Source of the DNA: an uncultured virus (IMG/VR IMGVR_UViG_3300044675_006580)
Lineage: Duplodnaviria > Heunggongvirae > Uroviricota > Caudoviricetes
DNA: 20,000 nt
Direction: 5' to 3' (one strand)
Virus record (IMG/VR): IMGVR_UViG_3300044675_006580
This document shows positions 1 through 20,000 of this stretch, one piece after another. The position numbers and the translations under genes were made by a program. The stretch's first letter is position 1; each line of letters begins with the position of its first letter. Below the pieces are notes generated by a model, which worked only from the letters and a program-made list of their open reading frames with translations, had not been told where the DNA came from and did no database searches.

Positions 1-154
1 AAGTATAACGTTCGTGAATAGAACAATAGTTTGTAAAGTTATATATAGAAAGAAGAGTCTTACAGTTAGTGTGGTGACACTGTCTTTTGGTATCTGAATG
101 GTTGACCTTGGAAGGTCGATCTATTCTAGCTGTAACGTTTATCTTGTTGCTCAT
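1..154 (-). CDS. Small hypothetical protein, truncated by the window edge, with possible Zn-binding Cys/His residues
   Basis: ATG at 154 overlaps the upstream stop (ATGA). The frame MSNKINVTARIDRPSKVNHSDTKRQCHHTNCKTLLSIYNFTNYCSIHERYT stays open to base 1. Confidence 0.55.
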   Translation of the reverse strand, partial: MSNKINVTARIDRPSKVNHSDTKRQCHHTNCKTLLSIYNFTNYCSIHERYT

Positions 155-414
155 AATGTGTAAGCATCTCCGTTTTGCTGTATTTTAGAATCTTCATAAG
201 GAGCTACTATACGACGATAGAGCTCAAGCTTTGCACATTCTAATGCTCCAATGGCAGCATTAATGTTAGCATAATTCTTACCATGGGAGTTAATGTAATG
301 ATCGACTAGCTTGGTGATACAATAGTTAAGATCACCAGCAGTATGAATCACTGTTGATTTAAATGTCAACCGTTGGTCAAAGAACTCACGGTCTTCTTGT
401 TTAATGTAAGGCAT
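151..414 (-). CDS. Conserved phage protein (DUF6899-like)
   Basis: Pattern MPYI...GDLNY.IT.L...IGALECAKLELYRR...PYED.KI..NGD recalled from phage proteins. Start moved to the MPYI ATG at 414. Confidence 0.7.
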   Translation of the reverse strand: MPYIKQEDREFFDQRLTFKSTVIHTAGDLNYCITKLVDHYINSHGKNYANINAAIGALECAKLELYRRIVAPYEDSKIQQNGDAYTL

Positions 415-415
415 T

Positions 416-571
416 TTATTGGTCCTGTTCTGGGTAATACCAATTTTTTGTAGGAGAATAAGCAATTCGAGAAGCAACATAAAAGATTAATAGTGCAAAA
501 AATTGCATGAATAAAGATTCAGTTAACCCTATATAGAGTAACCAAATATACATAAAAATAGTTTTTAGCAT
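416..571 (-). CDS. Small membrane protein
   Basis: Hydrophobic ORF MLKTIFMYIWLLYIGL...FFALLIFYVA. The longer ORF-track version overlaps the tRNA. Confidence 0.5.
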   Translation of the reverse strand: MLKTIFMYIWLLYIGLTESLFMQFFALLIFYVASRIAYSPTKNWYYPEQDQ

Positions 572-573
572 AG

Positions 574-647
574 TGGGCTCTGTGGGACTTGAACCCACGA
601 CCAACGGATTATGAGTCCGGCGCTCTAACCAACTGAGCTAAGAGCCC
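574..647 (-). tRNA. tRNA with CAU anticodon, most like tRNA-Ile2 (Met not excluded)
   Basis: Minus strand GGGCTCTTAGCTCAGTTGGTTAGAGCGCCGGACTCATAATCCGTTGGTCGTGGGTTCAAGTCCCACAGAGCCCA folds as a cloverleaf with anticodon loop CTCATAA. No encoded CCA. Confidence 0.93.
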
Positions 648-794
648 GAAGAACAGTTGTGACCACCTGTGTCTGGGGTCAAGTGGATTGGTATATTCAC
701 TTTGTGGACAGGACAATCGTAAACGAGTGTTAACCTGTAGCAATGGGGACTGTTAGCTCCCAAGTAATTAGTGATTGCACATCACTGCATAGCA

Positions 795-923
795 TTAATC
801 ACCTGAGACTGGAACTCTCAAGGTAAATGTACCAAATACAATCCGATACTGAGGAGTCTCTGTATTTTGTATTTCCTCTGAAGGAGATTCAATAGGACGT
901 TCTTCTATTTGTACTGGAGACAT
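795..923 (-). CDS. Small hypothetical protein
   Basis: MSPVQIEERP... with GAAGGA upstream; begins right after the stop of the 925-1125 ORF. Confidence 0.45.
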   Translation of the reverse strand: MSPVQIEERPIESPSEEIQNTETPQYRIVFGTFTLRVPVSGD

Positions 924-924
924 A

Positions 925-1125
925 TTATAGTTTTCCTTCTTTAGGAATGTAAATTTTAATTTTAGCTGATGTAAACATAACTGAAGGCTGATCATACTTT
1001 TCGTATTCATAACCTATATCAAGGCGTTCATCTATTTCATCTTGAAGCAATTCAACTGCTTCGGCATCGTCTTGAAATTCACCAGGAATGTCTGCATAAA
1101 TTTCAACAGTAAGTTTAACTTTCAT
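925..1125 (-). CDS. Small acidic hypothetical protein
   Basis: 66-aa ORF coupled to the upstream gene by TAATG. Confidence 0.65.
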   Translation of the reverse strand: MKVKLTVEIYADIPGEFQDDAEAVELLQDEIDERLDIGYEYEKYDQPSVMFTSAKIKIYIPKEGKL

Positions 1126-1319
1126 TAATCCTCAAGGGTTGCAATATAGTTTTTGATAGCAAGATCAATAACTGGTTGATATTGTGACCAAATATCATCG
1201 TCTGCTGTAGAAACGCCATAAGGTATTTGGCCATCATTATAAAGTTGATTATAAGCTTGAGTTAAAAAAACTAATTGAACGTCTTCTTCAAGATTATCAA
1301 AGTCTAAAATAGTTGACAT
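1125..1319 (-). CDS. Hypothetical protein
   Basis: 64-aa ORF with a GAGGT ribosome-binding site. Confidence 0.65.
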   Translation of the reverse strand: MSTILDFDNLEEDVQLVFLTQAYNQLYNDGQIPYGVSTADDDIWSQYQPVIDLAIKNYIATLED

Positions 1320-1321
1320 AT

Positions 1322-1486
1322 TTATACCTCATGAGTAGGAGTAGCGTTTTCTGTTAATAATAAATATAAACGAATATCTAAAAGTAAGTCGGTCATCTCA
1401 GCTGATGAAACAAGCTGCTGACCTGAAATGTCTCCAATGGCTTTGTCAACCATTTGGATAGCATTAGTTTTTGGATTAATAGTCAT
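1322..1486 (-). CDS. Small hypothetical protein (54 aa, absent from the ORF track)
   Basis: MTINPKTNAIQMVDKAIGDISGQQLVSSAEMTDLLLDIRLYLLL...; ATGA overlap with the upstream gene and a GGAGGG RBS. Confidence 0.6.
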   Translation of the reverse strand: MTINPKTNAIQMVDKAIGDISGQQLVSSAEMTDLLLDIRLYLLLTENATPTHEV

Positions 1487-1764
1487 TGCGTTTGCCCTCC
1501 ACGTTTTTTATATATAGTAACTGCTTTTTCTAAGGTGGTGCAGTAATCACCATTCGATGCTTCAAAACCTTGAGGCCTTGCTATTACGCTCCATACTACA
1601 TATGGATGAAGTTCATTTTCTCCACAACAGATAGTTATCCAATGAGCATAACTATCGCCAGGAATCCTATTTGCTATTTTAGTAGAAGCAATAACGATAC
1701 GGTTAGTGCTCCCTACAATGTCTCCAATGTGAAGTTCATTGTTTAAGTTTAGTTCATTTGTCAT
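1483..1764 (-). CDS. Hypothetical protein
   Basis: ORF from MTNELNL; ATG lies 2 nt after the tRNA-Lys discriminator. Confidence 0.65.
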   Translation of the reverse strand: MTNELNLNNELHIGDIVGSTNRIVIASTKIANRIPGDSYAHWITICCGENELHPYVVWSVIARPQGFEASNGDYCTTLEKAVTIYKKRGGQTQ

Positions 1765-1766
1765 AG

Positions 1767-1839
1767 TACGCCCTCCGGGTCTCGAACCCGGGACCAATAG
1801 ATTAAAAGTCTACTGCTCTACCAACTGAGCTAAAGGCGC
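1767..1839 (-). tRNA. tRNA-Lys(UUU)
   Basis: Minus strand GCGCCTTTAGCTCAGTTGGTAGAGCAGTAGACTTTTAATCTATTGGTCCCGGGTTCGAGACCCGGAGGGCGTA; anticodon loop CTTTTAA. No encoded CCA. Confidence 0.95.
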
Positions 1840-1845
1840 GTAGTG

Positions 1846-2022
1846 CTACCTATTAGCCTGCCACCAACGATCGTCTAGATCTTGGTCAGGTGAATCTGAT
1901 TTTTGAGAATGCTTGCGAGCAGACTCAACCATTTCCTTAATTTCTTTATCTTCTTCACGAATAGCAATAAAAGTAAAGATGCCCCATAAAGTACCCAGTG
2001 CAATGATTACATAAGTTAACAT
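1846..2022 (-). CDS. Small membrane-anchored protein (58 aa)
   Basis: MLTYVIIALGTLWGIFTFIAIREEDKEIKEMV...DDRWWQANR; N-terminal hydrophobic helix. Confidence 0.5.
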   Translation of the reverse strand: MLTYVIIALGTLWGIFTFIAIREEDKEIKEMVESARKHSQKSDSPDQDLDDRWWQANR

Positions 2023-2195
2023 TAGAAGTATCTTTTCTTTATAAAGTCAAAAATATAGACAACAAAAAAAGCAATCAATATATTATAAATAATCATTCTA
2101 AATCCTCCTGAGTTAAAGATCAGTATTTTCCAAAATCCAAATAGAAAAACCAATAATAGAATAAAATATCACTAAAGTTATTAATACTTTAATCA

Positions 2196-2408
2196 TTAAG
2201 GATAGATATCATCGATAGTAGTAGGTTCAACTATATCTAGTGTTTGTAGAACTTTTTTAAGCTTTTTAGTTTTTTTAATTTTATAACCAGCTGCATTAAG
2301 ATCTTGAATAATCTTTTCTGGAATACCATGCCAGATTACAATACCAGAAGCAGTTAAAGAATGAGCAATAATATCAAGCTTATGCTTTTTGTGAAGTTTA
2401 AATATCAT
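2196..2408 (-). CDS. Hypothetical protein
   Basis: 70-aa ORF with a TAAGGA RBS. Confidence 0.6.
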   Translation of the reverse strand: MIFKLHKKHKLDIIAHSLTASGIVIWHGIPEKIIQDLNAAGYKIKKTKKLKKVLQTLDIVEPTTIDDIYP

Positions 2409-2504
2409 TAATTAATCCTTATGTGTGTAAGCATCGTAAACTATTCTTAGAATAAAGAATGTAAACAATGTGTTGAATAAGAGTACAGTTTTGTACACTA
2501 AGAA

Positions 2505-2705
2505 TTATACAGGACGAACGTTGTTTGCTTCAGGACCTTTACGGCCTTCACCAATCTCGAACTCGACACTCTGACCTGTGACAAGTCCACGTCGGCCAGA
2601 TCCTTCTATATTAGAAGAATGAACAAAGATGTCTCCATCTGTTTCTGTAGAAATAAAGCCAAAGCCTTTTTCTTCATTAAAAAATTTTACAATACCTGTA
2701 GGCAT
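2505..2705 (-). CDS. cspA: Cold-shock protein (CspA family)
   Basis: Canonical [15 protein letters not shown] (RNP1), DIFVHSS (RNP2) and GRKGPEA.NV in 66 aa. Confidence 0.95.
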
Positions 2706-2745
2706 TAGTACTCGTTTCTATTATATTATTTGTTTGTTTATTTGT

Positions 2746-3021
2746 TTAATTATTATTTAAAAAATTAACTAAAATAACATTATCGTTATCTGTCGTTTGA
2801 TCGTTTTTATAATAAAGAATTTTAGATTTAGCTACTTGAAAAGATAGCGAACCGTGGTCGAAGGTATCACGATAAAAATAAAGAATTTCATTTTCAGACA
2901 TTTGGATATCTAAACGATATCCATCTTCTGCTAAAAAATATTTTAAAGCAGATTGTATAGAATCAAAATGATCGTGAATTACACCTTCGTTTGAACGAGT
3001 GTAGTATATAGGATTAGACAT
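2746..3021 (-). CDS. Hypothetical protein
   Basis: ORF from MSNPIYY; TAATG-coupled to the upstream gene. Confidence 0.6.
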   Translation of the reverse strand: MSNPIYYTRSNEGVIHDHFDSIQSALKYFLAEDGYRLDIQMSENEILYFYRDTFDHGSLSFQVAKSKILYYKNDQTTDNDNVILVNFLNNN

Positions 3022-3233
3022 TACAGGTATGTCCATTGATCAATTCCAGGAATAAGACCTAATGTAGATCCATTTTCCCAGTTTACAAAAACAGTACCAT
3101 TGTCATCAACATAGTTAATAACACCTTGGGTACCAGGAGTTAAAGCAGTAAATTCATCAGTACAACTAATTAATTGAACTTTTTTTCCAATAAGAGTTTT
3201 ACCGAATTGGGCATATATGTGATCGTTTTTCAT
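3021..3233 (-). CDS. DUF4314-like SH3-fold protein
   Basis: Motif G..V.L....D.....PGT.G.I.YVDD.GTVFV.W.NGS.LGL.PG.D.W. Confidence 0.8.
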   Translation of the reverse strand: MKNDHIYAQFGKTLIGKKVQLISCTDEFTALTPGTQGVINYVDDNGTVFVNWENGSTLGLIPGIDQWTYL

Positions 3234-3345
3234 TTGTTTGTTTTCTTATATAAATAAATTGTAACAATAAGATTAGCGATTCCTATTGACCAACCAATTA
3301 AGTATTTTATCATTGTATTAATCCTTGTGAGTTGATTAAGTTGTG

Positions 3346-3615
3346 CTACCAACCGCAGCGTGAAAATATAATTGCACTTGATACTACGTATATAAGTAAA
3401 AGAATTTCATACCTATAACGAGAGTAAGCTCTAGCAGCACGTATGCCTTTACGATATAGTCTATCTTGTTTTCTAGCTAATTCATTATCGTCTGTGCGAA
3501 ATGGATAAGTAAAAAAATGATGATCTTCTATTGTTTGATTATGCTTCATTCCGTAATCAATGCCGTCAGTATACGGTCTGACTTTTGGAATTAAAGTATT
3601 AATTAGTTTTTTCAT
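3346..3615 (-). CDS. Hypothetical protein with a C-terminal hydrophobic segment
   Basis: 89-aa ORF ending in ILLLIYVVSSAIIF. Confidence 0.55.
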   Translation of the reverse strand: MKKLINTLIPKVRPYTDGIDYGMKHNQTIEDHHFFTYPFRTDDNELARKQDRLYRKGIRAARAYSRYRYEILLLIYVVSSAIIFSRCGW

Positions 3616-3624
3616 AGAAAGTAA

Positions 3625-3753
3625 TTAGTTAACTAATGACGAGATAACAAAACCAATTACCAATGCTAGTGCGCCAAGTGCTAACATAGTTATGCCGACT
3701 TGTCTCATAGCAGAAGGAGTTGGCTTTGAGTCAGAAGATGGATGTTGATTCAT
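3625..3753 (-). CDS. Small membrane peptide (42 aa)
   Basis: MNQHPSSDSKPTPSAMRQVGITMLALGALALVIGFVISSLVN with an AAAGGA RBS. Confidence 0.55.
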   Translation of the reverse strand: MNQHPSSDSKPTPSAMRQVGITMLALGALALVIGFVISSLVN

Positions 3754-3771
3754 TTTTTCCTTTATTATAGT

Positions 3772-3791
3772 GTATTGCATATTGTATCACA
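3772..3791 (-). promoter_or_regulatory. Extended -10 promoter-like element TGTGATACAATATG
   Basis: TG-n-TACAAT on the minus strand; 18/20 identical to 17157-17176. Confidence 0.55.
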
Positions 3792-3794
3792 GAG

Positions 3795-3877
3795 TACCCG
3801 AAACCGGACTTGAACCGGTAAGATCTTGCGATCCGGGGGGTTTAAGCCCCCTGCGTCTGCCATTCCGCCACTCGGGT
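3795..3877 (-). tRNA. tRNA-Leu(UAA)
   Basis: Minus strand ACCCGAGTGGCGGAATGGCAGACGCAGGGGGCTTAAACCCCCCGGATCGCAAGATCTTACCGGTTCAAGTCCGGTTTCGGGTA; long variable arm, anticodon TAA. Confidence 0.95.
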
Positions 3878-3882
3878 GAGGT

Positions 3883-4143
3883 TTAATCTAGATTTTCAAT
3901 ACTAGATTGATAGTCTTGATAGCTCATCCCAGAAGTAGTTAATATATTATAAACAGAATTGTAATGAGATTGTAAGTCTACAATTTGATCTTGAGACAAT
4001 TTACAATCTGGAATAGAAACATATCCTGGATAGGTAGTATCTTCTGCACTCATTATAGACTGCACCCAATTGATAAGATATTGGGTAGATTTAATTGTTG
4101 TTAAGTCTTCAGAAGAAGACGTGATCATAATAGACATTGACAT
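3883..4143 (-). CDS. Hypothetical protein
   Basis: 86-aa ORF. Confidence 0.55.
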   Translation of the reverse strand: MSMSIMITSSSEDLTTIKSTQYLINWVQSIMSAEDTTYPGYVSIPDCKLSQDQIVDLQSHYNSVYNILTTSGMSYQDYQSSIENLD

Positions 4144-4329
4144 AATAGGGCTTTCAGTTATTGGATTTAATTATTTTATCCTTCAAACATTCAATACATA
4201 AGTATTGGTTATACTTAATAGATTTGTTTACGTTTTTAGAAACTAAACCACAGTCAGCACAAGTATGATTGATATCTCTGTGTTGATACAAATTTTGTAT
4301 GGGTTTAGTATCTTTCTTCATCTATATTT

Positions 4330-4722
4330 TTAATATACAGATTTCATTAATAAAGATACTTGTTGAAGAGTTTCATAACTAACGGAATTGTAGATTCCTT
4401 CAGAAACACAGGGACCAAGAAGTAGACAAGGACCATATAAGGTCTTAGTGTAATTTTTAGAGTTTGTTCTATATATAGAAGTGGCAAAAAAATTAATTAA
4501 ATAATCAATATTTAAATAAGAATTACATAGAGCTATGTTAAAGTTTTTATTGACTTCTATAAAAGATACATTATTAGAACTAAATACATAAGAAATTATT
4601 GAAGCGTAATCATCTGTTAAAACAGAAGGGTATTCTTTAGGAGGAACACTGATTGCTTTAATGGATTTAGATGGATTAGGTAATCCATTAATGGTATTGC
4701 TTAAGATAGAATTTCTATCCAT
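4330..4722 (-). CDS. Hypothetical protein
   Basis: 130-aa ORF starting 1 nt after the protease stop. Confidence 0.6.
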   Translation of the reverse strand: MDRNSILSNTINGLPNPSKSIKAISVPPKEYPSVLTDDYASIISYVFSSNNVSFIEVNKNFNIALCNSYLNIDYLINFFATSIYRTNSKNYTKTLYGPCLLLGPCVSEGIYNSVSYETLQQVSLLMKSVY

Positions 4723-4723
4723 A

Positions 4724-6316
4724 TTACTTTTTCTTACATTTAGAAAGTTTAAGATTACACTTGGTAGAAAACTGAACAGTTTTAGTAGACTTAATAATAG
4801 GCTTATTCTTGGGATAAATGTTTATTCTAGTGCTATAAGCTGTTTTAGTACCATAAATGGTGAGACCATAAAATTGACAATAGTCAATTGCTGAAGCAGG
4901 AACTAAAAGCTTATAGGAGTGAAAAGAATATACATCTTGTTTTGGAATAGTATAAGTATTTAAGTTATTACAGAACAATTCATAATGAGTTATAAATTGT
5001 TTATTTTGATAAGGGTCACGATATTTAACCCAAACAAAGTTCTTGTATAAACCATTTAAATCAAGAAGAATAGGTTTTGGAATACGAGGTAAAGTTAAAG
5101 GAGGAGGAACAACAGTAGTAGTAGTAGTAGTAGTAGATGTAGTGACTGGGATAGGAAGAGTAGTTGTAGTAGAGGTGGTAGATGTAGTAGTAACTACAGG
5201 CAAAGTGGTGGTAGTAGTAGCAGGTAAGGTGGTTGTGGTAGTTGTTGAAACAACTGGAAGAGTGGTGGTAGTGCTAGGAATTGTAGTAGTAGACACTGGA
5301 GTATCTGTAAACATTGATGTAAAATCTAGTCTAGGTACAGATAGATTTGTATAAGCATCTTTAGAAGTTTTGGAGGCAGATTTAAAGTCTGAAACAACTT
5401 TATCTACTGATTGAATGCCGAATTTAGAACGATAGACTGCAAATGCTCCAGCTACATGAGGAGTAGCCATAGAGGTACCTGAAGCAGATTGATATGCAGT
5501 CCCACTAGAAGAAGATGTAATTCTAAATCCAGGAGCAGATAAAGTAGTATATTTATTTACATTTGAAAAATCTGTGATTGAAGATGTATTAGTATAAACA
5601 GCAGCAACAGAAACAGAATGAGATATACAAGCAGGAGCACTCATGCCATAAGCATAGTTATTTCCTGAGGCTATAACTGTAGCTATATTAAGATCTTTAA
5701 GAGACTTAATAGCAGAAGTCATTTCAGGTATATAAGCATCACAAGATGTTGTAAAATTAGTAGCTCCACCAAGAGACATATTAATTGAAGTTATATTGTA
5801 CTGTGAGGAAATTGAGTTAAGCCAATTTAAAGCTTTAATAATATCATTATCGTATGCAGCTCCAGATGAGTCAAAAACATTGATAGCAATAATTTTTGCT
5901 TGAGGAGCTACTCCATGAAAGCCAGAATTGCTACCAGCTACAATGCCTGCAACATGGGTACCATGCCAGTGAACTGGCTTAGCTGCACCAGCTCCAATCA
6001 TAGAAGTAGTTCCATTGGGGCATTTAGCAGCAAAGCAAGCTTCTAGGGCTACACGTCCTTCAAGAAAAGGATGAGAAGAATTGACACCAGTATCAATTAC
6101 GGCGACATAAGAGTCTTGACCTTTATAGTTAAGATCATAAGGGATGTTAGCTCCAATAAACGGAATAGATTCAGTTAAACTAAAAGTAAACTTAACTGGA
6201 CCTTTTGCGCGTGCAACGTCATATGTCGTAGCAGTTGCGTCGTTTATTCTGTATGAACAGATGGAAAAGAGTAATGTGGCACTCAAAAAGAGTGATTTAA
6301 ATTTAAAAATATTCAT
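4724..6316 (-). CDS. Secreted subtilisin-like serine protease (S8) with a Thr-rich linker
   Basis: Triad motifs VAVIDTG, HGTHVAG and SGTSMATPHVAG; oxyanion region ASGN; signal-peptide-like MNIFKFKSLFLSATLLFSIC. Start at 6316 is TAATG-coupled to the helicase stop. Confidence 0.93.
   Translation of the reverse strand: MNIFKFKSLFLSATLLFSICSYRINDATATTYDVARAKGPVKFTFSLTESIPFIGANIPYDLNYKGQDSYVAVIDTGVNSSHPFLEGRVALEACFAAKCPNGTTSMIGAGAAKPVHWHGTHVAGIVAGSNSGFHGVAPQAKIIAINVFDSSGAAYDNDIIKALNWLNSISSQYNITSINMSLGGATNFTTSCDAYIPEMTSAIKSLKDLNIATVIASGNNYAYGMSAPACISHSVSVAAVYTNTSSITDFSNVNKYTTLSAPGFRITSSSSGTAYQSASGTSMATPHVAGAFAVYRSKFGIQSVDKVVSDFKSASKTSKDAYTNLSVPRLDFTSMFTDTPVSTTTIPSTTTTLPVVSTTTTTTLPATTTTTLPVVTTTSTTSTTTTLPIPVTTSTTTTTTTVVPPPLTLPRIPKPILLDLNGLYKNFVWVKYRDPYQNKQFITHYELFCNNLNTYTIPKQDVYSFHSYKLLVPASAIDYCQFYGLTIYGTKTAYSTRINIYPKNKPIIKSTKTVQFSTKCNLKLSKCKKK
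5100..5300 (-). repeat. Low-complexity coding repeat (TTTTTLP-type Thr/Pro linker)
   Basis: GTA/GTG trinucleotide runs on the + strand encoding repeated TTTT(T)LP. Confidence 0.85.
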
Positions 6317-7986
6317 TAATATCTTTTCTTGTAGTCTATTTTGTTTTGAAGCCATTTAGGCTTAGGGTTATTCTCGTAATAACGAGAGATGATTTGACTT
6401 GCCATACCCTTAGTCATGTCTGACGTAATGGGTATTCCAATTCTTTTTAAAAGTTTTTGTTGAGAATCTGTGGGAGAATCAACTCTCCAAGCAGCGGATG
6501 AATCAAGTAGTGCAACAGATGCTGCACGATTGTTTTGAATCCATTTGTCTGAACGAGCAAATGCTTCTCTAATGTCTGAGACAGTACCTAGAAGGGTAGT
6601 TGTTTTAGCATGGTTGTCATGTATAGTTACATTCCAACGACCAAGAGTATCGCATTTAATGCGCATGTACTCTGTATTGTTTAAGCCAAGATGGTAATCG
6701 TCTTCGCCAATTTCAGCCCAAACAAGTTTGGAATACTCTTGCACAATAGGGTTAGGGGGAGGAGGCATAAACAAGTTAATGCGAGTATAAGCTATTTCGA
6801 TGTCATCAGGATTGAGAACACGAACAGCTTCACCTGGACAGTAAGCTTCAAGTTCTTCAAACTTTTCAGCGACGTCTGTTAGACTCTGTCCTTGTAAATC
6901 GAATTCTGGTGGAAGACCCAACAGAGTAGGAAGGCCAATAGGCTTCTTTCCTATCGTGGTGTCTGCAATATCTATAATTATACAATGCTTTTTACTTTCA
7001 TGTAGGCGAGTTCCTCGTCCAACTATTTGAGTATAAAGTAAAGTTGATCGGGTAGGTTTTGCTAGAATAATGGTTTGAAGAGATGGCTCATCAAAGCCTT
7101 CAGTCAAAACGCCAACATTTACAATAACGGAAATCTGGCCAGTTGCAAACTGAGCAAGGATGCTTTCTCGTTCTTCTCGTGGAGTTGTTCCCACGATTAC
7201 GGCGGTTGTTACCGACGCTTGTTTAAAGGATAAGGCCAAGTTTTCGGCGTGTCTGACGCCGGATGCGAATACAATGGCTTTCGTATCCATTGCCAAATTG
7301 CGATAAGTGGCAACGACAAAAGCGTTACGCTCAGGAGTATCCACTTTTTGTTCAAGCTGATCTTGGGCATATTCACCATTCCTTATTTCTACATCAGAGA
7401 TGTCTACGTTTGTTTTAACTCTATAGCCGACGAGAGGACAAAGCCATCCGTCTTTAATTAGATCTTGTATGGATTTATAGTATACTATTTCTTCAAATAC
7501 GTCAATTAACCTAGTTGAATCTGACCTCTGTGGCGTTGCAGTAACGCCCAAGAGGAAATCAGGAGAGAAATAATCAATAATTCTTCTATAAGTAGGAGCA
7601 GCAGCATGATGGGCCTCATCTATAACTATAGTTTTAAAGTAATCTTTAGGATAAGCTTCAATACGAGGAGTATTGTTTCTACCTAAAGTAGCAACACTGG
7701 CAACGACTACGTCGACATGGCCAGCTTTGCGTTCTGCTTGTTCAATTTCTACAACAAGATTAGGATTAGAAGCCATAATCTTATTGCGAGCTTGTTCAAG
7801 TAATTCAGCTCTATGAGCTAAGACTAACATTGGCAAAGAATCTTTGCGCAATATGGGGAGGTGTGAAAATAAAATAGTTTTACCTGCACCCGTGGGTAAA
7901 ACAACAAGTTGCCTATTAATGCCATTAGCTTCATTAGCTATAATAGCATCGAGTGCTTCTTGTTGATATGGGCGAAGGGAGATCAT
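6316..7986 (-). CDS. SF2 DEAD/DEAH-box helicase (ResIII/Irc3-like)
   Basis: LRPYQ, Walker A PTGAGKT, DEAHH, TATP, LTEGFDEP and QIVGRGTR motifs. Confidence 0.95.
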   Translation of the reverse strand: MISLRPYQQEALDAIIANEANGINRQLVVLPTGAGKTILFSHLPILRKDSLPMLVLAHRAELLEQARNKIMASNPNLVVEIEQAERKAGHVDVVVASVATLGRNNTPRIEAYPKDYFKTIVIDEAHHAAAPTYRRIIDYFSPDFLLGVTATPQRSDSTRLIDVFEEIVYYKSIQDLIKDGWLCPLVGYRVKTNVDISDVEIRNGEYAQDQLEQKVDTPERNAFVVATYRNLAMDTKAIVFASGVRHAENLALSFKQASVTTAVIVGTTPREERESILAQFATGQISVIVNVGVLTEGFDEPSLQTIILAKPTRSTLLYTQIVGRGTRLHESKKHCIIIDIADTTIGKKPIGLPTLLGLPPEFDLQGQSLTDVAEKFEELEAYCPGEAVRVLNPDDIEIAYTRINLFMPPPPNPIVQEYSKLVWAEIGEDDYHLGLNNTEYMRIKCDTLGRWNVTIHDNHAKTTTLLGTVSDIREAFARSDKWIQNNRAASVALLDSSAAWRVDSPTDSQQKLLKRIGIPITSDMTKGMASQIISRYYENNPKPKWLQNKIDYKKRY

Positions 7987-8007
7987 ATTTTAGTTCCTTT
8001 TTAAAAA

Positions 8008-8193
8008 TTAAAATCCAAACAGATCTATGTCACCATAGAATTGTTCGACAATCATTTTACTTTCAACCCTACGAATATAGTCAACTTCAATTATTTTACC
8101 ACAGATAACAGTATCATCGTGAATGATACAAGTTTTATCTGAGTTAATTTTAGGTTGAGTAATGGGTGGTTTTTTTTCGATTAATGCTAACAT
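8008..8193 (-). CDS. Hypothetical protein
   Basis: 61-aa ORF filling the gap between co-oriented genes. Confidence 0.5.
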   Translation of the reverse strand: MLALIEKKPPITQPKINSDKTCIIHDDTVICGKIIEVDYIRRVESKMIVEQFYGDIDLFGF

Positions 8194-8198
8194 AAGAA

Positions 8199-8858
8199 TT
8201 ATCCAAACTTGATAGCTATTGAATTCTTGTCATCAATGTTTTGTTCGTTCAAGATTTCATAATGAAATCCATTGACATTGAAGTAACGAAGTACTTCTTC
8301 ATAAGTGAATGGACCAGAATTGTTTGAATGTGAAAACACAAAAAATAATTCTACCATATCACCTAGTGGAGAATCTCCGCTAGTGATACTATGAGTTACC
8401 TTGTTGATGAAAGATTCTTGCATAAGCCAGTTAATAGTATTATCTGAGTTATAAGTGTATGGGGTTGTATAGATTAAGCAATGGTCAGGAGTTACAAATG
8501 TAACAACCATTGCATCTTTTTTAGTATCGTCAGCAGAAGTTACTGTTACGTCGGTTGCGATGATAAATAATTCTGAAGATATAGACATTGGGAAATAAAG
8601 CATTTCAGCCAAAGCAATATAAAGATCATCCTTATTTTCTGTGTCACGACAGGTAACTACGCCAACGATATTTTGATGACAACTAAATACAGACATAGTT
8701 GGGTGAAATGAATCACGACCAAATTTGTCTACATGTTGTTCAAAGAATTTTTGAAACTTTAAATATTCTGAGTAGGGATTCTTGCAGATGTAAGATACAT
8801 CTGAATCAAACTTCTCAGCAGATTCAAAGTAAAGATTATTAGAGTCTTCGTGAGACAT
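8199..8858 (-). CDS. Hypothetical protein
   Basis: 219-aa ORF with an AAGGA RBS. Confidence 0.75.
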   Translation of the reverse strand: MSHEDSNNLYFESAEKFDSDVSYICKNPYSEYLKFQKFFEQHVDKFGRDSFHPTMSVFSCHQNIVGVVTCRDTENKDDLYIALAEMLYFPMSISSELFIIATDVTVTSADDTKKDAMVVTFVTPDHCLIYTTPYTYNSDNTINWLMQESFINKVTHSITSGDSPLGDMVELFFVFSHSNNSGPFTYEEVLRYFNVNGFHYEILNEQNIDDKNSIAIKFG

Positions 8859-8872
8859 GAGGTTTCCTTGTT

Positions 8873-8923
8873 AAAATAAAAAAGGGTGTCCGCAAGTAGA
8901 ATAATCTACTCACGAACACCCTT
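8873..8923 (-). terminator. Rho-independent terminator after the 846-aa gene
   Basis: Minus strand AAGGGTGTTC-GTGAGTAGATTATTCTACTTGC-GGACACCCTT followed by TTTTATTTT. Confidence 0.75.
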
Positions 8924-8945
8924 AAATTAGTGGGATATGGCAATG

Positions 8946-11486
8946 TTAAAACATTGCGTTAGCTCTACGCTTAGGTGGTTCTGTATTGACATTGGTAAAT
9001 ACAATTGGTGAAGATTGAGAATGAAACTTCTGATACTCAAGAGCATCGAAGAAAGAGTGCATTACAGAATCTTGATCAGGAAATGACCAAGATGTAACTG
9101 TATGTTCTTTCATTTTTATCTTACCATCTGTATAGTTCATTACAACTCGGTTACCGATACCATAGTGCTGAAGTGCGCGTTCTAAGTGTGGATACACTAT
9201 GCGATTCATTACAATTTGATCAGTAACCTTACCATTGCTGGTAGGAATATTAATAGAAGCAGAATACAATGACAATATAAAGTCATGTTGATCCTGCGGA
9301 CGTTCGAATGATTCTACGTGTTCTGATATTGCAGTATACAAGTATTCCCATTCGGTACGTTTAATTCCAGTTGATGCTTGAACGGTGTCGGCAGCATTTG
9401 CATTGAAAATGTCCATACGGAATTGACGCAAAAGTGGAAGTGCATGAAAGTACAGGCGCTGTCCAAGCTTATGAACAATATCCGAAGGACGGACATTCTC
9501 TTGTGCATGCTTGCTAATACGGTGGGTATAAGCACGATAATACTCAGTACAAAGTGTATTGAGTTGAGTGATTTTACCTTCGTATGTTTCTACCTCAGGA
9601 TGCTTTGCAGCAAGTGAGCGAAAACGACTATGCCAAAAGTCACGGTCTATAGGTTTACCAGTAGCAAGTACTTCTTCAACCATAACGCTTGCCTCTGTAT
9701 CAATTGCAATACGATCGTTAGGATCTGATGTTTGAGTACAACCATCAATTGCAGATTCTAGAGAACAAAGCTGTACAGTACGGTGTTGTCCAACAACCAT
9801 AGAGTGCAGCATTGTAGCGTTAACATATCGACCGACATTGCCACCGTTCATAGCGGTGTCAATATCAGACATGACATCTTCAACAGAGTATACACTCGTT
9901 GATGGTCTAGGTTTAACTGGAGAGTTTTCACTGGGCAAGCCAGAGTAACTAACGTTTTCATTACGAATAGCAGTAGACAAACGAACGGGCCAGTTTCGAC
10001 CGTTTACAACGGGGAACGAAACTTCTTCGCCGTTTGCCTTTTCCCATGTGGGATACCATTCATCTTCAACGTAGCTAAAGATTGAATACTCGCCATAACC
10101 GTTTGGTGAACGAACGACAATGACGACTTTCTCGCCATCGTGTGGACCAGATTCCATAGTACGATAAAATAGTTTAAAGAAGTCATCTTCGTCATGACCG
10201 CCATGGCTCTCATACATTTCGAGCCAGTCAAAGTCACTGACTATATGAACACCAATGTTGTTAATACGACGAATGGTGCCTTCTTCTACTTGTATATCAT
10301 AACCAGCCATACGTGCAAGTGATTCGGGAATCACCTGCTCATAGACTGAACATGGAATAGGAATACGCTTTTGAAGTGGTTTGGCGTGAGAAACAGCAAG
10401 TGTTTCAAATAGCCAGGGAGAATCCGTTACGGATAATCCCATACTAACCCAGCGATAACCAACATAGGATATACGAGAATGTGCTTCCACATCCTCGATG
10501 TCTTGATTTTCACGTGAAAAGTTACGCATGAATACAGACTTCCAGTTAGTTAAAAGCTTTCCATCAATTGCTTGTTGGAACATCTTTTCATATTCTTCCT
10601 TAAGCCACATTTCCATGTCGGATTTACGGAACAACTTTGGAAAGTTGATAACAGTTTGATCATCTGTGATAACACGGCTCTTAGGACCTTGTGGTTCTGC
10701 GAGCAGGCGATAACCTCCATCATAAGTGATTTCGGTTTTTAGGTTTTCACGGGATGAAATAACATCAATGCCTTCAGGTAAATTATCAGAGACAATAAAA
10801 TTGCCCTTGATCATACCTTCAGGAGTAATGATACGACCATTAAATACTTTAGAATTTCCAAGGAAATTGATAAGTTGTGCTTTAATAGTTGGATCATAAT
10901 AATACTCATTAGTATCCAATGTGTTATGAGGTTCATACACGGGAAGATTCTCAATGCCAGCATGGATTAGGCGAGATGAAACAACAAAGCCACCGTCTAG
11001 TAGACGGGGAATTGCTTCAACTACCCAATCAGCCCAGCCTGAGTTAAAATCATAACGAGTGTACTCGGTAGATTCAACCCATTTGATATTCAATGTGTCG
11101 AAGTGAGCGTTGATAAGAGTTGCACGGTGAAATGATTTCAACCGCTTAGCTGTCTTACCGCCACCTTTAACATTAAAACCCATGGTATTAAGTGTTGACA
11201 TCCATCCTTCTTGTTCATCGATGATGCAAGCTACAATTTTGTTCTTGTCTACAAGAGCATATTGTACAGATGGATGAGAGATTAGACGTTCAACTTCTGC
11301 ACGTTCAAATGCATTAGTTGGAATTGGCAATGCTGCAATGCGATATTCTGGTGAACCAGAAAACTCAAGTGCATGACGCATGACGCCAATATCGTAGAAT
11401 CCGAATTGGTAATTGTTATTAGAACGCAATGGGCCATTAGCCATTGCTTTCAAGCGAACGTTTGGTTTGTTTTGATTGTTAGTCAT
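8946..11486 (-). CDS. Large protein, putative single-subunit two-barrel RNA polymerase (YonO/RdRP-like)
   Basis: LLDGGFVVS (D~164), GR...IKGNFIV (K~227), GGHDEDD (~429-435), VVRSP (R~459), NVGRYVN (~552), ESAIDG (D~581). Strong AAAGGAGA RBS. Confidence 0.65.
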   Translation of the reverse strand: MTNNQNKPNVRLKAMANGPLRSNNNYQFGFYDIGVMRHALEFSGSPEYRIAALPIPTNAFERAEVERLISHPSVQYALVDKNKIVACIIDEQEGWMSTLNTMGFNVKGGGKTAKRLKSFHRATLINAHFDTLNIKWVESTEYTRYDFNSGWADWVVEAIPRLLDGGFVVSSRLIHAGIENLPVYEPHNTLDTNEYYYDPTIKAQLINFLGNSKVFNGRIITPEGMIKGNFIVSDNLPEGIDVISSRENLKTEITYDGGYRLLAEPQGPKSRVITDDQTVINFPKLFRKSDMEMWLKEEYEKMFQQAIDGKLLTNWKSVFMRNFSRENQDIEDVEAHSRISYVGYRWVSMGLSVTDSPWLFETLAVSHAKPLQKRIPIPCSVYEQVIPESLARMAGYDIQVEEGTIRRINNIGVHIVSDFDWLEMYESHGGHDEDDFFKLFYRTMESGPHDGEKVVIVVRSPNGYGEYSIFSYVEDEWYPTWEKANGEEVSFPVVNGRNWPVRLSTAIRNENVSYSGLPSENSPVKPRPSTSVYSVEDVMSDIDTAMNGGNVGRYVNATMLHSMVVGQHRTVQLCSLESAIDGCTQTSDPNDRIAIDTEASVMVEEVLATGKPIDRDFWHSRFRSLAAKHPEVETYEGKITQLNTLCTEYYRAYTHRISKHAQENVRPSDIVHKLGQRLYFHALPLLRQFRMDIFNANAADTVQASTGIKRTEWEYLYTAISEHVESFERPQDQHDFILSLYSASINIPTSNGKVTDQIVMNRIVYPHLERALQHYGIGNRVVMNYTDGKIKMKEHTVTSWSFPDQDSVMHSFFDALEYQKFHSQSSPIVFTNVNTEPPKRRANAMF

Positions 11487-11567
11487 ATTTTCTCCTTTGT
11501 ACTAGTTAAACTAGTCCCTTCTTTTTTATTTACAATTTAGTTACATTCAGTTGTATGGAATGTAGTG

Positions 11568-12159
11568 TGTTTCATTTTTAAGCTATGATACTATCTGGAT
11601 AGATGATTCATTCTTGATTGATGATATTAATTTGCATTGTTGATTCATTCATGAAATCTGTTATAAGTCGGTTATTTTGATTCATTTGACTCTTTTGATA
11701 CTGGTTCAGCATGATGATTCATTCGTTTTTGTTGCTACATATTTCGCTGGTATGATTCATTTTAATAATATGTTACTAATCCAACCTAATGATTCATTTG
11801 GTTTTTTTGATACAAATCGACGCCTCTGATTCATTCATTTCTACTGTTACTAATTAAAGATAGTGATTCATTTTCTTCCTATGGTATTAGTTAGGCGCTT
11901 TGATTCATTTGCGAACAATGTTACAATTCGTTTTGATTGATTCATTTTGTTTAATTGATACTAGTTGCAAAGCTTGATTCATTCGCTTAAGATGGTGTTA
12001 CTTATCGTTTCTGATTCATTTGCTGATTCTGTTACTTGTCCGATTTTTTGATTCATTCACGATTTCTGTGTTAAGTTTGCTCTATTGATTCATTCCATTG
12101 AATTGTTACTAGTCGAGGCTGTTGATTCATTCATTAAGTCTGTTACATTGTTGGATGGT
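11568..12159 (-). ncRNA. Dual-repeat interspaced array, TIGR-like (16 units of about 37 nt)
   Basis: + strand TGATTCATT at 11604, 11641, 11678, 11715, 11753, 11790, 11827, 11864, 11901, 11938, 11975, 12012, 12049, 12086 and 12123, with a degenerate copy at 11568. A second repeat (consensus TGWTACWART) starts exactly 18 nt after each copy, and each unit has two unique ~9-nt spacers. Strand inferred from the flanking genes. Confidence 0.88.
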
Positions 12160-12421
12160 TAGAATTCTCAAAAGAAAATCCAAGTGATTTAAGTTTATTA
12201 TTTCTTCGGATGACAGCTCTTGCACGAATTGATAGACCGCCCCATACACCATGGTTAATGTTATTTTCAATAGCATATAAAGCACATGGTGTTTTTACGG
12301 GGCAGTCTTGACAAAATGCAATAGCCTTATTTGTTCCTGATACATGATCAGAGAAGAAGAAATTAGTATCTTTAATTGATTTACATTTAGCAAATTCAAT
12401 AAATGATTCTGATATAGGCAT
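12143..12421 (-). CDS. whiB: WhiB-family Fe-S transcription regulator
   Basis: Four Cys (C...C-x2-C-x5-C), FF motif and GVWGG turn. Confidence 0.93.
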   Translation of the reverse strand: MPISESFIEFAKCKSIKDTNFFFSDHVSGTNKAIAFCQDCPVKTPCALYAIENNINHGVWGGLSIRARAVIRRNNKLKSLGFSFENSNHPTM

Positions 12422-12435
12422 TAGTATTCCTTATT

Positions 12436-12792
12436 TTAATAGCGAGTAAAGTTCATAGATACAGAGCCAAAGAAAGCAATAGCAGCAGATGCTACTATGT
12501 AATGATCTACTTTAAGTTGAAAGCCGTTAAAGAAAATAGTTAAAGTATTCTTATTATTCTGATAGTCATAAATAGGGACGAGTGTAAGTGGCTGTAACTC
12601 ATCAGTATGAGTTTCGGAAACCTTAAGTTTAAGATTAAGATCTTGAATAGGATCAGGTAGTACATGATCGAGTTCAAGCAGAAACGGATTAGCATTACAA
12701 AGATCAGTTAAAAATGTTTTTACATATTCATTTAAACTTTCATTCCAATGCTCAGGTGCATCTTGTAATTGTGGTTGGGTTGTGTTATTCAT
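12436..12792 (-). CDS. Hypothetical protein
   Basis: 118-aa ORF with TAAGGAATAACA before the ATG. Confidence 0.7.
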   Translation of the reverse strand: MNNTTQPQLQDAPEHWNESLNEYVKTFLTDLCNANPFLLELDHVLPDPIQDLNLKLKVSETHTDELQPLTLVPIYDYQNNKNTLTIFFNGFQLKVDHYIVASAAIAFFGSVSMNFTRY

Positions 12793-12794
12793 TG

Positions 12795-13382
12795 TTATTC
12801 CTTATTAGTTAATAGGTTGGTTTGGTTTAAAAAGCTTTGAAATTTAGAACGACCCTTGTTAGAGACTCGCCATAAATTGAAAGCCCAACGGTCTGGGTCT
12901 ACATCTTCTGTCCAATGTAAATTCTTACAATTGAATTCGAAGACTTCGCCACCAGTCATCTGAATTTTGGTAACTTCAGGTGGATTGATTTGTTGGTCTT
13001 CAGGGACCCAATTGTACATTGGGTAAGCCCTAGAGTAGCACCAGGTAACGTTGCCTAGATTGATTCCGACGGATCGGAAATCAGCATAAGATGCATCTCG
13101 ATGTGGTTTAATGGTTCCGCCCTTGGAAACAAGTCCAAGGTCTGGTTCCCAATTAAAGGTAGAACATAGTCCTGTTATGTAGTCCCAAATCCTATCATCT
13201 TGGAAACCAAGCTTGTAGTCTTGTACTTCGCTCAAAGGAGCTTCGTATGGGAACCATGAACGACGTCGAGATGGAGCATAGTTAGAAACGTCTGTGCCAA
13301 GGTTAGGTTCAATATTCTCTTCAAGATATTGAACAATGTTGGCTACGTTTTCAGGGCTAAGAGTTTTAATTATATTAAGCAT
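12795..13382 (-). CDS. 2OG-Fe(II) dioxygenase-like protein (AlkB-like fold)
   Basis: HxD (PHRDAS), distal His (NLHW) and C-terminal R-x-x-x-N-x-x-R (DRWAFNLWR). Confidence 0.7.
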   Translation of the reverse strand: MLNIIKTLSPENVANIVQYLEENIEPNLGTDVSNYAPSRRRSWFPYEAPLSEVQDYKLGFQDDRIWDYITGLCSTFNWEPDLGLVSKGGTIKPHRDASYADFRSVGINLGNVTWCYSRAYPMYNWVPEDQQINPPEVTKIQMTGGEVFEFNCKNLHWTEDVDPDRWAFNLWRVSNKGRSKFQSFLNQTNLLTNKE

Positions 13383-13400
13383 TGTTATTCCTTAATGATT

Positions 13401-13428
13401 GCTTATGGTGGGGGCTTGCGCCCCCCAC
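13401..13428 (-). repeat. Duplicated GC-rich GCAA-tetraloop hairpin, copy 1
   Basis: + strand GCTTATGGTGGGGGCTTGCGCCCCCCAC; near-identical to 14137-14163. Confidence 0.8.
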
Positions 13429-13432
13429 ATTT

Positions 13433-14050
13433 TTATTGTTTTGGACGATGACCAGTAGCTGTTGGGTTCTGGAGAACAAACGCAATCCAATAATATTCTA
13501 GAATTGCAGCAACAGCATAGAAATGATCTGGGTCAGATGAATTTCTAGGATCAACGGCCATGTAATCTAAGATTTCAGACCAAGATAAATCTGTTTTGCC
13601 GTAGTCTTCTAAAAGTGATTGAAACATTCCAAAATCATCTTCAGAAATATGAATATTGTCAGAACCAATAACTTCATTAATACGAGAAACCTGCTGTTTA
13701 ACCATATGGCCAACAACATGAACTGTATTTTTGTGCAATTGGATGCTGTCTACAGGTTCTGAAATATCATAACCTTTAGCATTAGCCAGCTTCTCACATT
13801 TTAAACATGGACATGGATTAAATCCATAGCCAATTTCTGTGTGCTCTGAATGACAATAGCATGCATAGACAGGTCTAGTAGTATTGAACATGGAAACAAT
13901 GTCAGCTGCTAAGCCATCATTAACACCGCCTTGAACAAGCGATGAGTAAATGCCGACTTCGGCTTCAATATCCCATTCAGGATTTGAAACAACTTTGTAA
14001 GACTCTGTTTCAGGATCCCATACAACTTTTTTGTCATTAGGTTGATTCAT
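13433..14050 (-). CDS. Hypothetical protein with a Cys/His cluster
   Basis: 205-aa ORF with CYCH...CPCLKC and an AAAGGAG RBS. Confidence 0.75.
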   Translation of the reverse strand: MNQPNDKKVVWDPETESYKVVSNPEWDIEAEVGIYSSLVQGGVNDGLAADIVSMFNTTRPVYACYCHSEHTEIGYGFNPCPCLKCEKLANAKGYDISEPVDSIQLHKNTVHVVGHMVKQQVSRINEVIGSDNIHISEDDFGMFQSLLEDYGKTDLSWSEILDYMAVDPRNSSDPDHFYAVAAILEYYWIAFVLQNPTATGHRPKQ

Positions 14051-14136
14051 TATAAGTAACTCCTTTCAAAAGTTAAACTGTTTGTTACAAGTCTCTCCAG
14101 AACAGGAGATAATTCATTGATACACTCGTAAGGTTA

Positions 14137-14163
14137 GCTTATGGTGGGGGCTTGCGCCCCCAC
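14137..14163 (-). repeat. Duplicated GC-rich GCAA-tetraloop hairpin, copy 2
   Basis: + strand GCTTATGGTGGGGGCTTGCGCCCCCAC directly after the stop of the Tas-like gene. Confidence 0.8.
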
Positions 14164-14167
14164 ACGA

Positions 14168-15022
14168 TTAAGCAAATGGATCTCCTGGGATAGCAATCTC
14201 GTGAACATGATCGCCATGGGCAATAATATATGGACGAGGTGCTGGTTCACCATAGTGAGCCTGAAATGCTACTGCGTGATAGTGAGACAAGAAAATTTTG
14301 ACTGCAAATCTACGAGCTTGTGCATCGATCTGTGCGTCTGATAATATACCAGTCTCAAGGGTAGCACGTGTCTGATTAGCTTTAAAGTTTTTAGTGTCAA
14401 GAATCTCTTTAGCAAAGTCGGCATAATCGCCGGCTTCGTTCTTAGAAACTCTACGATCTTTATCTTGTTTGTATAGATGGCCGTAGAAGCATTCATCTCG
14501 TTTATGAAACTTCATGAAACTTTGGCCAATCTTCCAAGAAAGAGTCTTTAACTCTGCGTTGAAAGGACGCTTCTGACCCTTTTCCCATTTCTGGGTAGGA
14601 TCAAGACCTGCATATCGCCAAACGCTACCTGCAGTAGGAGCTTTTGTTATGTCAATATGTGCACACAATCCAGCTGCAAGAACGGGACCAATGCCATACT
14701 GGCTAAGAGCCCATTGACCTGCAACTGTTGACTGAGCAAAGGCTTCAAGTGGGAACTTAAGTGACTTTTCCATAAGCTGAAGATTATAGGACAGAAACTC
14801 TACAAGTTCTGATGGTGAATCTTGAGTCTTAAGCTCTCGAGCTTGTGCAGAAAATGCCATGCGATTTTCTTGAATTGTGTAGTACGCATCGACTAGCTTA
14901 CGAGTGGAGTTTTGATCCATCTCTGCAGCAAGTGAACGTACATCTCGGTTAAACCGAGTATACAATGGAAAGTCAAAGGTGTCGGGAGTAATGATATTGG
15001 TTTGTAGTTGTGGTTGATTCAT
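14168..15022 (-). CDS. IS110/IS116 C-terminal (Nop-like) RNA-binding protein without a nuclease domain; TasA-like
   Basis: Predicted coiled coil (LVDAYYTIQENR...), then GIGPVLAAGL.AHID and SVWRYAGLDP as in Transposase_20/Nop-like domains, and ARRFAVKIFL. No N-terminal DEDD RuvC, no HNH and no catalytic SG after the AGL.P motif. Confidence 0.8.
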   Translation of the reverse strand: MNQPQLQTNIITPDTFDFPLYTRFNRDVRSLAAEMDQNSTRKLVDAYYTIQENRMAFSAQARELKTQDSPSELVEFLSYNLQLMEKSLKFPLEAFAQSTVAGQWALSQYGIGPVLAAGLCAHIDITKAPTAGSVWRYAGLDPTQKWEKGQKRPFNAELKTLSWKIGQSFMKFHKRDECFYGHLYKQDKDRRVSKNEAGDYADFAKEILDTKNFKANQTRATLETGILSDAQIDAQARRFAVKIFLSHYHAVAFQAHYGEPAPRPYIIAHGDHVHEIAIPGDPFA

Positions 15023-15063
15023 TTTATATTCCTTATGTTATATGAATAGTTTTGGTACGGGTT

Positions 15064-15525
15064 TTAAGGTGTTGTTGTTGGGGTTCTTGAAGTAGCTTCT
15101 TTAAAAGCAGTACTTATTTTTGCTGGGAGCCAGAATGGAAATGTAATAACCTTTCCAATAAAGTAAAATAGTTTACAAAGATCTACGAATAGCTTCTTAG
15201 TTCTTTCTATTTGACTAGATATATTGTTCCTGTACTGGTCAAGAACAGGTGCTCCGCCTTTGATTGCTTGTGGACTATCATAATTCCAATGCAAAAATGC
15301 ATAGCCTGGAATTGACAATACAGTTGAAATCATGGCTGCACCAAGTGCAATGATACCAGCAGCACCGAACGCAAGACCCAATACAAATGACAAGATAATT
15401 GAAATTACCATGTTAACCCATTTGAGTTTGTGTGCATTCTTACGCCATGCTGGGATTTTAGCTGCGAACATCATCTCGACAATTGTCGAAGCGATAGCAA
15501 GCATTATCATCATAGTTAATAACAT
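15064..15525 (-). CDS. Membrane protein
   Basis: Several hydrophobic helices; GAAGGAGA RBS. Confidence 0.75.
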   Translation of the reverse strand: MLLTMMIMLAIASTIVEMMFAAKIPAWRKNAHKLKWVNMVISIILSFVLGLAFGAAGIIALGAAMISTVLSIPGYAFLHWNYDSPQAIKGGAPVLDQYRNNISSQIERTKKLFVDLCKLFYFIGKVITFPFWLPAKISTAFKEATSRTPTTTP

Positions 15526-15618
15526 TTGTGTTTCTCCTTCTATTGAAACTGGGAATTCTTATTTTTTGTAAGATCCAATTGCCCTTCTTTTTTGTATGAA
15601 TAAAAAAAGATGATTATA

Positions 15619-15653
15619 ATACTAAAGGGCCGGACTCTTGCGAGCCCGACCCT
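15619..15653 (-). terminator. Hairpin terminator-like element
   Basis: Minus strand AGGGTCGGGCTC-GCAA-GAGTCCGGCCCT followed by TTAGTAT. Confidence 0.65.
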
Positions 15654-15698
15654 AAGGTACCGTGATTTTAGTTTTGATTTCTTAAAGTGTATTGACTA

Positions 15699-16076
15699 TT
15701 AGTTAGTCAACATTACCCAGAGATCAATCATTTTGGTCTTATCATTGAACTGCGATGCAGATGCAATGCGAAGATTGTCTTTTGCAGCGCGTGACGACAG
15801 AGAAGCTCTGAGTGACGCTAACTGCTTTTGGTTTGTTACTGGAATGTTCACGTGTGCCCATTCATTTCTGTTTGTAAGCAAGTTGCTGTACAGCTCAGAG
15901 ATGACTGGATTGCGACGTCGGCCCTTACCAGAGTTAACTGGTGGTTCACCTTTGATGAACGTCAGTAACTTGGTAGGCTCGGCAATAGCAAATTTACGTG
16001 GATTCCGATCGATTTGAGTCTCGATGCTCTCGATAATAGCCATGGTGTGCTCCTTATATGAATTGACAATTGTCAA
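15699..16076 (-). CDS. Hypothetical basic protein (probable start at the MAIIES ATG, 16043)
   Basis: TAAGGAG lies before ATG 16043; GKGRRRN basic patch. Confidence 0.7.
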   Translation of the reverse strand: MTIVNSYKEHTMAIIESIETQIDRNPRKFAIAEPTKLLTFIKGEPPVNSGKGRRRNPVISELYSNLLTNRNEWAHVNIPVTNQKQLASLRASLSSRAAKDNLRIASASQFNDKTKMIDLWVMLTN

Positions 16077-16089
16077 TGTTTTTTATGAA

Positions 16090-16965
16090 CTATACTTTTG
16101 CTTTAATATTCCAGTTTAATAATCTTCCACTAGAAAAGTGTAAGATCCAACTGGCAAATAAAGCGTTAACTGATGGAGTCATTAAGTCGTCAGGACCATA
16201 ACCAAATTGTTCTCTTAATGTTTTAAACCATGAAGAGTTGATTTGGAGTAGACCTGAGTCATATGACCCATTAGAGTTTAGTGTCCATACAAGTTGGCCA
16301 TTTTCCCATTTAGCATTGACGGCTCCAGGATTACATCTGGATTCACGCCAAGCAATATAGGAAAAGACTTTGTGTGGAAGAGCATACTTCTTAAAGGTTT
16401 GTTCATATTGAGGACAATAGAACTGATTACCTACAGGAAGTTTAACTCTTAGTATAGTATCTTTTTTAGCTTTTAGATAGGTGTTGTTTTTGATGCAACC
16501 CCATCCATTGAATCCTACTGCTGGACGATAGAAAGGCTTATTAGCTAGTTTATCATCTAGAGTTAGGAATTCTTTTGTTTGGTAACCGAGTACAGCTATT
16601 CTGTTAGCTACAACAATTTGTTCTAGCACAGTTGCTTTGGAAGGATGAGAAGCAAATTCTTTGCCTCCATAACCTTCCCAGGTAGATCTGGCTATGCCAA
16701 GTCCACCTCCCCAGTTACCACCATCTTGCCAGTCTTGGGCAGTCTCACATTGTGCTACTTTAGTCCAATACTTTATGGAAGGTCCCATTTTGAATGTGAC
16801 TGTTTTCCATTTAGTAGGAATAGTAGGTAAGGTGGTACTTCGGGGCTCGGCTGATTGTTCCGAGACACCTCCAAGATCTGTATCAGATGCTTGTACTGTT
16901 GTTGCTGGAATTACGCCAGCTATTACCACAATAAGTGACAATATTATATTTCGTATTTTGCGCAT
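16090..16965 (-). CDS. Secreted two-domain lytic transglycosylase: Rpf-like domain plus SLT/lysozyme-like domain
   Basis: Signal peptide; WTKVAQCET...GGLGI..STW..YGG...A...EQI.VA (Rpf core); IAWRESRCNP.A...DSGLLQIN (SLT). GAAAGGAG RBS. Confidence 0.85.
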   Translation of the reverse strand: MRKIRNIILSLIVVIAGVIPATTVQASDTDLGGVSEQSAEPRSTTLPTIPTKWKTVTFKMGPSIKYWTKVAQCETAQDWQDGGNWGGGLGIARSTWEGYGGKEFASHPSKATVLEQIVVANRIAVLGYQTKEFLTLDDKLANKPFYRPAVGFNGWGCIKNNTYLKAKKDTILRVKLPVGNQFYCPQYEQTFKKYALPHKVFSYIAWRESRCNPGAVNAKWENGQLVWTLNSNGSYDSGLLQINSSWFKTLREQFGYGPDDLMTPSVNALFASWILHFSSGRLLNWNIKAKV

Positions 16966-17156
16966 GGTATCGCTCCTTTCGTGTGGGTTTGCGATATCAG
17001 GAATACTGATAACGCATTAGCAAACGCGCAGGTTGCGAAACCGAAGATGCACGGACACAACGAATTGTCCGTAGCAGTGGCAGGATTGCCTCTCCGACTT
17101 CGTAGATATAACTATCTATTTGGGTTGGGGATGTTACCCCTGCCCGTTGCAAACGG

Positions 17157-17176
17157 GCATTACATATTGTATCACA
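17157..17176 (-). promoter_or_regulatory. Extended -10 promoter-like element upstream of the structured leader of the rpf-like gene
   Basis: TGTGATACAATATGTAATGC; near-identical to 3772-3791. Confidence 0.6.
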
Positions 17177-17246
17177 TAGATGATAGTGGTGTTTGTTTTT
17201 AAACTAAACAAGTTGTTCCTTTAGTGTTTTACCTTACAGAATATTA

Positions 17247-17257
17247 TGTGGTATAAT
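17247..17257 (+). promoter_or_regulatory. Divergent extended -10 element TGTGGTATAAT
   Basis: Perfect TG-n-TATAAT in intergenic DNA. Confidence 0.45.
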
Positions 17258-17399
17258 ATTTTACTGTTTGAATTCATATTAGAATTAAGGTATAAACGGA
17301 AAAGGGAATACATTACTTAAATGTAAATATCCCGAAGAACTGTTGGGACAATTCCCCGGGATATTACAAAGACATTGTACTCCTGCGCTTCGTAATAAA

Positions 17400-17696
17400 T
17401 TACGATTCGTTTATAGTACCGAAAGTTAAAGTATTATTAACCTTATCGTCATGAATATTTTGGGCTTCTACGCTGCTATCATTGCTGCTGATAGCATTGT
17501 GAGAAGGAGCTGGATTAACTTTATATACGCCTCTACGAATTTGAGAGAATCTAGTAGGATTCTTTCTGAAGTAGATGTAAACGTTTTGAACAGTGCAACC
17601 AATTTCACTTGCAAGGTCTGCAACAGTTGTTTCAGTTCCTTGGGCATACTTTGTATTGATGAGCTGTTCAATAGCATTCTTTTTTCCTCTTGGCAT
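17400..17696 (-). CDS. Helix-turn-helix DNA-binding protein
   Basis: TVADLASEIGCTVQNVYIY helix-turn-helix followed by an RRGVYKV wing; GAGGAG RBS. Confidence 0.75.
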   Translation of the reverse strand: MPRGKKNAIEQLINTKYAQGTETTVADLASEIGCTVQNVYIYFRKNPTRFSQIRRGVYKVNPAPSHNAISSNDSSVEAQNIHDDKVNNTLTFGTINES

Positions 17697-17889
17697 TTTG
17701 ATACTCCTCTATGAGGTCGTTTGGTTTAATTTGGATTGATTTTAAGTATATAAAGGTATATAATAAAATCGTGTTAACTCTGATATTATTGTCAATATCT
17801 TAAGTTTTTTAGAAACCATCATTACAAACAATATAAGATATATAGTATAAATGAGCCTCAAGGTATATAAATTGAGGGTATTAACAAAA

Positions 17890-18147
17890 TTAGTTTTGAG
17901 ATACGACGATTCCGCGCATCTCAGCAATTATTTTTGTAGCTTCTAAGAGAGCATTAAAGCTCTGCTGAAGAGAAGATAGTCCTAGAATAAATTGATTTAC
18001 TTTGTAGGAATTTCCTGAAGTAAAGTCTAATGTATAGAGGACGTCAGCGAACTGAGAGGACAGCTCGTTGTACTTTTCATAGCCAGATATTAAATCGGCT
18101 TGAACCTCTTGGATTTTAAGATCAAGTTCTAGGGGTAGATTGGTCAT
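17890..18147 (-). CDS. Hypothetical alpha-helical protein
   Basis: 85-aa ORF starting 1 nt after the upstream stop. Confidence 0.6.
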   Translation of the reverse strand: MTNLPLELDLKIQEVQADLISGYEKYNELSSQFADVLYTLDFTSGNSYKVNQFILGLSSLQQSFNALLEATKIIAEMRGIVVSQN

Positions 18148-18148
18148 G

Positions 18149-18598
18149 TTAGAATTTAGCTTTCTGGGTAATTAGGAGTGGATTAGTAGACCATACGGTC
18201 TCTGTTCCTAGTGAGTCATACATGTCAATTGAGCCTTGAATAAGTTCACCTGTATCACTTGCTGTAGTACGAATTGAAGTTCGATATTCGAACTGTCCAT
18301 TTGAGGTGTCTACGATCCATGTAATTCTTTGGTCTTCGCCACGTTGGCGAGCCTTTTGAATTTGAAGAGTTCCATAGGTGGACTTATTTAGGTTTTGAGT
18401 TATCCACAGGAACTGAGTTCCTTTTGAATTAGGGAGATTAACAGATGCATAGCCTCTGTGTTTGGGTAGGTAGATATCATATTTGATATCGTTATAGTGT
18501 AGTGTGTGTATGTCTGAATCGAAATCATATAGAGCGTTATACAATGAATTGTGAACGGCCAATATGGATTCAACCATAGGGGTTTCTAGTTGGGACAT
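18149..18598 (-). CDS. Hypothetical protein
   Basis: 149-aa ORF with an AAAGGA RBS. Confidence 0.7.
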   Translation of the reverse strand: MSQLETPMVESILAVHNSLYNALYDFDSDIHTLHYNDIKYDIYLPKHRGYASVNLPNSKGTQFLWITQNLNKSTYGTLQIQKARQRGEDQRITWIVDTSNGQFEYRTSIRTTASDTGELIQGSIDMYDSLGTETVWSTNPLLITQKAKF

Positions 18599-18634
18599 TA
18601 GTTTCCTTTGCCTTGTTAAAAGAGATTGAATTTG

Positions 18635-18680
18635 ATACTAAAGGGCCAGCCTCCTATATGAAGGGCTAGGAGGCTGACCC
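18635..18680 (-). terminator. Hairpin terminator-like element
   Basis: Minus strand GGGTCAGCCTCCTA...TAGGAGGCTGGCCC followed by TTTAGTAT. Confidence 0.65.
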
Positions 18681-18795
18681 AGTAGCTAAATGATTAAAGT
18701 GTTGTAAATTGCTTAATGACAAGATCAATATGAGTAATATTGAGAGCAGCTAAAGGAGATAAAGCTGACTCTAGTTTACAAGACTTTAATCAAAT

Positions 18796-19002
18796 CTAGT
18801 CTTGTATTTTGTCGGTACCAGAGTCTAATTGGTTAAGAATTTGATCTATCATAGATAGAGAGTTCTCAATTCTTTGATTATCCTCATCGGTACCTAACGG
18901 TTGACCCTGTATTCTTTTAAGATTTATCTTGTAAGAGTTCAGGGATTCCTTGAGAATGTTTAGTTCTTTTGGCTGTAGTATTGTCAAATTATTTAGATTC
19001 AT
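18796..19002 (-). CDS. Hypothetical protein
   Basis: 68-aa ORF. Confidence 0.55.
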   Translation of the reverse strand: MNLNNLTILQPKELNILKESLNSYKINLKRIQGQPLGTDEDNQRIENSLSMIDQILNQLDSGTDKIQD

Positions 19003-19037
19003 TTTAGATTTCCGTCGATAATTTTTTTTTAAATAGA

Positions 19038-19286
19038 TTATTCGTCTTCGTCTGGGAACATCTCATTCCAACATTCGGGGTGAGAACCAGAGATGATTAG
19101 CTCACGATGCTGTTGGGAGAGAGTTGGCCAGATGTTTTGGACGAATCTAGCTTTAGTAAACCAGTCGATATAATCGTTTGGTTCTACGTAGATCCTGTTT
19201 TCTTCACGACAGTGTAGACAGGTATTTCTAATGATTTTGAGTTTGGTATCTGAAGTATCTCTTTGAGTAAAGTTATAGATCTTCAT
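19038..19286 (-). CDS. Small phage protein with a probable Zn site
   Basis: CLHC ... RELIISGSHPECW pattern. Confidence 0.65.
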   Translation of the reverse strand: MKIYNFTQRDTSDTKLKIIRNTCLHCREENRIYVEPNDYIDWFTKARFVQNIWPTLSQQHRELIISGSHPECWNEMFPDEDE

Positions 19287-19293
19287 AATAATA

Positions 19294-19605
19294 TTAGAAG
19301 GCTGAAGAGGCTGCGTAGATGAGGTATGCGAACATGAGTGTTAGCCCAATCGCCGGCAAATAAACTTCCATTGTTACCAATGAGATTAATGCCGAGATAG
19401 TGAATATACCTTCAGCTATAACGTAGCTCTGTAGTGCCTTCTTCTTTCCCTTCTTTGAAGTGAGATAATTGACGGTTCGCCGGCAGGACAAACCTAGCTT
19501 ATGTGATATAGATTCTGATCTAGTATAAGATACTGATACAGGGGGATATAGGGTAGGAGAATATGTCTTCATCATGTCTTTGTTTAAACTGATTGTATTA
19601 GGCAT
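19294..19605 (-). CDS. Membrane protein
   Basis: Two C-terminal hydrophobic helices. ATG at 19605 preferred over the TTG at 19620. Confidence 0.55.
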   Translation of the reverse strand: MPNTISLNKDMMKTYSPTLYPPVSVSYTRSESISHKLGLSCRRTVNYLTSKKGKKKALQSYVIAEGIFTISALISLVTMEVYLPAIGLTLMFAYLIYAASSAF

Positions 19606-19611
19606 TATATG

Positions 19612-19700
19612 TGTGGACAACTATATACTAGTTTATAATATAATAATAAGATATCCCCAGTTAGGGCTGTGGATAGTGTGGATAAACTTGTTGATTAACG
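19612..19700. promoter_or_regulatory. DnaA-box cluster with an AT-rich tract (candidate replication origin)
   Basis: TGTGGACAA at 19612, TGTGGATAG at 19668 and TGTGGATAA at 19677; weaker ATATCCCCA at 19651 and TGTTGATTA at 19689; AT-only stretch 19632-19649. Confidence 0.65.
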
Positions 19701-20000
19701 CTTTTGTACTGGTGTTAGATAACTGTTGTAGAGTTTTTATACTGGGCCCCCACTTGAAAAGGTAGGGTAACAGTACTTTGGTTAACAAAAATTATACATG
19801 TCAGTGCCTATAAGGCAGCTGAGCAGTAGGCATTTGCGCGTAGAACAATAGGGGTAGAACCTATTATGTATACCTATATGGGGTAGTATTATATACTAGG
19901 CAATTATGTGTATTTGCAATGCGGCGATTTGGGATATAGTTTTTAAAATAAAAATCTTTACCAATGCCGAGATAGCAAAAAGGCCGGCGAAGGAGACCAC

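What the first reader, a model, noticed from the sequence alone, without database searches (positions are those of the whole stretch)
14168..15022. Nuclease-less IS110/Nop-like (TasA-like) effector separated from its array by four genes
Seen: the 284-aa protein has IS110 C-terminal motifs (GIGP..AA.L, W.YAGL.P) but no RuvC, HNH or catalytic serine loop, so it is unlikely to be an active transposase. It lies about 2 kb upstream of the array on the minus strand, with a Cys-rich protein, a 2OG-Fe(II) oxygenase, an unknown protein and WhiB in between. Known: TasA proteins are Nop-domain-only RNA-guided DNA binders. Inference: this is a programmable non-cutting DNA binder, for example repressing host or rival-phage genes. 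The intervening genes could be accessory effectors.
Basis: partly seen in the sequence, partly recalled or inferred. Interest (0 to 1): 0.85.

Follow-up and report, generated by a model that had tools for sequence, protein, structure and literature searches.

The report
Phage TasA guide matching tRNA-Arg genes
This is a recently described kind of phage RNA-guided, non-cutting DNA-binding system (TIGR-TasA) whose four intervening genes are interchangeable cargo, but one long-kept guide matches bacterial arginine-tRNA genes, offering a rare testable candidate for what these systems naturally aim at.

Summary
The 284-aa protein is a real TasA. Its only solved sequence relatives are TasH and TasR, and its fold matches them (Z 18-19) better than IS110 (13). 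It has no nuclease domain but keeps the guide-processing Tyr/His pair. A 99%-identical copy is already in the Tas table of Faure 2025. The array 2 kb downstream has 15 dual-repeat units with 8+8-nt spacers, mostly 37 nt long instead of the published 36. The accessory-effector idea fails: 21 of 44 related loci have no gene between tas and array.

New here: only 2 of 15 guides are shared with a 96%-identical phage, and guide variants behave like protein-coding DNA. The last guide rebuilds the D-arm of tRNA-Arg genes. A guide from another phage, not used in the search, matches the same actinobacterial tRNA-Arg(ACG) 16/16 in a shifted register. Related guides occur in 12 of 44 arrays. The host genome could not be searched, so host versus rival-phage tRNA, and the purpose, remain open. 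The scan found TIGR-TasA and weaker tRNA-like guides before on other DNA.

The parts
14168..15022 (-). tasA: 284-aa nuclease-less Nop-domain protein (coiled coil about 33-99, Nop core, C-terminal processing loop)
14207..14230 (-). Codons Tyr265 to His272, equivalent to the SpTasH guide-processing pair Tyr289/His296
   Evidence: 62 of 63 homologues each
11568..12150 (-). Dual-repeat TIGR array: a partial first unit, then 15 full units (13 x 37, 1 x 38, 1 x 36 nt); 8-nt spacer A, 11-nt loop repeat, 8-nt spacer B, 10-nt edge repeat
11568..11603 (-). Last unit (spacer A 11603-11596, spacer B 11585-11578); its rebuilt 16-bp target equals tRNA-Arg positions 8-23
12123..12150 (-). Partial first unit; its loop repeat contains the WhiB stop codon
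   Evidence: read from the sequence
14129..14161 (-). GC-rich hairpin element right after the tasA stop; also after tas in 5 of 7 relatives examined
13393..13425 (-). Second copy (91%) of the hairpin element; the two copies flank the 205-aa gene
13433..14050 (-). 205-aa protein of no known family with a Cys/His cluster; variable cargo (near tas in 3 of 22 loci)
12795..13382 (-). 195-aa probable 2OG-Fe(II) oxygenase; variable position (near tas in 10 of 22 loci)
12436..12792 (-). 118-aa protein of no known family (near tas in 2 of 22 loci)
12143..12421 (-). WhiB-like regulator (near tas in 6 of 22 loci); points to an actinobacterial host
8946..11486 (-). 846-aa predicted single-chain two-barrel RNA polymerase, starting 81 nt after the array; near tas in 21 of 22 loci

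Best explanation
A self-contained dual-repeat TIGR-TasA system of a roughly 200-kb myovirus, probably infecting Actinobacteria. Shown by sequence and models: Tas fold, no nuclease, processing and unwinding residues kept, 15-unit array, variable genes in between. Inferred from SpTasH and TaTasR: (1) the array transcript is cut in the edge repeats by the Tyr265/His272 pair into 37-nt guides, so tas and array need not be adjacent; (2) a TasA dimer binds one guide and opens a contiguous 16-bp site, one spacer on each strand; (3) it blocks that DNA without cutting. Most guides are quickly exchanged modules aimed at protein-coding DNA outside the phage's own genome (host or rival elements; not identified). 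One long-kept guide is aimed at the D-arm of a tRNA-Arg gene (about 0.7). My split for that guide: host tRNA-Arg(ACG) as the flank of an integration hot spot, where binding would hinder integration or excision of resident prophages or satellites (0.3); repression of host tRNA transcription (0.2); a tRNA-Arg gene of a rival phage (0.2); neutral by-product or chance (0.3). The four intervening genes are cargo of a variable region.
For: Protein. W163/K171 in 63 of 63 and Y265/H272 in 62 of 63 homologues, matching SpTasH W203/K211 and Y289/H296. Homodimer model 0.68, best control 0.00; the mark was reached by 20 of 30 known pairs and 1 of 23 single chains; runs agree in at least 97% of contacts, pLDDT at least 85; like complexes are solved, so the pass may be from memory. 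Array: same repeat plan and 8-nt spacers as SpTIGR parsed here (6 of 7 single units 36 nt), loop one base longer. A branch of 62 rows (SH-aLRT 98, quick tree) holds 41 of 42 rows labelled with this array and no 35/36-nt array. Seven relatives without a detectable array have lost the Tyr/His pair. Geometry: differences between guide variants on opposite halves are in step modulo 3 in 11 of 16 cases at gap 0, against 2 and 3 of 16 at gaps 1 and 2 (p 0.004); 50 of 73 variant pairs can be read as synonymous, control 40.7 +/- 3.2. tRNA: 47 of 89 IMG/VR hits of the last guide's target lie at position 8/9 of a tRNA, 43 of them Arg. The L058 guide, not used in that search, matches positions 16-31 of two of these tRNA-Arg(ACG) genes exactly (chance 0.004 against all tRNA words held) and the Nonomuraea gene 16/16. 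Related guides in 12 of 44 arrays, four registers, several tree branches, last or next-to-last in 7. No self target in G002 or G004. Phage attachment cores cover tRNA positions 26-72.
Against: No binding, processing or repression was measured. No host genome was searched; the host is inferred from WhiB, and a 1.6-kb fragment with a 96%-identical tas piece sits in a Bacteroidetes bin. The tRNA likeness was first noticed by eye among about 500 guides. The site is common to all Arg isoacceptors and to many phage tRNAs (24 of 28 distinct tRNAs with the site are Arg; most lie in phage tRNA clusters). Only two registers match perfectly; L092 and the L010 group need a 1-nt gap plus a mismatch, and L086 has 3 mismatches. 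The window guide is 15/16 to Nonomuraea and 14/16 to Nocardia. 141 of 214 Arg codons in the window's genes need the ACG tRNA, which argues against silencing it. Codon signal is modest: within-half congruence 10 of 31 (chance level), phase-linking z 1.9, other geometries 43-46 of 73. Four other guide targets gave only scattered hits. One re-paired control each gave an exact hit, probably by re-forming a real pair.
Confidence: 0.7

Rival explanations
1. The tRNA guides aim at tRNA-Arg genes of rival or kin phages, not the host; the resident phage's own tRNA-Arg(TCT) has drifted away from its guide.
For: G002's own tRNA-Arg(TCT) aligns in the same register with 3 mismatches. The G002 and G004 alleles differ at the same D-loop base as the two guide variants. 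Most exact sites lie in phage tRNA clusters.
Against: The L058 guide matched exactly only ACG-type tRNAs in the set held. None of the 15 distinct tRNA-Arg starts in kin loci carries either exact site. The loci with the site showed no tblastx similarity to G002/G004 at E 1e-10.
Confidence: 0.2
2. The tRNA match is real but functionless: guides are captured from abundant host DNA and persist at the array end because terminal units are rarely lost.
For: The window's last unit has a short loop and a degenerate final edge. Terminal position in most carriers.
Against: Several registers and both orientations converge on one 24-bp stretch; only one other tRNA-like near match (tRNA-Leu, 1 mismatch, control level) among about 500 guides. 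One tRNA guide is shared at an internal position by four otherwise divergent arrays.
Confidence: 0.2
3. The four intervening genes are accessory effectors of TasA.
For: All lie on one strand between gene and array; the oxygenase-like gene is near tas in 10 of 22 loci.
Against: None between tas and array in 21 of 44 loci; each of the four is there in at most 4 of 44; swapped in a 96%-identical phage; unrelated core genes are more tightly linked (20-21 of 22).
Confidence: 0.05
4. TasA steers or gates the phage's own RNA polymerase programme (self-regulation), the array being the leader of the polymerase gene.
For: The polymerase gene starts 81 nt after the array with no terminator-like site between and lies near tas in 21 of 22 loci. 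tas genes without array or Tyr/His pair persist in this neighbourhood.
Against: No guide has an exact site in G002 or G004; near matches are at control level. The polymerase is upstream of tas in many loci. Other core genes are equally linked.
Confidence: 0.07
5. A decayed IS110 transposase with an unrelated repeat nearby.
For: PHROG 4285 is labelled 'transposase'; weak Transposase_20 hit.
Against: Sequence and fold are closer to Tas than to IS110; 1,830 homologues of similar length; co-occurrence with one array type; listed as Tas by Faure.
Confidence: 0.02

Closest known systems
Dual-repeat TIGR-TasA (FpTIGR; Faure et al. 2025, PMC12045711)
   Same: Nop-only protein with a dual-repeat, dual-spacer array in a phage; a 99%-identical protein is in their ProteinInfo table (row 5041).
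   Different: Units mostly 37 nt with 8+8-nt spacers (FpTIGR 36 nt, 18 nt of spacer); candidate natural target. No '37-nt', '37 nt' or 'tRNA-Arg' in the main text or held supplements as searched (the table was cut when stored and figures are not held).
SpTIGR-TasH of Salicola phage CGphi29 (PDB 21KL, 9W04; PMC13421893; bioRxiv 10.64898/2026.08.11.744272)
   Same: Closest solved relative (E 8e-12; Z 18-19); 8-nt spacers; repeats start purine-A and end CA; Tyr/His and Trp/Lys pairs at equal spacing.
   Different: No HNH domain; 11-nt instead of 10-nt loop repeat; different repeat sequences.
Stem-loop TasA repressors MbTasA, BlTasA, PlTasA (Xu et al. 2026, bioRxiv 10.64898/2026.09.09.750476)
   Same: Nuclease-less Tas proteins; binding and repression shown for MbTasA.
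   Different: Stem-loop guides, no Tyr/His loop. The paper calls dual-repeat guides a fixed 36 nt and natural targets undetermined.
IS110 bridge recombinases (IS621, ISCro4)
   Same: Shared RNA-binding fold (Z 12.7-13.0) and GIGP / WxYAGL motifs.
   Different: No DEDD domain here; guide array instead of a bridge RNA.
TldR phage-borne RNA-guided repressors (Wiegand et al., bioRxiv 10.1101/2023.11.30.569447; abstract and outline read)
   Same: A phage using a nuclease-dead RNA-guided protein on a host gene.
   Different: TnpB-derived, unrelated fold; targets promoters.

Membership tests
TIGR-TasA (dual repeat) | Nop domain with coiled coil, closer to Tas than to IS110 or Nop5 | tested here: met
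   (Z 17.8-19.4 Tas; 12.7-13.0 IS110 family; 7.1 Nop5)
TIGR-TasA (dual repeat) | No N-terminal HNH or RuvC domain | tested here: met
   about 32 residues precede the coiled coil
TIGR-TasA (dual repeat) | Array of alternating 8-12-nt edge and loop repeats with two short spacers near the gene | tested here: met
   edge 10 nt, loop 11 nt, spacers 8 nt
TIGR-TasA (dual repeat) | Box D / box C motifs shared by edge and loop repeats | tested here: met
   both start purine-A and end CA, as SpTIGR; exact box pairing not resolved
TIGR-TasA (dual repeat) | 36-nt unit length | tested here: not met
   13 of 15 units are 37 nt; 724 of 852 parsed units in the clade, redundant loci included. Faure's 8-12-nt repeat range allows it and SpTIGR has one 37-nt unit, so this is treated as a variant, not an exclusion.
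TIGR-TasA (dual repeat) | C-terminal Tyr/His processing pair | tested here: met
   Y265/H272 in 62 of 63
TIGR-TasA (dual repeat) | Homodimer through the coiled coil | tested here: inconclusive
   model passes (0.68, best control 0.00; 20 of 30 pairs and 1 of 23 single chains pass) but may be from memory of solved Tas dimers
TIGR-TasA (dual repeat) | Array processed into guides that load on the protein and direct DNA binding | not testable with these tools
   only assembled contigs of RNA runs were available
TIGR-TasA (dual repeat) | Target = spacer A next to the reverse complement of spacer B | tested here: met
   indirect: modulo-3 test and two exact tRNA registers favour gap 0
IS110 transposase | N-terminal DEDD/RuvC domain | tested here: not met
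Stem-loop TIGR | Palindromic stems instead of edge repeats; no Tyr/His loop | tested here: not met
   conserved edge repeats and Tyr/His pair present
TasA with dedicated partner gene (tasParB type) | Conserved operon partner | tested here: not met

The most novel reading that the evidence does not exclude
A clade of large actinophages has repeatedly and independently acquired TIGR guides against the host tRNA-Arg(ACG) gene and uses a non-cutting TasA to occupy the flank of this integration hot spot, stopping resident prophages or satellites from excising or integrating (or shutting the tRNA gene), while the other guides are swapped as whole 37-nt modules between phages to track fast-changing protein-coding targets. 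This would be a natural host target for TIGR-Tas and a new mode of conflict between mobile elements.
Probability: 0.3. Interest if true: 0.85.

Novelty: new variant of a known kind. Interest (0 to 1): 0.58.

Why it matters
The papers read name two open questions: what TIGR guides target in nature and how arrays gain them. This clade gives a concrete candidate (tRNA-Arg D-arm, two exact registers), sequence evidence for a gap-free 16-bp target drawn largely from coding DNA, and very fast exchange of whole units. It also shows a 37-nt dual-repeat architecture that a detector tuned to 4-bp repeat gaps might miss.

Tried and rejected
Self or kin targeting: no excess in 124 tas loci plus G002; 0 exact and 5 and 2 one-mismatch sites in G002 and G004 against 0-9 and 3-6 in controls; no synonymous excess (4 vs 0-5; 1 vs 1-7).

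One cluster of 8 near-identical contigs fitted a predicted reading but is a single sequence.

A fixed codon frame for targets was dropped: 46 vs 80 +/- 8 stops in one frame, but depletion is spread over most triplets. Pairing of the purine after each spacer was not supported by covariation or by the L058 match. Guides aimed at array DNA: 6 vs 1-2 in controls, none from the window.

Host search: no assembly for the window; the GTDB scan gave 2 uninformative loci; no route to actinobacterial genomes was found, so host targets are untested beyond tRNA-Arg of two named records. The L058 matches are circular (pattern built from the target) and are not counted. That 45 of 49 such tRNAs lie within 3 kb of a contig end partly reflects how proviruses are cut out.

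Expression: three RNA runs held only 6-9% of the sampled words; contigs cover pieces of tasA, the polymerase and the oxygenase gene and short array pieces with other spacers, which cannot show transcription or processing. ESM Atlas, Pfam, PHROGs and PDB sequence searches said nothing useful on the polymerase. Rfam found only 3 tRNAs. The tree is the quick version; the careful search did not finish.

Full report
OBSERVATION. Pfam shows only a sub-threshold Transposase_20 stretch and no DEDD or credible HNH domain. Fifteen copies of a 9-nt anchor lie at 11604-12123 with 37-nt spacing, one 38; simulations give at most 4 copies per window. Four ORFs fill the roughly 2,040 nt between gene and array.

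THE PROTEIN. The only PDB sequences matched at E<=10 are SpTasH (8e-12) and TaTasR (2e-10). An AlphaFold2 model from 63 sequences (pLDDT 85.7) has TasH and TasR chains as its top ten Foldseek hits, with Z 17.8-19.4 against 12.7-13.0 for IS110-family recombinases and 7.1 for Nop5. W163/K171 (63 of 63) and Y265/H272 (62 of 63) have the spacing of SpTasH W203/K211, the unwinding pair, and Y289/H296, the processing pair. A homodimer model scores 0.68 against a best control of 0.00 with a coiled-coil interface; 20 of 30 known pairs and 1 of 23 single chains reach the mark, runs agree in at least 97% of contacts at pLDDT of at least 85, and solved Tas dimers mean the pass may be from memory. The protein of contig Ga0209500_10000009 (L044, 99% identical) is listed in the ProteinInfo sheet of Faure et al., so membership is already on record.

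THE ARRAY. Parsing 60 loci (59 of 123 fetched, plus the window) gave 490 distinct 37-nt units: 8 variable bases, an 11-nt loop repeat, 8 variable bases, a 10-nt edge repeat; 724 of 852 units are 37 nt, redundant loci included. SpTIGR, parsed the same way, has 8-nt spacers, 10-nt repeats with the same first and last letters, and 36-nt units in 6 of 7 single units. In a quick tree, a 62-row branch (SH-aLRT 98) holds 41 of the 42 rows labelled with this array type and none with 35- or 36-nt arrays. Seven members of the branch without a detectable array have lost the Tyr/His pair; two of them have under 3 kb on one side.

CONTEXT. The window is 96% identical over most of its length to G002, a 203-kb record with terminase, portal, capsid, sheath and baseplate genes and two WhiB genes. 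WhiB is used as an actinophage marker (PMC10914622, passages); the host is therefore inferred. The 846-aa gene after the array folds like single-chain two-barrel RNA polymerases (pLDDT 85.1; QDE-1 E 1e-9, TM 0.42).

INTERVENING GENES. In 44 representative loci (L041 left out; L047 and L095 counted apart) the distance is 1-2,057 nt, with no gene between in 21. The window's four genes lie there in 3, 4, 2 and 4 loci; the commonest intervening family (12 of 44) is absent from the window. Among 22 loci with at least 4 kb on both sides they are nearby in 3, 10, 2 and 6, whereas the polymerase, a membrane protein and a transglycosylase are nearby in 21, 21 and 20. G002 replaces the 205-aa gene by two others; in the window it is flanked by two copies of a hairpin element. 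They are cargo.

GUIDE TURNOVER. Window and G002 share 2 of 15 guides; the other 13 differ at 5 or more of 16 positions from every G002 guide, whereas 4% divergence would leave 98% within two differences. Three window guides recur, with identical loop repeats, in L049, whose TasA is 74% identical. I infer exchange of whole units.

TARGET GEOMETRY. Among 73 variant pairs, differences on opposite halves are in step modulo 3 in 11 of 16 cases when spacer A is joined directly to the reverse complement of spacer B (2 and 3 of 16 with gaps of 1 and 2; p 0.004), and 50 of 73 can be read as synonymous (control 40.7 +/- 3.2; other geometries 43-46). Against: within-half congruence is at chance (10 of 31) and a codon-model test gives z 1.9. 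Spacer GC is 46%. No target was found in the phage itself or its kin or by four IMG/VR scans.

THE tRNA-Arg GUIDE. I noticed by eye that the last unit rebuilds a tRNA D-arm. A scan gave 89 loci; in 47 the site lies at position 8 or 9 of a tRNA, 43 of them Arg, 28 distinct tRNAs. Two loci (L361, L368; high-GC, the tRNA at the start of small head-tail gene clusters) were also matched exactly by a guide of L058, at positions 16-31, which had not been used in the search. Chance is 0.004 against all 16,828 tRNA words held and 3e-5 against these two tRNAs; three other geometries and six re-pairings gave no exact match. The tRNA is of actinobacterial type: the Nonomuraea gene matches L058 16/16 and the window 15/16, the Nocardia gene 15/16 and 14/16. 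Related guides occur in 12 of 44 distinct arrays (a 13th hit is a terminator), in four registers, last or next-to-last in seven. Two registers need a 1-nt gap and a mismatch, and one variant is 3 off. G002's own tRNA-Arg(TCT) differs at 3 positions.

WHY THAT SITE. Corynephage attachment cores cover tRNA positions 26-72, and a mycobacterial attB overlaps a tRNA-Arg gene (PMC10654092, passages). The guides sit just outside or across the start of that core. Silencing the tRNA is less attractive because 141 of 214 Arg codons in the window need it. A rival phage's tRNA and a neutral by-product remain open; see the rivals.

LITERATURE. Faure 2025: parts 1-4 of 12, passages, and two supplement searches (table cut when stored, figures not held). 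Xu 2026: parts 1-5 of 7 and passages; its supplements are closed and may list this clade. Guan 2026: parts 1-2 of 5. PMC13421893: passages. Yang 2026 (Mol Cell) was not seen, only cited there. Wiegand: abstract and outline. Searches listed no paper giving a tRNA target or 37-nt units; most subscription journals are not covered.

VERDICT. A known system in a 37-nt variant; the accessory-gene idea is rejected; a testable candidate natural target was found. Interest 0.58.

Noticed in passing
window 8946-11486 (-): Unannotated 846-aa single-chain two-barrel RNA polymerase (QDE-1/RDR2-like fold; invariant D432 and D434, an RSPN motif after them), a core gene of this phage group.
   Followed up: partly
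L070:3643-4413, L072, L073, L074, L079, L080, L094: A second, strongly diverged tas paralogue (about 256 aa, no Tyr/His loop) directly upstream of tasA; a heterodimer or dominant-negative partner is possible.
   Followed up: partly
L021, L022, L029, L031, L097, L100, L101: Short tas genes (246-255 aa) on long branches with no detectable array and without the Tyr/His pair, retained in related phages.
   Followed up: partly
window 12143-12150: The WhiB stop codon lies inside the loop repeat of the truncated first array unit.
   Followed up: no
window 14129-14161 and 13393-13425: GC-rich hairpin with a GCAA loop and no U tract after tas; two copies flank the 205-aa gene here, and L048 also has two copies, suggesting a cassette boundary.
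   Followed up: partly
L056, L072/L109, L094 arrays: Guides whose rebuilt target resembles array DNA, own or of kin (6 against 1-2 in controls).
   Followed up: partly
L016-L018, L059, L066, L067, L070-L074, L078, L080, L087, L089, L094, L109: One guide family recurs in 13 of 44 distinct arrays with codon-like variants; its target was not found in IMG/VR (39 scattered hits).
   Followed up: partly
L454 (G008), L455 (G009): 12-16-kb high-GC head-tail gene clusters beginning at a tRNA-Arg(ACG) gene; no integrase among the 23 ORFs scanned (of 116 listed).
   Followed up: partly
L095:9947-10800: tasA split into two frames beside an intact array (frameshift or assembly error).
   Followed up: no
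L042, L043: A distant Tas (39%) with 37-nt arrays of a different repeat sequence.
   Followed up: no
window 573-647, 1766-1839, 3794-3877 (-): Three tRNA genes (Met, Lys, Leu).
   Followed up: no
window 16090-16965, 6316-7986, 4724-6355 (-): Transglycosylase with Rpf-like and SLT domains; SF2 helicase; S8 protease with a Thr-rich repeat at about 5100-5290.
   Followed up: no
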